A stretch of 64,000 nt of DNA, taken from positions 256,001 through 320,000 of the forward strand of contig CAWJKZ010000025.1 of the NCBI GenBank assembly GCA_963843575.1, read 5' to 3'. The notes beneath the pieces are model-generated. The model was not told where the DNA came from, ran no database searches, and saw only the letters and a list, made by a program, of their open reading frames with translations. The translations under genes were made by a program, and so were the position numbers. Source of the stretch: an uncultured Acidobacteriota bacterium (GTDB lineage Bacteria; Acidobacteriota; UBA6911). This document shows positions 1 through 64,000 of this stretch, one piece after another. The first letter of the stretch is position 1. Each line of letters begins with the position of its first letter.

Positions 1-701
1 TTCTGCGCGTGGACGAGGACAAGCAGAAGATCTCGCTCGGGTTGAAGCAGCTCTCCGCCGACCCGTGGTCGAGGGTGGGCGGAGTATACGAAGTAGGCCA
101 GCTGCGGCCTGGCCGTGTCACGCGCGTCGCCCAATTTGGCGCATTCGTGGAGCTCGAGCCTGGCATCGAAGCGCTGGCCCATGTGTCCACGTTCGCGCCG
201 ACCGGACGATCGGGAGGCTGGTCGGGCCAAATCGCTCCAGGGATGACGGGCACATTCGAGGTCTTATCCATCGACGTCGACCAGAAACGGATCGGCGTGG
301 CGCTCGTTCACGAAGGCTTGGCGCGGGCTGAGGGGGCTGCGGGAGCGCGGGCTGGCATCTTTCCGGGCGCGCGCCTGACGGGAAAGGTCGAGCGATGCGA
401 GAAATTCGGCGTGTTCGTCTTCCTGGCCCCGGGGCGCACCGGTCTCATCCCAATGAGCGAAACCGGCGTCGCGAAGGAAGGCGATGTCCAGCGAGCGTTT
501 CCGGTCGGTGCGGACGTTGAGGTCATCGTACTGGAAGTCGATCCGTCAGGCCGGCGCATCCGCCTGAGCGCGAAAGCGGTCATGGAAGCGCGCGAGGCCG
601 AGGAAGTGCGCGAGTGGGAGGAACGCAACCCTCCTCCCACCGATGGCTTCGGGACACTCGCCGACAAGCTGCGCTCGGCGTTCAAGTCGCGAGAGAAGTG
701 A
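1..701 (+). CDS. S1 RNA-binding multidomain protein (ribosomal protein S1-like), 5' end outside window
   Basis: Two S1 repeats (GRVTRVAQFGAFVELEPGIEALAHVS; GKVERCEKFGVFVFLAPGRTGLIPMSE...RIRLS) and GFGTLADKL tail. Confidence 0.85.
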   Translation, partial: LRVDEDKQKISLGLKQLSADPWSRVGGVYEVGQLRPGRVTRVAQFGAFVELEPGIEALAHVSTFAPTGRSGGWSGQIAPGMTGTFEVLSIDVDQKRIGVALVHEGLARAEGAAGARAGIFPGARLTGKVERCEKFGVFVFLAPGRTGLIPMSETGVAKEGDVQRAFPVGADVEVIVLEVDPSGRRIRLSAKAVMEAREAEEVREWEERNPPPTDGFGTLADKLRSAFKSREK

Positions 702-742
702 CACTCGTCACTCGTGCCGCTTCTTGGTCGGTGCCATAGCGG

Positions 743-1040
743 TCACTCGTCAAAAACACGTTTGTTTCGGCAGAAATGCCGAGTAGCGCCGCACGCACCG
801 GCGTCGAGCGCCTTGTCGATTTCCGAAGGAAAGGCGTTGCCGGAGAGAACGAACGATGGTTGCGTTCTTACCGCGTGTCTCCCGGCAGAGTCCGATTCCA
901 TCACCGTCCGTAAGCCACCAGTTGTCCACGATGTACACATCGTAATCGCCGGCACATGCCGCCTCTAGTGCAGCGCCTGCGGCGGCGACGTGCTCGACCT
1001 CGAAATCAGGGCACAAATCAATCAGTTGAAGGCGAGACAA
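743..1040 (-). pseudogene. response-regulator receiver domain, frameshifted
   Basis: DYDVYIVDNWWLTDGDGIGLCRE in one frame, LSGNAFPSEIDKALDAGA in another. Confidence 0.6.
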
Positions 1041-1143
1041 CTCGAACGTGTCGTGGTCCCTGACGGGACAGAGTACTCTTCGACCACCTCGGCGCGTTAG
1101 GGCGCAGCAGCGCTGATTGCAGCCGCACCCTCTTGAGACGTGA

Positions 1144-1377
1144 ATGCACCCTCATAGAATCTCCAGATTCCACGATGGGCGAAGCCTCTGCAGGACACGA
1201 GAGGTGCCGATCTCGGATGACAAGGCGCGTCGGCTCATGCACGACGGCTTCATACGCTACATCAGGATCGGCAGGGAAATGCGCGTGACCAGGCCTGAGA
1301 TGCGAGAATCCTCACGCACGGGACGGATCGGAGGCCCAGTAGTTGATCAGCGGTCGGAAACGGAGCGAGTCCGATGA
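1144..1377 (+). CDS. possible excisionase/HTH_17-like small DNA-binding protein (may be a remnant)
   Basis: ISDDKARRLMHDGFIRYIRIGREMRVTR resembles the Xis winged-HTH motif. Confidence 0.4.
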   Translation: MHPHRISRFHDGRSLCRTREVPISDDKARRLMHDGFIRYIRIGREMRVTRPEMRESSRTGRIGGPVVDQRSETERVR

Positions 1378-1535
1378 CGACGGCCGGAACCAGCCGATGT
1401 CAGTTCCCAGATGGCCGTTATGGTTCGCGTGGTTTTCGGCCATATCTTCATTGCGTTTTCCAACGCCCAATTCAGTAAGGGATTTGCGGCAGAAACGGCC
1501 ACGAACGACACGGATCCGCCCCGTTCGTAGCCGTT

Positions 1536-1655
1536 TTATTGCCTACAGGATTTCTTCACGGCGTCGCTGTTGGCTTTGCCGTGGCGGATCAGCAATATCA
1601 GGGCCACCACCGCGACGACAGTGAATCCGATAACAATGATTTGATCTGTTGACAC
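1536..1655 (-). CDS. 39-aa single-pass membrane protein (not in ORF track)
   Basis: GGAGG RBS, GTG start; MSTDQIIVIGFTVVAVVALILLIRHGKANSDAVKKSCRQ, a hydrophobic helix plus basic tail. Confidence 0.55.
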   Translation of the reverse strand: MSTDQIIVIGFTVVAVVALILLIRHGKANSDAVKKSCRQ

Positions 1656-1700
1656 ACGTCCTCCAAAACATGCTTGAAAATACACCACGTTGGCGGGGCT

Positions 1701-2039
1701 TCAGCACGAATGGATCGGCGGAGGAGAGCGGGGAGAAATGCTGGATTGCACACTGATAGCAACAGGGAACTTGTGGCGTAGCGGCGTACGCGACCGCACA
1801 GAACGCGCTTCTACATCCGTGTTGTCCGAAATCCAGAAGAACGGCTTGGCGGCATGGGCGCCGGCAGGCCGATCCTCCTTAGCAGCGAATGCCGGAGCGT
1901 GAATCAGTTGCACCCGCTCGTAGACTGGGGAAGACTCGGTGGCAAGGCTGTTCGGCACGCCCGGCAGCGATATAGGAAGAAGCAGCAGACCCAGCAGGAC
2001 AGCATTTCCTGCCACTACGCGGCAAGTTTTCGCAGTCAT
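1701..2039 (-). CDS. small exported/membrane-anchored protein with C-terminal RSPP motif
   Basis: N-terminal VLLGLLLLPISL; ends SISPRSPPPIHSC. Confidence 0.45.
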   Translation of the reverse strand: MTAKTCRVVAGNAVLLGLLLLPISLPGVPNSLATESSPVYERVQLIHAPAFAAKEDRPAGAHAAKPFFWISDNTDVEARSVRSRTPLRHKFPVAISVQSSISPRSPPPIHSC

Positions 2040-2364
2040 CAGGGAGTGCACGGCGCGAATTTTATCACATCCAAGACTCAACATGTTTCCACAGCCACGT
2101 TGCGTCGGCGACGGGTGTCTGTCCGGCTTCCCGTCCTTTGAATCGCGGATGATTGGCGAATCGACCATTGACGATTGCCAACGATTACCAGGCAATGGCC
2201 AAATCTGCACAGGACTCCCGCGACGATTCAGTTGGCTTGGATACAGCCGGTCTTTCCGGGGGAGCACTACCGCGGCATGGAGCGTTCAGACTCAGTGCCG
2301 CAGCATTGCGGTGGCGTTGGCGGAAGGGCGGGTACGGCGTCTAGCTGCCGCGTCGTGTCTGCGC

Positions 2365-2717
2365 GCGCGTCTTGCCTGATCGCGTGCGCGGGGCTCTACG
2401 GAACGGTGTCGTACAACGTCGCGCGGCAAACCGGCGAGTCGGACTCCGTATGGCGCTGGGCGCGCAACGCGGCGCCGTGGTTTGGATGGTGCGCCGCGTT
2501 CTATTACTGGCCGCGGTGGGGCTCGCGATCAGCGTGCCTGCCGTTTTAATCGGGTCACGGCTTGTCAAATCGTTTCTGTTCGGGACCCAGCCTAATAGAT
2601 CCGGGAACCCTGGTGCTGGCCGGCGTAGTCCTCGTAAGCGCCGCGATTGTCGCTGGCTATGCGCCGGCAAGGCGAGCGTCCCGAATTGATCCGCTGGTGG
2701 CTCTGCGGCACGAATAG
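2365..2717 (+). pseudogene. ADOP/FtsX-type ABC permease C-terminal fragment, frameshifted
   Basis: ACAGLYGTVSYNVARQT / GLRMALGAQRGAVVWMV / ARRASRIDPLVALRHE* spread across frames. Confidence 0.8.
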
Positions 2718-2829
2718 GACATAGTACTTCGTGCCGCAACGAAGGATGAAAATGTTCCGGGCCCGCGTACGTCAGTCACGGTAGGCGCTCGCATTAGATG
2801 CCGACCTACTCTGGCGCACATTGGCAGCG

Positions 2830-4231
2830 CGCGAGTATAGCCGGATGCTGCTGACGCACAACGATGTCCTGCTTTCAACCCAGATGTTTCCACCGTGCGC
2901 TTGGACAATCTCGCAGGCGATGGCAAACCCGCTGCCGGTGCCGGAACCTGAGGTGTTCCGGCCGTCCTGTAATACCTGTCAAAGATGCGGCTCTGTTCCC
3001 GTTCGGAGATCCCTGGGCCGCGGTCCTCGACGGTGATCTGAACCCGGTCGTCATTGCGTATGGCTCGGATGGTGATAGGCGAATCTGGAGGGCTGTACTT
3101 CACGGCATTGCTGACAAGCTGACGAATGACGATTCCCATGAGATCGCGGTCAACAAGCAAATCCGGTACGGGATGAGGGATAGTCTGCCGAATAGTGCGG
3201 TCCTTCAGCGCTGGACCCATTCGCCGAATCGCTGCACACAAGACGTCTTCAACCGAGTATGGTTGCCTGTCCAGCTTAAGTTTACCGGCTTCGATTCGCC
3301 CCATCTCAATCGCCTCGCCCAGGAGGAAGTCAAGGTAATCAGTCTCTTCCACAATGATCGAGAGCAACTCGGTGCGGTCGCATGGGTCGTTGCTTTCCAT
3401 CAATGCGGCGGCAGCTTTTAGTGAGGTCAGCGGCGTCTTGAACTCGTGAGCTATTGCATCCAGCAGAGTGGACTTCAACTGCTCGCTCTGTCTCGCAGCC
3501 TCCATGTGAGTCGAAAGCTCGTGGATTCTGGCTCTCTCAAGCGCCATCGCGAGCAGGTTCGCGATCGCATCCTGAGCGGATTCTGAGATTGAGCGCGTTG
3601 CGAAAGCGATACTCCCAAGACCGGATCCGGCAAGGCTTAGCGGCAGAACGGAAACTCCAGCCGATTTGTTGCGGTGCCTCGTGCCCGTGGCTGCGCATTC
3701 CAGCATTAGATTAGGTGACGCAACCTGTGCCCCGGCGCTGCAGAGTTCCCCTGTTGAGGAATGGAATATCGTAACAGCGGGGAAGCCGAACGTCTTCCGG
3801 GTATGTTCTGTAAGTTGTTGCGGGATGCTCTTTTGCGAATCGAGCAGGAGTAGAGCGCTGCCCAGCGTGTAAAGCTTCTTCATTTCCGAACGCCGCCGAA
3901 CAACAGTAGCGGAAAGCTGGCTGCAGATCGCGCTTGCCGTCAGGAAGGTTCCGAACGCAACCCAGTGCTCCGGATCCGCGACCCAGAATACTCTCAGCGG
4001 CGGCAGAAAGAGGCTCAGACAGGCCGCACCGGAGACGGATGCGGCTACACCCTCGGCAAGCCCCCATGCTGTCGACACGGCCAGAACGACAACCACGAAG
4101 CTCAGTGCCACGGTAGTGCTGTTCACAATTACCATGTGGCTGTAGACAAAAGTAACGGCAGAGATCACACCGACCGTGATCGCGACGTGTAGCAATCTCA
4201 GCAGCAGGCCCTTCCCCTCGTCCCTCAACAT
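2830..4231 (-). pseudogene. KdpD-like sensor histidine kinase (DUF4118 TM + HisKA + HATPase), frameshift near 2945
   Basis: 4-TM N-terminus, DAIAHEFKTPLT, SNAVKYS, DRGPGI; the G2 box GTGSGFAIACEIVQAHGGNIWVES is in a different frame; 3' end approximate. Confidence 0.8.
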
Positions 4232-4918
4232 GGCTTATTGCCTATTATAGTCGCGGTCTTCCGGGTTTGAAGTGGGTGGAATGGGGAATCTGCGCCGCGC
4301 TCATAGTCACCACCCTCGGCTGACGGCTTATAAGCGTACGGCATGATAGGGCTTCGTGATCTCGTAAGCCATTTCCCTCGTGAGAGATGCGCTTGGGCTG
4401 GGCACCCACACCGGTCAAGGGCGCGCCAGCGGCGCGGCGTAGCGAACCCGTGACGACGAGGACGACCAGCCAAGAATCGACGACGCGGGAAAGGGGTTAC
4501 CCACTTCAAATTCGGAAGACCCCATAGTCGAACAGGTGCTCTGCCAGATCTTCAACGCGCACACGGTGCGTGTTGACCTGCACGGTCTGGCGGAACGTAT
4601 CTAGCCTTTCCTCGGCGAGAGCAAGATCGGCCTTACCCTGCAGCAGTTCGACGAATGCGGACTGCAGGTCGACGACGACCGTCTGAACCGTGCTGAGGAA
4701 TTGGAGTTGTACCGTTGAACACCGCGGCCTCTGCTACATGGAAGATGAACCCGGAAAGGATAATGGCGGCTCGGACAGGAGAACCGGCGCTTGGCAGCCA
4801 TCGTATCCGCATCCGGCTAGATGCAAAATCCTAATGTGCCGGTAACAACTTCTTAACACCCAGGATGTTACGCTGAACTAGGTGGCGTTTTGCTGTCGAG
4901 AGCACCTTGGAGGCTGTT

Positions 4919-5320
4919 ATGCGGTGTCCTGCGTGTCATGTTCTGACTCTCGGAAAGGTGGTTTGCCCTGTCTGCAACTGCGATTTCCTGAACTTCCGCC
5001 TGCGCCAGCCTGAAAAGGTCTGGCAAACCGGACGGCAAAGGCATTTGGGATGGGGCATGGGCACTTTTGGGCGTGGGGTCTTGATGGCCGCATTGCTTTT
5101 GACGTTATCGGCTTTGCCCACAGAGAACCACTCCACCTGGACACCCAACCTGCTCGCCCTCGGCCTTCTGGGGTCGATCGCAGGCATGTTGCTGGTGGCA
5201 TCAGGCCACTTGGTTGACCTGATCGATCAGTTCTTAGATTTGCACTCCTGGAGTATTTCCGGTGCGCCTTCAGCAGCCAAAGAATGCGCTCGTGACCACA
5301 AGCGCGACGGACTCCGCTGA
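4919..5320 (+). CDS. hypothetical 2-TM protein with N-terminal zinc ribbon
   Basis: CPACH...CPVC followed by two hydrophobic segments. Confidence 0.5.
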   Translation: MRCPACHVLTLGKVVCPVCNCDFLNFRLRQPEKVWQTGRQRHLGWGMGTFGRGVLMAALLLTLSALPTENHSTWTPNLLALGLLGSIAGMLLVASGHLVDLIDQFLDLHSWSISGAPSAAKECARDHKRDGLR

Positions 5321-5589
5321 TCTTGCCGGGTGCGTGGTATGGCTACCACCGAGGTGTTCCAAGAATCCGCGACAGTCTGCGGCTGACGTGGCCGGGCGGG
5401 GTTGGCATGATCTAAGAGGCTAATGGAAACTGCCTTTGCTCCCGCTCTGCTGCGCCGGGGCAATCGGCGATTTCATTAGCTGCAGGTCCAAATACTCCTG
5501 CCTTGGCTACGCCAGCACTTCGCGGGCCATCAAGTCCCGCTTGGCACGGAGCTCTACGAAACGGCGGATTCGGCTACCGCGGCCCGGCC

Positions 5590-5845
5590 GGCATCGCACT
5601 TCCGTATCACCGAGAAACTTGGCGCCGGCGGCATGGGCGGCAACAGTCCTGGTGGGCAAGCCCCGCAACCATGTTAACAGCGCATGGCTGACGGCACCCT
5701 TGGTGCGCCGAAAGTGCGCCCAGTCGAAAAGCGAAGGGATTCATCTTGCCGGCAGGCTTCGCTAAGGTACCTCTCGCTTCCCCGGCTCCATCGCAAGGGC
5801 CGTTTGGCACAGCCGTTCGATCTCCTTCCGGCGTTCCGAGCCAAT
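5590..5845. pseudogene. Ser/Thr kinase relics on both strands
   Basis: + strand SHFRITEKLGAGGMG (~5594-5640); - strand ERRKEIERLCQTALAMEPGKRE / YLSEACRQDESLR, the typical acidobacterial kinase N-terminus, frameshifted. Confidence 0.6.
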
Positions 5846-6071
5846 CGCCCTAACTTCCGCTTCAGCATCTTCAGCAGCGTCTGGCCCGAGCCACCGGGCT
5901 TCATACACGAATGGGGGACCGGTCAGTTCTCTGCAAAAGCGTGGAGTGAACCCAGGCAGCACCGAGATTATCTGAGATGGCATCGGGCCTCCTTCCGGGG
6001 AAAGCCCGCATAGCGATGTCCCAAACTATACGCCGCATCGCGGCCGTGCGGGTGGCTCAGTCATGATTTCA

Positions 6072-6455
6072 TCAGATGCGGGGGAGCTGAGGGAGGCAGT
6101 CGAAATGCCGGTTGCGGGAGTGAAGCAGCAGGCTGTGCTGGAGCACGAGGGCGGCAATCCAGATATCGTTCACGGGGATGGGGGTGCCCTGTGTGCGAAG
6201 CTGCAGGTAGACTCGGGCATAATGGTGAGTCGTCTCCTCGTCGGCAAACAGCACCCGCACCCGCGGTCGGTTCAGGAAGCGAGCGAGGACGCTTTCGTTC
6301 TTTCGGGACAGGCTGCCACAAGCAAAACCCGCCCGAAGCTCCGCGAGTGTAACGAACGGCATGCAGATGGTGCTTGCCATGGCCAACCGGTCGACCACCT
6401 CGGGCAGACCGGCGCAGAAATCGCGATAGCGGTTCGTGTCGACCGCAATCCTCAT
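6072..6455 (-). CDS. vapC: type II TA toxin, PIN domain (VapC family)
   Basis: IAVDTN, VTLAELRAGF, PIPVNDIWIAA, RHF motifs. Confidence 0.92.
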   Translation of the reverse strand: MRIAVDTNRYRDFCAGLPEVVDRLAMASTICMPFVTLAELRAGFACGSLSRKNESVLARFLNRPRVRVLFADEETTHHYARVYLQLRTQGTPIPVNDIWIAALVLQHSLLLHSRNRHFDCLPQLPRI

Positions 6456-6703
6456 TTCCAGAGCTCAGGATCCACCTGGTCCATCTCCAGAATGGCTTTA
6501 TCGAATTCAGGATCATCGACCCAAGTGCCTGCAAGGTCGTCGAGGTCTGGGTTCCGGACGGCAACGTCGGAAATGCCGGCGCCGACCTTCATGACCTCTA
6601 TCACCGTCTCATTCAGGGACTTGCCGTCTTCCGCAGCGCGGTTTCTGAGGTGCGCGTCCAGACGCTCCGGGATCCCTCGAATTGTGTACTGTATATTGCT
6701 CAT
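6452..6703 (-). CDS. antitoxin (FitA-like ribbon-helix-helix)
   Basis: QYTIRGIPERLDAHLR...GKSLNE, DLDDLAGTW; ATGA overlap with the PIN toxin. Confidence 0.85.
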   Translation of the reverse strand: MSNIQYTIRGIPERLDAHLRNRAAEDGKSLNETVIEVMKVGAGISDVAVRNPDLDDLAGTWVDDPEFDKAILEMDQVDPELWK

Positions 6704-7076
6704 GCCTTCATTGTAGGCGTCAGGTGCCTACAAAGGCAAGAGTATCGCAGGCAGGCTGAATTTCGGTGACGGTCACCGAGGTTCAGCGGAGGTTGTCGAT
6801 CATCAGACCTGTTGGCCGCCTGCCAGCCCGGTCTCCTTCTCTCTAGCCAGCGCCCTGGCAGCTGCGTCCATGGCTGGATCCTTCATGAATCCCCCTGCCT
6901 CTGTGGTTCGCCAGCAGGGCCTCGACCTTCGCCCGAAGCGACCCGGATAAGGCCTTTTGGCACACCCGCACCTTACTGCAATTCGATTCTCCACCGTCAC
7001 TTCAGTCCGCTTATAATGGCGGCCACCAAAGGTGCCTGACAGAGCAGCGTATGCGGTGCCACTGGGGGCATACTCC

Positions 7077-7491
7077 ATGATCGGCGAGACCGTATCGCAC
7101 TACCGGATCGTCGAGAAGATCGGCCAGGGGGGGATGGGAGAAGTGTTTCTGGCCGACGACACGTCGCTGCATCGCAAGGTCGCCCTGAAATTCCTCCCCC
7201 CAGACATGCAGCAGGACTCCGCCGCACACAAGCGGTTCCTGCGCGAAGCCCATTCGGCGGCGGCGCTGGATCATCCTTTCATCTGCCACATCAACGAAGT
7301 CGCCGAATCCGACGGTCGGGACTTCATCGTCATGGAGTACGTCGAAGGCCAGTCGGTCAAGGACAGGCTCGAGAAGGGTCCGTTATCACCCGACGAGGCG
7401 CTGCCGATCGCCATCGAGGTCGCCGAAGCGCTCGAGGCCGCACACGGCAAGGGGATCGGCGCTGCTGCGCCGCATGAACCTCCCCCAGTAG
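7077..7491 (+). pseudogene. Ser/Thr protein kinase, internally deleted
   Basis: HYRIVEKIGQGGMGEVF, VALKFL, HPFIC...AAHGKGI stops just before HRD; joined out of frame to the C-terminal ALLRRMNLPQ*. Confidence 0.85.
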
Positions 7492-7671
7492 GGCACCACA
7501 GCCACCCAGCATTTGCGCAGACAAACCATCATCCGAGGATGGATTACTCCCAAATCGCGCTGTGGGAAATAATCTTGCGCGTAAGGGACGCGATCTCTGT
7601 CCAAGCTGCGTAATTGCAAAATGTTTCGGTATGTCTATACTATGCGAACGCCTTTGCGAAGGAGACACGCT

Positions 7672-7998
7672 ATGCCGTCAAAATCAAGTGACGCCAGAGA
7701 GAATCAAAAGAAGTTATACGATCAACGCATCCAAGAGCGCCGGGCCGATCTCGAAAAGAAGGGCCTAACCCCCAAGGAAATTAATAAGGACAAGGTGCAT
7801 GAACATTTAAAGGCCAAACGGCGAGCTATTATGAAGGCGATTGCTGCCATAAACGACATCAATACGCGCAATGAGCACCGTAAAGAAGCGGCCGCGGAAC
7901 AGCCAGCCCCGGTGCCTGCCGCCCCCAAAGAGAAGAAGCCCAAGAAGGAGAAGCCGGAGAAGGCCGAGAAGGCCGCTCCCGCCAAGGCTGGCGATTAG
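7672..7998 (+). CDS. hypothetical Lys/Glu-rich protein
   Basis: AAGGAG RBS, coiled-coil-like N-terminus, KEKKPKKEKPEK tail. Confidence 0.7.
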   Translation: MPSKSSDARENQKKLYDQRIQERRADLEKKGLTPKEINKDKVHEHLKAKRRAIMKAIAAINDINTRNEHRKEAAAEQPAPVPAAPKEKKPKKEKPEKAEKAAPAKAGD

Positions 7999-8386
7999 GC
8001 TGCCCTCTCGCGTGATAAATCCTACCCGCAGATGTGAAATTCTCGACACTCACCAGCGGCCGCGTTCCGGGACACGATCTTAAGACTGACGACTGCGTCC
8101 CTTCGTCGTTCTCTGTGCTTCTTTGCATTCGCGGCGACCGAAAGACATTTTCCTTGTCCCTCTCACGCTCATTAAGATAAGCGAATCATCAGACAGGGGC
8201 CGCAATGCGGTCACTGCCAAAGGAAGTCGAACTGATCCGGGTGCCCGGCGGAATCAACGCCAGGTCGATCGTCGCAGCACTCCATGGAAGCGGAATCCCA
8301 TGCATACTGCAATTGGCCATCGGTCACGGTGATTCCGCGCACGGTCCTCAGCGGTGGAAGATATTTGGGATGCAGTGACCAGAGCC

Positions 8387-9151
8387 TCATTTGGCAGCGA
8401 CGACTAGCATTTCGTAATCGTCGTGGGTCAGCGGCTTCGAACGGCTGAAAGCCCCGGTGACTCCGCCGAATATCTCGGCCTTCGAAAAACCGAGGCTTTC
8501 CAGCAGCCAGGCGATTTCCGAAGGCGCGTAGTGACGCTCGTTGCAGCTCAGTTTTCGCATCCCGCCGGAGTCATCGGCGATCTTCAGGATCGAATGGTCC
8601 CTAAACGTCATCAGGTCAAACGAATGCCCCGAGGTTTCGCCGGTTGCCATGTTCCCGTTGATGAAATCCTTGACCGAGTGGAAAAGCGGGAAGAAGACAT
8701 TCAGCGTCGTCAGGATCAGTTTGCCGCCTGGCCGCAAAGAGGCGGCGGCGCCCGAGAGAATGCGGAAGTTTTCCCTATCGGTTGCCATAAGCGGGAAAGC
8801 CCCCTCGCAGATGATCAGCGCCAGATCGAACTCCCCGCGGTAACTCAGTTCACGCGCATCGGCCTGTATGAACTCGACGGCGACGCGCGCATCTTTCGCC
8901 TTGCCGCGAGCGCGGGCCAGTTGCGATGCGGAAAGGTCCACGCCGGTCACCCTGTAGCCTCGGCGCGCCAGCTCGATCGCGTGGCGGCCCGTGCCGCAGC
9001 CGATATCGAGGATTCGCTGCGACCTGTCGCCGCCGATCTCGCTCTCGATGAAATCGACTTCCTGCAGCGTCCCCTGCGTGAATGCCTCGCGATCGTAGGT
9101 CTCGGCGTAATTTTCAAAAAGCTCCTCGTACCACTGTTTCATCGGCGTCAT
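8387..9151 (-). CDS. class I SAM-dependent methyltransferase
   Basis: ILDIGCGTGRH, VTGVDLS, LRPGGKL. Confidence 0.92.
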   Translation of the reverse strand: MTPMKQWYEELFENYAETYDREAFTQGTLQEVDFIESEIGGDRSQRILDIGCGTGRHAIELARRGYRVTGVDLSASQLARARGKAKDARVAVEFIQADARELSYRGEFDLALIICEGAFPLMATDRENFRILSGAAASLRPGGKLILTTLNVFFPLFHSVKDFINGNMATGETSGHSFDLMTFRDHSILKIADDSGGMRKLSCNERHYAPSEIAWLLESLGFSKAEIFGGVTGAFSRSKPLTHDDYEMLVVAAK

Positions 9152-9415
9152 CTCCCTGATGCGCGGATTATATCCGTTTTGGACGGACAGGAAGGATGAG
9201 CTGCAACTCCTCGCCTGGCAGGCTTCTGATTCGACACGCGAGGCCCCACCGCGCGTGGCCTTCCTCAGTTGCTGGCAACCAGTACTCGGATGCCGGACAT
9301 CTTCCTGCTGTTTCGGGGGGGGGCCGTGGCCGCGTTTGTTGATTGTGCTGAAGCGCGCGCGCTGCTGAGCTTATAATGCAGCATCGTCGTTCCCATCCCC
9401 TCGCGGGAGAGACCC

Positions 9416-9840
9416 ATGCGCCTCCTCGTTCTAGCCTGGATGTTTTCCGTTCCTGCCGCACTCGGTGCCCAGACTGAAGTTTCGGCGCGCCTCGAGCCCA
9501 CATCGGTAGTCGTCCGGACCCCGGACGGGATCCGGCAACTGGTCGTGGCCGAGATCGATTCGCCCGGTTTGCGCGACGCGACGCTTCGCCTCACCGGCAC
9601 GGGGTGGGCACGCCCCGTCGAGGTGAGGCTGGGCGAGGTCGGCAAGGGGAAGCAGACCGTCCGGGCGCTGGTCCCCGCGGCGACCGGCGCGGCGAAGCTG
9701 ACCGGCGTGCTCGAATTCCCGGGCAACCGCATCGAGCTTCCGGCCGAGGTCCTGAGACTCGCACCCCTGCGGACGGTCTACCTCGTGCAGCACACCCACA
9801 CCGACATCGGCTACACGCGACCGCAGACCGAGATCCAAGG
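9416..9840 (+). pseudogene. truncated N-terminus of secreted GH38-like glycoside hydrolase
   Basis: Signal peptide, then RTVYLVQHTHTDIGYTRPQ, after which similarity ends abruptly. Confidence 0.65.
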
Positions 9841-9954
9841 TCGAACAACCGAAGTCCGGGATCTGGAACCGGACCGGCGAAAGACGCGGCCGAAGATAGG
9901 CAGGCAGCCGCGGGCTCGCCCCGTCAGCGCGTTCGAGAGGGTATACTGCAAGCC

Positions 9955-10404
9955 ATGGAAAGTTCAGCCGCGGGGCGGCTCGAGGCGATCTGGTTGAAGC
10001 GGGCACGGCGCGGCCCGATGGACGCGGCCCAGTCGGCGACGACGCTCGCAGGGCTCGGTCTCGCGGGCAACGCCAACCAGGGGGGCCGCCGGCAGGTGAC
10101 GATCATCGAGCAGGAGGTCTGGGAGACGCTGATGGCCGAACTGGACGGCTCACTCCCGCCGTCGACGCGCAGGGCCAACCTCATGGTCCGTGGCATCCCC
10201 CTCGCGGGAAGCCTCGGGCGCACGCTGCGGATCGGCCGCTGCAGGATAAGGGTCCTGGGCGAGACCAAGCCATGCGAGCAGATGGAAGCAGCCATGCCGG
10301 GACTCAGGGAAGCGATGCGCCCAGGCTGGCGGGGCGGCGCCTTTGGCGAGGTCCTGGACCACGGCGTCATCACCGTCGGCGACCCGGTGGAGTGGGTCGC
10401 GTAA
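9955..10404 (+). CDS. MOSC domain protein
   Basis: RQVTII, RRANLMV, ETKPC, GVITVGD. Confidence 0.88.
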   Translation: MESSAAGRLEAIWLKRARRGPMDAAQSATTLAGLGLAGNANQGGRRQVTIIEQEVWETLMAELDGSLPPSTRRANLMVRGIPLAGSLGRTLRIGRCRIRVLGETKPCEQMEAAMPGLREAMRPGWRGGAFGEVLDHGVITVGDPVEWVA

Positions 10405-10532
10405 CAGCAGGCCGTCCGGCCCTTTCACTCTTCATTCCCGGAACCCGCAGCGATGAACACCGCAAAAGCAGGGCGAACCCGTTGTGCTCGCGGCGGATTC
10501 TCAAATAGAATCAGGCATCACGGAGATTTGAC

Positions 10533-11738
10533 ATGCCCATGGACGCTTCGCGTCGCCGGTTCCTGAAGACAGCCTCGGCACTGGCCATCTCCGCGCCGCT
10601 CGTCGCACGGCCGCGGATGGCAGCCCATAGCCTCTTTGCCTACGTCGGCACCTACAGCTCAAAGGGGAGCGGAGGATTCGGAAAGGGCATCCACATCTTC
10701 GAAGTGAACGGTGCGACAGGTGCGCTGTCGCAACGCGAGGTCTTCGCGGACGAGACCAGCCCCTCCTGGCTCGCCTTCAACCGCGACCGGACCCGTCTTT
10801 ACGCGGCGAACGAGGTTGGGGAGCTCGAGGGCGCGAAATCGGGCTCGGTGAGCGCCTTTCAGGTCGACCGCGCCGGCGGCCGGCTCACGCTGCTCAACAA
10901 GGTGAGTTCCCGGGGAGCGGGCCCGACCCACCTTAGCGTGCACCCCGCCGGAAAGCACGTTCTTGTCGCCAACTATGAGGACGGGACCGTGGCAGTGCTC
11001 CCCATCGGCCCCGGCGGCGAGCTCGGTCCGGCCACCGACGTGAAGGAGAACCGCGGGTCCGTCGGCCCTGAAAAGGCGAGCACCGCCCCCCGCGGCAGCT
11101 TCGCCATCAGCGGGCACGATCGTCCTCACGCCCACATGATCGAAGCCGACCCCAGCGGGCGGTACGTGCTCGCAGCCGACCTCGGGCTCGACCAGCTGCT
11201 CGTCTGGAGGTTCGATGTCGCGCAGGGCACCCTGACACCCAACGACCCGACCTCCGTGCAGCTCCCCCCGGGCGACGGGCCGCGCCACTTCGCCTTTCAC
11301 CCGAACGGCCGCTGGCTGTATTCGCTCCAGGAAGAAGGGTCGACCCTGGCGGTGTTCGACTACAGCGGCTCCGACGGGAGGCTCGCATCGAAACAGACGA
11401 TCTCGACTCTGCCGAGGGGCTTCACGGGCACCAGTTTCACTTCGGAGGTTCGGGTGGCGCCGGACGGCCGGTTCGTCTATGCGGCCAACAGGCTGCACGA
11501 CAGCATTGCGACCTTCGCCGTCTCCGCGCAGGGGACGCTCCGCTGGGTTGGGGAGGAGTGGACCCGCGGCGACTACCCGCGCAGTTTCACCATCGATCCC
11601 TCCGGCCGCTTCCTGTACTCGTGCAACCAGAAGGGCGACGCCATAGCGGTCTTCCGGGTGAACCGGGGCTCCGGGCGCCTGGACTTCACGGGTGAGTACG
11701 CCCCGGTCGGCACGCCTTCAATGATCGTGTTCGCCTGA
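10533..11738 (+). CDS. Tat-exported lactonase (6-phosphogluconolactonase/Pgl family beta-propeller)
   Basis: SRRRFLK, YVGTY, HAH, DLGLD, GPRHFAFHP, PRSF. Confidence 0.92.
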   Translation: MPMDASRRRFLKTASALAISAPLVARPRMAAHSLFAYVGTYSSKGSGGFGKGIHIFEVNGATGALSQREVFADETSPSWLAFNRDRTRLYAANEVGELEGAKSGSVSAFQVDRAGGRLTLLNKVSSRGAGPTHLSVHPAGKHVLVANYEDGTVAVLPIGPGGELGPATDVKENRGSVGPEKASTAPRGSFAISGHDRPHAHMIEADPSGRYVLAADLGLDQLLVWRFDVAQGTLTPNDPTSVQLPPGDGPRHFAFHPNGRWLYSLQEEGSTLAVFDYSGSDGRLASKQTISTLPRGFTGTSFTSEVRVAPDGRFVYAANRLHDSIATFAVSAQGTLRWVGEEWTRGDYPRSFTIDPSGRFLYSCNQKGDAIAVFRVNRGSGRLDFTGEYAPVGTPSMIVFA

Positions 11739-12105
11739 GGGCCGACCCGTTCCTCGTTCGAACCTCGGGGACCTCCGCCACCCGATACCGCCGGATCATT
11801 TGCGCAAGTCGGCCGCTTTCCCCTATATTAGCGCCGATGAAAGTCGATCCCGGCCGCATGGAGGCAGTCGACAATCAGGATCGGCGTCGAGATCCGGTCC
11901 TTCACCCAACGTTGCTCGTGCCACAACTACGTCACACTCACCACCCGCACCCGGGGCGGGGAAACAGTCCAGCGTGAAGTGCCCCGGAGGCTCCTCCATG
12001 GGACCTTATGAGCTGCAGACTTGGGCCATCACGGTGAATCGCCGGATTCGCAGCCTGGCCGACGCCTGGCACTCATACCACCGATGATGCAGCAAGGAGG
12101 CAATA

Positions 12106-13626
12106 ATGCCGAACAACGACCCATTCAGATCAAGCGCGGGATCGGTTCACCCTCACCCGTGCAGCTGTTGCTCAATGTCAAGGCGATCCTTCCTGGGAAC
12201 CGTCACAGCCTGCACGGCGGCGCTCACGGCCGGCCGTGCAAGCCTCGGGAGTCTCCACGCCGCGCCGCAGTCGAAGGAGGTGATCGACCTCGCGTCGCTC
12301 CGGCCCCGTCCTGAAGTGCGAGCCATGAGCGTCGTGGCGCGGCAGAAACCTCCCTACTGGCTTGGCTGGCCCGGCACGTCGTACGACGTGGAGGGCGAAC
12401 GCGCCAGATACACCCGGGCCATCGCGGACGCCGGCACGCGCGTCGGCGTCGAAATCGTCCAGGAGGCTCAGCCGCTCGAAGACAATGCGGCCGTCGCCGC
12501 GTTCGTCAGGAAGCTGCAGGACCAGAAACCCGATGCCGTACTCGTTACGCTCCAGCACCTGCAGAGCTGGGACACGGCCGTCGAGATCGCCAGGACCGGC
12601 GTGCCCACGATCGTGTTCGCCCCGGTCGGCACCGCCTTCACCCAGCACGTCAACCGCCTGGCGTTCCGGCCCGGCGCCCACGTCATCTCGTCGCTGGAGA
12701 CGCCGGCCATCGAGCAGGGCTTGCGCATGATCCGCGCGAAGCGGCAGCTCGAGGCCACACGGCTGCTCGTCGTCAGCGGCAACGAGCGCAAGGAAGGCAA
12801 GTTCGGCCTGGTGAACGTGCAGTACGTCCCCCGCACGACTTTCGAGGAGATGTTCACCCTGACGCCGGTCACCGAGGAGGCCAAGTTCGTCGCCAACCAG
12901 CGGTTCCGCGAGGCCGACAAGGTCGTGGAACCGACGCAGGAGGACGGCCTGAACGCCGCGAGGTCGTACATCGCCGCCAAGCAGCTGCTCAAGAAAGAAG
13001 ACTGCAACGCGCTGACGACCGACTGCCTCGGCATGGTCACCCAGAAGAAGGTGCCGACTCCGCCCTGCATGGGCGCTTCGATCTTCCAGGACGACGGGGT
13101 GACTTACGGCTGCGAGGCGGCGGTCGGCCCGGCGGTGTCGCTCATGCTGACGAGCTACCTGTTCGACAAGCCGGGATTCATGAACGACCCGGTGCCGGAG
13201 ACCGTCAAGAATGTGCTGATCGCCGCGCATTGTGTCAGCGGCACGCGCATCTACGGCCTCGACCGGCAGAAGGATCACGCGCCCTACATCCTCCGCAGCC
13301 ACTCCGAGTCGGGCTTGGGCGTCTCGACGCAGGTGCTGTGGCCCGTCGGGCAGCCGGTGACTCTGGTGCAGTTCTTCAAGCCCGACGCACTCTATCTCGA
13401 CACCGGCACGGTCACCGGCAACGTCAACACGCCGCCGGCCGGCGGCTGCCGCACCAGCGTCGAGATCCGGATGGACGAAATGGAGGATTGCCGCGACGTG
13501 CAGGGATTCCACCAGGTGGTCTTCTACGGGAATCACCGGCGCGACGTGGAGGCGTTCTGCCAGCTGCACGGCATCAAGGTCGTCCACTCCCCCCGCACAC
13601 ACGAGGAAACTATTAGGCCGGCGTAG
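12106..13626 (+). CDS. Tat-exported L-fucose/L-arabinose isomerase-like protein
   Basis: SRRSFLG; GCEA, GFMNDP, AHC, CRT motifs of the FucI-like C-terminal region. Confidence 0.6.
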   Translation: MPNNDPFRSSAGSVHPHPCSCCSMSRRSFLGTVTACTAALTAGRASLGSLHAAPQSKEVIDLASLRPRPEVRAMSVVARQKPPYWLGWPGTSYDVEGERARYTRAIADAGTRVGVEIVQEAQPLEDNAAVAAFVRKLQDQKPDAVLVTLQHLQSWDTAVEIARTGVPTIVFAPVGTAFTQHVNRLAFRPGAHVISSLETPAIEQGLRMIRAKRQLEATRLLVVSGNERKEGKFGLVNVQYVPRTTFEEMFTLTPVTEEAKFVANQRFREADKVVEPTQEDGLNAARSYIAAKQLLKKEDCNALTTDCLGMVTQKKVPTPPCMGASIFQDDGVTYGCEAAVGPAVSLMLTSYLFDKPGFMNDPVPETVKNVLIAAHCVSGTRIYGLDRQKDHAPYILRSHSESGLGVSTQVLWPVGQPVTLVQFFKPDALYLDTGTVTGNVNTPPAGGCRTSVEIRMDEMEDCRDVQGFHQVVFYGNHRRDVEAFCQLHGIKVVHSPRTHEETIRPA

Positions 13627-13633
13627 GAACAGC

Positions 13634-13818
13634 CACAAATACGCTAACGTATTTTTCAGGAAGCGGATGCGCGCGGATCCCCACAGATCGACCTGGCGAC
13701 AGGCCGCGGTCGATCCGCGTGAATCCGTTGAATCCGCGGAATCTGCGTTCTGTTTTGGCTTTTGTCTTTCATCGCCCGTGTTGTTCTGCGTCCTGAAAAA
13801 TACGTCGGCGTACTTATG
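13634..13818. mobile_element. MITE-like repeat family A, complete copy
   Basis: ~28-bp imperfect terminal inverted repeats cacaaatacgctaacgtatttttcagga / tcctgaaaaatacgtcggcgtacttatg; internal cggat/atccg units. Confidence 0.75.
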
Positions 13819-13828
13819 AGACTGTGTA

Positions 13829-15964
13829 CTAAGCTGCTGAAATCGGCATCGACCGGGAGCGCTTCCCGGTAGCGTCGAAGACGGCGTTTGCGATCGCCGG
13901 GGCCACCGCTATGATCGGGGTCTCGCCCGCCCCCGCCGGTTCCAAGTCCTTTCGGTCGAGCAGCACGATGTCCATCTTAGGGACGTCGGCCATGCGCGGC
14001 ACCCGGTAGGAGGAATACCTGCCGTTCAGCAACCGGCCGTCCCTGAACCGGATCTCCTCCCGGAGCGCCGGCCCCAACCCCATCATGATGCAGCCTTCCA
14101 CCTGTGCCCGCAGGTTGGCCGGGTTCAGGATCGGGCCGCACTCGAAGGCCTCGACCATTTCGACCAGGCGCGGCGGGCCACCGGCCGAACCCAGCTCCAC
14201 CTCGACGCAGGCGGCGACCACCGAGTTCTTCTCGGTGCCGCAGGCCAGCCCGATCCCGGTGCGCGGATGGCGCGGGTTGCGCCGGCGCTCCGCCCAGCGG
14301 AATCGCTCCGCGGCGGCAACCAGCACGTTCTTCATCCGCTCGTTTTCGAGGTGGGCGAGCCGGAAATCCAGCGGATCTTTGCCCGCCGCTTCGGCCAGTT
14401 CGTCGGTGAAGGCCTCCCTGGCGAAATTGTTGGCGGTGGCGGCGAGGCAACGGTAGGACCCCTGCCGCAGCGGGGAATCGCTCTGGATGAACCGGACCCT
14501 CGTGTTGGGAATCCGGTACGGCGTGTCGAGGGCCGCCCCACCCGAGTTGTAGTTCACGAAATCCCACGCCTGGATCGAGTTGGCTCCATCCAGTCCGGCC
14601 TCGATTTCAATCAGGGCCGCCGGGCGGAAGTAGGCCCAGGTGAACTCCTCGGTCCGTGTCCACCGCAGCAGGACCGGGCGTTTCGCCTCCCGGGCCAGCC
14701 GCGCAGCTTCGATCGCCGCTTCGCCCGTGTGTTTGCCGCCGAAACCACCTCCCATGTCGGGGACGATCACCCGCACGTCCTGCGGCGGCAGCTTGAAAGC
14801 CTGCGCGAGCTGATCCCTTGTCCCGAACGGGTTGCTGGTCCCCGTCCACACGGTGAGGCGGCCCCCTTCCCACTCGGCCACCGCGGCGCGCGGCTCCATC
14901 GGCGCGTGCTGCACGTAGGCGACCTGGTACGACCCCTTCAAACGCCGCTGCGCCCGTTCGAGGCCCTCCTGGATCGAGCCTCGGGTCTGTCCCCGTTGTC
15001 CCTCTTCCCGCGCGTGCTGCTTCAGGTGCTCAAAGAGCGTGTCGCTGCCGGGGTGCTCCGTGCTTTTCCACCGGGCGGCGGTCGCGAGCATTTGCAGGGC
15101 CTTTCGGGCGGCAAACGAGGTCGGCGCAGCACAACCGACGAAGTCGCCGTCGCGGACGGTGGCCACGCCCGGCACTTTCGCGGCCGCCGAGAGGTCTACG
15201 CTATCTAGGACCGCGCCGTACGACGGGGGCCGGAGCACGCTGCCGTGGAGCATGCCCGGGCGGACGATGTCGGATGGGTACCGGTGCGCACCCGTTACGA
15301 TGTCCCGCCCGTCCAGCCGCCCGTGGGGTTTGCCCAGCACCTGCCAGTCGGAGGCGGGCGTGAGGGCGACGTCCGCCGGCAACGTCTTGTAGGCGGCCGC
15401 CAGCTCGGGCGAACGCGCCAGGTCGGCATACGTGAAGCGCCTGCCGTCCAGCGTCGCCGCACCGTCGCGCAGCTCGAGCCGGCCGCGATCGGCGTGGAAG
15501 CTCCGGCTCGCCGCCGCCAGCAGGATTTCCCTCGCGGCCGCCGCAGCCTTGCGCACGGCGGGCACTGTTCCCGGCGTGGTGCGGCTGCCGGCGGTGATGC
15601 CGTCGTCCGGGACCACGTCCGTGTCGGCCATCAGCAGGCGGATGCGGTCCGGCTGGAGGCGCAACTCCTCAGCGGCAGCCAGCGCGAGTTCCGTGCGCGG
15701 TCCCTGGCCTTCTTCCACCTTGCCGGTCAGGAGGGTGACAAAGCCGTCTTCACCTATGTGCAGACGCGCCTCGAGTGCGCCTCCCCCGGCGGCCTGGCGT
15801 GTACCGGACTGCGTGGTGGCGTTGGGTGCCGCAACCAGGATCAGCAGCCCGGCCCCGGCGGACTCGAGGAATTCTCTTCGACTCACTGCAAAGCGGTACG
15901 GCGGCGTTTCCCTGAGCTCGTAGCGTTCGGGGGTGAGGCGTTCGCGGTCCGGTCTATCGCTCAT
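13829..15964 (-). CDS. molybdopterin oxidoreductase large subunit (isoquinoline 1-oxidoreductase beta/xanthine DH family)
   Basis: GKVEEGQG, QHAPMEPR, MGGGFGGK, QVEG, GAGET, ANAVFDATGKR. Confidence 0.92.
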   Translation of the reverse strand: MSDRPDRERLTPERYELRETPPYRFAVSRREFLESAGAGLLILVAAPNATTQSGTRQAAGGGALEARLHIGEDGFVTLLTGKVEEGQGPRTELALAAAEELRLQPDRIRLLMADTDVVPDDGITAGSRTTPGTVPAVRKAAAAAREILLAAASRSFHADRGRLELRDGAATLDGRRFTYADLARSPELAAAYKTLPADVALTPASDWQVLGKPHGRLDGRDIVTGAHRYPSDIVRPGMLHGSVLRPPSYGAVLDSVDLSAAAKVPGVATVRDGDFVGCAAPTSFAARKALQMLATAARWKSTEHPGSDTLFEHLKQHAREEGQRGQTRGSIQEGLERAQRRLKGSYQVAYVQHAPMEPRAAVAEWEGGRLTVWTGTSNPFGTRDQLAQAFKLPPQDVRVIVPDMGGGFGGKHTGEAAIEAARLAREAKRPVLLRWTRTEEFTWAYFRPAALIEIEAGLDGANSIQAWDFVNYNSGGAALDTPYRIPNTRVRFIQSDSPLRQGSYRCLAATANNFAREAFTDELAEAAGKDPLDFRLAHLENERMKNVLVAAAERFRWAERRRNPRHPRTGIGLACGTEKNSVVAACVEVELGSAGGPPRLVEMVEAFECGPILNPANLRAQVEGCIMMGLGPALREEIRFRDGRLLNGRYSSYRVPRMADVPKMDIVLLDRKDLEPAGAGETPIIAVAPAIANAVFDATGKRSRSMPISAA

Positions 15965-16448
15965 CGCGATTCCTCCTTGCGCTCTGAAGCGGGGCACCGG
16001 CCGCCCGGCGCACGGCTGCAAGTATCCGGGGATACCCGCAACAGCGGCAGAGACTGCCGTCCAGGGCTTCGACGATCTGCGGTTCCGTGGGCTGCGGGTA
16101 AACCTCGAGCAGCGCCACCGTCCTCATGACCATCCCGGGGGTGCAATAGCCACACTGCATCGCGCCCTCGTCGAGGAAAGCCTGCTGTACGCGGTGCAGC
16201 CGGCCTCCCTGCGCGAGTCCCTCGACCGTAAGGACCTTCCGGCCCTCGGCCGCGCGCGCCGGGGTCACGCACGACACGACGGGCTTGCCGTCGAGCAGCA
16301 CCGTACAGGCGCGGCACTGGCCCTCGCCGCACCCGTACTTGGTCCCCGTCAGGCCAAGATCTTCACGCAGCAGTTCAAGAAGGGGCCGCTCGGCCTCGGT
16401 CTCGACCGTGCGAGTCTGGCCGTTGACCGTCAATCGCATCTTTGCCAT
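15954..16448 (-). CDS. (2Fe-2S)-binding small subunit (IorA/CoxS type)
   Basis: GTKYGCGEGQCRACTV, QCGYCTPG, CRC. Confidence 0.95.
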   Translation of the reverse strand: MAKMRLTVNGQTRTVETEAERPLLELLREDLGLTGTKYGCGEGQCRACTVLLDGKPVVSCVTPARAAEGRKVLTVEGLAQGGRLHRVQQAFLDEGAMQCGYCTPGMVMRTVALLEVYPQPTEPQIVEALDGSLCRCCGYPRILAAVRRAAGAPLQSARRNRDER

Positions 16449-16544
16449 GTGAAAGCACCCGGAGATTTTAATGCCTGCACCCTTACGACTGACATTAGCA
16501 GATCAACCTGCCCATGGCCAGCCCGCCCGCGTGAGCTTCGGGCT

Positions 16545-17054
16545 CTAGCGTCGCTTCGCACTGTCCTGAAAGACGAGAAAATCGATGGCGGGGGGGTGGG
16601 CGCCGAGCAGGCGCAGCGCCATGGTCACCTGGCCGCGGTGGTAGGTGCCGTGGTTGGCGAGGTGCAGAAGCACCTGCCACAGGGGGTAAGTCCATGTCTC
16701 ACCCTTGAGGTTCTGATAGGTCAACGGCGCAGCCAGCCGTTCGGTGTCGAGCCCCGCAATGCAGGCGCGCATGCCTCGTTCGACCTCGTCCCAGCGCGAC
16801 CGGACGGCTTCGAGCGTCAAGGCCTCGCCGAGCCACGGTATGGCGCGCGGGCTGCGGCCGTTGAACCGCTCGAGCCAAAGGTACTCGGCGCCGAGGAGGT
16901 GCTTCAGGGTGTCGCGGACCGAGCCAAAACTGCCGCCGAGCGGCCGCCCCAGGTCCTCCTCGGTCAGGGTCCTGCAGACGGCGAGCTGCTGGTCGCGCGC
17001 CCAGTAGTTGTACTCGTAGAGATCCTGCAGCGATGCAAGCGGAATCACGATCAC
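16545..17054 (-). CDS. DinB family protein
   Basis: YNYWA, SFGSVRDTLKHL, HLANHGTYHRGQ. Confidence 0.9.
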   Translation of the reverse strand: MIVIPLASLQDLYEYNYWARDQQLAVCRTLTEEDLGRPLGGSFGSVRDTLKHLLGAEYLWLERFNGRSPRAIPWLGEALTLEAVRSRWDEVERGMRACIAGLDTERLAAPLTYQNLKGETWTYPLWQVLLHLANHGTYHRGQVTMALRLLGAHPPAIDFLVFQDSAKRR

Positions 17055-17062
17055 CCCCGCGA

Positions 17063-17092
17063 TGTGGGCCGCGGCGGCTCGACGCGGCCCAA
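17063..17092. repeat. REP family E (GTGG-GCCGCG...CGCGGCCC); other copies ~27268-27315, 49508-49587, 56121-56192, 62260-62290
   Basis: gtgggccgcg(g/t)cgg(c)(t/c)cgacgcggccc hairpin, twice paired with gggcggggtcgggccg..ccc.gcccact. Confidence 0.7.
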
Positions 17093-17269
17093 TCCCGACA
17101 GGCAAATAGTACCGCCGCGGACCCTCGGTCCCCAACAGGCCGGTGCGGTCGATCAGGTTCTATCGTTCGGGCCGCAGGGCCCAGAGGACAGCGTCGCGCA
17201 GGAGGGTGGCGTAGGCGGTGTGCCGGAAGATCGCGGGAGGGTGGCCCATCTGGATGTATCCGCGCTACG

Positions 17270-17755
17270 TCCTGCGTGAAGTCGAGGCAAAACCGTTGCG
17301 GGCCGCCAGGTTGGTGCGAGGATCGCGTTTTACGGCATGGTTGAGGTCCGGGAACTTGAGCGGGTCCGCTGAAGAAGACCGGAGTGTTGTTGCCGACGAG
17401 ATCCCAGTTCCCTCATCGGTGTAGAACTTGATCGCGAAACCCCGGATGTCGCGCTCGGCGTCGGCCGCGCCACGTTCGCCGGCCACGGTGGAAAACCGCG
17501 CGAAAAGGTCGGTCTTCTTGGCACGGCGGCAAAGATCTTGGCCTTGGTGTACCCGGTGATGTCGTGGGTGACCGTGAAGGTGCCGAAGGCACCCGAGCCC
17601 TTGGCGTGCATGCGGCGCTCGGGGATCACCTCGCGATCGAAGTGGGCGAGCTTCTCCAGGTACCAGACGTCCTGGCGGAGGGCCGGCCGCGGGGCCCGCG
17701 GTCATGATGTTCTGGCCGTCGACGCCGGGCTCGCGGCTTGGTGGTAGCTTCATCT
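17270..17755 (-). pseudogene. katA: monofunctional catalase, frameshifted N-terminal fragment
   Basis: [66 protein letters not shown] in three frames; C-terminus missing. Confidence 0.9.
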
Positions 17756-17819
17756 TGGCGTGATGGCTTCTCCTTCCCTGGCCTGCGGGTGACTCGGGCT
17801 TCCCGGGCGCCGAGTCCGT

Positions 17820-18120
17820 CGGCTCGTTCTTCGCACAGCCGACGCAATGCCTCGGACCTCGACGTGCGCGGCGACGACGCGGCCGAACTTCTTCACGGCT
17901 TCCGGGACGCGCAGCGCGTTGACTGTGCGCTCTCGAGTCCCGCGCCACCCGCAGCGGACGCAGATGTAATGGTGGTGTGCTGATGTTGCCGTCGGCGCCG
18001 CCCCGCGCGGGTCGAGCTGATCACGATCGCCCAATGCGGGCCTCCAGCGTGCGGCGCACGGGCAAGCGGCACCGCAACACCACCAACGCCAGCAACGCTC
18101 TCTGGGCATGGGTTCAGCTC
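17820..18120 (-). pseudogene. Fur/PerR family regulator remnant
   Basis: [10 protein letters not shown] and VEVRGI; lies just upstream of the catalase remnant. Confidence 0.7.
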
Positions 18121-18314
18121 TACCGCTCGAGGAGATCCCGAAGCAACGGTCTGCAGGGAACCCTCCCGCGGCTCGCTCGGAACACCCGGGCTAGGGCGCA
18201 CGAGCGTCGGGCCGTTCGTGCACTATGACGCTAACCCGAAGTGCTGTAGGATACTGGTCCATAAACGAAATGATCGAAACGCATGCGCCGATTGTGCGAG
18301 GCATGCAGCGTGGC

Positions 18315-18507
18315 TTCAGGACGCAGACTCCGCGGATCCAACAGATTCACGCGGATCGGCCGCGTCCCGCATTCCACCGTGAGGGCTGCCGTGGGCACAC
18401 TGGACTTTCCGGGACCCGCCGGAAACGCCGGACGCGGCCTGTCGCCAGGTCGATCCGTGAGGATCCGCGCGCATCCGCGTCCTGAAAAATATGTCAGCGT
18501 ATTTGTG
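18315..18507. repeat. repeat family A copy (reverse orientation, short insert)
   Basis: gcggatcca..ggattcacgcggatc core and tcctgaaaaatatgtcagcgtatttgtg end. Confidence 0.75.
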
Positions 18508-18557
18508 AACATCAGTACTTAGGGCCCGCTCGACGTGTGCGGGCGGGGAGGAATGCA

Positions 18558-19460
18558 ATGTCATATTTCCATCGCCGGGAATGGCTGCGCGCCGGGGTCG
18601 TTTCGCTGGGCAGCTTCGTGATCGGGGGACCGTTGCCGAAGGATCTTGTCGCCGGGAGCCGCCGCGGGATCTTCGACGCGCACCTTCACATTCCCAGCGA
18701 CAACGGCGAGAACTTCCAGTGGAGCCTGGTCACCCGGAACATGCCGGAGTTCGTCGCGTACCTCGACAAGTGCGGCGTCCGGCGCGGGGTCATATCCTCG
18801 TCCTGGAGCAACAAGGCACAGACTCCCGAAGATTATCGAAACGGGAACCGGGAGGTGGCGAAGTACGCCGACCGCTACAGGGGGAGATTTTTCGGCAGTT
18901 GCGTCATAACCCCATTTCGCATCGAGGAAGCCCTGCGGGAAATCGAGCGCTGTCACACCGAGGACGGCTTCCTGTGGCTGGGCGAGTTCTGCAACTACAT
19001 GACGGGATACAAATACGACACGCCGGAGTGGCGTCGGGTGATGGAGTTGGCCACGAAGCTCAACCTCGTGGTCCAGATCCACACGAACACACAGGAGATG
19101 CGGTACCTGGCCGACGCCTTCCCCGACACCACGATCGTCTTTCCACACCTCGGCAGCAGCCGGGACGACATATTCGCCCGCATTGAGATCATCGCCGGGC
19201 ACAGGAACGCGCACATCGATCTCTCGGGTTCGGGGATCGAGCGCGTCGGGATACTGGAGCGGGCCGTCAAGGAGATCGGAGCGGACCGCGTACTGTACGG
19301 TTCGGACTTTACCATCAACGAACCTTCGTCCGTCATCGCGCGCGTCAGGAACGCATTCCTGACGCCGGAGGACCGGGAGAAGATCCTCTTCCGCAACGTC
19401 GAGCGGCTCCTGTCGGCCGCGGCCAAAGGGGCGGGGGCAGTTCGACCCCGCCCCGAATGA
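18558..19460 (+). CDS. amidohydrolase family 2 protein
   Basis: FDAHLH, HLG, RVLYGSDF, EKILFRN. Confidence 0.9.
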   Translation: MSYFHRREWLRAGVVSLGSFVIGGPLPKDLVAGSRRGIFDAHLHIPSDNGENFQWSLVTRNMPEFVAYLDKCGVRRGVISSSWSNKAQTPEDYRNGNREVAKYADRYRGRFFGSCVITPFRIEEALREIERCHTEDGFLWLGEFCNYMTGYKYDTPEWRRVMELATKLNLVVQIHTNTQEMRYLADAFPDTTIVFPHLGSSRDDIFARIEIIAGHRNAHIDLSGSGIERVGILERAVKEIGADRVLYGSDFTINEPSSVIARVRNAFLTPEDREKILFRNVERLLSAAAKGAGAVRPRPE

Positions 19461-19546
19461 GCTGCAGCCCGGCGCATCCGAAGCGTCGCCGCGACGGGTC
19501 GAAGGTTCGCATCACTCGGCGGGGAATTCCACGCATGGAGTGACCC

Positions 19547-21019
19547 ATGACTCGCTCGTTGTCTCGCGTTGTCGCACTGGTTCTGGCCTTGATCCTTGGC
19601 CATGGGTTTACGCAACAGCCCGCTGCGGCGGTGACCCGGCTGGTCGTCTTCGAGGGCTTCTACCGTCACACCTGACCCATTTGCCAAACGGCCGGTCCGG
19701 TCGTGGCTCGCCTGGCGAACGATTATTCTTCGAAGCCGGTGCTTTTCGTGGAACAGGATGTCGACCACTCTGTCGGCAGCCGGCAGGACCGGTGGTGGGC
19801 GGCCTTTACCGGCACTACGGCCACCCTGCCTCTCGTGATGGCGGACAGTGGCCACGGCATCGGGAACGGCTCGGTAGATTTTTACACCGTCTACAAGGCC
19901 ATGGTCGACCGGGAATTGGCACGGGAACCCGCCGCTGAAATCGAATCCGCGAGCAGCCGGGTCGGGAACCGGCTGCGCTTCTCCGGCTGGATCACCAATC
20001 GCAGCGGCGTGACATTGTCCGCGGCGCGAAACGGCGCGACCGTTCACGCGCTGGTCTATGAACAGGATGGGGCAGTCGGGAGCACGGGCCGGGTGGTGCG
20101 CGCCGCTGTAGAATTCCCGCTGAGTCAGGACTTGGCCCAGGGCGCCGCCGTCTCTTTCGCGCTGGAGACTCCGGATCTTGCGCCCGTCAACTGGGATAAC
20201 CTGCACTCGGTCGTGCTGGCCGACTATCGGCCGGGGAGTCCGACGGGGCCCTTCGACATGCTCCAGGCGGCTGTCCCTTATGCCATCGGGTCCGACGTGA
20301 CCACAACCGCTTTTTTCCCGCATGTCGCACTCGGCGGGGGTTACACGACGGTCTTCAGGTTTGTGAACACGGGGAGCACGGCCGCCACGGGGCAGTTGAT
20401 CCTCACGGACCATGACGGAAGTCCGTGGCCCGTTTCCTTCTCGGACGCCTCTGCAGCCAGCCGGTCCGGCATCTCATCGTTCACGACCATTTCCATCCCA
20501 CCCGGCGGCACGGAATTTGTCACCGCGTCCTCGGGTGCCAGTCCCGGCCTGATGACGGGGTGGGCCCGGGTCGAGAGCTCGGGTGGGACGCTGGGCGGCG
20601 TCGCGACCTACTACTACGCCCCGGCCGGAAGCCCGCAGACGATCGTCGGGGTCCTGTCCGCCTCTCCCCTGTCGTCCGCGACGATCCCCAGGGACGACGA
20701 TGTCCTCCACGAGCGCTACTCGGGATTTGCCGTGGCCAACCCCGGCGAGGCGACGCTGACGATTAGGGTTCTGGAGGTCGGCGCCGACGGATCCGCCGTC
20801 GTCGAGCTCAAGCCCATCATCCTCGGTCCCCGGTCCCAGAAAGCCGCCTTCTTCTTCGAGGACCCCAAGGCCGCCCGGGAGTTCAAAGGGACGGCGGTTC
20901 TCCTGGAACAGACCGGCGCCAATTTCCTGGTTGTCTCCCTGGCCCAGGATCACGGTATCTTCAGCGCCGTCCCGGCGATGCCGGGAAAAGCCCCGAACAT
21001 CGGAGGACAAACGCGCTAA
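19547..21019 (+). CDS. secreted thioredoxin-fold/Omp28-like candidate selenoprotein (UxxC; TGA 19673-19675) with C-terminal acidobacterial beta-sandwich repeat
   Basis: GGAG RBS, signal peptide, VVFEGFYRHT-U-PIC in frame with ORF 19703..21019; hairpin 19683-19707. Confidence 0.8.
19683..19707 (+). promoter_or_regulatory. candidate bacterial SECIS element
   Basis: GCC-aa-ACGGCCG-GUC-CGGUCGU-GGC, loop 19 nt after the UGA. Confidence 0.7.
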
Positions 21020-21062
21020 CGTATTTTTCAGGACGCGGATTCGCGCGGATCCCCACGGATCG
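21007..21062. repeat. repeat family A left end (supplies the stop codon of the upstream gene)
   Basis: cgctaacgtatttttcaggacgcggattcgcgcggatccccacggatcg. Confidence 0.75.
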
Positions 21063-21102
21063 TCTCGGGATTGAGCGGTCCGCTTGCGCGACGCCGTCGG
21101 GA

Positions 21103-21935
21103 TCACTCCTCGCCCTCGGGGGTGCGGCCGTCCGAGGGGGAGTCCGGGGCATTTCGCTTCGGGAGCCACCGGGCGAGCTCTTTTTTCACCGGGGAGAACT
21201 CTTTGCGGGCGGCAAGGTTGGTCCACTCCAGTTCGTCATTCCCGTGGTCGTAGAGTTCCTCGGTGCCGTCGCTGTAACGGATGAAGCGCCAGCGCTCGCT
21301 CCGGGCGGCCGGAAAATCCCGCAGGCCAGGAAGAACGGGCCGGGCTGCGGCCGCACCAGTTCTCCGGCGGCCCAGTTGACCACCTTGTTGTCCCCCATCT
21401 GCGCGTCCGCGACGTCGATCGGCCCCCAGTCAAAATGGGCTTCCACGCCGGGGATGCCGTTCAGCGGCCGGGCGGGAGGGACCGGGTCGGCGGGTCGGGG
21501 CCTGTCCTTCGCGGGGAAGTACTCGTTCCAGCTTTGCGGATCGCGGAAGGCGTCGTGGAAGATCTTGCCGCCGCCCATGACCCGGTAGCCGTGCGCCATG
21601 AAATACTGCGGGAGCGTCACGGCGTCGCGCAGGGCTTCGGCGTGGCGCATCGGCTGCGAGTTGGTGTAGACGCCCGAGCTGGACGGCCTCACGCCCGTGA
21701 GCAGCGCGGCGCGGGAGGCATTGCAGAGCGGCGCCGGGCAGTGCGCGTTCGTGAACAGGACGCCCCGGGCGGCGAGCCGGTCGAGGTTCGGAGTGCGGAC
21801 ATCGGGGTGCCCGCCTAGGCAGCCGACCCAGTCGTTGAGGTCGTCGATGGCGATGAACAGGACGTTCGGGGACGGGCATCGGTCCTGCAGCAGGATCGTG
21901 CCGGCGGCGACCTTCAGGAAGTTTCTACGGTTCAT
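21103..21935 (-). pseudogene. Tat sulfatase, internally deleted (junction ~21304)
   Basis: PNVLFIAIDDL, TPNLDRLA, CNASR, GKIFH, GIFRP then out-of-frame jump to [17 protein letters not shown]...EWTNLA. Confidence 0.88.
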
Positions 21936-22140
21936 CGCGGCCCTCCGGGACAGCTACAACTTGCCACGGAAGGTCGGAGAAATCACCCAATTCCGCAAAA
22001 CCGGGTCTGCGGCACCTGTCGGTCGACAAAACTGCTGGCGTGAACCGTCAAGCCGGGCCTATCATCCGCCAGACGCGACGCTGTCCTCACCCCCGGGGCT
22101 CGGGGACCGGGAAAATCCGGAAGTTTTCGAAAGGAGTGCC

Positions 22141-22992
22141 GTGATCCTCGCCGACATCAACCTGGCCCGGCGCATCGAACGCGCCGAAGCCCGCCTCTCG
22201 ATCTCCATCGGCGAGGGAAACCGCCTGCGCGACCCGGGAACTTCCGCCTTCGTTACCCTGATCGGCGCCGGGGCGGCCGTGTATGCCGGGCCGGGCTCGC
22301 CTGCCAACAAAGTGATAGGGATCGGCCTCGACGAGGAGCCCGAGCGCAGCCTGCTCGAGGAGATCGAGCAAGCCTTCTTCGAGCGGGCCTGCCCCGTGCA
22401 GGCGGAAGTCGCCACCCTCGCCCTTCCCTCGGTGCAGGCACTCCTCACCGCAAGGTGCTACCTGCTGCAGGGGTTTGAAAACGTGCTGGGCCGGACTCTC
22501 ACGGACGCCGACGCGGCACCGGACCGCGCAGGAGGGATCGCCATCGAGCCGGTCTCGCAGGAGGCGCTGGCCCCCTGGATGGACCTCGTCATCACGGCAT
22601 TCGAACACCCGGACCAGACCGGGGCCGGAAGCGGCGTCGCCCCTCCACCCCGGCAAGCGATCGAAAACGCCTTCGTCCAGATGGTTCGAACCGAAGGATT
22701 CCACGCCTATGTCGCGCTCCTCGCGGGAACGCCGGCAGGCGGCGGGAGTCTGCGGATCGACTCGGGGATCGCCCAGCTGTGCGGCGCCGCTACCCTGCCG
22801 GCGCACCGCCGCCGCGGAGTTCAGGGTGCGCTTATGCGCCGCAGGCTCGCGGAGGCCCGCCTCGCCGGCTGCGACCTCGCGGTGATGACGGCGCAGCCCG
22901 GGTCGAGGTCGCACTTCAATGCCCAGCGCCAGGGGTTCTCTCTGCTGTACTCGCGCGCCATCCTGGTGAAGGAGCCCCCGGTGCAGCCCTGA
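22141..22992 (+). CDS. GNAT family N-acetyltransferase
   Basis: GAATLPAHRRRGVQ, SHFNAQRQGF; AAAGGAG RBS. Confidence 0.88.
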   Translation: MILADINLARRIERAEARLSISIGEGNRLRDPGTSAFVTLIGAGAAVYAGPGSPANKVIGIGLDEEPERSLLEEIEQAFFERACPVQAEVATLALPSVQALLTARCYLLQGFENVLGRTLTDADAAPDRAGGIAIEPVSQEALAPWMDLVITAFEHPDQTGAGSGVAPPPRQAIENAFVQMVRTEGFHAYVALLAGTPAGGGSLRIDSGIAQLCGAATLPAHRRRGVQGALMRRRLAEARLAGCDLAVMTAQPGSRSHFNAQRQGFSLLYSRAILVKEPPVQP

Positions 22993-23105
22993 GCTTGTGC
23001 GCAGCTTCACGCGAACCCTCGTGCCGCGGTTCCAGGACGCGCCGCGCAATGAGCCCCGCAACGTTCGTGTCTGTTGCGTGAACTCCGCGGCGGGCGCGGT
23101 GAACC

Positions 23106-23831
23106 CTAGGTCGCCAGCCTCTCCGACAGCGCCGTCAGCAGCGCCGCCCCGTCGCCGCGCCACGCACTCCCGTGCATGCACGCCAACGTCCGGGGCCGCT
23201 CCCCTGCGAGCCTCCCCAGGATGGCCGCGGTGTCCGGCGCGTGGGCGAAGTAATCCATGGGCGCGCGGAACTCCTCGCTCGGCCCGAGGATGTCGGTCTC
23301 GACCAGCGCCTTCTCCCCCGCCCCGCCCTGCGTGAACAGGTCGCCACAGAGGAAGGTGCGGGTGGACGTCTCCATCATGAGGCCGCAGTCCCAGCCGTGT
23401 GGAGTGTGGGGGGTGTCGAACCAGCGCACCTCGAGTCTCCCGAGCGCCAGTACCTCGCCGTCGGCGAGCGCGCGCGGGGGTCGGTCCGCGATGTCGCTGA
23501 TCGACACCATCGCCGCGATGCGGCTGCACAGAGGTTGCGCCTCCGGCGCAGCCGCCAGCCACTCGTTGAGTGACCCGCACTCGTCCGCCTCGAAATGGGA
23601 CAGGGCGACATAGCGCAGCCGCTCCACCGGCAGCACCCGCCCGACCGCCTCCGACACGAGCGGAAACAGCCGCCGCGGACCCGTGTGGAACAGCAGCGGC
23701 GCGTCGTCCGCCAGGAGATACTGGTTGAAGCTGAACGCGGCGCCCCCGGGTATGGCAAGCGGCGTGTTGATCCGGTAGATCCCGTCGGAAATCTCGTGGA
23801 CATTCGTGCCCGACTGGCTGTTTGTGATCAT
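23106..23831 (-). CDS. MBL-fold metallo-hydrolase (FprA-like)
   Basis: SHFEADECG, TPHTPHGW, CGDLF, CMHG. Confidence 0.88.
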   Translation of the reverse strand: MITNSQSGTNVHEISDGIYRINTPLAIPGGAAFSFNQYLLADDAPLLFHTGPRRLFPLVSEAVGRVLPVERLRYVALSHFEADECGSLNEWLAAAPEAQPLCSRIAAMVSISDIADRPPRALADGEVLALGRLEVRWFDTPHTPHGWDCGLMMETSTRTFLCGDLFTQGGAGEKALVETDILGPSEEFRAPMDYFAHAPDTAAILGRLAGERPRTLACMHGSAWRGDGAALLTALSERLAT

Positions 23832-24042
23832 CGTACCCTCCTCCCCTTGAGCTTGGTGGTCAATTACATTATGTACGATAGCGTTCTTTCGGACGTTGAT
23901 GTACGCAGATCACTGCCTCAACGCAATTATGAAAGCGCATACCGAGACAGTCTAGCCCGGAGTTGCGGCGAGCGCCGCAAACCGGTATTCTTGGCGAAAG
24001 TGAGAGGTAGGCCCCTCGCCAAGGCCTGGTGAGAGATTCAAT

Positions 24043-25044
24043 ATGCCGGAAGTAATTGAGACAAGAATGCGGGACCAGCTGGTCGACCGAAGGAGAAGGC
24101 TCGAGGACGCCATAACCGATTTAGGGGAAGCTCCGGACCTGGTCCGACTCCTTCGGGAGGTGGATTCGGCGCTCGGGCGGCTCGGCAGCGGGAGCTTCGG
24201 TACCTGCCTGGTGTGCCACACCGAGGTAGGGGACGAACTTCTGGCCGCCAACCCTATGACCCAGTATTGCCTGTGCGATCTCACGCGCGACCAGCAGATC
24301 GCCCTCCAGCATGACCTCGACCTCGCGTCCGAGGTTCAGCTGGCGCTCCTGCCCAAACAGGACCTCCACTTTGCGGGATGGGAGGTCCATTTTCGCTACA
24401 TCCCGGCAGGACCGGTCAGTGGGGACTACTGCGACGTGGTGACCGGCGGGGACGACACGCTCTATTTCCTCCTGGGCGACGTTTCCGGCAAAGGGGTCGC
24501 CGCCTCCCTGTTCATGGCCCGCCTCAATGCGCTGTTTCGAAGTCTGCTCGAAACCCGGCCGCCGGTGCCGGAGGTGGTCGACAAGGCGAACCGCCTCCTG
24601 GTGGAAAGCACCATCGCCTCGCACTACGCCACCCTCGTATGCGCCAAGTCGGATGCTTCGGGCCGGATCGAGCTGTGCAACGCAGGCCACTGCAGCCCGC
24701 TCTTGATGAGGGGAAACGAGGTCACCGATGTGGGCAGCCAGGGATTGCCCCTGGGCATGTTCGGCAACGAGCCGTATCAGACCCGCTCGCTGCAGCTGGA
24801 CCCTGGCAACTTACTTTTTCTCTACTCGGACGGGCTTTCGGAGGCGCGCGACGTCCATGACCGGGAGTACGGCACCGACAGGATCGAGCAGATCCTGCTG
24901 GACAACTCGGGCGTATCCGCCAGAAGGCTGGCGGCGGCGGTCCTGTCGGACGTCGGCTCCTTCACCGCAGGGGCTCCCCAACACGACGACGTGACCGTGA
25001 TGGCGGTGCGGCGGACCGTGGCTGCTCCCCGAGTCCCGGAGTGA
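24043..25044 (+). CDS. SpoIIE/PP2C phosphatase with N-terminal DksA/TraR-like zinc finger
   Basis: FGTCLVCH...CLC; SGDYCD, GDVSGKG, NAGH, YSDGLSE, DDVT. Confidence 0.9.
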   Translation: MPEVIETRMRDQLVDRRRRLEDAITDLGEAPDLVRLLREVDSALGRLGSGSFGTCLVCHTEVGDELLAANPMTQYCLCDLTRDQQIALQHDLDLASEVQLALLPKQDLHFAGWEVHFRYIPAGPVSGDYCDVVTGGDDTLYFLLGDVSGKGVAASLFMARLNALFRSLLETRPPVPEVVDKANRLLVESTIASHYATLVCAKSDASGRIELCNAGHCSPLLMRGNEVTDVGSQGLPLGMFGNEPYQTRSLQLDPGNLLFLYSDGLSEARDVHDREYGTDRIEQILLDNSGVSARRLAAAVLSDVGSFTAGAPQHDDVTVMAVRRTVAAPRVPE

Positions 25045-25071
25045 GCGACGGTGTGCGCACGACGTGACGCG

Positions 25072-25527
25072 CTAGGGGGTGTCGCCCCTGGCGGTGGGAT
25101 AGCCTTTGGCAACCCACTCCTGCTGGAAGTTGGTCGGCATGTAGAGGACTCTTGTGTCCTTGAAACCCAGTTTCCGCAGGGTCTCGAACGCGGGACGCAC
25201 GTTGGGGCAGTCGTCCCACGGGCAGCAGCCGCAATAGAGGACTATCGGGGTGGATCGTGGGAGCCTCGTCACCTCGGCCATGAGCTTCTGTATCCCCGCG
25301 GGGCTCCAGCCCGCCCCCACATACTTCGATCCGGGAATGTGGCCGTTGCGGTACAGGACTTGAACGCCGACCTGCAGGACGAGGGGTTTCACTCCGCCCG
25401 GACGAGAGAGGAGCCCCGCCAGTTCCTCGGGCTTTACGGTCTCGCCCGGCTGCCACGAGCCGTTCCGGGCCCCGAACATCGTCGCGCAGCACAGCAGGAT
25501 CGTCACCGCCAACAACACTGATCGCAT
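25072..25527 (-). CDS. secreted rhodanese-like protein
   Basis: Signal peptide, GHIPGS, IVLYCGCCP, WVAKGYP. Confidence 0.85.
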   Translation of the reverse strand: MRSVLLAVTILLCCATMFGARNGSWQPGETVKPEELAGLLSRPGGVKPLVLQVGVQVLYRNGHIPGSKYVGAGWSPAGIQKLMAEVTRLPRSTPIVLYCGCCPWDDCPNVRPAFETLRKLGFKDTRVLYMPTNFQQEWVAKGYPTARGDTP

Positions 25528-25689
25528 CGACAGCTCCAGTCCTTTCGGTTTCCAAAAGCACAAAATATAGGGGACGGTCGCGCCGCTGGCAACCTGAATG
25601 TCGCAATTATCGACGAAGGATAGTTGGTTCGGGCTGAAGAGGCTGTCCAACGATTGACGTTAAATCCGGACGAATTATAATGTCCGGCT

Positions 25690-26706
25690 GTGAAGCCACG
25701 AGATCGAGTGGTGCACCGCAGGGCATTCCTGGGGCTGGCGGGCGGGTCCCTGGTGACTGCAGCCGTGCGTCCCCAGGCTGCCGGACCGGTGGTGTCGCAG
25801 CCGGCCTTCCGTCTCGCCACGGGTTGCCCGGTTGCCGACCCGTACTGCGCCAGGGCCGCGGACGGCTGGTATCTGACCGGGACCCAGCACGACCGCCGGA
25901 TCGAGGACCGGCGCTTCAGCCTGTTCTTCTCGCGGGATCTCCGGGCGTGGCGGGACCTGGGCCCGGTGCTCGTGCGCCCCGAATATGAGGGGAGCGGGAG
26001 AGCCAACTACTGGGCGCCGGAATTCGTCGAGCACGAGGGGACGTATTACCTTTACTACACGGCCGACTCCTTCGGCGATCCGGAGCGCCGGTTTGTGCGG
26101 GTCGCCTCCTCTGGCCGGCTCACGGGCCCCTACCGGGATTCTGGCGCACAGCTGGTCGAAAAGCCGTCCATCGACGGGCATCCCCACTTCGCCGGCCCCG
26201 GCGAGGGCCGGCTGTTTTATTGCGGCAACGAGGGCAACCCGCACGTTGGACAACTCCTGGTGGACCGGTTCCGCTCGCCCGTCAAGCTCGAGAACAGGCC
26301 GCAAAAGGTTTTCCCGGACGAGACCGTGGAGTGGGAGGAAGGGCCGTTCGTCATCCGGCACCTCGGGGCCTTCTACCTGTTCTCCAGCATGGGGAACTGG
26401 CGGGACGGCACTTATCACGTGCGGGTGGCTCGTTCGAGAAGCGTCGCCGGGCCGTGGGAGCGGCTGACCGAGAAAGGGGCGACATACAAGGTCCTCCAGA
26501 GCATCGAGGGGCAGTGGGGTCCCGGACACAACTCGGTGTTTCGGGGACCGGATGGCGCGTGGTGGATCTGTTACCACGCCTGGGACGCCGGGAAAACCGG
26601 ACGCTATCCCTGGGCCGCCCCCCTCGGCTGGGATTCCCGCGGCTACCCCGCCGCGCAACAAGCACCCGCGCCGGATCGGCGGGCAAGGACATCGCGCACG
26701 CCTTGA
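25690..26706 (+). CDS. Tat-exported glycoside hydrolase family 43
   Basis: HRRAFLG, ADP, WAPE, IDG, EGP, GPGHNSV. Confidence 0.92.
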   Translation: MKPRDRVVHRRAFLGLAGGSLVTAAVRPQAAGPVVSQPAFRLATGCPVADPYCARAADGWYLTGTQHDRRIEDRRFSLFFSRDLRAWRDLGPVLVRPEYEGSGRANYWAPEFVEHEGTYYLYYTADSFGDPERRFVRVASSGRLTGPYRDSGAQLVEKPSIDGHPHFAGPGEGRLFYCGNEGNPHVGQLLVDRFRSPVKLENRPQKVFPDETVEWEEGPFVIRHLGAFYLFSSMGNWRDGTYHVRVARSRSVAGPWERLTEKGATYKVLQSIEGQWGPGHNSVFRGPDGAWWICYHAWDAGKTGRYPWAAPLGWDSRGYPAAQQAPAPDRRARTSRTP

Positions 26707-26738
26707 CAGCGACAAATGGCGGGTGCAGGAGGTCGGAG

Positions 26739-27299
26739 ATGGAGCGAAGGACATTCGTGTCGAGTGGGGTGCTGGCCGCAGGCGCTCTATTGGGACCGCC
26801 GACCCCGACGTCGATGAAACTCGTGATCGGGAGCGACCACGCCGGTTTCCCCGCCAAGGGGCCGGTGATCGAGCTGCTGCGCTCGTGGGGACACACCGTG
26901 CACGACGTCGGGACCTTTTCGACGGCGCCGGTCGATTTTCCCGACATCGCCCGCAAGGTGGCAGCGGAGATCCTGACCGGCCGCGCCGAACGCGGCATCA
27001 TGGTTTGCGGCACCGGCGTCGGCGCTGCAATTGCCGGCAACAAGATCAGGGGCATCCGCGCCGCGCTCTGCCACGACACCTTCTGCGCTCACCAGTGCGT
27101 CGAGCACGACGACGTGAACCTCCTGTGCATGGGCGGCTGGATCATCGGCATCAAACTCGCCGAGGAGATCCTGCGCGCTTTCCTGGGCGCCCGCTTCAGC
27201 ACCGACGAAGAATTCCGCCGACGGGTCCGCAAGCTGGAGGAACTCGAAAACTTCCGGGTGGACACGGTGGGCGCGGGCAGCCCGCCCCCGCCCCGATGA
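26739..27299 (+). CDS. rpiB: ribose-5-phosphate isomerase B family with Tat-like leader
   Basis: IGSDHAG, CGTGVG, NKIRGIRAA, EHDDVN, RRRV. Confidence 0.9.
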   Translation: MERRTFVSSGVLAAGALLGPPTPTSMKLVIGSDHAGFPAKGPVIELLRSWGHTVHDVGTFSTAPVDFPDIARKVAAEILTGRAERGIMVCGTGVGAAIAGNKIRGIRAALCHDTFCAHQCVEHDDVNLLCMGGWIIGIKLAEEILRAFLGARFSTDEEFRRRVRKLEELENFRVDTVGAGSPPPPR

Positions 27300-27445
27300 G
27301 GGCCGCGGCCCACTTCATGTGCGGCGCACCAGCCCGGCGTTATCCCAGACCCCGTCCTTGAACCACGGGACGTCGGCACCCACGAACCATGCGTAATTCT
27401 GCGGGCCGCGCGGGCACCGGAGGCCGTGACGGGCCGCCACTTTGT

Positions 27446-28390
27446 TCATGCTTCGGGCGGCGCCTCCGAGCATATGCGGCGCACCAGCTCGGCGTTTTCG
27501 CGGACCTCGTCCTTGAACCGCGGATACATCCCGACGATGACCGCGTCCCGCGGCTTGATGTTCGTGTAGGCAAAGCGGAACGCGCGCTCGAGCTGCTCGG
27601 GGGACGAGCCGTGCCTCCCGGCCGCGAGAATTTTGAATGCCAGGCACGGCCGGCGGGTCTGGCGGATGGCGCGGCACATGCGCGGCGGATCGCTTTCAAG
27701 GAAAACCTGGCTTCCCAGGGGCAGGTCGCCGAGCATCTTCCTCGTCTCCGCCTCCGGCCGGCCGATCTGGAACATGCACGCCATGTAGAAATCGATATCC
27801 CAGTTCCGCTCCTCGACCCACTCGATCACGCCCGGCAGGTGCGTCGACAGGCCCACTAGGACACCGCTGTCGCGGATGGCCTTGAGATAGTCCCGCACCT
27901 TGTCCATCTTGCCCGCCCGGAAATATTCGTCGGTGACCCCGCCGTGATGGACGATCGCAATCGGCTTGAGCTTGACGACCTCCCGGATCGGCCCCGGATC
28001 ATCCCTCATGGCGCCGCCGGTCAGCAGAATCCACTGCAGCCGCCCGCCGGAGGACCGGTGCAGCTTCAAGCCGGCCATCGAGGTGGGATAGTAGCTGAAT
28101 TGCCACGTGTTGATCCCGTTCTGTTCGCACCGGCTCAGCACCTCGGCAATACGTTCCGGAGTCGACCACTCGCGCATGTGCTGGTCGAGGGAAGGGATCC
28201 CGTAAGAAAAACCGTTAAACGGATTCGAGCCCATGATGAGACGAGTCACCCTGTGCTCCCCCAGCTTTACTTCGGGCAACGCCGCAACCGCCGGCTCTCT
28301 CGCCTCCGTCGCGCCGAGGGTGACGGCCGCCGCGCCACCGGCTAAACCCATCTGGATGAAGGCGCGCCTCGAGGTCTCTTCCTTGCCCAT
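27446..28390 (-). CDS. Tat-exported hypothetical TIM-barrel (aldo/keto reductase-like) protein
   Basis: SRRAFIQ, VTRLIMGSNP, GLSTH, AFKILAAGR. Confidence 0.7.
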   Translation of the reverse strand: MGKEETSRRAFIQMGLAGGAAAVTLGATEAREPAVAALPEVKLGEHRVTRLIMGSNPFNGFSYGIPSLDQHMREWSTPERIAEVLSRCEQNGINTWQFSYYPTSMAGLKLHRSSGGRLQWILLTGGAMRDDPGPIREVVKLKPIAIVHHGGVTDEYFRAGKMDKVRDYLKAIRDSGVLVGLSTHLPGVIEWVEERNWDIDFYMACMFQIGRPEAETRKMLGDLPLGSQVFLESDPPRMCRAIRQTRRPCLAFKILAAGRHGSSPEQLERAFRFAYTNIKPRDAVIVGMYPRFKDEVRENAELVRRICSEAPPEA

Positions 28391-28489
28391 GCATGCCTCC
28401 CGCAACTGTTTGTCTGGAAATCCTGCGTTCATTTCTAGCGCGACCCGGTACGAGCGGGCAAGCGAATTCGGACGCCGGCCCCGCCGTCT

Positions 28490-28565
28490 TCAGGGTTCTT
28501 TGAGCCTTTAGAGCCTTCGAGGCAAAGCGGCAGAACTCACTTCGGCGGCTCGGAGGGCTCAACGA
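28490..28565. repeat. repeat family D (cttcgag/ctcgaag iterations); other copies ~43905-43932, 53465-53543, 57912-57975, 60523-60610, 60928-61000, 63885-63957
   Basis: Short degenerate units such as gagccttcgagg / ctcgaagaatctcgaag, mostly intergenic. Confidence 0.6.
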
Positions 28566-28611
28566 ATCCTGAAATAAGCCCTATCTAATGCGAAATTACT
28601 GATTTATTAGG

Positions 28612-28650
28612 ATGAAAATTTCATAATATGTCTGAAATATTTCTTGACAT
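28612..28650. promoter_or_regulatory. candidate operator palindromes and -35 box in the divergent promoter of the LacI gene
   Basis: ATGAAAATTTCAT (28612-28624), GAAATATTTC, TTGACA (28644-28649) in an AT-rich patch. Confidence 0.4.
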
Positions 28651-28678
28651 AAGAAGCTTGCCGGTGGAATGTAGGCGC

Positions 28679-29806
28679 GTGCCAGCGAGGAAGAAGCCGT
28701 CGAAGCAGAAACCGGCGACCTATCTGGAGGTGGCGCGCCTCGCGAAGGTGAGTGCCGCGACCGTGACACGCATCGCCTCGGGCAGCGCCGGGGTGAGCAA
28801 GGAGGTGCACGCCAGGGTGCGGCGCGCGGCCGCGCAGCTCGGCACGAGCCTGGACAAGAAGAACCGCACGCGGATCATCGCCTTCCTGCTTTCCAACCGT
28901 GACGTGCTTCACCCGTACCAGGCGCACATCCTGCTGGGCGCCGAGGCCTATTGCGCCTCAAACGGCTGGGAGATGCTGTTCCTGTCGTTTCAATACCCCC
29001 TGTTTGGCAGCTACGGGGAGATCCAGCTCCCCCAGATACTGAGCCAGCGGGATCTGCTGCGCGGCATCATCCTGGGTGGCACCAACTCGTCCAGGCTGCT
29101 GGAAACGCTGCAAAAACGCGGCATCCCGTTTGCGGTGCTGGGCAACAACGTGATCGGGAACTGGCAGCCGGCCGACTGCGACGTGGTCTCGTCCGATGAC
29201 GTCACCGGCGCATACGACGTGACCTGCGACCTGATCTCACAGGGGCATCGCGCCATCTGGTTCATCGGGGACCTTAAGCTCCCCTGGTACGCCCACTGCG
29301 CCGAGGGCTACAGGCGCGCGATGGCCGGCGCGGGGCTCGAGCCTCTCATCAAGGAAATCCACACGGGCGACCGCGAGCTCGGTTACCTGGCTGCGAGGTC
29401 CATCCTCGCCCGGGCGGTCACGGCCGTCTTTGCCGGCAACGATCAGGTCGCCGTGGGCGTCTACCGGGCCTTTGGCGAGGCAGGGGTCCGGATCCCGACC
29501 GACATCAGCGTCGTCGGCTTTAACGACACCGAAGGCCAAAACCTTTACCCCCCCCTGACAACCACGCGCGAGTTTCCGGAGGAGATCGGGAAACATCTCG
29601 CGGAACTCGTGCTCGAACGGATCTCCATGCCGGAAATTCCGGCGCGGCAGCTTCTGTTGCCTACCCAACTCATCCGGCGCGAGTCGTGTTCGGTACCTTC
29701 CCCCTCGCGCGCCGATCACTCTGTAAGACCAGGAGACGACAGTCCGGTACCCGATACGGCAGTCGGGAACGCGGACGCTGGATATAAACGCTTTGGCTCG
29801 GATTAG
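28679..29806 (+). CDS. LacI family transcriptional regulator
   Basis: TYLEVARLAKVSAATVT, QGHRAI, DISVVGFND, PPLTT, LIRRES. Confidence 0.93.
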   Translation: MPARKKPSKQKPATYLEVARLAKVSAATVTRIASGSAGVSKEVHARVRRAAAQLGTSLDKKNRTRIIAFLLSNRDVLHPYQAHILLGAEAYCASNGWEMLFLSFQYPLFGSYGEIQLPQILSQRDLLRGIILGGTNSSRLLETLQKRGIPFAVLGNNVIGNWQPADCDVVSSDDVTGAYDVTCDLISQGHRAIWFIGDLKLPWYAHCAEGYRRAMAGAGLEPLIKEIHTGDRELGYLAARSILARAVTAVFAGNDQVAVGVYRAFGEAGVRIPTDISVVGFNDTEGQNLYPPLTTTREFPEEIGKHLAELVLERISMPEIPARQLLLPTQLIRRESCSVPSPSRADHSVRPGDDSPVPDTAVGNADAGYKRFGSD

Positions 29807-29841
29807 AAGGGATATTCCGACACTTCCGTAAGGGAAAACTT

Positions 29842-32800
29842 ATGAGATCGAGACACTACGCTCTTCTTTTCACCCTCGCGCTCTGCCTCGTGCCTGCGAC
29901 GCTTCCGGCACAGGTGGACACCGGTACCATAGTCGGCACCGTGAAGGACTCGACTGGGGGCGTACTCCCCGATGCCGTCGTCGTCGTGACCAACGTGGGC
30001 ACGGGGACAAAAACGACCCTGAGGACGGGGCCCGACGGCACCTTTGTGGCCACCCCGCTCAAGATCGGGGGCTATGCTATCTCGGTGGAGGCCCAGGGCT
30101 TCAAAACGGAAACCCGCAAGAACATCGTGTTGCAGGTCCAGGATCGGCTCAGGGTGGATTTCGAGCTCCAGGTGGGGGATATCAAGGACCAGGTGGTCGT
30201 CGAAGATGCGCCGCCCCTTCTGCAGACCGAAACCTCGTCGCTCGGCGACGTCATCAGCAGCTCCCAGGTGACGTCTCTCCCGCTCAACGGCCGCGACTAC
30301 ACGCTGTTGGCCACCCTGACCGCCGGGGTCTCCAGGACGGATCTCGGGGACAACGGCAACAACGGGGGAAGCTTCGCCTCGAACGGGGCGCGCGCCACGC
30401 TGAACAACTTCCTGCTCGACGGGATCGACAACAACTCGAACGATAACGGGCGGAACGTCCTGCAGACCAGCGTCGACGCCATCGCCGAGTTCAAGGTCCA
30501 GACCAACTCCTACTCCGCCGAATTCGGGCGAAGCGGGGGAGCCGTCATCAACGCGACGATCAAGTCCGGCTCGAACGATTTTCACGGGTCGGTGTTCGAA
30601 TTCCTCCGCAACTCCGCCCTGGACGCCCGCGACTATTTCGCCGATCCGAACTCGTCGAAGCCGTTGTTCCAGTTGAACCAGTTCGGCGGGACCATCGGGG
30701 GCCCCATCATCCGGAACAAGACGTTCTTCTTCGCGGACTACCAGGGCAGTATCTTGAATGACGGCCAGACCATAATCTCGACCGTGCCCATGCCAGCCGA
30801 GCGGAACGGCGATTTCTCCGGATCCGGCGTGAACATCTATGACCCGGCGACCACCGATGCGGCCAACGGCAACGCCAGGCAACAGTTCACGAACAACCAG
30901 ATCCCGGCCAGCCGCTTCGATCCCGTCGCGAAGGCGTTCATGGACCTCTATCCGGACCCGAACGTGGCCGGCGCCGTGCGCAACAACTACATCACCACCG
31001 GGAAATTCACGGACAAGGTCCACTCGACCAACCTCCGGCTCGATCACAGCTTCTCCCAGAACAACCAGCTGTTTGGCCGCTTTGCCTATAACAAACAGCA
31101 CACGGAGACCCCGGCGCCGCTTCCGGGGCTGGCGAACGGCGGCGGCTCCCGCACCGGCGACACCTTCATCAACGCCGAGGGCGTGTCCATCGGCGACACC
31201 CACACGCTGAATCCGTCGACCATCAACGAACTGCGCATCGGCTTCACGCGTCTCAAGGAAGACCGCGGCCTCCCCTTCGACGGCCAGAACTTCCCCGCGG
31301 CTGCACTGCGGGTCCCCGGCGTACCGGACAACCCGACGACCAACGGGCTCGCGGCGCTGCAGCCCGGCGGATACCGCAGGGTGGGGGATCCGTCCTTTTC
31401 CCCGACCCTGATCACGACCTACGAATCCCAGCTCTCGGACACCCTGAGCATGATCCGCGGGACCCACACGATCAAGTTCGGGGTTCAGCTCCGCCGCAGC
31501 CAGTTCAACATCTTCCAGGTAAACGCCCCGCGCGGCCGCCTTTCCTTCAACGGCCGGTTCACGCGCGATCCCGTCTCGGGCGATGGCGGGCAGGCCCTCG
31601 CAGACATGCTCCTTGGGCTCACCAACACGGCACGGCTCTCCTCGCTCAGCGACCTGGGGAACCGGCAGGCCTCTTACGGCACGTTCATCATGGACGACTG
31701 GAAGGCCACGCCTCACCTGACCCTGAACCTCGGCCTGCGCTACGACTACACCCAGCCCATCGTCGAGGTCCACGACGAACAGGCGAACCTCGATTTCGCC
31801 ACGGGCGAGATCATCGTGCCGGATCTCAGCAAGATCACGGATCCCGGGAAATTCAAGTTCAAGCAGGGGAAGAACCGCGGGCTGGTCGACGGGGACAAGC
31901 TGAACTTCGCCCCCCGGGTCGGCTTCGCCTGGACGCCCTTTGCCGGGGGCAAGATGGTCATCCGCGGCGGCTACGGGATCTACTACAGCGCCCAGGAGTA
32001 CCGCACCGCCGGCGGCAACCAGCTCGCCTACAATCATACCCTTCTACGTCGAATCGGCCTTCAACAGCGCCGTCAACAGCAGCGCCGCGAAGATCAAGGT
32101 CAGCACCGGATTCCCGCCGCAGGACCTCTCGCAGGTCGTGGACGTCGCGGTCGTCTCCGCCGACTCCCGCCTCAAGTCGCCCTACTATCAGCACTGGAAT
32201 CTCAACATCCAGCAGCAGATCCCCTGGGCGGTGACCCTCGAAGTGGGATACGCCGGATCCAAAGGCACGCATCTGCAGGTAGGCACCGACCGGAATCAGG
32301 TCCCCAAGCCAGTCATTGGGAACGAAGAGCCCGACCGGCCCTACCCGCAGTACGGCCCATTCCTCAATTTCGAAAACCGCGGGAGCTCCAGCTACCACGC
32401 CCTCCAGATGAAGGCGACCAAGCGCCTCTCCCGGGGACTCGACTTCCTGAGCGCCTTCACTTACGGGAAGGCCATCGACGACCAGGGACCGGTCTGCTGT
32501 TCCTTCCTCTTCCCGCAGGACAGCATGAACACCAACGCGGAACGGGGTCGTTCCGACTTCGACCAGCGGATCCGGTCCGTGACCAGCTTCAATTACGACC
32601 TCCCGTTCGGCACCGGGCACGGCCATGCCTTCAGCAGCCCGGTCGCGGATGCCCTCCTGGGTGGCTGGTCGTTCGGCGGCATCATCACGTTCAGCTCGGG
32701 ATTCCCGTTCACGCCCCTCTGGCCGGACGACTCGTCCCGCACCTATTCGGAGTTCAGCCGGCCCAACCGCACGGCTGACGGGAACCTTCCGAAAAGCCAG

Positions 32801-33100
32801 CGCACGGTCCAGCACTGGTTCGATACGGATGCCTTCGGGGAACCGCCGCTGTTTACCTTCGGCACGGCGGGCCGCAACATCATCGACGGTCCGGGCGTCA
32901 CCAACCTCGACGTCTCGCTGCACAAGGAGTTCCGGTTCTCGGAGAACAAGCGGATGCAGTTCCGGGTGGAGTTCTTCAACTTCCTGAATCACCCCAACTT
33001 CGGGGCTCCGGGCCTCACCATCGGAGAGGATGCCGGAGAGATTACCGACACTTCGACCCGGCAGCGCCAGGTCCAGTTCGCGCTCAAGTTCGCATTCTGA
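29842..33100 (+). pseudogene. Oar-like TonB-dependent receptor with +1 frameshift at ~32035 (pseudogene or sequence error)
   Basis: Carboxypeptidase-regulatory N-domain, LPLNGRD, KSGSNDFHGS, LNLGLRY; AYN-c-IPFY junction; ends RQVQFALKFAF. Confidence 0.9.
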
Positions 33101-33221
33101 GACTCGGCCTCTGCGCGATTGCGCTGCAGCAGCCGGGAGCGCGGCAGCATTTCTTCCGAGCCCGGGGGGGGGCGGCTTACGAAGCTCATCCCCCGGGCTC
33201 GAACTTCATGCGAGGGGGGCG

Positions 33222-34748
33222 ATGATGAGGCGAAGGGCATTCATAAAGGCGGCGGCTCTGGCGGCTTACGTTCCCAGCCACAACTGGGACAAGTACGATT
33301 TTGGCTCGGGACCGCCGGTGAGGGACCGCCTGAACCAGGGGCCGTTCCCGCAGTACCCCCCGGAGCAGCTGTTCCCTGGCGGCGACGTCCTGATGGCCAC
33401 GACCCCTTCCGAGGAAGTCGTGCCCAACTTCGGCAGGGGGCTCATCACCTACATCGCGGCCGACATGGGGCTGGCCGAAATCGTGTCGGACAACAAGGCG
33501 GAGGCAATCGAAAAACTGGTCCGCCTGCCGCTGGGCCAGAAGCTCTACATCCGACCGACCTGGCGGGAGGTTCAGCAGCGCAGGGGACGCCTGGATTTCC
33601 CCGACTATTGGAAGCTCACGTTCGAGCTTGCGAAGAAACACCAAAAGAGGGTCGGGTTTCGGATTCAGATGAGGGCCCCGGACTACGATCAGGAGGCCCT
33701 GCCCGACTTCGTGCTGGACAAGGTCCCGATGGTGAGGCTCGCCGGGGAGTGGAAACGAGGTGCCGGCTCCGCGCGGGGGCAAAAGAAGTTTTTCGAGGAG
33801 CCCCGCTACGATCACCCGAATTTCCAGGAGGCGTTCAAGGAACTCAACCAGCTCCTGGCAGCGGAGTTGAACGGAAATCCCTCGGTCGAATTCATGGACA
33901 CCTTCATGTACGGGTTCTGGGGCGAGGGGCACACGTGGCCGTTCACCAACACCCCGTTCCCGGACTACCAGACGGCCGAGCGCACCTGGATACAGATTTG
34001 GGAGACGCAGGCGGAGAATTGGACCCGCACGCCGCTGGTGACCAATACACAGCCCGATTTCAGCCGCGTCGGGAATTCCGAGATCGTCGACCGCAGCGTG
34101 CGCAGCCACAACTGGCTCCGCACGGACACGATCTTCATCGAAAACATGCAGATCGAGTCCATCGGCAACCGTCCTCCGTGGACGGCGGCGATCCTCGAGG
34201 TGGCGATGTCAGACGGCTCCGCCGACTCGCTGCGGATCAGCGAAGGGGTCACGGCCACGGACAACGCCATCGCCCACGTCATGGACGTCGGCGCAAACTA
34301 CTGGTCGTTGTGGAACTTCCACAAGATCAGCGCCGAAGGGATCCAGCACTACTACCAGCAGTATCCGGGCATGATCGACAGGATCAGTCGAAAGGTCGGG
34401 TACAACGTCCGGCCTTCTTTCGTCTGGTGTTACGAGACGGAGAATCACCCGGGACTGATCATAGGCTTCGCCAATGACGGCATCGCGGGCGTTCCCGGGG
34501 TTCTTCGGGTTTCGGTCGCCAGCGACGACGGGAAGATCAACGTCGGAGGCGGCCTCGATCCGGGATACCCGCTGCCCGGAAAAATCCGGCAGGCGCAGTT
34601 CACACTGCCGCAGGGGACGCGTTGGGAGGGGCTCAAACTCCGTGCGGAACTCGAGGTGAAGGGTGTGCGGTACCCGGTGCGCTGGGCGTGCCGCCAGGAA
34701 ACCAATCCAGACGGCTCACTCACACTGCGTCGAAACCTGCGCCGGTAG
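33222..34748 (+). CDS. Tat-exported hypothetical protein, possible glycoside-hydrolase TIM barrel
   Basis: RRRAFIK, YIRPTWREVQ...GRLDF, GFWGEGH. Confidence 0.65.
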   Translation: MMRRRAFIKAAALAAYVPSHNWDKYDFGSGPPVRDRLNQGPFPQYPPEQLFPGGDVLMATTPSEEVVPNFGRGLITYIAADMGLAEIVSDNKAEAIEKLVRLPLGQKLYIRPTWREVQQRRGRLDFPDYWKLTFELAKKHQKRVGFRIQMRAPDYDQEALPDFVLDKVPMVRLAGEWKRGAGSARGQKKFFEEPRYDHPNFQEAFKELNQLLAAELNGNPSVEFMDTFMYGFWGEGHTWPFTNTPFPDYQTAERTWIQIWETQAENWTRTPLVTNTQPDFSRVGNSEIVDRSVRSHNWLRTDTIFIENMQIESIGNRPPWTAAILEVAMSDGSADSLRISEGVTATDNAIAHVMDVGANYWSLWNFHKISAEGIQHYYQQYPGMIDRISRKVGYNVRPSFVWCYETENHPGLIIGFANDGIAGVPGVLRVSVASDDGKINVGGGLDPGYPLPGKIRQAQFTLPQGTRWEGLKLRAELEVKGVRYPVRWACRQETNPDGSLTLRRNLRR

Positions 34749-34757
34749 CGAAGTGGG

Positions 34758-34995
34758 GCTTCATTGTGGAGTGCGGCGGCTCGGCGCCGCCACAGGCCGA
34801 GGTCGCAGGGTCGCATCCATCAATTCGGCATGGCGCCGAGGCGCCGAGCATTCCTGCCGCAGCACCTAAGTAAAAGCGGCGCCGAGGCGCCGCACTCCAG
34901 ATTACTTCAGCTTCATTGTGGAGTGCGGCGGCTCGACGCCGCTTTGGTGGCGGCGCCTCGGCGCCGCCACAGGCCGAGGTCGCAGGGTCGCATCG
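34758..34995. repeat. REP family B (GGAG-TGCGGCGGC...GCCGC), tandem units; other copies ~42826-42900, 45436-45517, 46369-46500, 52005-52172
   Basis: tggagtgcggcggctcg(a/g)cgccgc...ggccgaggtcgcagggtcg...gcggcgccgaggcgccgcactccag. Confidence 0.85.
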
Positions 34996-35023
34996 CAAGA
35001 CGGGAACCCGGGGGACCAAAACC

Positions 35024-35722
35024 ATGTCCGTCTACAAGCTCTCGCTCCTTTGTGCGTTTGGTGCGGTCTGGGTCTGGGCTGCCATTCACCCGTTGTTCCC
35101 GCACGACTGGCTGCTCGAAAACTACCTCGTGTTTATCTTCCTGCCGGCCATCCTGATCTCGGGCCGGTACCTGAAGCTCTCAGACACGTCCTACACGCTG
35201 ATCACGCTCTTCATGATCCTGCACGTGATCGGCTCGCACTATACCTACGCGGAGGTGCCGTTCGGCGAAACCCTGAAGCGGTGGCTCGGGGCGGAACGCA
35301 ACATGTATGACCGGCTCGTTCACTTCACGTTCGGCTTGCTACTCGCCTATCCGATGCGGGAGGTGTTCATCCGACTGTCAAAGGTCAAGGGATTCTGGGG
35401 ATTCTACCTGCCCTTCGACCTCACCTTGTCGTTTTCGGCACTCTACGAGATCATCGAGTGGTTGATCGCCCGGAACGTGGCCCCGGCCGCGGGGATCGCG
35501 TTCCTCGGGGCGCAAGGGGACATCTGGGACGCCCAGAAGGACATGACGATGGCGGGAATCGGCGCGCTCCTGGCCATGATCATCATCGGGATCATCAACT
35601 GGAAGCTGAACCCGGATTTCGTCCGGGAATTCCGGTCGAGTTTCCACATCGAGAAAGGCGACAGGCCGCTGGGCGAGCAGAAGCTGCAGGAGTGGCTTGG
35701 ACGAAGGCGCGCGCGCCGCTGA
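35024..35722 (+). CDS. DUF2238/YjdF-like inner membrane protein
   Basis: DWLLEN, HYTYAEVP, RNMYDRLVHF, YEIIEW, QGDIWDAQKDM. Confidence 0.9.
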   Translation: MSVYKLSLLCAFGAVWVWAAIHPLFPHDWLLENYLVFIFLPAILISGRYLKLSDTSYTLITLFMILHVIGSHYTYAEVPFGETLKRWLGAERNMYDRLVHFTFGLLLAYPMREVFIRLSKVKGFWGFYLPFDLTLSFSALYEIIEWLIARNVAPAAGIAFLGAQGDIWDAQKDMTMAGIGALLAMIIIGIINWKLNPDFVREFRSSFHIEKGDRPLGEQKLQEWLGRRRARR

Positions 35723-35737
35723 CTTCCGGAGACTGCC

Positions 35738-38700
35738 GTGGAACTTGCCTTCACTTCCGTCGACGCTCCGGCAGAGGGTCTTCTTCGCCAGATCTACGGC
35801 TTGAGCTTTGAACTCAGCCGCACGTACGACAATCCTTGCGACCCGGCCGAGATCGCCGCGGAGGCGGAGTTCGAGCTCCCCTCCGGCCGCAGGCTGGTCG
35901 TCCCGGCCTTCTGGTTCCAGGACTACGCGGTCGTTTCGGGCACAGAAAGCTACGAACAGTATCTTCCCGTCGGGACGGCTCACTGGCGGGCGCGGTTCCT
36001 CGCCTCCGAGCCGGGAGCACATCAGGTTCGTTTGCGCGCCAGGGATCGCGGCGGCCCGGCGGCCGAGGCAGGCCCCTTCGCCTGCGCGATCGGCACGGAG
36101 TCCCGGGCGCGGGGACCCGTGGGGCGGCATCCCTCGGACCCGCTGGCCCTCGCCTTCGCCGACGGGTTTCCCTACCACCCGCGCGGCCACAACGTCGCCT
36201 TCGAGGACGGCAATCCCGAACTCGACGGGAGTTCCTATTACCGCGCGCTCCTGTCCAGCCTCGCCGCAGCCGGCGAAAACTGGACCCGGTTCTGGATGAC
36301 CGATTTTGCGCGGACAGCACTCGAGTGGGGTCGGAGCCACTTCTCCGGCTTTTATTCCGGGGCTGGGGTCTACTCCCAGCGCGCCGCCTGGCGCGTGGAC
36401 CGTTTCATGGACCTCGCGCTGGCCGGAGACATCCAGGTTCAACTCGTCCTCAACGACCACGGCCAGTTCAGCTCCTACGTCAACCCCCGCTGGGACGAGG
36501 GGAACCCTTACGGATCGGCCGAGGGCGGGCCGGTGCCCCAGGGGAACCCCGAGCTCTTCTTCACGAACCCGTCCGCGCGCGAGCTGTTCCGGCGGCGGCT
36601 GCGTTACATCGTCGCGCGCTGGGGCGCCTACCCTAACCTGCTGTGCTGGGAACTGTGGAACGAGGTGCAGTTTGCCGGCTCGCAGGCGCGCAATTTCCGG
36701 AGCGACGCCGCGACCCGCTCCGCCGTCGTCGAGTGGCACCGCGAGATGGCGAGCCGCCTGAAGGAGCTCGACCCCTTCGGGCACATGGTCACCACCAGTT
36801 CCGACGATCCGGGGTATCCGGGCTGGTCCCCGATCTGGAACCTGCCGGCCGTCGACATGGTCCAGAGTCACCACTACGCCCAGCCCGCCGCGGCCCGCGA
36901 CGCGCGGATCGTGGAATACGTCGACGCGGCGGGTCAAGCCTATGGCAAGCCGGTGGTCGTGGCGGAGATGGGGGTCAAGGCAAGCGCCGAGCCCGAGAGC
37001 AACTACAATCCGGACACGTTCCGGGCAAATACCGCCGTCCCGGCGCGGGAGCGCACGGGCGCAAACCGCGGGCACCTCAGCGCAGGGACCACGCTCCGCA
37101 ACGGAATCTGGGCCGCGGCGATGCGCCGGAGCGGCGCGATGAACTGGTGGTGGGGCTGTTATCTCCACCCCGACCCGCGCCAGGGCCGGGGCTCCCCTGA
37201 TTTTCCCCTGAACGAACGGCTGTTTCCGCCCCTCGCCGAATTCTGGGGGGGCGAGCACCTGGCGCCGCCGCCGCAGAACGCCGCACTTGCCCTTACAGGG
37301 GAACTCGTCGGGTACGGCCTCCAGGGTGCCGACCGCGCCTACGTCTGGCTGAGAGACGCCCGCGAGGCCTATGACAGCGGCTTTGGACCGGCCTCGGCCG
37401 AGGACCGCCGCGTCGAGGGGGCCTCCCTGACCCTGACGGGACTCAACTCCGGGTCCTATGTCGTCTCCCCATTCGCCACCGAGGCCGGCGCCCTGGCCGC
37501 GCCGGAGTTCCTCGCGGTTGCCGCGAACGGGCGGCTCCAGGTGCCGCTCCCCCCCGTCACCGGCGATATAGCCCTGAAGATCACCGACGGAACGGAACGG
37601 GCCTGGGGCGTGGTGCCGCGCTCCGCTCGAGTCTGGGTTACCGCCGAAACGGCCGGAACGGCTGTGACGGGCCATGCGCGACTGCACCCCGCTCACGGCT
37701 CGCCCGCCCCGGCGGCCGGCGCCATCCTCACTCTCTTCCAGGGCGGGAACCCGGTCTCCGAACTGATGGTCCCGGCGGTGCCGGCCGCACGCAGTTGCTG
37801 GTCCGCCGCGGAGATCGGCGCCCCTGCGGAGGTGGGGTGGGCCGCGGCAAACCCGGGCGATGCTGGGGCCGTCGCGCGACTGGAACTCTTCGACGCTTCA
37901 GGGCAGCTCCTGCGGACGCGCACCCTCGAACTCCCGCCCGGGGGACACACCGCGCGCTTCCTGTTCGAACTGTTTCCGGGGGTGTCCGGCCCGTTCCGTG
38001 GGACCCTGCACGTGACCAGCGACCGGCCGCTGGCCGCGCTCACCCTCAGGGGCACGCAGAACGAGCGCGGGGAGTTCGTTCTCACCACGCTTCCGGCATC
38101 CAGGGGTTCCGAACCCGAAGCGCGCGGGGCCGTCGTGCTGCCGCAGGCCACCGACGGAGGCGGCTACCAAACCGAATGGTTGATGGTCAACCCCTACGAC
38201 GTCGGGCTCGAGGGCACCCTGCGCTTTCACAGACCGGACGGGAGCCCCTGGGCACCGGCCGTGAACGGGACCGCGACGCCCGAGCGAGACTACTCGATAG
38301 CACCCCACGGGATCGTGCGGGAAATCTCGTCGGGGGCGGGCGCGACCGTCGAGCCGGGATACTGCACGCTGGATGCCGGCGACGGTCGCCTTCCCGTCGC
38401 GGCCGCCGTCATTCGTTTCTCCCGCCCCGGATTGCAGAGCGAAACTGGGGTCCCTTTCGTCCGGCCAGCCTTCTCGGCCGCTACCTTCTGGGAAGGGGGG
38501 AGCGAAACCGACACGGGCGTGGCGCTCGCCAACAGCTCCTCCGAGGCGAGGCGAGTCCGCCTCGAGCTGTTTGCGCGGGCCGGGATCGAGAAGAAACTTC
38601 AGACGGAAATCGACCTGCCTCCGGGACACCACACCGCGCGGCTCCTGACGGAACTGTTCCCGGAGCTGCCGCCCGGACACGGCCTGCTGCGCTGCGCTTC

Positions 38701-38941
38701 GGACGGCCCGGTCGGATTCATGGCCTTGCGGATGCGCACGACGCCTCGCGGCGACTTGCTGACGAGCAGTCTCCGGATGGGCGACGCCGGCGGCACCGCG
38801 GAACTCGTGTTCCCCCGGCTGGCCTTTGGCGGAGCCTACGAGGAGCGGTTCGTCCTTCTCAACCCAGGAGACACCACCGCCGAAGGGCGCCTGCTCTTCT
38901 TCGACTCCTCCGGCGCACCGGTCCAGATGCTCTTCAAGTGA
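35738..38941 (+). CDS. DUF5060 + GH5-like glycoside hydrolase with acidobacterial C-terminal repeats
   Basis: NPCDP..VPAFW, YIVARWG, WELWNE, LDPFGHMVTTS, VVAEMG; repeated PxxxxGGGY modules. Confidence 0.75.
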   Translation: MELAFTSVDAPAEGLLRQIYGLSFELSRTYDNPCDPAEIAAEAEFELPSGRRLVVPAFWFQDYAVVSGTESYEQYLPVGTAHWRARFLASEPGAHQVRLRARDRGGPAAEAGPFACAIGTESRARGPVGRHPSDPLALAFADGFPYHPRGHNVAFEDGNPELDGSSYYRALLSSLAAAGENWTRFWMTDFARTALEWGRSHFSGFYSGAGVYSQRAAWRVDRFMDLALAGDIQVQLVLNDHGQFSSYVNPRWDEGNPYGSAEGGPVPQGNPELFFTNPSARELFRRRLRYIVARWGAYPNLLCWELWNEVQFAGSQARNFRSDAATRSAVVEWHREMASRLKELDPFGHMVTTSSDDPGYPGWSPIWNLPAVDMVQSHHYAQPAAARDARIVEYVDAAGQAYGKPVVVAEMGVKASAEPESNYNPDTFRANTAVPARERTGANRGHLSAGTTLRNGIWAAAMRRSGAMNWWWGCYLHPDPRQGRGSPDFPLNERLFPPLAEFWGGEHLAPPPQNAALALTGELVGYGLQGADRAYVWLRDAREAYDSGFGPASAEDRRVEGASLTLTGLNSGSYVVSPFATEAGALAAPEFLAVAANGRLQVPLPPVTGDIALKITDGTERAWGVVPRSARVWVTAETAGTAVTGHARLHPAHGSPAPAAGAILTLFQGGNPVSELMVPAVPAARSCWSAAEIGAPAEVGWAAANPGDAGAVARLELFDASGQLLRTRTLELPPGGHTARFLFELFPGVSGPFRGTLHVTSDRPLAALTLRGTQNERGEFVLTTLPASRGSEPEARGAVVLPQATDGGGYQTEWLMVNPYDVGLEGTLRFHRPDGSPWAPAVNGTATPERDYSIAPHGIVREISSGAGATVEPGYCTLDAGDGRLPVAAAVIRFSRPGLQSETGVPFVRPAFSAATFWEGGSETDTGVALANSSSEARRVRLELFARAGIEKKLQTEIDLPPGHHTARLLTELFPELPPGHGLLRCASDGPVGFMALRMRTTPRGDLLTSSLRMGDAGGTAELVFPRLAFGGAYEERFVLLNPGDTTAEGRLLFFDSSGAPVQMLFK

Positions 38942-38956
38942 TCGCCATCCACTACC

Positions 38957-39084
38957 CGAACACAGACAAAACAAGTGGGTCCGGGCTTGAGCCCGGACGC
39001 TGTGTGCGGCCGCTATAGCGTGCGCCCGTCGCCACATAGATCAGATCAAAAGACGTCCGGGCTGAAGCCCGGACCCACTTGCTT
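38957..39084. repeat. REP family C doublet (REPIN-like), copy 1
   Basis: gtgggtccgggcttgagcccggac - spacer - gtccgggctgaagcccggacccac. Confidence 0.85.
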
Positions 39085-39151
39085 TACGCGGGGGGCACAG
39101 GAACTAATCAACGACCTCCGCCGCGGCTCTGACGGAGAGAAAGGCAGTCCG

Positions 39152-40432
39152 CTAGCCCGTGGCAGGCTCGAACACCGGACGGCGCGGATCAATGAAAGCC
39201 CACGAAAGAGCCCCGATAAGGAAAAGAACGCCCATGAGGTAAAGTGGCAGGGACCAGTCGCCATAGCGCTCGACGAGATAGACCACGATCAGGGGGCTGA
39301 AAATGCTCCCCACCTGGCCCGACGTGTTCATGGCCGCGCTGACGACCCCGGCGTGTTTGCCGCCGATATCGATGCAGGTGCTCCAGGCCGCGCCGAGCGT
39401 GAACATGCTCGCGGCGGTCGCGACGGCGATCAGCACCGCGGCCGCGACCGGGCCGGCCGCGGCGCCGGCCATGAGCATGGCTGTTCCCGCAGCCAGGTAC
39501 GCCGCCCCGCCCACCCCCGCCCTGCCGGCGCGCAGGCCGAACCTGGCCGCGGCCCAATCCGTCGCCATGCCGCCGAACAGGTCGCCCAGGACGCTCAGGA
39601 GCAGCGGCATCCCGGCAAAGATCCCCAACAGGGCAGGAGAGAATTCGTGTTTCTCCTTTAGGTAGGTCGGCAGCCAGGTGATGCAGAAGTAGAACGCGTA
39701 ACTGTTCGGGAAGTACATGAGACACAGGAAGGGGATGTTGCGGTGCCCGAGGAGCCGCCGCCAGTAGGACCAGCTCGTCGCATGGGCGCCGCCGGCTTCG
39801 CGCCCCGCCAAAATGTGCTGCAGTTCCGCGGCGTTGACCTCGCGGTGCTCTTCGGGGTCGTCGCGAAACCAGCGGTGCCAGACCGTCGCCCAGACCAACC
39901 CGAGCAGCCCGAACAGGAGGAATACCGTCCGCCAGCCGACCAAGCGCCGCAACGCCATCACGACCACCGGCGTGATACCGCCGCCGAGGTGCGCACCCAC
40001 AAAGAATATCCCCTGAACCGTCCCGCGCTCCCCGCGCGGGATCCACCGGGAAAACGTGCGGGCCACGGAGGGCCAGGCCCCGGCCTCCCCCATGCCGAAC
40101 AGAAAGCGCGTCACCAGCATGGACCCATAGCTGAACGCGGCCCCCGTCGCCATCGTGAAGGCAGACCACCAGAGCACGATGCGGGTGAGGACGTTGCGTG
40201 TTCCCGTCCGGTCCGCCCACCACGCCGTCGGGATCTCAAAAAGGGCATAGGCGAGCGCGAAAGCACTGAAGACGTACCCCATCTGGGTCTTGCTGAGCGA
40301 CAGCCCCGCCCGAATGTCGTCCGAGAGGACGGCGATGCAGGCCCGGTCCAGGTACGTCAGCATCGCGAGCAGCACGGCTAACCCGACGACCCTGTAGCGG
40401 GCCCTGGTGGGCTGCTCACCCGCAGTCTTCAT
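39152..40432 (-). CDS. MFS transporter (ACS/hexuronate-glucarate type)
   Basis: [33 protein letters not shown]. Confidence 0.93.
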
Positions 40433-40452
40433 GTCGTTCTCCGTCAACTGCT

Positions 40453-40580
40453 CGAACACAGACAAAACAAGTGGGTCCGGGCTTCAGCCCGGACGTCTTT
40501 TGATCTGAGCTATATGGCGACGGGCGCACAATATAGCGAGCCCAAACTGCGTCCGGGCTGAAGCCCGGACCCACTTGCTT
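40453..40580. repeat. REP family C doublet, copy 2 (spacer inverted relative to copy 1); copy 3 at ~51890-51985
   Basis: Same cgaacacagacaaaacaa left flank and cttgctt right flank as copy 1. Confidence 0.85.
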
Positions 40581-40706
40581 GGCGGGGCTGTATTATACGC
40601 CTTTGAAATCCGTCGAGTCCTGCGACTCTTCGAGGTGGGTTCTGCGGCTCCCCACCCGGAATCGTGGGTTTACGATCGTCGCGCCGTCCCGTACAATCTG
40701 ATTTCT

Positions 40707-41648
40707 ATGCAGTCGGTCCTGCGCTTTGTCCTGCTCCACGCCTACGCCGTACTCTTCGGTGTCGTCTTCGCCGAGCAAGTCGGCCTTCCCGTTCCCGCGG
40801 TACCTTATCTCGTGGCGATCGGAGCGCTTTCCGCACAAAAACTGGTTTCCTTCAAACTGGCGCTGCTGCTGGGCATGGTCGCGTCGGTGGCGGCGGACCT
40901 CCTCTGGTACGAGCTTGGCCGCAGGAAGGGAACCTCGGTGCTGCGCCTGCTGTGCCGGATTTCCATCGAACCCGACTCGTGCGTCCGCAAGACCGAAGGT
41001 CTGTTCGCGAGGCACGGAGCCTGGTCCTTCCTCTACGCCAAGTTTATTCCCGGTCTGGGGACCGTCGCGCCCCCACTTGCCGGCGCGCTCCGTTTCCCGC
41101 TCTCGCGCTTCGTTGCGCTGGATTCACTGGGATCCCTGCTCTGGATGGGAGCCTATACCGGGCTGGGATTCCTGTTCTCCGAGCAGATGGAGGCGGCGGC
41201 GCACTTTGCGACGAGCCTGGGGGCGGGGCTGTCGGCGCTGCTGGTTGCGGCGTGCGCGCTGTGGCTGATCTTCAGGGTCCGACAACGGCGGCGCGTTATG
41301 CGTGACCTGCGCGTCGCGCGGGTCACGCCCGAAGAACTCAAGCACAAGCTTGATCGGGGCGAGGCGGTCGCCATCATCGACCTGCGTCACGCCCTCTCGG
41401 CGGAGGCCGAAGGGGTCAAGCTGCCGGGCGCGCTCAGAATCCCTGCCGAGGAACTCGGAAGGCGCAGCCACGAGATCCCCAGGGACCGCGAACTCGTCCT
41501 GTATTGCACGTGACCCAACGAAGCCACGAGCGCTCGGGTAGCGCTCATGCTGCGCCGCCTCGGGGTCACGCGCGTCCGCCCGCTCGCCGGGGGGCTCGAT
41601 GCCTGGCGCGAGCTCGGCCTTCCCCTCGACCCGGTGGAGCCGGGCTGA
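40707..41648 (+). CDS. DedA/VTT-rhodanese fusion, candidate selenoprotein (CxU; TGA 41511-41513)
   Basis: EQVGLPVP, KFIPG; VLYCT-U-PNEATSARVA...VRPLAGGLDAWRELGLP continues in frame to TGA 41646-41648. Confidence 0.85.
41528..41546 (+). promoter_or_regulatory. candidate bacterial SECIS element
   Basis: GAGCGCU-CGGGU-AGCGCUC perfect 7-bp stem, loop 21 nt after the UGA. Confidence 0.7.
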
Positions 41649-41654
41649 TCCCGT

Positions 41655-42680
41655 CTATCGTGCGGCGTGTCCCACTACGACCGTGTGCGGCGACATCGGC
41701 ACGGGGTGCGCCGTCACGTTCTCGTAACCGGCCTCGACGTACATCTGCTCCAGTTCGCGGAACGTGTAGGCGTCTCCGGCGACCGTGGTGCCGAGCATCG
41801 TGAGCGCGAAGGAAGCAGCCATCGGCGGCGAAACGCGGTCTTCGTTTGGAACGAACTCCAGGGTCGCGGCGAGCCCGCCCGGCCGCACCGCCGCGCGGAC
41901 CTTTGCCAGCAGTGCGACGCAGGTGGGCGGGTCGAAGTGGTGCAGGAAATTGGTGATCAGCACCACGTCGTATGGACCCTCCAGCGGCACGTCGAACGCG
42001 CTGCCCGGCAACAACTCGTACCGGTCCGCAACCCCGGCCTTGCGTGCGTTCTCCCGGGCGACTTCCAGCACCGGCGCCCAGTCGAGCGCGACGACGCGGG
42101 CCGCCGGATTCTGCTTCGCCACCTCGATGCCGAACAGGCCGTGGCCCGCCGCCACATCGAGCACGCGCATGGCTCCCCTGCGCTCCTTGAGCACGATCGC
42201 CCCGAGCGGCCCGGCCAGCGGGGCCATCATCGGGGCCATGCTGTGGGCAAACTCAACCCAGACCGGGTTCTCCGGCTCCACCGTGCCCTGTCCCTGCAGC
42301 ACCGTCCGACCGGAGCGGACGATCTCGGTCAGCCGCCGGAACGGCTCCGTCAAATCCGGCATACTCAGAAACTGGGCCGTCGTGGCCAGACATGTCGGCG
42401 AACGCGGATCCAGGAACATCGAGCTCGCGGGGGTGTGCCGGTACGAGGACCCCTCCTTGGCTATCAAACCGGTCACCGTCAGGTAGTCGCACAGTATGCG
42501 GATGCCGCGCTCCGAGGCGGCGCATTTCTTCGCCAGGGACGGTACGTCGCCCGGCCCCTCACCGATGGCGCGGAACAGATCCAGCTCGATGGCCGTGCGC
42601 AGCGCCATGGTGCGCTGGTAAGCGGTCAGGGTCTCAAAAACAATCGCCGGCGTTGCCGGCGCTACGGAAGCACTTTGCAT
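41655..42680 (-). CDS. O-methyltransferase (dimerisation domain + Methyltransf_2)
   Basis: TAIELDLF, LDVAAGHG, NFLHHFD. Confidence 0.9.
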   Translation of the reverse strand: MQSASVAPATPAIVFETLTAYQRTMALRTAIELDLFRAIGEGPGDVPSLAKKCAASERGIRILCDYLTVTGLIAKEGSSYRHTPASSMFLDPRSPTCLATTAQFLSMPDLTEPFRRLTEIVRSGRTVLQGQGTVEPENPVWVEFAHSMAPMMAPLAGPLGAIVLKERRGAMRVLDVAAGHGLFGIEVAKQNPAARVVALDWAPVLEVARENARKAGVADRYELLPGSAFDVPLEGPYDVVLITNFLHHFDPPTCVALLAKVRAAVRPGGLAATLEFVPNEDRVSPPMAASFALTMLGTTVAGDAYTFRELEQMYVEAGYENVTAHPVPMSPHTVVVGHAAR

Positions 42681-43044
42681 TCTGGCCCTCCTGTCCAGAG
42701 CAGCTGCGGGTTTTGTGTCTCTCCAGGGGGGCCATGGAGTCGGGTGCAACGATGTAACTCTAGCAGGGCCGAAGGGACCATCCAAACGATTGATCCCGGA
42801 GTGCGGGCTGCCTCCGGCTACAACCTTTGGAGTGCGGGGCCTCGGCGCCGCTTTTACTTACGCCCTAGGGCAGGGATCCCCGGCGCCTCGGCGCCGGGCC
42901 GTATCGCGGGGAAAACCGGGCGGCTGCCTCTAGCCGTGCAGCAGCGGAATGCAGACTTCGTCCGAGCCCGGGGGAAGACAACAAGGACGCCCCGGCCGTG
43001 TCGTTTTCGCGGTACTATCCATCCCTGACGACAGGAGGATTGCC

Positions 43045-43908
43045 ATGGGGAAGATCTCGAGAAGACGGTTCCTGCGCGACAGTGCCGTGGGTATTGCGGC
43101 CGCCGGCTGTGCGGCGGGCGCCGCTTCAAAACTGAAGGCCAACCCGCTCGGCATGCCGATCGGGTTCCAGAGCTGGTCGGTGCAGCAGCTGCTCCAGAAG
43201 GATTTCGACGGAACCCTGAAGCAAATGGCCGAAGCCGGCTTCGAATCGATGGAACTGTGTTCGCCCCCGAGTTACCGCCAGTATGGGTTCGGCGGGCTGG
43301 TGAACCTGAAAGGCTCGGAGCTGCGCGACAAAATCAACGGCGCCGGCCTGAAGTGCGAAAGCTGCCACTACCAGTGGGCCGAACTGAAGACGAGCCTCGA
43401 CGAGCGTGTTGCCTACGCCAAAGACCTCGGCCTGAAGCAGATGATCCTTTCCACGTTCAGTCTCCCGGCCAGGGCGACCCTCGACGACTGGAAGAAGAAC
43501 GCCGATCAACTGAACAAAATGGGGGAGACGGCGCGCTCCGCCGGCATCCAGCTCGGGTTCCACAACCACGACTTCGAGTTCAAGGAGATCGGCGGCACCC
43601 TCATTTACGACGAACTCCTCAAAATCTTCGACCCGAAGCTCGTCAAGCTGCAGTTCCAGGTCGCGGTCATCAGCCTCGGCTACGAGGCCGACAAGTATTT
43701 CACGAATTATCCGGGGCGATTCGTTTCGCTGCACCTGGTCGATTGGGCCCCGGCCGAGAAGAAGCAGGTGGCCGTGGGCCAGGGCGCCATCGACTTGAAG
43801 AAACTCTTCGCCGCCGCAAAAACGGGGGGCATCCAGAACTACTTCCTGGAAATGCCGCTCGACCTGATGAAGCCGAGCGTACCGTACCTGAAGGCCCTGG
43901 AACTTTGA
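43045..43908 (+). CDS. Tat sugar phosphate isomerase/epimerase (xylose isomerase-like TIM barrel)
   Basis: SRRRFLR, GFHNHDFEF, SLHLVD, VGQGAID. Confidence 0.9.
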   Translation: MGKISRRRFLRDSAVGIAAAGCAAGAASKLKANPLGMPIGFQSWSVQQLLQKDFDGTLKQMAEAGFESMELCSPPSYRQYGFGGLVNLKGSELRDKINGAGLKCESCHYQWAELKTSLDERVAYAKDLGLKQMILSTFSLPARATLDDWKKNADQLNKMGETARSAGIQLGFHNHDFEFKEIGGTLIYDELLKIFDPKLVKLQFQVAVISLGYEADKYFTNYPGRFVSLHLVDWAPAEKKQVAVGQGAIDLKKLFAAAKTGGIQNYFLEMPLDLMKPSVPYLKALEL

Positions 43909-44004
43909 TCTTCGAAATCCTCGAGCTCTTTAGGCCCAGATTAACGCGGCTGGCGAATGGTGTTCTTCTGCGCCTGAACCGGTCAAGGAAGATAAGAGCA
44001 AAGG

Positions 44005-44184
44005 CAGAACGCGGGTATCCGCGGATTTGACGGGTCCACACGGATCTGCCGGACGCGGCCGTGTCACCAATGCCTTTGTTTTGGCGTGGGTCACGATCAA
44101 ATCGGCGGCTGGGTTTTTCTGCACGTCCACACACCCCGTCGGCATCGACAACAACAATAGCGCGGCTGCGCAAGACGGACGCAT
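44005..44184 (-). pseudogene. lipoprotein/amidohydrolase N-terminal stub ending at a family A repeat fragment (44005-44060)
   Basis: MRPSCAAALLLLSMPTGC...ADLIVTHAK then repeat-derived sequence. Confidence 0.45.
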
Positions 44185-44231
44185 CGGTCACCTCTAAGAC
44201 GCGAAGGATCCATAGAGCCGCAAATGACAGG

Positions 44232-44526
44232 TCACGGCACTTCGAGGTCGGCGACCACCGGGTGGTGATCCGATGCCATGGGGGCGGGCGGCTCCGCGGC
44301 CACCCGGACCATGGAGACCCGCACTGCGGGCGAAGCGAAAATGTAATCGATGCGCCGGTCCGGCGGCTTCCCGGGCGCCGCCGGCAGCGTGAGTCCGGCC
44401 CCGTAGCCCCGCGCCATGATGGATGTTGTAGCTCATGACACGAAACCCGCGTCGTTCGGCGCCCGCGCCCGCCCCGCACGCCAGCGCCGCCGACAGCAGC
44501 AATGCTGCCCCGCCTGACTTCCCCAT
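44232..44526 (-). pseudogene. endonuclease/exonuclease/phosphatase family gene, internally deleted (junction ~44408)
   Basis: Signal peptide + RVMSYNIHHG joined out of frame to RRIDYIF...ASDHHPVVADL. Confidence 0.85.
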
Positions 44527-44662
44527 GGGACCTTTGTATTTTATGCCGCCGCCGCTGTCAAGCCGGGCGCCGGCGCCAACCCCGGATGAGGGTTGCCACG
44601 GGAACCGCAACTCCCTACAATCCCGGAGACGCCGGCGCCAACTCGAGGCCGTGAGGTATCCA

Positions 44663-45424
44663 ATGAACTACGGAAAGACGAAGGTGGTTGTCTGCAGGGA
44701 CGAGTTCGAACTCGGCCGCCGGGCGGCGTCGGATGTCGCCTCCAGGGTCAGGGAGTTGCTCGCCCTGAGGGATGAAGTCCGGATCGTCTTCGCCGCGGGG
44801 GAAAGTCAGGTGACCTTTCTCGCCGGCCTGGCCTCCGAAAAGGACATCGACTGGACCCGCGTCGTCTGCTTCAACATGGACGACTTCTACGACCGGACCC
44901 TGCCGGAAGAGTTCACCTGCGGCCACCAGACCCGGACCCAGCTCTACGACAAGGTCAAGCCCAGGGGCGCGCACCTCGTCCGCTACAACGCCCCCGACCC
45001 CGAGGCGGAAGCCCGACGGTTCGAACAGGTGCTGCGGCAGGCGGGCCCCATCCATGTCCTTTGCCAGGGGATCGGCACTTCCGGCCACCTGGCGCTCAAT
45101 GAACCCTACGACACCGATTTCCTGGACAGCAGATGGGTGCGGGTGGTCTCGCTCGCAGAGCAGTCCAAGATTCAGCTCAGCGAGGATCCGAACTTCAAGG
45201 CGCTGGGCTATATCCCCTCCACCGGCATAACCATCACCATCCCCGCCCTTTTAGCCGCGGAGAACACCTTCACCATGGTGCCGCTGCGTCTCAAGCGGCC
45301 CATCCTCGAGAGGCTTTTTGCCCTCCGCGAGCCCACCGAGGCGCTTCCAGCCTCCGTCCTGCTCGAGGTCGAAGGGACGCTCTACCTCGATCGGAACTCC
45401 TGTCCCGAGGAGCTGCAGGCTTGA
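44663..45424 (+). CDS. nagB: glucosamine-6-phosphate deaminase family
   Basis: FAAGESQ, FNMDDF, GIGTSGHLALNEP, ITITIP, PASVL. Confidence 0.8.
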   Translation: MNYGKTKVVVCRDEFELGRRAASDVASRVRELLALRDEVRIVFAAGESQVTFLAGLASEKDIDWTRVVCFNMDDFYDRTLPEEFTCGHQTRTQLYDKVKPRGAHLVRYNAPDPEAEARRFEQVLRQAGPIHVLCQGIGTSGHLALNEPYDTDFLDSRWVRVVSLAEQSKIQLSEDPNFKALGYIPSTGITITIPALLAAENTFTMVPLRLKRPILERLFALREPTEALPASVLLEVEGTLYLDRNSCPEELQA

Positions 45425-45543
45425 CCCTCACGAGGGGCGCCTCGGCGCCCCCGCCAGACCGAGGTTGCAGCGTCGCAAGCTCGCAATTCGGCGTGGCGCC
45501 GAGGCGCCGCACTCCAGGATCGATCATTAAACACCGTGATGCC

Positions 45544-46041
45544 CTAGTCCACCTCTGCCAGCTTCCCCGTTTGCACGTCGTAGATGAATCCCCGGATCGG
45601 GATCTCCTGCGGGATCCAGGGATGCGATCGAGCGCGCTCGACCTGAAGGCGAACATCCGCTTCCAGGTCGGAGAAGCTGTGGAACCGCGTCGGAGCCACC
45701 GCGGCGTGTCCGGTCTTGCGCCTCAGGTCCGCCTCCAGCTTGTCGTCGGTGAACGTCAGCATGCCGCAGTCGGTGTGGTGCACGAACATGAACTCGTTCG
45801 TCCCGAGCAGGTAATGGGAAATGAGCAGCGACCGAACCGCGTCTTCCGTGAGTATCCCGCCCGCGTTCCGGATGATGTGCGCTTCACCGGTCTTGAGCCC
45901 GAGGATCTGCTCAATAGTCAGACGGGCGTCCATGCAGGCGACTACGGCCAGCTTGCGGGCAGGGGGCATCTTGAGGTGCCCGAGTTTGAACTGGCTGGCG
46001 TAAATGCCGTTCGCACGGACGGCTTCGTCGATGACAGTCAT
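45544..46041 (-). CDS. beta-carbonic anhydrase, clade D (Rv1284/COS hydrolase-like)
   Basis: ACMDAR, IRNAGG, HHTDCGM, GFIYDVQTGKL; AAAGGAG RBS. Confidence 0.93.
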   Translation of the reverse strand: MTVIDEAVRANGIYASQFKLGHLKMPPARKLAVVACMDARLTIEQILGLKTGEAHIIRNAGGILTEDAVRSLLISHYLLGTNEFMFVHHTDCGMLTFTDDKLEADLRRKTGHAAVAPTRFHSFSDLEADVRLQVERARSHPWIPQEIPIRGFIYDVQTGKLAEVD

Positions 46042-46067
46042 GCTTTTCTCCTTTCGAAAACAACGGC

Positions 46068-46103
46068 AAAAAAAAACCCGCCGCCGGAAGGACCGGAGAC
46101 GGG
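46068..46103 (-). terminator. intrinsic terminator (attenuator) upstream of the beta-CA
   Basis: CCCGUCUCCGG-uccuu-CCGGCGGCGGG followed by U9, ending ~26 nt before the CA start. Confidence 0.85.
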
Positions 46104-46133
46104 CTGGATTCGAACCAAAATCGATCCTGAGCG

Positions 46134-46214
46134 TCACCCCCCGGGCAGGTAGAGTTCGCCACAGCTACAACAGATGCAGCTCAGCAAACCCGCCATGAAG
46201 GAGGAACAACCCAT
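46134..46214 (-). CDS. Cys-rich leader peptide MGCSSFMAGLLSCICCSCGELYLPGG
   Basis: 5 Cys in 26 aa, 4 within CICCSC; stop 30 nt before the terminator. Confidence 0.75.
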   Translation of the reverse strand: MGCSSFMAGLLSCICCSCGELYLPGG

Positions 46215-46221
46215 GGCCCTT

Positions 46222-46249
46222 ATTCTAACGTAAGCGTGAGAGATTACAA
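46222..46249 (-). promoter_or_regulatory. sigma70-type promoter, probably giving a leaderless transcript
   Basis: TTGTAA-N16-TAGAAT, 7 nt before the leader ATG. Confidence 0.6.
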
Positions 46250-46626
46250 GGCGGCGACGACAGATAATTGCGCCGGCATGCGCGGCTGCGGATGGGCCGG
46301 AGGCGCGCTCCATTGATCGGCTGCTGAGCGGCAAATTCGATCCCGAACAGCCTGGTGCGGCGGCCGTTTGTGGAGTGCGGCGGCTCGACTGGCTCGACTC
46401 CGCTTTGGTGGCGGCGCCTCGGCGCCCCCAAAGGCCGAGGTCGCAGGGTCGTATTTCGGAATTCGGCGCGGCGCCGAGGCGCCGGGCACTCCAGATCACT
46501 TCAGGTCGTCCGGATTGAACGTCAACCGTTGGACAGCCTCTGAAGCCGGACCGCACTGCCCGCGTCCAGCCCTCTCGGGTTCCAACCGCCGGCCGCGCCG
46601 GGACCTCCATCCGGTCTTTCCCGCGA

Positions 46627-46926
46627 TCAGTCGGATTCCGGATACTTGTGGCACAGGACGCAGCTGACGGCCGTTCCCTTGGGCAGGCTGATACGCTTGC
46701 CCTGCGACGTTTCGCGGCAGCCGGCGCTCTCGGAGCATTCCAGGAGGCGGTTCGCGGCGGTGCGGGCCAGCGGCGAACCCTGGAGTTGGGCTCCGTGGCA
46801 GGCTTGGCACGTCCCCGCGGGAGTGCGACCGTCCTTGAACACTTCCTTGTGGTTCTGGTTCCACATCCGGTCGTTGACCGGGTGCATTCCGTGGGGGCCG
46901 CGCAGAAGGCCGGCGCTGTCGAACAT
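46627..46926 (-). pseudogene. C-terminal fragment of a multiheme cytochrome c
   Basis: GPHGMH, CQACH, CVLCH; no signal peptide. Confidence 0.65.
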
Positions 46927-47145
46927 CCCTTTGATATTGGGGTGCGTAAGCCTTCGAACGATCCAGGGAGGGGGGGCCGACCCGACGTTCGCTCATCCCT
47001 GCGCGGACGCGGCGCTCCGGCACCGCCTTCCGCACTCAGACTGTCATGTGTTGTTCGGCTTATCCCGAATTTAGGAGAGCTTATTAAGACGGTGCGCGGC
47101 CGGTCAACCGTCAATGATGCACTTTTGCCGCAAAATGCCACGGAA

Positions 47146-47161
47146 TGTGACGCCCGTCACC
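47146..47161. promoter_or_regulatory. CRP-family-like binding site
   Basis: TGTGA-N6-TCACC next to a TTTTGC-C-GCAAAA palindrome in an AT-rich intergenic stretch. Confidence 0.3.
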
Positions 47162-47271
47162 AAAACCGGGGCGTGTCGTCGGGTAAACGGGCGACAGGGG
47201 GACGCGCTCGAGCGGCGGCGAGCCGAAGCGCCGGCCCGCCGCTCCGCCCGACTGTGCGCGCACGCAACCGA

Positions 47272-48465
47272 TCAGCCGCCAGCCTGGGCGAAGGCGGCCA
47301 GGGCCGTGTCGCGGTACACCTTTTTCAGAAGCGGGTCGGGCAGCCCAAGGCCGTGCATCGGCCAGTGGTAGTCGAAATTGAAGTAGAGGTCCTGCTCGTA
47401 GAAGTGCTCGTCGAGCGACTCGAGCACCCGGAACGTGGTGCTGAACATGCGCTCGCTGTAGGGCATGTCGGTCCCGTAGCACAACCGGTGCGCGTACTTC
47501 TGGTAAAACGCCGCGGCGAAGCGCGGGATCGGGGCGGTCTCGGCGAAGCGCGCGGAGATGTCGGCGTACAGGTTCGGGTTGCGGTCGAACATCCCGCCGA
47601 GGCGGGTCAGGTCGTAGTCGAGGTTGGCGAAGTGGCAGGCGATGAAAACGGTCTTCGGGTGCCTCCGCGCGGTGCGTTCCAGGGTTTGGATCAGCTCGTT
47701 GTGTCCCATGATGTCGGGCTTGTCGTCGAGGCGCCAGCTGAAGCCGTTCATCAGGCCGTCGTTGTGCCTGTCCTGCGGCAAGTAGGACCAGTAGGGATCG
47801 GACATGTGCAGGTTGACGGGCATGCCGAGCGCGGCGCACTTTTCCCACAGCGGGTCCATGCGCGCGTCGTCCGGGTGTGGCCCGGTCGCCGGGGCGCGGT
47901 TGCGCGAATCGCCGGGCCAGCCGACAGGACCCGTGGGGATCACGCCCCCGATGCCCCTCCCCTTGTCGCCGATTTCGCCGACGCCGCGGGCGCCAGCCTT
48001 GCGGCAGCGTTCGAGCTCCCTGACCGCCGCCGGCCCGAAGCCCGGTTCGTTCATCCCGGTCATGTCGAAGCCGCACCACACGTCGAAGCGCTGCGGGTAT
48101 TTCGAGTAGAGCCGGTGCATCTCGTCAAATCTCGCCCCGGTGCCGCCGCTGAACACGACGGTCCGCTCGACGCCGGCCGCGTCCATGAGCTTGACGAGCG
48201 CATCGACGTCCTCCGTGGATTTCGCGCGCCCGTGATAGTGCACGTCGATGGCGGGGTATTTCGCCTTCCGGATGTCTGAAACCGGGATCTTGTATATGGA
48301 TTTGGGCCGGTAGTCTTTCAGCAGGAGCTTGTCCGGGAGCACGGCCTCCGACGGGCCCCGGGCTGCGGCCTGGCGCGCCCTTGCGGCGCGCGGCATGGCG
48401 GCGAGTGCGCCGCCCGATAAGAGGAACCACTCTCTGCGATCAAGGGCGTGTCCGGTACGTTTCAT
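47272..48465 (-). CDS. Tat amidohydrolase family 2 protein
   Basis: DRREWF, IDVHYH, LHMSDP, ACH, YGTD. Confidence 0.9.
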   Translation of the reverse strand: MKRTGHALDRREWFLLSGGALAAMPRAARARQAAARGPSEAVLPDKLLLKDYRPKSIYKIPVSDIRKAKYPAIDVHYHGRAKSTEDVDALVKLMDAAGVERTVVFSGGTGARFDEMHRLYSKYPQRFDVWCGFDMTGMNEPGFGPAAVRELERCRKAGARGVGEIGDKGRGIGGVIPTGPVGWPGDSRNRAPATGPHPDDARMDPLWEKCAALGMPVNLHMSDPYWSYLPQDRHNDGLMNGFSWRLDDKPDIMGHNELIQTLERTARRHPKTVFIACHFANLDYDLTRLGGMFDRNPNLYADISARFAETAPIPRFAAAFYQKYAHRLCYGTDMPYSERMFSTTFRVLESLDEHFYEQDLYFNFDYHWPMHGLGLPDPLLKKVYRDTALAAFAQAGG

Positions 48466-49465
48466 CTTTGTTCTCCATTTCCCGTGCAGTTTGTGCGACG
48501 GCGAGGGCGGCCGATCGTACCGCCTGCCTTAGCGGTTCGGGGCTCTCCACGCGCACGCCGGCCCCGAAGCTGAGGATCCAGCCGACCAGTTCGGGTGTGT
48601 CCGCTACCCGCAGACACAGGTGGAGGCAGCCGTCCTTGCCGGAGGTTGCCTTCTGGCTCGGATGCCAGATCCTGTCCTTCACCCAGGCCGAGGTTTTGCG
48701 GTCGAAGTGCAATTCGACATCCACCAGGTCGCCGCCGCGCATGACGACCAGCGCGTCGCGCACATAGGCGTCCACGTCGAAGCCCAGCGGCATCTGGCAT
48801 GGTTTGTTGGTGATGGCAAGAGAGCGGATGCGGTCGACGGCAAACATGCGCACGTCCCTGCGCATGTGGCAGTAGCCGATCAGGTACAGCCCGCCCCCCG
48901 CATACCAGAGGTGGTACGGGTCGACTTTGCGCCGCGACGTGGCGTCGCGCGCGGCGGTGTAGTAGCGCATCTCGACGGTGCGGTGATGGGCGATGGCGCG
49001 CGCGAGTTGTTCGACCGCCTGGCGGTGCTCGCGATAGCGTTTGTGGGGACCGAGCCCGACGGAGAAGCCCCCCTGCAGGCGGTGGACGTACTCGTCCGCG
49101 CCCGACGGCAGCGCGCTGGAAGCCTTGGCGACCGCCAGGTCGAACGACTCCTTGATCGCCGTCCCTTCGAGCGGGCGCATCAGGTCGCGGCTGAAGACGA
49201 GCGCGATTAACTCCGTAGCCGAGAACTGCACGGCCGGCACGCGGTTGAATCCCTCCACGAGCTTCCAGCGAACCTGCCCGTCGACACGGTCGGTGTAGAT
49301 GGGGAAACACGCCTCGAGCGCCTGGAGATCGCGGCGGATCGTGCGCGGGTGCCGGCTGAAATCCTCCGGGAGCGAGCCGGTCAATTCGTCTATGGTGGCG
49401 CCCCCCGGCCTTTCCAGTCGCCGGAGCAACAGCCACTGCCGCGTCACCTGTTCGTTGCGGGACAT
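48440..49465 (-). CDS. WYL-domain transcriptional regulator (HTH-WYL-WCX)
   Basis: RTIRRDL, RKVDPY, LYLIGYC, RMFAVDRI, WILSFG...VESP. Confidence 0.92.
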   Translation of the reverse strand: MSRNEQVTRQWLLLRRLERPGGATIDELTGSLPEDFSRHPRTIRRDLQALEACFPIYTDRVDGQVRWKLVEGFNRVPAVQFSATELIALVFSRDLMRPLEGTAIKESFDLAVAKASSALPSGADEYVHRLQGGFSVGLGPHKRYREHRQAVEQLARAIAHHRTVEMRYYTAARDATSRRKVDPYHLWYAGGGLYLIGYCHMRRDVRMFAVDRIRSLAITNKPCQMPLGFDVDAYVRDALVVMRGGDLVDVELHFDRKTSAWVKDRIWHPSQKATSGKDGCLHLCLRVADTPELVGWILSFGAGVRVESPEPLRQAVRSAALAVAQTAREMENKDETYRTRP

Positions 49466-49599
49466 CGTGTGCCTACCCTAATCTAGCAGCCCCCCCAATG
49501 CAAGTGATGTGGGCCGCGGCGGCCCGACGCGGCCCCAACCGGGTGCTTCCGTCTCATCCGGGCGGGGTCGGGCCGCCCCTGCCCACTTTCCGTGTTACG

Positions 49600-51195
49600 A
49601 TGCACCCTATGTCGTGGAGACGTGCCCACTGGCTGGCGCTTGGAGCCGTGCTGGCGATCCTCGCCGCCGCACGGGTTCCCGCCTTGACCGGGCCGCCGAA
49701 CCTGAGTCAGGATGCGACCGAATACGTCGATATCGCCCGCAACGTGGCTGCCGGCGAAGGCCTCACCCTGAAGATCCGAGGCTACTTCTTCGGCGACGGC
49801 TTAAGCATCCCCTACCCGGCCGAATCGCTCCGCCGCCCCCTGTTTCCGGCCTTGATGGCCACAGCCTACGCCCTGACGCGTTCCGACGCGGTCTTCCGCT
49901 GGTTCAACTTCGGCATGTTCCTCGTCAACGCTGCCCTGCTCGGGCTCCTGTTGCGCCGGGCCTTGCCGCCTTGGGTGGCGCTCTACTCACTGCTGCTCGC
50001 GGGGTTGACGGAGCCGATGTTTCTCACCTCGATCTTTCCCTGGGCGGAGCAGACGGCATTCATGGGACTCCTGGTCGCGCTGGTGTTCGCCGGCAGGGCG
50101 GCCGAGCAACCCCCCGGCGCGCCTGCCGGGTTCGGTGCCGGGGTCGTCTGCGCCTTGGCGGCCTTGAGCCGCCCGGAGTACCTGCTGGTCGGTCTGCTTT
50201 TCGCCGCCTGGCTCCTGGTGTTGCGCAGCCGGCGCGCGACGCTTCTCCTGTTTGCCTTCGGCTTCCTTGCGCCCCTGATTACCCTGTCGGCGGCCAACTA
50301 CCGCTTCTACGGACGGACTTTTCTGCCCGGCGACTACCTCTTTCACAGCCGCGCTTACAGTGCGTACTTCTCCTGGGATACCGCGGCGCCGGATGGCGCA
50401 CTGGGTTTCCTGGCCGGCAACTGGCTGTGGATCGCCGGCCGGATCGGCCTGAATTTCGTCAACTACGCCGCCAAGCTCTTCGGCTGGAAAAACCTGTTCG
50501 TCCTCGGCGCCGTGTTGCCGCTCGCGCTGCGGGCGGTGGCCCGCGGAAGTTGCGGGTGGCGCGGTCGTCATCTCGCGTACACCGGCGCGGCCTTCCTCTG
50601 CGCGTACTCGCTGGTGTGGGCCGGGATGGACCGGGAGCGGTACCTCCTGGCGGTCACGAGCTTCTGGTTGCCGCTCTGTGTCTGGGAAGCCGCGCGGTTG
50701 ACGCGGGAGGCATCCTCACGATGGGCACGCCGCGCCTGGGTCACCGCCCTGGCGGCCGGGTTGCCTTTCCTGGCCGCGAACGCGATCCACGCAGGCCTCG
50801 CGATCCAGCGACGCGACAGGCCCGGCGAGCGGTTCTATGCCAGCCACAACCCCGCCTGGGACAACGCCAGCATGGCCGGCCTCGCCGCCTGGATCCGGGC
50901 CAACGTCGGCGACGACGACGTTCTTTGTCTCGAAAACCCCTTCCTGGTAAATTACCTCACCGGCCGGGCCGCCCTGGTACTCCCCGAGCAGACCCACCCG
51001 GGTGAGTTCATCCGGTTCCTTTCGGAGTACAATGTGCGCTACTGGGTAAACAATACGGTCGACACCAAGCGGCCGGTTGCCCTTCTGGACGCGCTGCGGC
51101 AGGCGGCCTTCACCGCCGGCTTCACCGAGGTTGCCCACTGCGGAACCTACGAGGTGTGGCGCGTTCCGCGGACGGGCGCTCGAATAACGGAGTGA
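49600..51195 (+). CDS. polytopic membrane glycosyltransferase (GT-C/PMT-like)
   Basis: DATEY..IARN, RPLFP, WAE, LSRPE, RYLL; many TM helices. Confidence 0.7.
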   Translation: MHPMSWRRAHWLALGAVLAILAAARVPALTGPPNLSQDATEYVDIARNVAAGEGLTLKIRGYFFGDGLSIPYPAESLRRPLFPALMATAYALTRSDAVFRWFNFGMFLVNAALLGLLLRRALPPWVALYSLLLAGLTEPMFLTSIFPWAEQTAFMGLLVALVFAGRAAEQPPGAPAGFGAGVVCALAALSRPEYLLVGLLFAAWLLVLRSRRATLLLFAFGFLAPLITLSAANYRFYGRTFLPGDYLFHSRAYSAYFSWDTAAPDGALGFLAGNWLWIAGRIGLNFVNYAAKLFGWKNLFVLGAVLPLALRAVARGSCGWRGRHLAYTGAAFLCAYSLVWAGMDRERYLLAVTSFWLPLCVWEAARLTREASSRWARRAWVTALAAGLPFLAANAIHAGLAIQRRDRPGERFYASHNPAWDNASMAGLAAWIRANVGDDDVLCLENPFLVNYLTGRAALVLPEQTHPGEFIRFLSEYNVRYWVNNTVDTKRPVALLDALRQAAFTAGFTEVAHCGTYEVWRVPRTGARITE

Positions 51196-51213
51196 TTTCT
51201 CGGAGGTACGACG

Positions 51214-51873
51214 ATGGCCAGGAAAATCGCTTTTGCGACACTTCTTCTCGCGGTCTTCGGCTGTGTTGCGGCTCTGGGCCAGGGACACCCGAACACGACC
51301 GGCTGGAAGGACCTCTTCAAACCCGACCTTTCCAACGCCGTGATGGACCCGGGCTCGTGGGTCATGGAGGACGGGGTGCTCACCGCCAAAGATCACGGCA
51401 CACTCTGGACCAAGGACTCTTACGGCAATTTCATACTGGATCTCGAGTTCAAGGTGACCAAAGGGGCCAATAGCGGCGTGTTCCTCCGGGCGGGCGATCC
51501 AAAAGACATCCTCTCCGCCCTCGAAATCCAGGTCCACGAAACCACCGACGGCGGCAGGTACGGCATGGTGGGCGCCATCTACGATGCCATGCCGCCGAGC
51601 AAGAGCATGGCCAAGCCGGCCGGCGAATGGAACCATTACACCATCACCTGCCGCGGCAGCAAGGTCGAGCTGGTGTTCAACGGCGAGCGGGTGATCGACG
51701 CCGACCTCGACAAGTGGACCGAGGCGAGGAAGAATCCCGACGGCACCCCCAACAAGTTCAAGGTGGCGCTGAAGGATTTTTCGCGCAAGGGCCCGATCGG
51801 ATTCCAGGGCATCCATGGGACTGCCGGCGCCCCCGTCTGGTTCCGCAACCTCAAGATCAAGACCCTGAACTAG
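51214..51873 (+). CDS. DUF1080 / 3-keto-disaccharide hydrolase family
   Basis: GWKDLF, NSGVFLR, GAIYD, GEWN, GPIGFQ, VWFRNLKI. Confidence 0.92.
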   Translation: MARKIAFATLLLAVFGCVAALGQGHPNTTGWKDLFKPDLSNAVMDPGSWVMEDGVLTAKDHGTLWTKDSYGNFILDLEFKVTKGANSGVFLRAGDPKDILSALEIQVHETTDGGRYGMVGAIYDAMPPSKSMAKPAGEWNHYTITCRGSKVELVFNGERVIDADLDKWTEARKNPDGTPNKFKVALKDFSRKGPIGFQGIHGTAGAPVWFRNLKIKTLN

Positions 51874-52187
51874 TGTTTGTCACGCTGAACCAAGTGGGTC
51901 CGGGCTTCAGCCCGGACGTCTTTAGAACCGGTCCATAGAGTTCCAGCTGCCCTGCATAGCGACTGCAAACTGCCTCCGGGCTGAAGAGGTCGTCCAACGG
52001 TTGATTGTGAAGTGCGGCGGCTCGACGCCGCTTTGGTGGCGGCGCCTCGGCGCCACCAAAGGCCGAGGTCGCAGGGTCGCATCTCGCAATTCGGCGTGGC
52101 GCCGAGGCGCCGAGCATTCCTGCCGGTAGGACGAGTGAAAGCGGCGCCGAGGCGCCCCACTCCAGATTACCCACGTGGCGCGCCGCG

Positions 52188-53408
52188 CTAGGCGCTTCCG
52201 TCGAGCTCGAAGATCTGGTTGCCCCACTCGACGGCCTGCAGGTAGATATCCGCCATCGACTCCTCGCTGAGCTCGAGGAGGGCGCTCGAGCGGGAAATGG
52301 CGTCCCAATCGCCGTGTTCGGAGACGATGGCGGCCTGGAGAACCCTCTGCAGGAGGCTCTCCTCCCCGGTCAAGGCGGCCTGGAGCTCCGGGGAGAGCGA
52401 GAGCTGCTGCAACACGGAAATCATCGGCAGTTCCAGCAGAGCGTCGGCCAGGGAGAGCAGTCCCACGAGGAAGAAATCCATGAGGTCGCGCAACCCCAGC
52501 GCCGCGCCGATCATTTCGCACTGCTTGGCGCGGGTGACCGAGCAGACCACGAGCACCTTCGGCTTCTCGTCGCCGAGGCCGGCGAGTGCCACGAGCGAAG
52601 CCCAACGTCGGATCTCGTTGATCCCCATAAGCGACATGGCGTGGCGGATGGAGGTGATGTCGCGGACAAAACCGAACAGGGGCGAATTGAGATAGCGCAG
52701 CAGCCGGTAGCAGAGCGCCGGCTCGTGTTTGATCCCCTCCTCGATCAGCCCGAAGTCCGGTTCCGGGCTGTTGACGGCCCGGATGAGGCGCAGGTAGTTC
52801 AACCGGGAGGGGGGGATGCTGCGACCCACCATCACCTCGGCGCGCCGGTAGAAAAAGCCCTGTGCGCAGTGATACCCCATGTCGAGCGCTTCGTGGAACT
52901 CGTCCCAGCTCTCCACTTTCTCGGCCACCAGCACCCGGTGTCCGCCGGACAACGATTTTGCCAGCCGGGGGCGCTGCTCCGGCGGGGTCAGACGGAAATC
53001 CACCTTGACGAAATCCACCAGGTCCACCAACTCGGTGCGCCTGTCGCCCGGAACGAAATCGTCCAATGCAAGGCGGTATCCGTGGCGGTGCAGCCTCGTA
53101 CAGGCGGCCCGCACCTCGGCGTCCGGCTCGATTGTCTCGAGGATCTCGTACACCACCTGTTCCTTGAAGGGGACCAGGGCGTGGTCGCGCACCAGCAGGC
53201 TTCGGGTGAGGTTGACGAACGCCGGCCGCCCGTAGGTCAGCGTGTGGATGCCGAAAGTCAGGAAACTGTCGGCAATCAGCTTGGAGGACGCCTGGTCGGG
53301 GTCGGCGGCCCGGAAGTACTCCTCCATACCCGAGCGAAACAGCAGTTCGTAGGCGAATATCTTCTCATGGGCATCGAGGATGGGTTGTCTGGCGATGAAA
53401 CTCTTCAT
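52188..53408 (-). CDS. EAL-HDOD domain protein (YuxH/PdeH-like)
   Basis: ARQPI, YELLFR, LALDDF, AEKVE, QGFF, YLNSP. Confidence 0.92.
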   Translation of the reverse strand: MKSFIARQPILDAHEKIFAYELLFRSGMEEYFRAADPDQASSKLIADSFLTFGIHTLTYGRPAFVNLTRSLLVRDHALVPFKEQVVYEILETIEPDAEVRAACTRLHRHGYRLALDDFVPGDRRTELVDLVDFVKVDFRLTPPEQRPRLAKSLSGGHRVLVAEKVESWDEFHEALDMGYHCAQGFFYRRAEVMVGRSIPPSRLNYLRLIRAVNSPEPDFGLIEEGIKHEPALCYRLLRYLNSPLFGFVRDITSIRHAMSLMGINEIRRWASLVALAGLGDEKPKVLVVCSVTRAKQCEMIGAALGLRDLMDFFLVGLLSLADALLELPMISVLQQLSLSPELQAALTGEESLLQRVLQAAIVSEHGDWDAISRSSALLELSEESMADIYLQAVEWGNQIFELDGSA

Positions 53409-53543
53409 CAGCGGCTCGCGCCCTTCTTATCGGCCGCCGCAGCTGGATACTATTGCGAAATAGGACCCTTGGAGATCCCTCGCGCCTTTGAGGCGAACCC
53501 CTGAATTCATCCCCCGGGGTCGGGGGCTCGAAGAATCTCGAGG

Positions 53544-54578
53544 TCAGATCGCCGCGTGGTGGGCGTCGTCGATGGCGGCGCGGATATTGTCCCAGGGGAT
53601 GTCGCCGGGGAGGGTACAGTCGGCCCCGAGGATAAACGGCCCCGAGGCCTCGCTCAGCGCTTGCCGGACCGCGCGCCTGATCTCTTCCCTGCTCCCAGAG
53701 GCGATGATCCCGTGCCTGTCCATCCCCCCCATGCACGGCCTTTTGAACAGCGCAGCGATCTCGTTCCAATCCAGCTTTTTCGTCGTCAGCCGAGGGTTGC
53801 AGTTGACGACGTGGCCGGGGTAATCGGCGTATGGGGATAGGTCCGCGTACGGTCCGTTGTAGTCGCACACGTGCAGGATATTGAAAATGCATGCGCGGTT
53901 CGCCTCGTTCATGAGGGTGAGGTCGAAGGGCTTGATGTATTCCCGGAAGGTGCGCGGGTCGCTGAAGCGGTCCGCCTCACCCCCTTGTGTCGATGCATAA
54001 AACCCATCGACCCCCGCGCGGATGCACTCCCGGACGAACAGCATGAGACTGCCGGTGATCGTCTCGAGCCCCTTCCGTACCGCCTCCGGGTCCTCCTGGA
54101 GGTGCGCCGTCAGCAGCGGGAGACTGGTGGTGTGGCCAGCGCACATGAAGGGCGAGTAGAGCGTCACCAGGACCAGCGCCTGCTTCCTCGCGGCCTTCAC
54201 GAGTCCTCTCACGGCTTGCAGCTGCGGCTCGTAGAAGTCGGCCCCGTAGGAGGGCATCCTCTTCCAGTCCTCGGGCCGCCGGATATCGGGTATGGGGGGA
54301 AACACCCGCTCGTACTGGATTTTTACGAAATCCATGTTGGTGCGGCGAAAGAACTCCAGGTGTTTGTCGACGGCGGGCTGGCCAAAGTGGCAGGCCGGGT
54401 CGAAGTGGATGAAGAAGGCGGCGGGGACGTAGGATCTGCGCAGCTTCCCGTCCCGCAGCGCGAGCATCGTTTCTCGTTTGTCGTTCGCGGCGAGCATAGT
54501 CTCGCTTCCCGCGACCGCCGCGGTTGCGGCGATCACCGAGTTCAGAAAGCCACGGCGTGTGGTTTGCACTGTCCCCAT
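53544..54578 (-). CDS. uroporphyrinogen decarboxylase family protein with Tat leader
   Basis: TRRGFLN, YSPF, AGVDG, ILHVC, FILGADC. Confidence 0.8.
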   Translation of the reverse strand: MGTVQTTRRGFLNSVIAATAAVAGSETMLAANDKRETMLALRDGKLRRSYVPAAFFIHFDPACHFGQPAVDKHLEFFRRTNMDFVKIQYERVFPPIPDIRRPEDWKRMPSYGADFYEPQLQAVRGLVKAARKQALVLVTLYSPFMCAGHTTSLPLLTAHLQEDPEAVRKGLETITGSLMLFVRECIRAGVDGFYASTQGGEADRFSDPRTFREYIKPFDLTLMNEANRACIFNILHVCDYNGPYADLSPYADYPGHVVNCNPRLTTKKLDWNEIAALFKRPCMGGMDRHGIIASGSREEIRRAVRQALSEASGPFILGADCTLPGDIPWDNIRAAIDDAHHAAI

Positions 54579-54847
54579 ATTATTTCGTCCCGCCTTCGTG
54601 TTTTCCCGGCACCCAAGTTCCCGATGTGGAGGTGCGACGCATCGGCGCTTACCCTGCATACATCTTGAACCACAGAGCGCAGCACATGCAAACAAACAAG
54701 TCGCGGATAGCTTCCGTGTCTTCCGTTTTTCTTCCGTGTTCTCCGTGACAGGTTTTTTTGAATCTCTCGACAGGGTAGATGGCGCCGAGACGCCACATCT
54801 CCAAACGAGCCTGAAGGATGTATACTTCTGGGCTGTGGAGGCTCGAG

Positions 54848-55303
54848 ATGGGTTGGGATGATGAGCAGAGTACTGGGGAGCGGAACCGGGAATTCGTGCG
54901 GCGCTTCATCGAACAGGTGGTTTCGGACCGGAGGGAAAGCGCCATCGACGAATTCCTGTCGCCCGCCTTTGTCGACCACAACGCCCCTCCGGATCAGCCC
55001 CCGGGGAGGGAAGGCGTGAAACGCACGCTCAAAAAGGTGCAGCACGCGTTTGCCGATGTGCGCGTGCACCTGGACGATCTCCTGGCTGACGGCGACAAGG
55101 TGGTGATCCGGCACCGGGCGGAAGCTACCCACGTCGGCAGCTTCATGGGTTACCCCGGGACCGGCAACAGGCTTTCCTGGACGACGATAAGCATCTACCG
55201 GATCGAAGGGGGAAAGATCGTCGAGCGCTGGGGACTGGTCGACCACGCCGCCTTGCTGCACCAACTCCGCGGCGACAATCCCGTGATCGCACACGGTGCC
55301 TGA
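54848..55303 (+). CDS. SnoaL-like ester cyclase
   Basis: AFAD, ADGDKV, THVGSFMGYPGTG, GKIVERW. Confidence 0.88.
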   Translation: MGWDDEQSTGERNREFVRRFIEQVVSDRRESAIDEFLSPAFVDHNAPPDQPPGREGVKRTLKKVQHAFADVRVHLDDLLADGDKVVIRHRAEATHVGSFMGYPGTGNRLSWTTISIYRIEGGKIVERWGLVDHAALLHQLRGDNPVIAHGA

Positions 55304-55311
55304 AAAAGCCG

Positions 55312-56106
55312 CTACTCGTCCACGGAGATCAGATCCATCAGGGAGGCGTGGAGCGCCGGGTTGGCCCCGACGACGGAGTAGCTGCGGGCCGTCACCTCGC
55401 CGTCGAGCAAGAAGACGATCCCGTCCCCACGCGCGTCGGTAAGCAGACCGCCGGCTTCCGGAAACATCAGGCAGGAGGCCGCGATGTCCCAGATGCGGCT
55501 GGACCGGTTGACGCAGGCGCCGAGACGACCGTCGAGCGTATAACAGAAGTCCACGAGCGAGTTGGTCGAGCGCACGTTCCGGACCCCGCGCACGACCTTC
55601 TCGAGGGTGCGCACCTCGCGCGCCGTCCGGGCGGCGTCCTCGGACGGGTCGAGGCCGTAGGCACACAGGACCGTCGAGAGTTCCGTCGCGCCGGAGACTG
55701 ACACCCGCACCCCGTCCCGAAACACCCCGCCCCCCTTTTCGCACGTGTACAGCGTATCCGATACCGGGAGATACATCGCCCCCACCACCGGCACGTTTCC
55801 TTCCAGGAGCGCCAGGATCACGCCGAACCAGGGGATCCCGGCCGCGAAGTTCGAGGTGCCGTCCAGAGGATCGACGACCCAGGTGAAGCCGCCCGTGCCG
55901 GCCGCAAAACCGGATTCCTCCGCCACGATGCCGTGGTCGGGGTGGCGCGCCCGGATCTTCGACAGGATGATCCTCTCGGAGGCAAGGTCGGCGTCCGTGA
56001 CGATGCTGGCTTGGTTTTCCTTCACCCTGACGCGGCCGCCCGAACCGAAATGCTGCAGCAACACCTCGCCGGCCGATTTCACACAGTCGACAGCCAGATC
56101 AATCAT
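55312..56106 (-). CDS. inositol monophosphatase family protein
   Basis: VTDADLASE, AEE, WVVDPLDGTSNF, WDIAA, EAGG. Confidence 0.93.
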   Translation of the reverse strand: MIDLAVDCVKSAGEVLLQHFGSGGRVRVKENQASIVTDADLASERIILSKIRARHPDHGIVAEESGFAAGTGGFTWVVDPLDGTSNFAAGIPWFGVILALLEGNVPVVGAMYLPVSDTLYTCEKGGGVFRDGVRVSVSGATELSTVLCAYGLDPSEDAARTAREVRTLEKVVRGVRNVRSTNSLVDFCYTLDGRLGACVNRSSRIWDIAASCLMFPEAGGLLTDARGDGIVFLLDGEVTARSYSVVGANPALHASLMDLISVDE

Positions 56107-56197
56107 GATGCTTCCAGCCAAGTGGGCCGCGTCGGCTCGACGCGGCCCGGTGTCCGGCTCGTATGGGCGGGGTCGGGCCGACCCCGCCCACTCAGCC

Positions 56198-57883
56198 CTA
56201 CACTCGCCTCAGGGCCTTCCCCGGTCGGGCACCGGTGTGGCGCCCCTGGTCCACCACCGTGACGCCGTTGACGAGCACGTGCTCAATGCCGCGCGCGTAG
56301 CGGTGGGGATCGTCGAACGTCGCCTCATCCCTGACGGTGCCGGCATCGAATGCGACGAGGTCGGCCTTCATGCCCGGGGCAATTCGCCCGCGGTCGGGCA
56401 ATCCCACCTGGTCGGCCGGCATGGCGGTCATTTTCCGGACCGCCTCGGGGAGCGAAAACAGTTTGCGTTCCCTCGTGTAATACCCAAGCACGCGCGCAAA
56501 TGCACCGTAGGAGCGCGGGTGCGGGCGCGCCTGCGCAGCGCGTCCGGTGGGGGCCATCGAAGAACCGTCCGACCCGATCATGACGAGCGGGTGTTTCAGC
56601 ACGGTCTCGACGTTCTCCGGGCTCATGCCGTGCCCGACGATGGCCACGGCCCCTTCTTCCTCTTCGACGAGCCTCAGGACGGCGTCAACCGGTTGGACGC
56701 CCCACCCCCGGGCGACTTCAACGACGTTCTTGCCGAGGAGGCGCTGGTTCCCGGAGGTCTTCACGCGGGCGAGGACGATCAGGGCGTAGTCGCCGAGTTC
56801 GCTCGCCATTTTCCGCTCGATCTCCCCGCGGAGGCGGGCGCGCCACTGCGGGTCGCGCAGTCGCTGCATCATCGCGGACGTGCCCCCTTCGAGCGCCGCC
56901 GCCGGGAATAGGATGGTCAGGCCGGTGGAATAGGCCGTGTAGGGATAGGCGTCGGCCAGCACGGCGACCCCGTCGCGGCGGGCCGAGGAGATCAGGTCGA
57001 GGGCGCCCTGCTGCTTGCTCCAGTTCGGCCGTCCTGAAGCCTTCAGGTGCGCGATCTCGACGCGGGCGCCGCTCCGGCGGCCGACTGTGAGCGCCTCGTC
57101 GACGGCCTCGAGCAGGCCCGTCTCCTCGTCGCGGATGTGGGAGGCATAGAGGCCGCCGTGGCGGGCGGCGACCCGGGCGAGGGCGACGATCTCCTCGGGA
57201 GGCGTGTAGCGGCCCGGCGTGTATTCGAGCCCGCTGGACAGTCCGAAGGCCCCCTGCTCCATCCCCTCCTCCAGCGCCCGCTCAACCGCCCGCAGCTCGT
57301 CCGGGGTGAGGTGCCGGTCGACGAGCCCGACAGCGTTTTCGCGCAGCGTCCCCTGACCGATCAGCAGTGCCTGGTTGATGGAGATCCCGGCGCGGGCGAG
57401 GGTATTACAGTACGAATCGACGTCCGTCCAGGTCGCGTCTATGCCCTGCTCGAGCCACTCCTTGCGCGCCTCCGCAGCACGCCCGGGGTCGAGTGGCGCG
57501 GCCGAACCGCCGCAGTTACCCGCCACCTCGGTCGTCACACCCTGGCGGACGCGGCTGTCGGCCGTAGGGTAGAGGAGGATGTCGCCATCCGAGTGCGTGT
57601 GGATGTCGATGAAGCCAGGTGAAACGTGCAGGCCCGTGGCGTCGATTGCGCGCCGGCCCGCGGATGGCGGGATGCGGCCGAGCTCCACGATGCGCTCGCC
57701 CGTGATCCCGAGGTCGGCCTGAAAGGGCTCGCCCCCCGTGCCGTCCAGGACGGTGCCGCCGTGTATCACGACGTCGAAGCTCTCGGCGGCCTGCACACGT
57801 CCGCAAGGGAGCGCAAGCCCGGCCACCGCCGTGCCGCCGGCCTTCAAGAAGCCGCGGCGCGTCCAAAGTCTCGATAAGGACAT
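56198..57883 (-). CDS. Tat N-acyl-D-amino-acid deacylase
   Basis: PGFIDIHTHSD, QGVTT..GNCG, SHIRDE, HPRSYGAF. Confidence 0.92.
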   Translation of the reverse strand: MSLSRLWTRRGFLKAGGTAVAGLALPCGRVQAAESFDVVIHGGTVLDGTGGEPFQADLGITGERIVELGRIPPSAGRRAIDATGLHVSPGFIDIHTHSDGDILLYPTADSRVRQGVTTEVAGNCGGSAAPLDPGRAAEARKEWLEQGIDATWTDVDSYCNTLARAGISINQALLIGQGTLRENAVGLVDRHLTPDELRAVERALEEGMEQGAFGLSSGLEYTPGRYTPPEEIVALARVAARHGGLYASHIRDEETGLLEAVDEALTVGRRSGARVEIAHLKASGRPNWSKQQGALDLISSARRDGVAVLADAYPYTAYSTGLTILFPAAALEGGTSAMMQRLRDPQWRARLRGEIERKMASELGDYALIVLARVKTSGNQRLLGKNVVEVARGWGVQPVDAVLRLVEEEEGAVAIVGHGMSPENVETVLKHPLVMIGSDGSSMAPTGRAAQARPHPRSYGAFARVLGYYTRERKLFSLPEAVRKMTAMPADQVGLPDRGRIAPGMKADLVAFDAGTVRDEATFDDPHRYARGIEHVLVNGVTVVDQGRHTGARPGKALRRV

Positions 57884-57977
57884 GAATCCCCCCGACAGCT
57901 AAAACTCACCTTCAAGGACTCGAAGAATCTCGAAGGGTTGGGGCATTCGAGACCCTTTGAGGCCTTCGAGGTAAGCC

Positions 57978-60512
57978 TCATGATCGGGCCCCGGCGGTGA
58001 AGCGTATCTCCTTGATTTCCACCTTCCCGGCCGCCGGCTCGAAAAACGGCTTCCCATCCCTGACCCCGACGGTGCCGTAGCCGGCAGCCGTCGAGAGGAA
58101 TGCGCGGAAATCGCCCGTGATCCTGGGTTGCAGATAGAGGACATTCTCGACGGCGTCGTAGCGGGCGCCGCTCAGCGCCTGCAGCAGCGCGTACGAGGAC
58201 ATGGCCCGTGCATACCAGTGCCCGCACTCGTACTCGTCGAACGGGTTGCGCACCCTGCCGTCGTAGCGGCTCCGGCAGACGCGTACGATTTCCAGCCCTT
58301 CCTTGACCATCCCCACCATGATCAGGTGGGCGGCGACCTGGTACTCGATGCCGGTCCAGACCTCGTCGGAGTAGACGAACGGGAGCGTCAACTTGCCCCC
58401 TTTCGGCCACGAGCAGAGCAGGAGCCCCCCTTCGGACCCGCACGCGTACGACGGGCGCTGGGGGTTGGCGTGGGTCGACAGGTCCTTCCGCAGGTTGTAT
58501 CGGTGGACGGACCTGAGGTGGCTGGCTACCTTGGCGCGGTCGAGCACCTGGCCGACACCGCAGACGAGCGCAATCCACAACCCGAGGACGCCGTCGGAGA
58601 GGCAGCCTTCGCCGTACTGGTACTTCGGCCCCTCCCGCTCGAGGAGGGCGCGCGCCTCGGGCGAGTACTCGCCGACCATGCTCTTGGTCTCGAGCGGGCT
58701 GCGGGCGCGCAGGTTTTTCCACTCGATCTTCTGGATGAAGTACTCCCCGTTGTACAGGTCCTGCTCCGCCGCGCGCACTCCCTTGTCGAGCAGCGCCTGG
58801 TAGCCGGAGACCTCTTCCCCGAGCGCCTTCCCCATCACGACCGCCGCGGTCAGCGCGCCGAGATAGAAGCTGGTGCACATGCCGTCGGGTCCCCAGAATT
58901 CGATGTCGTAGGTGTTGTGGTGCGGCTCCTCGAGCCAGCCGCGGCCCGACGGGTCCCACGTTTCGATGCAGTAGTCGAGGCTCTTTCTGACCTTCGGCCA
59001 CAGCTGCCGGAGCCACGCGGTGTCGCCTCCGATGCGCCATTCGCGGAACACCTTCATTATGCCGCCGAGCTGGCCATCGGCCGCGGCGTGGAAATCGTGC
59101 TCGAGCACCCGGATCGGCAGGGCGCTGCGAAACGCCTGGTGCCCGGCGTCGTCCTGCGACGGCCCGAACTCGGTCTCGCGCAGCGAGCGCTCGAGGGCCG
59201 GGAAAAGGTGGGGGATCGCCTGGGCGTAATTCCAGACGTGCGTGCACGAACCGTGACAGCAGCCCGAGCTGTCGCTGCAGCCCTCCCAGGACCACAGCCT
59301 GCCGTCCGCCTGGCGCAGCACGGTCGGCGACTTGAGGATCGCCAGGTTGGCGCCGACCGCCTCGATCGCCTCCTCCGGGAGGGTGGTGTCGTAGAAACAG
59401 GCGCTGAAGCGCGACGTCTTCTGCCGAAGCGGCTCGTACTGCGCGCCCCAGTAGGAGGTGAGTTCGTCGATTCCCGCGAACCGTTCCGCGTACCAGGGGC
59501 GGTAGAACGAGCTGGCGGCGATAACCTCCGGGGAAGCGCCCGCAGGGTCCTTGCCGAACCGCAGGTTCGTCTTGCCCGCGTACCAGGCGAGGCGCAGCAC
59601 AACCGTTGCGGACTTGCCGGCCGCTACCCGGAACGGCACGAACAGGGTGGCGCCGGGTGACGCGGCGCCGTCGGCCACGGGGGGCCGTTCGAAACACGCC
59701 GCCTCGACGACGTCCTTCCAGGCCACGGTGAGGGCATCCCACCAACCGCCCCGGAACCAGGCGTGATTCACCTTGGCACCGGGGTCCGGCACGGTGAACG
59801 ACATGGCGCACTCGTCCCACGGCTTCTCCTCGGGCGCCCCGCCCCAGAGCACGAATCCCCCCGCCGTGGGGCGCACGGCCTGACGCGCGCGGTCGAGCAC
59901 CAGAAAGTTCCTCGCGTTGAACGAAAACACACCCTCCACCGGGGCTGCAGAGGTGTTGGTGACTGCGTACTCCAGGCCGGCGACCGGGAGGCTGGCGTTG
60001 TCCGCATCGCCGGGTTCGAAAGGGCTCCAGCCGGTAATTTCGACGCCCACGGGGAGGCCCGGGTCCTCGAGCGTGACCATCCCGAACGGGAAACGGAAGC
60101 GGAAACCGGCGCGCGCGAAGCGCGGCAGCCCGTAGGTCGAACCTCCCGCCCCGTTGCCGGTGTCCGGCCTGCCGAAAAGCTTCCAGCCCGGGACCGGCCC
60201 TTCGAGCACGCGGGCAGCGGCCGGGCGCTTCTTGATCCCAATGGCGGCGAACACGCACGGCTCGTTGAAGACCTCGGGCCTGTTCCTCAGCGAGAAGTGG
60301 GAGAGCGCGCCTGTCCCCTCGAGACAGATCATCCCGCCACCCATCCCTCCCATGGGAAACGCGACGCGGCTGAGCCGGTCGCCGGAGTAAAGATCGTCGC
60401 GCCGCCGGGCCGTAGCGGATTTCCTGGCCTTCTTAGGTGGTTGAATCGTGCCGGCGGCTACGCCCGTAGCCGAGAGCTCGAGGAATTTTCTCCGTGGCAT
60501 CCGACTAGCCAT
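57978..60512 (-). CDS. Tat glycoside hydrolase family 116
   Basis: PMGGMGGG, WEG, CTHVWNY, NTYD, EVWTGIEY, ECGHWY.RAMS. Confidence 0.9.
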   Translation of the reverse strand: MASRMPRRKFLELSATGVAAGTIQPPKKARKSATARRRDDLYSGDRLSRVAFPMGGMGGGMICLEGTGALSHFSLRNRPEVFNEPCVFAAIGIKKRPAAARVLEGPVPGWKLFGRPDTGNGAGGSTYGLPRFARAGFRFRFPFGMVTLEDPGLPVGVEITGWSPFEPGDADNASLPVAGLEYAVTNTSAAPVEGVFSFNARNFLVLDRARQAVRPTAGGFVLWGGAPEEKPWDECAMSFTVPDPGAKVNHAWFRGGWWDALTVAWKDVVEAACFERPPVADGAASPGATLFVPFRVAAGKSATVVLRLAWYAGKTNLRFGKDPAGASPEVIAASSFYRPWYAERFAGIDELTSYWGAQYEPLRQKTSRFSACFYDTTLPEEAIEAVGANLAILKSPTVLRQADGRLWSWEGCSDSSGCCHGSCTHVWNYAQAIPHLFPALERSLRETEFGPSQDDAGHQAFRSALPIRVLEHDFHAAADGQLGGIMKVFREWRIGGDTAWLRQLWPKVRKSLDYCIETWDPSGRGWLEEPHHNTYDIEFWGPDGMCTSFYLGALTAAVVMGKALGEEVSGYQALLDKGVRAAEQDLYNGEYFIQKIEWKNLRARSPLETKSMVGEYSPEARALLEREGPKYQYGEGCLSDGVLGLWIALVCGVGQVLDRAKVASHLRSVHRYNLRKDLSTHANPQRPSYACGSEGGLLLCSWPKGGKLTLPFVYSDEVWTGIEYQVAAHLIMVGMVKEGLEIVRVCRSRYDGRVRNPFDEYECGHWYARAMSSYALLQALSGARYDAVENVLYLQPRITGDFRAFLSTAAGYGTVGVRDGKPFFEPAAGKVEIKEIRFTAGARS

Positions 60513-60688
60513 AACACCCCTCCTTCGAGAAGCCTGGAGGCCTGTGAGAAGCCTTCGAGGTGAAAAACTGGACCAACCTCGAAGTCTCGAAGGCCTCGAA
60601 GGATCTCAAAGAAATCAGACCTCGCCCTGTTTTCCCGTGATTTTGCAGCCAAGTCTCGTCGGGGCGCAAGCTAAACCAGAGCCCTTAG

Positions 60689-60795
60689 AACGCAGATTCC
60701 GCGGATCCAACGGATTCACGCGGATCAACCGCGCCTGTCGCCAAGTCGATCTGTGGCGATCCGCGCGCATCCGCGTCCTGAAAAATACGTTGGCG
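60689..60795. repeat. repeat family A copy (no insert)
   Basis: aacgcagattccgcggatccaacggattcacgcggatc...gcgtcctgaaaaatacgttggcg. Confidence 0.8.
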
Positions 60796-60942
60796 TCCGA
60801 CTGGGCCGCCTTGGTGGGCGAGTTCCGCGAGCACTCCGGGCTGCGCCTGCCCGCGCACGTCGAAGCCGCATGGCTCCTCCCCGAAGGCGAGTTCAGGTAC
60901 TACAGGGCCGACGTGACCTCGGTGCGCCTCGAAATTCTTTGA
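60796..60942 (+). pseudogene. C-terminal gene fragment (DUF6544-like) abutting repeat A
   Basis: GLRLPAHVEAAWLLPEGEFRYYR with no start of its own. Confidence 0.5.
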
Positions 60943-61036
60943 GCCCTTCAGGGTGAGAACAAGAGCCGACCCCGAAGGCTCGAAGGGCTAAAGAATCTCA
61001 AAAGGCAGCGGTGGCCGCCATTGTAGAATGTGGCGC

Positions 61037-62293
61037 ATGCGTCTTAAAGCTGCTGTCGTCGCCCTGTTGTGCGTTTTGGTCACACTCCCCGGCGCCTTTG
61101 CCGAGGACCCGCTCGTCGCGAAGGCCCTCGCGATACACAAGCGAGCGCTCACGATCGACTCGCACGTCGATATCGCGGGCGCCGAGTACGCCACCTCCGC
61201 ACTCGACCCCGGCGCCCCGTCCACCGACATGCGCTGCGACCTCACCAAGATGGAGAAAGGGGAGCTCGACGGCGTGTTTCTGGCCGCGTTTGTGGCCCAG
61301 GGGCCGCTCGACGAGGCAGGCTACAGGAGTGCCTACGACGAGGCGATGGCGAAGTTCGAGGCGCTCCGCCGCCTTACCGGCGTGATGTACCCGGGCCGGT
61401 GCGCCTTCGCCACCACGCCCGCCGAGGTCGAACGGATCGCCGGGACCGGCAGGCGCGTCATCATGACCGGGGTGGAGAACGGTTACCCCATCGGCACCGA
61501 CCTCGCCAACATCGCCAGGTTCTACGACCTCGGCGCGCGCTACATCACGATCGCCCACAGCGGCAACAATCAGCTGGCCGATTCCTCCAGCGCCCCCGAG
61601 CCGCTGCACAACGGGCTGTCGGCCCTGGGAAAGCAGGCGGTCGCGGAGATGAACCGGCTCGGTATGATGGTCGACGTGTCGCACATCTCCGAAAAATCCT
61701 TCTGGGACATCATTGCGATCACAAAGGCGCCGGTCATCGCATCCCACTCCGGCTGCAAGGCGCTCACCGATTCCGACCGCAACCTCACCGACGCCCAGCT
61801 CCGGGCATTGGCCAAGAATGGCGGCGTCATCCAGGTGGTCGCACTCAGCAGCTATCTCAAGACCGAGGATCCCGCCAGGCGGGCGGCCGTGACCCGGCTG
61901 CGCGAGGAGTTCGGATTCGGCCGCCGCACGAGGCGCGCTGACACGCAGGCGATGACGGAGGAGCAACGCGTCGAGTTTCAGAAGAAGATCGCGCAATACC
62001 GGCAAGGGATGAAGGGCATCGACGCCAAGTTCCCATCCGCCACCCTGAAGGACTTCGTCGATCACCTCGACCACGCGGTGAAGATCGCCGGGATCGATCA
62101 CGTGGGCATCGGGACGGACTTCGACGGCGGGGGTGGCATCGCCGGGTTCAACGACGACACCGAGGCGCCGAACGTCACGATCGAATTGGTCCGGCGCGGC
62201 TACAGCGAAAAACAGATCCGGAAGATCTGGGGCGGGAACTTCCTGCGCGTCTGGCGCAAAGTGGGCCGCGTCGGCTCGACGCGCCCCTCATAA
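61037..62293 (+). CDS. membrane dipeptidase (peptidase M19)
   Basis: IDSHVD, GVENG, MMVDVSH, ASHS, RNLTD, HVGIGTDFDG, WGGNFLRV. Confidence 0.93.
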   Translation: MRLKAAVVALLCVLVTLPGAFAEDPLVAKALAIHKRALTIDSHVDIAGAEYATSALDPGAPSTDMRCDLTKMEKGELDGVFLAAFVAQGPLDEAGYRSAYDEAMAKFEALRRLTGVMYPGRCAFATTPAEVERIAGTGRRVIMTGVENGYPIGTDLANIARFYDLGARYITIAHSGNNQLADSSSAPEPLHNGLSALGKQAVAEMNRLGMMVDVSHISEKSFWDIIAITKAPVIASHSGCKALTDSDRNLTDAQLRALAKNGGVIQVVALSSYLKTEDPARRAAVTRLREEFGFGRRTRRADTQAMTEEQRVEFQKKIAQYRQGMKGIDAKFPSATLKDFVDHLDHAVKIAGIDHVGIGTDFDGGGGIAGFNDDTEAPNVTIELVRRGYSEKQIRKIWGGNFLRVWRKVGRVGSTRPS

Positions 62294-62306
62294 GCTAACC
62301 AACGCT

Positions 62307-62630
62307 CCAGGACGCGGATTTGCGCGGATGCACGCGGATTTTGACTTGGTGACAGGCCGCGCCCGGCGTTCCTCCCCGCGGGCTGCCTTTGGCACGCATC
62401 AAAGCCCGGCTCCCGCAGGAAAACGCGGACCTTGAATTGAAGCGGTAACCTTCCAACCGCGCGCTTTCCTGCGGGAGCCGGGCTTTGGTGCATCGGCGCG
62501 AAGCGCCGGCCCGCGGGGAGGAATGCCGGGCGCGGCCGATCCGCGTAAATCCGTCAAATCCGCGGAAATCCGCGTTCTGCTATGTTATTCGGAAACAGCT
62601 CCATCCCAAGAATACGTTGGCGCGTTTATG
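62307..62630. repeat. repeat family A copy with ~180-nt hairpin insert (62355-62537)
   Basis: Family A ends around nested inverted repeats ggccgcgcccggcgttcctccccgcgggc / gcccgcggggaggaatgccgggcgcggcc and caaagcccggctcccgcaggaaa / tttcctgcgggagccgggctttg. Confidence 0.75.
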
Positions 62631-62666
62631 CGAGCACCTTGCCGCCGCGTCGCGACGCCGCGGGTT

Positions 62667-63842
62667 TCAGGCCGACTGCGCCGCTGCGTCGGTCGAACAG
62701 AGCCGGAGTATTTCCGAAACCTCCCGGGGTCCGATGTCGGCGTGCTCGCCGAGCCTGGTTCCACGCTCGGCGAACCGCGCGGGTACGGCTTCCCAGCCGG
62801 ATGCGATACCGTAATGCGACAGGCGCGTCCCTACCCCGACCGAGCGGAAGAACCCTTCCGTGCGTGCGATCGCCGCGTCGATCTTCTGCTCGTCGCTCCC
62901 TTCGCGCACGCCCCAGACACGCTCGGCATACTGGATGAGCTTGCCGGCCTTGCGCGCCTTCTGGTGGCGCATGAGGGCGGGCAGTATGACCGCGAGCGTC
63001 TGCGCGTGATCGAGCCCGTAGAGCGCCGTCAGCTCGTGGCCAATCGCGTGGGTCGCCCAGTCCTGCGGCAGCCCGACCGCTATGAACCCGTTGAGCGCGG
63101 TGGTCGCCGCCCAGACCATGGTGGCGCGGGTGTCGTAATCGCGCGGCGAGGCGAGGACCTTGGGAGCGATCTCGACCAGGGTCATCAGAATGCTCTCGGC
63201 GAACCTGTCCTGCAGAGGGGCGTGCACGTCGTAGGTCAGGTATTGCTCCATCACGTGCACGAAGGCGTCCACGATGCCGTTGCTGACTTGCCGCGTGGGG
63301 AGCGAGAACATCGTTTCCGGGTCGAGGATCGAAAAAACGGGGTAGACGAGCGGGTTGCCGAATGCGAGCTTTTCGCGCGTCGAGTCGCGTGAGATCACGG
63401 CGAAGAAGTTCATCTCCGAACCGGTCGCCGCCAGGGTCAGGACCGAGCCGAACGGTACCGCCCGCGCAAACGTGGCGCCCGCTGCCAGGATGTCCCAGGG
63501 ATCGCCGGATTCGTAGGGCGCCGCCGCCGCAATGAACTTGACGCCGTCCACGACCGACCCGCCGCCGACGGCAAGTATGAAACCGACGCGCCGGGTTCGG
63601 ACGATTTCCACCGCCTTCATCAGCGTCTCGTACCGCGGATTGGGCTCGATGCCGCCGAACTCCAGCACCTCGCGGCCCACCAGGGCTCGCATGACCTGGT
63701 CGTAGACGCCGTTGGACTTGATCGAACCGCCGCCGTAGGCGAGCAGGATACGTTGTCCCGCCGGAACCAGCGACGCGAGCTGCGCAATAGAGCCCTTGCC
63801 AAAAACGATTTTTACCGGGTTGTGATAGGTGAAATTCTGCAT
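62667..63842 (-). CDS. iron-containing NADPH-dependent alcohol/aldehyde dehydrogenase (YqhD/Bdh type)
   Basis: YGGGS, GIEPNP, GGGSVVD, ATGSEMN, DWATHAIGHE, DHAQTLA. Confidence 0.93.
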   Translation of the reverse strand: MQNFTYHNPVKIVFGKGSIAQLASLVPAGQRILLAYGGGSIKSNGVYDQVMRALVGREVLEFGGIEPNPRYETLMKAVEIVRTRRVGFILAVGGGSVVDGVKFIAAAAPYESGDPWDILAAGATFARAVPFGSVLTLAATGSEMNFFAVISRDSTREKLAFGNPLVYPVFSILDPETMFSLPTRQVSNGIVDAFVHVMEQYLTYDVHAPLQDRFAESILMTLVEIAPKVLASPRDYDTRATMVWAATTALNGFIAVGLPQDWATHAIGHELTALYGLDHAQTLAVILPALMRHQKARKAGKLIQYAERVWGVREGSDEQKIDAAIARTEGFFRSVGVGTRLSHYGIASGWEAVPARFAERGTRLGEHADIGPREVSEILRLCSTDAAAQSA

Positions 63843-64000
63843 AGGGGATTAATCCTATCACGTCGGATTGCGGAGGGAGCGGGACATCTTCGAGATTCCG
63901 GGAGACCTTCGTGACTTCGAGGCGAAATCAAAAAGCCCCGGCTCGAAGTCTCGAAGGATTGCTGTCAAAAGCGGTTCTGCCTGTCGTGCTTCTCCCGGTA

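What the first reader, a model, noticed from the sequence alone, without database searches (positions are those of the whole stretch)
45544..46249. Candidate cysteine-sensing ribosome attenuator controlling a COS-hydrolase-clade beta-carbonic anhydrase
Seen (minus strand, in order): TTGTAA-N16-TAGAAT; 7 nt; ATG of a 26-aa ORF MGCSSFMAGLLSCICCSCGELYLPGG (46214-46134) without a clear SD; a GC hairpin plus U9 (46103-46068); an RBS; a clade-D beta-CA. By manual pairing, the ORF's last codons and following bases (CCGGG..GAC-GCU..GGAU-CGA) pair with UCG.AUCC-AGC..GUC-UCCGG, which includes the terminator's 5' arm, forming a mutually exclusive antiterminator. A ribosome stalled at CICCSC would leave that segment free; one reaching the stop codon would cover it. 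Established: this is the trp/his attenuation layout; leaderless poly-Cys sORFs regulate sulfur genes in mycobacteria; clade-D beta-CAs include COS and CS2 hydrolases that release H2S. Inference: Cys limitation switches on an enzyme that scavenges sulfur from COS/CS2. I know of no description of this pairing in Acidobacteriota.
Basis: partly seen in the sequence, partly recalled or inferred. Interest (0 to 1): 0.9.

Follow-up and report, generated by a model that had tools for sequence, protein, structure and literature searches.

The report
Cysteine-sensing attenuator before a carbonic anhydrase
A tiny cysteine-rich reading frame followed by a transcription stop signal sits in front of a carbonic-anhydrase-like gene and most likely switches that gene on when the cell runs short of cysteine, which suggests that the enzyme frees sulfur from the gas carbonyl sulfide.

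Summary
On the minus strand there is a promoter-like site, then 7 nt, then a 26-codon sORF with five Cys codons (46214-46134). A strong hairpin with U9 follows (46104-46068), then an SD and a 165-aa beta-carbonic anhydrase (46041-45544).

The cysteine-attenuator reading is well supported by comparison:
- The promoter, the start position, the Cys cluster and the terminator recur at the orthologous gene in 3 of the 4 family genomes that carry it. The rest of the peptide is not conserved.
- In this genome the same device (Cys-cluster sORF plus terminator) precedes sulfite reductase-cysH and, divergently, the siroheme genes.
- It precedes 7 of 11 sulfite-reductase-like loci in the family.
- Two unrelated Cys leader peptides of the SD-masking kind precede the same enzyme clade in Actinomycetes-type genomes.

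Weak points:
- The proposed antiterminator appears in ribosome-masked folds, but for the window it is no better than shuffled sequence.
- There are no RNA data.
- Sequence cannot separate a COS hydrolase from a true carbonic anhydrase.

This is a new variant of a known kind. A Cys attenuator with a terminator has been predicted before only upstream of cysS. The new target gene bears on why heterotrophic soil bacteria degrade COS.

The parts
46244..46249 (-). -35-like hexamer TTGTAA
   Evidence: TTG and the spacing are kept in L002 and L003.
46222..46233 (-). -10 hexamer TAGAAT (46227-46222) with the conserved block TTACGTTA just upstream
   Evidence: The block TTACGTTA(G/T)A(A/G)T is shared by all three homologous leaders. 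This pattern plus 5-8 nt plus ATG occurs once in the whole genome.
46134..46214 (-). Leader sORF of 26 codons plus stop. The ATG lies 7 nt after the -10 hexamer, so a leaderless start is inferred.
   Evidence: Orthologous sORFs have 26 and 25 codons and a 6-nt distance from the -10 hexamer to the ATG.
46161..46178 (-). Cys codon cluster (codons 13, 15, 16, 18: UGC, UGU, UGU, UGU); proposed stalling site
   Evidence: A cluster sits at the same place in L002 (CCC) and L003 (CCCCC).
46199..46213 (-). Region 1: the 5' part of the sORF, paired with region 2 in the minimum-energy fold of the untranslated leader
   Evidence: The same topology appears in the folds of L002 and L003.
46121..46144 (-). 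Region 2: antiterminator 5' strand, spanning the last sORF codons and the stop codon (46136-46134)
   Evidence: It starts 16 nt after the last Cys codon. A ribosome at the stop codon would cover it.
46093..46113 (-). Region 3: antiterminator 3' strand, which includes the terminator 5' arm (46104-46093)
   Evidence: In the stalled-ribosome fold 9 of 12 arm nucleotides pair upstream.
46068..46104 (-). Intrinsic terminator: hairpin 46104-46076 and U9 46076-46068
   Evidence: -19.9 kcal/mol. It is the only helix that the three-sequence consensus fold recovers clearly.
46048..46054 (-). Shine-Dalgarno AAAGGAG of the carbonic anhydrase gene
   Evidence: Only 13 nt separate the U-tract from the SD, and no promoter-like site lies there.
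45544..46041 (-). Beta-carbonic anhydrase gene, 165 aa (P0001), close to the Rv1284, CafC, COSase and CS2-hydrolase group

Best explanation
The 5' region of the carbonic anhydrase mRNA is a ribosome-mediated, cysteine-responsive transcription attenuator.

Proposed steps:
- Transcription starts at or next to the AUG of a 26-codon leader ORF (inferred).
- If Cys-tRNA is plentiful, the ribosome runs to the stop codon and covers region 2 (46144-46121). If the leader is not translated at all, region 2 pairs with the 5' part of the sORF. In both cases the hairpin 46104-46076 with U9 forms and transcription ends 27 nt before the gene.
- If Cys-tRNA is scarce, the ribosome stalls at the cluster of Cys codons 13-18. 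Region 2 starts 16 nt downstream of the last Cys codon and stays free. It pairs with region 3, which holds the terminator's 5' arm, and the polymerase reads through into the gene.

What is shown: the parts, their geometry, their conservation, and the use of the same device at sulfur-assimilation genes.
What is inferred: the leaderless start, the stalling, the exact antiterminator and the response to Cys.

Inferred function, at about even odds: the enzyme hydrolyses COS (or CS2) to H2S, which feeds cysteine synthesis under sulfur shortage.
For: 1) Anatomy in the window.

2) Orthologous genes. The gene occurs in 4 of 51 genomes of the family. Three of the 4 (window, L002, L003) have a promoter 6-7 nt before the ATG, a 25-26-codon sORF with a Cys cluster (CICCSC, CCC, CCCCC) and a terminator. 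The other residues differ. A fourth, non-homologous example is L097.

3) Enrichment. Of 160 loci with at least 150 nt upstream, 9 have an sORF with at least 3 Cys in 6 residues on the sense strand, against 3 on the antisense strand; shuffles give a mean of 1.7 and a maximum of 4. For at least 4 Cys in 6 the counts are 4 sense and 0 antisense, with a shuffle mean of 0.15.

4) Same genome, contig C10. A Cys-cluster sORF plus terminator precedes sulfite reductase and PAPS reductase. A divergent 26-codon sORF (TTGCCA-N17-TATAAA-N6-ATG) plus terminator precedes the siroheme synthase genes.

5) Of 11 sulfite-reductase-like loci in the family, 7 carry a Cys-cluster sORF followed by a hairpin and a U-run (hairpins read from the printed sequence).

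6) Ribosome-masked folds. In 4 of 4 leaders the stalled state pairs the sORF end with the terminator 5' arm: 9 of 12, 12 of 13, 10 of 12 and 6 of 7 nt, at -18.5 to -27.9 kcal/mol. With the ribosome at the stop codon the terminator forms.

7) Other phyla. Two conserved Cys leader peptide types precede this enzyme clade in Actinomycetes-type and Dormiibacterota genomes. In L039, L043 and L140 the Cys codons pair with the gene's SD. On a tree of 186 enzymes the leader-bearing genes form four separate small groups.

8) Function. [quoted passage not shown]
Against: - The antiterminator is not statistically distinctive. Shuffled upstream sequence pairs with the terminator arm as well or better in 403 of 500 trials for the window, 45 of 500 for L002, 65 of 500 for L003 and 16 of 500 for L097.
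- In thermodynamic folds of the full stalled-state RNA the terminator wins in 3 of 4 leaders (L001-L003; in L097 only when stalled at the last Cys), so read-through would need kinetic trapping.
- With three homologous sequences, the consensus fold recovers only the terminator clearly. Other pairs depend on the alignment.
- L002 and L097 leaders are not more stable than shuffles (z -1.9 and +0.17).
- In L097 the candidate region 2 lies about 20 nt before the stop codon, so a ribosome at the stop would not cover it.
- Most relatives of the enzyme lack any Cys leader: 151 of 160. This includes L004, from the same family.
- No transcript start, transcript end or ribosome data exist.
- Rv1284, the best solved relative, is reported to have high CO2 hydration activity (PMC12035519, passages). 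A plain carbonic anhydrase is therefore not excluded.
Confidence: 0.72

Rival explanations
1. The Cys sORF does sense cysteine, but not through the proposed antiterminator. Ribosome position could act on the terminator directly, for example by physical coupling to the polymerase or by queued ribosomes. It could also act through Rho, through mRNA decay, or through re-initiation at the downstream gene.
For: The antiterminator is no better than chance for the window. In the sulfite reductase leader, the segment complementary to the terminator arm lies inside the sORF, 10 codons before the stop. That does not fit the classical stop-codon masking (my reading of the sequence). L097 also has a different geometry.
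Against: In the three homologous leaders the G-rich segment at the sORF end is one of the few conserved blocks. It lies 8-16 nt after the last Cys codon and at or just before the stop codon, as the classical model requires.
Confidence: 0.13
2. The regulation is as proposed, but the enzyme is an ordinary carbonic anhydrase (CO2/bicarbonate). Its link to cysteine would be indirect and would not involve sulfur scavenging from COS or CS2.
For: The best solved relative is Rv1284 (E 1e-45), which is reported to have high CO2 hydration activity. No sequence or tunnel feature separates high-CA from low-CA members of the clade (PMC12035519, passages). The neighbouring genes in the window are unrelated to sulfur.
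Against: The same regulatory device controls sulfite reductase, cysH and the siroheme genes. Short clade-D enzymes of 163 aa are efficient COS hydrolases and support growth on COS (PMC10880591 and PMC8209446, passages). H2S is the direct substrate of cysteine synthase (established knowledge).
Confidence: 0.25
3. The promoter-to-terminator unit is a gene in its own right and does not control the downstream gene. It would encode a small Cys-rich peptide (for example a metal-binding one) or a roughly 150-nt small RNA.
For: A promoter, an ORF and a terminator form a complete unit. The enzyme is a zinc protein, so a Cys-rich partner is conceivable.
Against: Only the Cys cluster and the length are conserved between orthologous sORFs, not the peptide. 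There are 13 nt between the U-tract and the SD, and no promoter-like site for the enzyme gene. The same arrangement precedes unrelated sulfur genes. The sORF has no Pfam match.
Confidence: 0.06
4. The short Cys-rich frame, the hairpin and the promoter-like site coincide by chance in GC-rich DNA.
For: GC-rich genomes hold many spurious open frames. This sORF frame stays open for 335 codons upstream.
Against: See the genome-wide scans, the sense versus antisense and shuffle counts, and the conservation at orthologous loci. The 335-codon frame has no Pfam match and runs across a dispersed repeat.
Confidence: 0.02

Closest known systems
Classical leader-peptide transcription attenuators (trp, his, leu, thr operons of enterobacteria)
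   Same: A short leader ORF rich in codons for the sensed amino acid, an intrinsic terminator just before the structural gene, and alternative pairings 1:2, 2:3 and 3:4. The stop codon lies within region 2.
   Different: The sensed amino acid is cysteine. The start appears to be leaderless instead of SD-led. The controlled gene is a single accessory hydrolase rather than a biosynthetic operon. The organism is probably an acidobacterium, but the taxon was not verified here: the closest named records for the enzyme are Terriglobia and Bryobacterales MAGs.
Mycobacterial polycysteine leaderless sORF attenuators (Canestrari et al. 2020, bioRxiv 10.1101/834739; passages read)
   Same: A short ORF with a run of Cys codons, apparently leaderless, in front of sulfur-related genes. 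Several loci are controlled independently, forming a regulon.
   Different: In mycobacteria the Cys codons pair with the SD and the control is translational, with no terminator. Here an intrinsic terminator follows the sORF, and the SD is not paired with the Cys codons. The mycobacterial design does appear in front of the same enzyme clade in L039, L043 and L140.
uORFC-8-2 motif upstream of cysS in Rhodobacterales (Brewer et al. 2021, PMC8632094; passages read)
   Same: A predicted ribosome-mediated attenuator with tandem Cys codons in a uORF and a terminator stem with a U-run.
   Different: It is found only upstream of cysS in alpha-proteobacteria and has two Cys codons at positions 14-15. 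It has not been tested experimentally. It is not described for sulfur assimilation genes or for carbonic anhydrases. No Rfam family matches the window leader.
Clade-D beta-carbonic anhydrases with COS hydrolase activity (Thiobacillus thioparus COSase 3VQJ; Trichoderma harzianum COSase)
   Same: P0001 matches 3VQJ at E 1.3e-42 and has the Cys/His/Cys zinc ligands and the Asp/Arg pair. At 165 aa it is close to the fungal enzyme's 163 aa (PMC8209446, passages).
   Different: Activity is unknown. The fungal enzyme is reported as constitutively active (PMC10880591, abstract), whereas here expression would be switched by cysteine supply.

Membership tests
Leader-peptide transcription attenuator | Short leader ORF enriched in codons of the sensed amino acid | tested here: met
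   Five of 26 codons are Cys, against 1.0% genome-wide. The cluster is conserved in L002 and L003.
Leader-peptide transcription attenuator | Intrinsic terminator between the leader ORF and the structural gene, with no promoter in between | tested here: met
   The hairpin is -19.9 kcal/mol and is followed by U9. No promoter-like site lies downstream of it.
Leader-peptide transcription attenuator | Mutually exclusive antiterminator that is free when the ribosome stalls and masked when it reaches the stop codon | tested here: inconclusive
   The geometry fits, and the masked folds show it in 4 of 4 leaders. For the window, 403 of 500 shuffles pair as well. Three sequences are too few for covariation.
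Leader-peptide transcription attenuator | The leader is transcribed and translated, and read-through responds to the amino acid | not testable with these tools
   No RNA run holds the stretch.
Mycobacterial polycysteine leaderless sORF attenuators | mRNA begins at the start codon of the sORF | tested here: inconclusive
   The distance from the -10 hexamer to the ATG is 7, 6 and 6 nt in the three homologous leaders, and 6 nt in the siroheme leaders. The transcription start is not mapped.
Mycobacterial polycysteine leaderless sORF attenuators | Cys codons pair with the SD of the downstream gene; control is translational, without a terminator | tested here: not met
   The SD (46054-46048) is not paired with the Cys codons in the folds, and a terminator is present.
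uORFC-8-2 motif | Located upstream of cysS, with the conserved two-stem motif | tested here: not met
   The downstream gene is a carbonic anhydrase. No Rfam family reaches its threshold. No model of the motif itself was available to me.
Clade-D beta-carbonic anhydrase | Pro_CA domain with Cys, His, Cys zinc ligands and the Asp-x-Arg pair | tested here: met
   PF00484 matches at 2.8e-13. C36, D38, R40, H89 and C92 are invariant in 6 of 6 orthologs.
Clade-D beta-carbonic anhydrase | Groups with Rv1284, CafC, COSase and CS2 hydrolase rather than with other beta-CA clades | tested here: met
   E-values against solved structures: 1ylk 1e-45, 6jqc 1.3e-42, 3vqj 1.3e-42, 3ten 6.1e-27, and 1ddz 8.1e-5. 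This rests on similarity ranking only. No tree with reference clades was built.
Carbonyl sulfide hydrolase | High activity on COS and low CO2 hydration | not testable with these tools
   Sequence and tunnel features do not separate the two (PMC12035519, passages).

The most novel reading that the evidence does not exclude
Clade-D beta-carbonic anhydrases are regular members of bacterial cysteine-starvation regulons. At least three or four lineages independently placed a Cys-codon leader in front of this enzyme. One design is a terminator-based, apparently leaderless attenuator in the window's family. Two others are SD-masking leader peptide types in Actinomycetes-type and Dormiibacterota genomes. 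If so, hydrolysis of COS (or CS2) to H2S is a regulated sulfur-acquisition route in heterotrophic soil bacteria, and the microbial sink for atmospheric COS would depend on the sulfur status of the cells.
Probability: 0.4. Interest if true: 0.8.

Novelty: new variant of a known kind. Interest (0 to 1): 0.68.

Why it matters
Two points.

First, regulation. Cysteine was long the amino acid without a classical attenuator. Canestrari et al. (passages read) wrote that uORF-mediated attenuation for cysteine had not been described, and they then showed a translational type in mycobacteria. The only terminator-based Cys uORF I found in print is a prediction upstream of cysS (PMC8632094). Here a terminator-based and apparently leaderless version controls several loci: sulfite reductase-cysH, the siroheme genes and this enzyme. 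The lineage is one in which almost no attenuator has an assigned function (PMC2965389, passage).

Second, physiology. [quoted passage not shown] A cysteine-starvation switch in front of the gene, acquired independently in several lineages, is the kind of evidence that assigns that role. It also makes the question directly testable, with reporters and with growth on COS. COS uptake by soil is used as a tracer in carbon-cycle work, so control of the enzyme by sulfur status would be of practical interest.

Tried and rejected
- A tRNA-like element. The leader contains GGTTCGAATCC, the usual T-loop sequence (recalled). ARAGORN finds no tRNA or tmRNA in the window, and the motif is not kept in L002 or L003. 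I reject it as coincidence.
- Known RNA families. Nothing reaches its threshold in 44500-47500 or at the sulfite reductase leader (only sub-threshold matches to terminator-like hairpins).
- Significance of the antiterminator. The duplex energy against 500 dinucleotide shuffles is not significant for the window (403 of 500) and marginal for the others.
- Covariation. The consensus fold of three sequences recovers only the terminator clearly. Three sequences are too few for a test.
- A looser Cys criterion (at least 2 Cys in 4 residues, stop 10-130 nt before the gene) gives noise: 17 sense against 12 antisense of 160 loci.
- The conserved promoter block elsewhere in the genome. The pattern TTACGTTAKART plus 5-8 nt plus ATG occurs only at this locus, so there is no sign of a shared operator.
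- The other 10 of 13 hits of the genome scan lie in long open frames or lack a start codon. I did not follow them further.
- Neighbouring genes in the window are an amidohydrolase, a glucosamine-6-phosphate isomerase-like gene, a xylose-isomerase-like TIM barrel and a WYL regulator. None is linked to sulfur.
- Downstream partners. In L001, L002, L003 and L097 I saw no co-directional gene after the enzyme gene.
- Expression. No RNA holder is listed for the stretch.
- Table 1 of Canestrari et al. is an image, and its supplementary tables are closed. They may list a carbonic anhydrase among the regulon genes. The main text has 0 occurrences of "carbonic anhydrase", "Rv1284" or "canA".
- Only the best 80 of 596 candidate stretches (genomes) and the best 80 of 583 (metagenomes) were seen. 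The frequency of Cys leaders across the clade is therefore a sample.
Full report
**What is there.**
All elements lie on the minus strand of the window:
- TTGTAA (46249-46244), a 16-nt spacer and TAGAAT (46227-46222).
- Seven nt, then ATG at 46214.
- A 26-codon ORF, MGCSSFMAGLLSCICCSCGELYLPGG, with its stop at 46136-46134.
- A hairpin at 46104-46076 (-19.9 kcal/mol) followed by nine U (46076-46068).
- AAAGGAG at 46054-46048.
- ATG at 46041, opening a 165-aa ORF that ends at 45544.

The promoter-like site is one of two in 3 kb; shuffles give a mean of 0.3. No promoter-like site lies between the terminator and the gene, and only 13 nt separate the U-tract from the SD.

The protein has a Pro_CA domain (PF00484, 2.8e-13). 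Its best solved relatives are Rv1284 (1e-45), Aspergillus CafC 6jqc (1.3e-42), Thiobacillus COS hydrolase 3vqj (1.3e-42) and CS2 hydrolase 3ten (6.1e-27). The zinc ligands and the Asp/Arg pair are invariant in six orthologs.

No tRNA and no Rfam family matches the leader.

**Is it more than chance?**
Cys makes up 1.0% of codons in long ORFs of this 64% G+C genome, against 5 of 26 codons in the sORF. Four of the five are UGU, which is only 21% of Cys codons genome-wide.

I scanned the whole 6.68-Mb genome in two ways.
- Criterion 1: at least 3 Cys codons within 6, a stop within 30 codons, and a strong hairpin with a U-run within 140 nt. This gave 13 hits. Three of them lie directly upstream of this gene, of sulfite reductase plus PAPS reductase, and of the siroheme synthase genes. 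The other ten lie in long open frames or lack a start.
- Criterion 2, with no terminator: a sigma-70-like promoter whose -10 hexamer ends 5-8 nt before an ATG or GTG that opens a short frame with a Cys cluster. This gave 3 hits. They are this leader, the siroheme leader and one weak site.

**Orthologous loci.**
The enzyme gene is present in 4 of 51 genomes of the family, which here is the same set as the order.

Three of the four carry the same unit:
- L002 (same genus, 71% identical enzyme): TAGAAT, 6 nt, ATG, MVGFLHDSGEWTVCCCRGRNPGEVGT, terminator.
- L003 (another genus, 73%): TATAGT, 6 nt, ATG, MSNVRCRRLGNHCCCCCGTNREDVR, terminator.
- L004 (67%) has none.

In the alignment of the three leaders the conserved blocks are the -35, a TTACGTTA block with the -10, the ATG, the Cys codons, a GGG(G/A)GG segment at the end of the sORF, and the terminator with its U-run. 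The rest of the coding sequence has diverged. This pattern fits a regulatory leader and does not fit a functional peptide.

Among 160 loci with at least 150 nt upstream (of 169 fetched):
- A short ORF with at least 3 Cys in 6 residues occurs in 9 on the sense strand and in 3 on the antisense strand. Shuffles give a mean of 1.7 and a maximum of 4.
- With at least 4 Cys in 6 the counts are 4 sense and 0 antisense, with a shuffle mean of 0.15.
- One further terminator-bearing example, L097 (a metagenome contig, 68%), has an unrelated leader, MSAYRPSAAPFALGSACQCCCCRLRSGMGWVPVF.

**The same device at sulfur assimilation genes.**
Both leaders lie on contig C10 of the same genome (locus L171).
- The plus-strand sORF ends in MTGFACCCICRVPGNRSLVHETIEP (4631-4708). 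A 28-nt perfect hairpin with a U-run follows, then a 727-aa NIR_SIR sulfite reductase and a PAPS reductase.
- The divergent minus-strand unit is TTGCCA-N17-TATAAA-N6-ATG, then MVLRRSNMICACCCTLRGFRVAEGAV (26 codons), then a terminator. It precedes a siroheme synthase N-domain protein and a uroporphyrinogen methyltransferase.

In the family, 11 sulfite-reductase-like loci were found in 10 of 51 genomes. Seven of the 11 have a Cys-cluster sORF followed by a hairpin and a U-run. I read these hairpins from the printed sequence and did not score them.

This is the strongest argument that Cys-cluster sORF plus terminator is a cysteine-responsive switch in this lineage, and that the enzyme belongs to the same regulon.

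**Mechanism.**
Positions below count from the A of the AUG:
- The Cys cluster occupies nt 36-53.
- Region 2 occupies nt 70-93, with the stop codon at 78-80.
- Region 3 occupies nt 101-121, of which 110-121 is the terminator's 5' arm.
- Region 4 occupies nt 127-138.

I took a ribosome to protect about 12 nt beyond the A-site codon; this figure is my assumption, taken from general knowledge of ribosome footprints. On that basis, stalling at any cluster codon leaves region 2 free, and a ribosome at the stop codon covers all of it.

Folds with the protected part removed show this in 4 of 4 leaders. In the stalled state the sORF end pairs with the terminator's 5' arm: window 9 of 12 nt at -19.5 kcal/mol; L002 12 of 13 at -20.8; L003 10 of 12 at -18.5; L097 6 of 7 at -27.9. 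With the ribosome at the stop, the terminator forms.

In the untranslated leader, region 2 pairs with the first 15 nt of the sORF. The Cys cluster then sits in the apical part of that long hairpin. The same topology appears in L002 and L003. This would keep the default state off.

**Limits of the mechanism.**
- The complementarity between the upstream segment and the GC-rich terminator arm is not unusual. Shuffled segments do as well in 403 of 500 trials for the window, 45 of 500 for L002, 65 of 500 for L003 and 16 of 500 for L097.
- In equilibrium folds the terminator beats the antiterminator in three of four leaders. That is also true of classical attenuators (my knowledge), but it means kinetics must decide.
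- Three homologous sequences give no usable covariation.
- In L097, and in the sulfite reductase leader, the segment complementary to the terminator arm lies well before the stop codon. The stop-codon masking rule therefore does not hold for all members.
- The leaderless start rests only on the 6-7 nt distance from the -10 hexamer to the ATG. This distance is seen in the three enzyme leaders, in both siroheme leaders and in two leaders of L181.
- No RNA run holds the stretch.

**Other phyla.**
The loci L039 (record title Candidatus Dormiibacterota), L043 (Actinomycetes) and L140 (metagenome) carry a conserved leader peptide ending in AGC-x-x-CLC(S/T), about 45 nt before the enzyme gene. There is no terminator. 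In the minimum-energy folds the codons UGCCUCUGU pair with the gene's SD (GGAGGCA). That is the design shown experimentally in mycobacteria (bioRxiv 10.1101/834739, passages).

A second peptide type, ending in CSS(S/F)CCCCN, occurs in L073 and in two further genomes, L187 and L188. In all, 5 of 26 published loci from relatives of the L043 genome have a Cys-cluster sORF, against 0 of 26 on the antisense strand. Three of the five are the loci already counted.

I built a maximum-likelihood tree of 186 enzyme sequences (FastTree, midpoint root). The leader-bearing genes form separate small groups:
- {window, L002, L003}, support 0.99.
- L097 alone.
- {L039, L043, L140}, support 0.62.
- {L073, L187, L188}, support 0.99.

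Their common ancestors span 74-184 tips that lack leaders. Several independent recruitments are the simplest reading, though one gain followed by many losses is not excluded.

**What the enzyme does.**
Sequence does not settle this. Passages of PMC12035519 state that Rv1284 has high CO2 hydration activity, while CafC and the fungal COS hydrolases have little. They also state that neither the extra loop of the Thiobacillus enzyme nor tunnel hydrophobicity explains the difference.

The regulatory context is therefore the main clue. The gene is switched together with sulfite reduction and siroheme synthesis. The product of COS or CS2 hydrolysis, H2S, is the direct sulfur donor for cysteine synthase (established knowledge).

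[quoted passage not shown] The same paper says that the role of COS degradation in heterotrophic bacteria is unknown.

I put the COS/CS2 reading at about even odds, and a plain carbonic anhydrase at about one in four.

**Comparison with what is known, and novelty.**
- The mechanism works like the trp and his attenuators.
- It shares the Cys run and the apparently leaderless start with the mycobacterial sORFs. It is not a member of that class, because the defining SD pairing is absent and a terminator is present.
- Candidate Cys leader peptides without terminators were noted in Actinobacteria in 2005 (PMC1262725, passages).
- A Cys-Cys uORF with a terminator upstream of cysS in Rhodobacterales was predicted in 2021 (PMC8632094, passages).
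- My searches found no description of a Cys attenuator in Acidobacteria, or in front of a carbonic anhydrase, sulfite reductase or siroheme genes. These searches cover only the held library, and supplementary tables were closed.
- I did not verify the taxon of the window. The closest named records for the enzyme are Terriglobia and Bryobacterales MAGs.

**Verdict.**
It is a new variant of a known kind. Its main value is the link it draws between cysteine starvation and a COS-hydrolase-like enzyme.

Noticed in passing
L171 (G000:C10:422500-431500) 4300-4830, outside the window: A divergent pair of Cys-cluster sORFs, each followed by a terminator. The plus-strand one precedes sulfite reductase and PAPS reductase. 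The minus-strand one has 26 codons and a promoter ending 6 nt before its ATG, and it precedes the siroheme synthase genes. The same arrangement is present in the same-genus genome (L173).
   Followed up: yes
L171 4664-4678 and 4736-4763: In the sulfite reductase leader, the codons after the Cys cluster (CCC GGG AAC CGG) repeat the terminator's 3' arm (GGAACCGGGG), so they can pair with its 5' arm. A peptide motif (G/R)(N/D)R(S/F) follows the Cys cluster in 5 of 7 family leaders, probably because of this RNA constraint. This segment lies 10 codons before the stop codon, which does not fit simple stop-codon masking.
   Followed up: partly
L039, L043, L140 (about 135-40 nt before the enzyme gene); L073, L187, L188: Two conserved Cys leader peptide types (ending AGCxxCLC(S/T) and CSS(S/F)CCCCN) lie upstream of clade-D carbonic anhydrases in Actinomycetes-type and Dormiibacterota genomes. 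Both share an RR-x-VD stretch before the Cys residues. In the first type the Cys codons pair with the SD of the gene.
   Followed up: partly
window 45423-45521 and about 46400-46490 (also near 34832-34878 and 52098-52143): The leader-plus-gene unit is flanked by two copies of a GC-rich, imperfectly palindromic repeat of about 90 nt. Its 14-nt core occurs 139 times in the genome and 6 times in the window. It looks like a dispersed REP or MITE-like element.
   Followed up: partly
window 46106-46116 (minus strand): The apical hairpin between regions 2 and 3 contains GGTTCGAATCC, the usual tRNA T-loop sequence (recalled). ARAGORN finds no tRNA, and the motif is absent from the orthologous leaders.
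   Followed up: yes
window 46222-46233 (minus strand); L002, L003: The block TTACGTTA directly upstream of, and running into, the -10 hexamer is identical in three genera, although the spacer around it varies. With the ATG spacing it occurs once in the genome. It could be an extended promoter element or a protein binding site.
   Followed up: partly
window 46161-46208 (minus strand): Four of the five Cys codons of the sORF are UGU, whereas UGU is only 21% of Cys codons in long ORFs of the genome. This could reflect slower wobble decoding or a constraint from RNA pairing.
   Followed up: no
window 46134-47141 (minus strand): The sORF frame stays open for 335 codons upstream. That frame has no Pfam match, is rich in Arg, Pro, Ala and Ser, and crosses the dispersed repeat, so it is a spurious open frame of GC-rich DNA. 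A gene caller could mistake it for a gene and hide the sORF.
   Followed up: yes
L097 about 900-1000 (just upstream of its leader): The sequence directly upstream of the L097 leader looks like the 3' part of a tRNA gene ending in CCA. I did not check it with ARAGORN.
   Followed up: no
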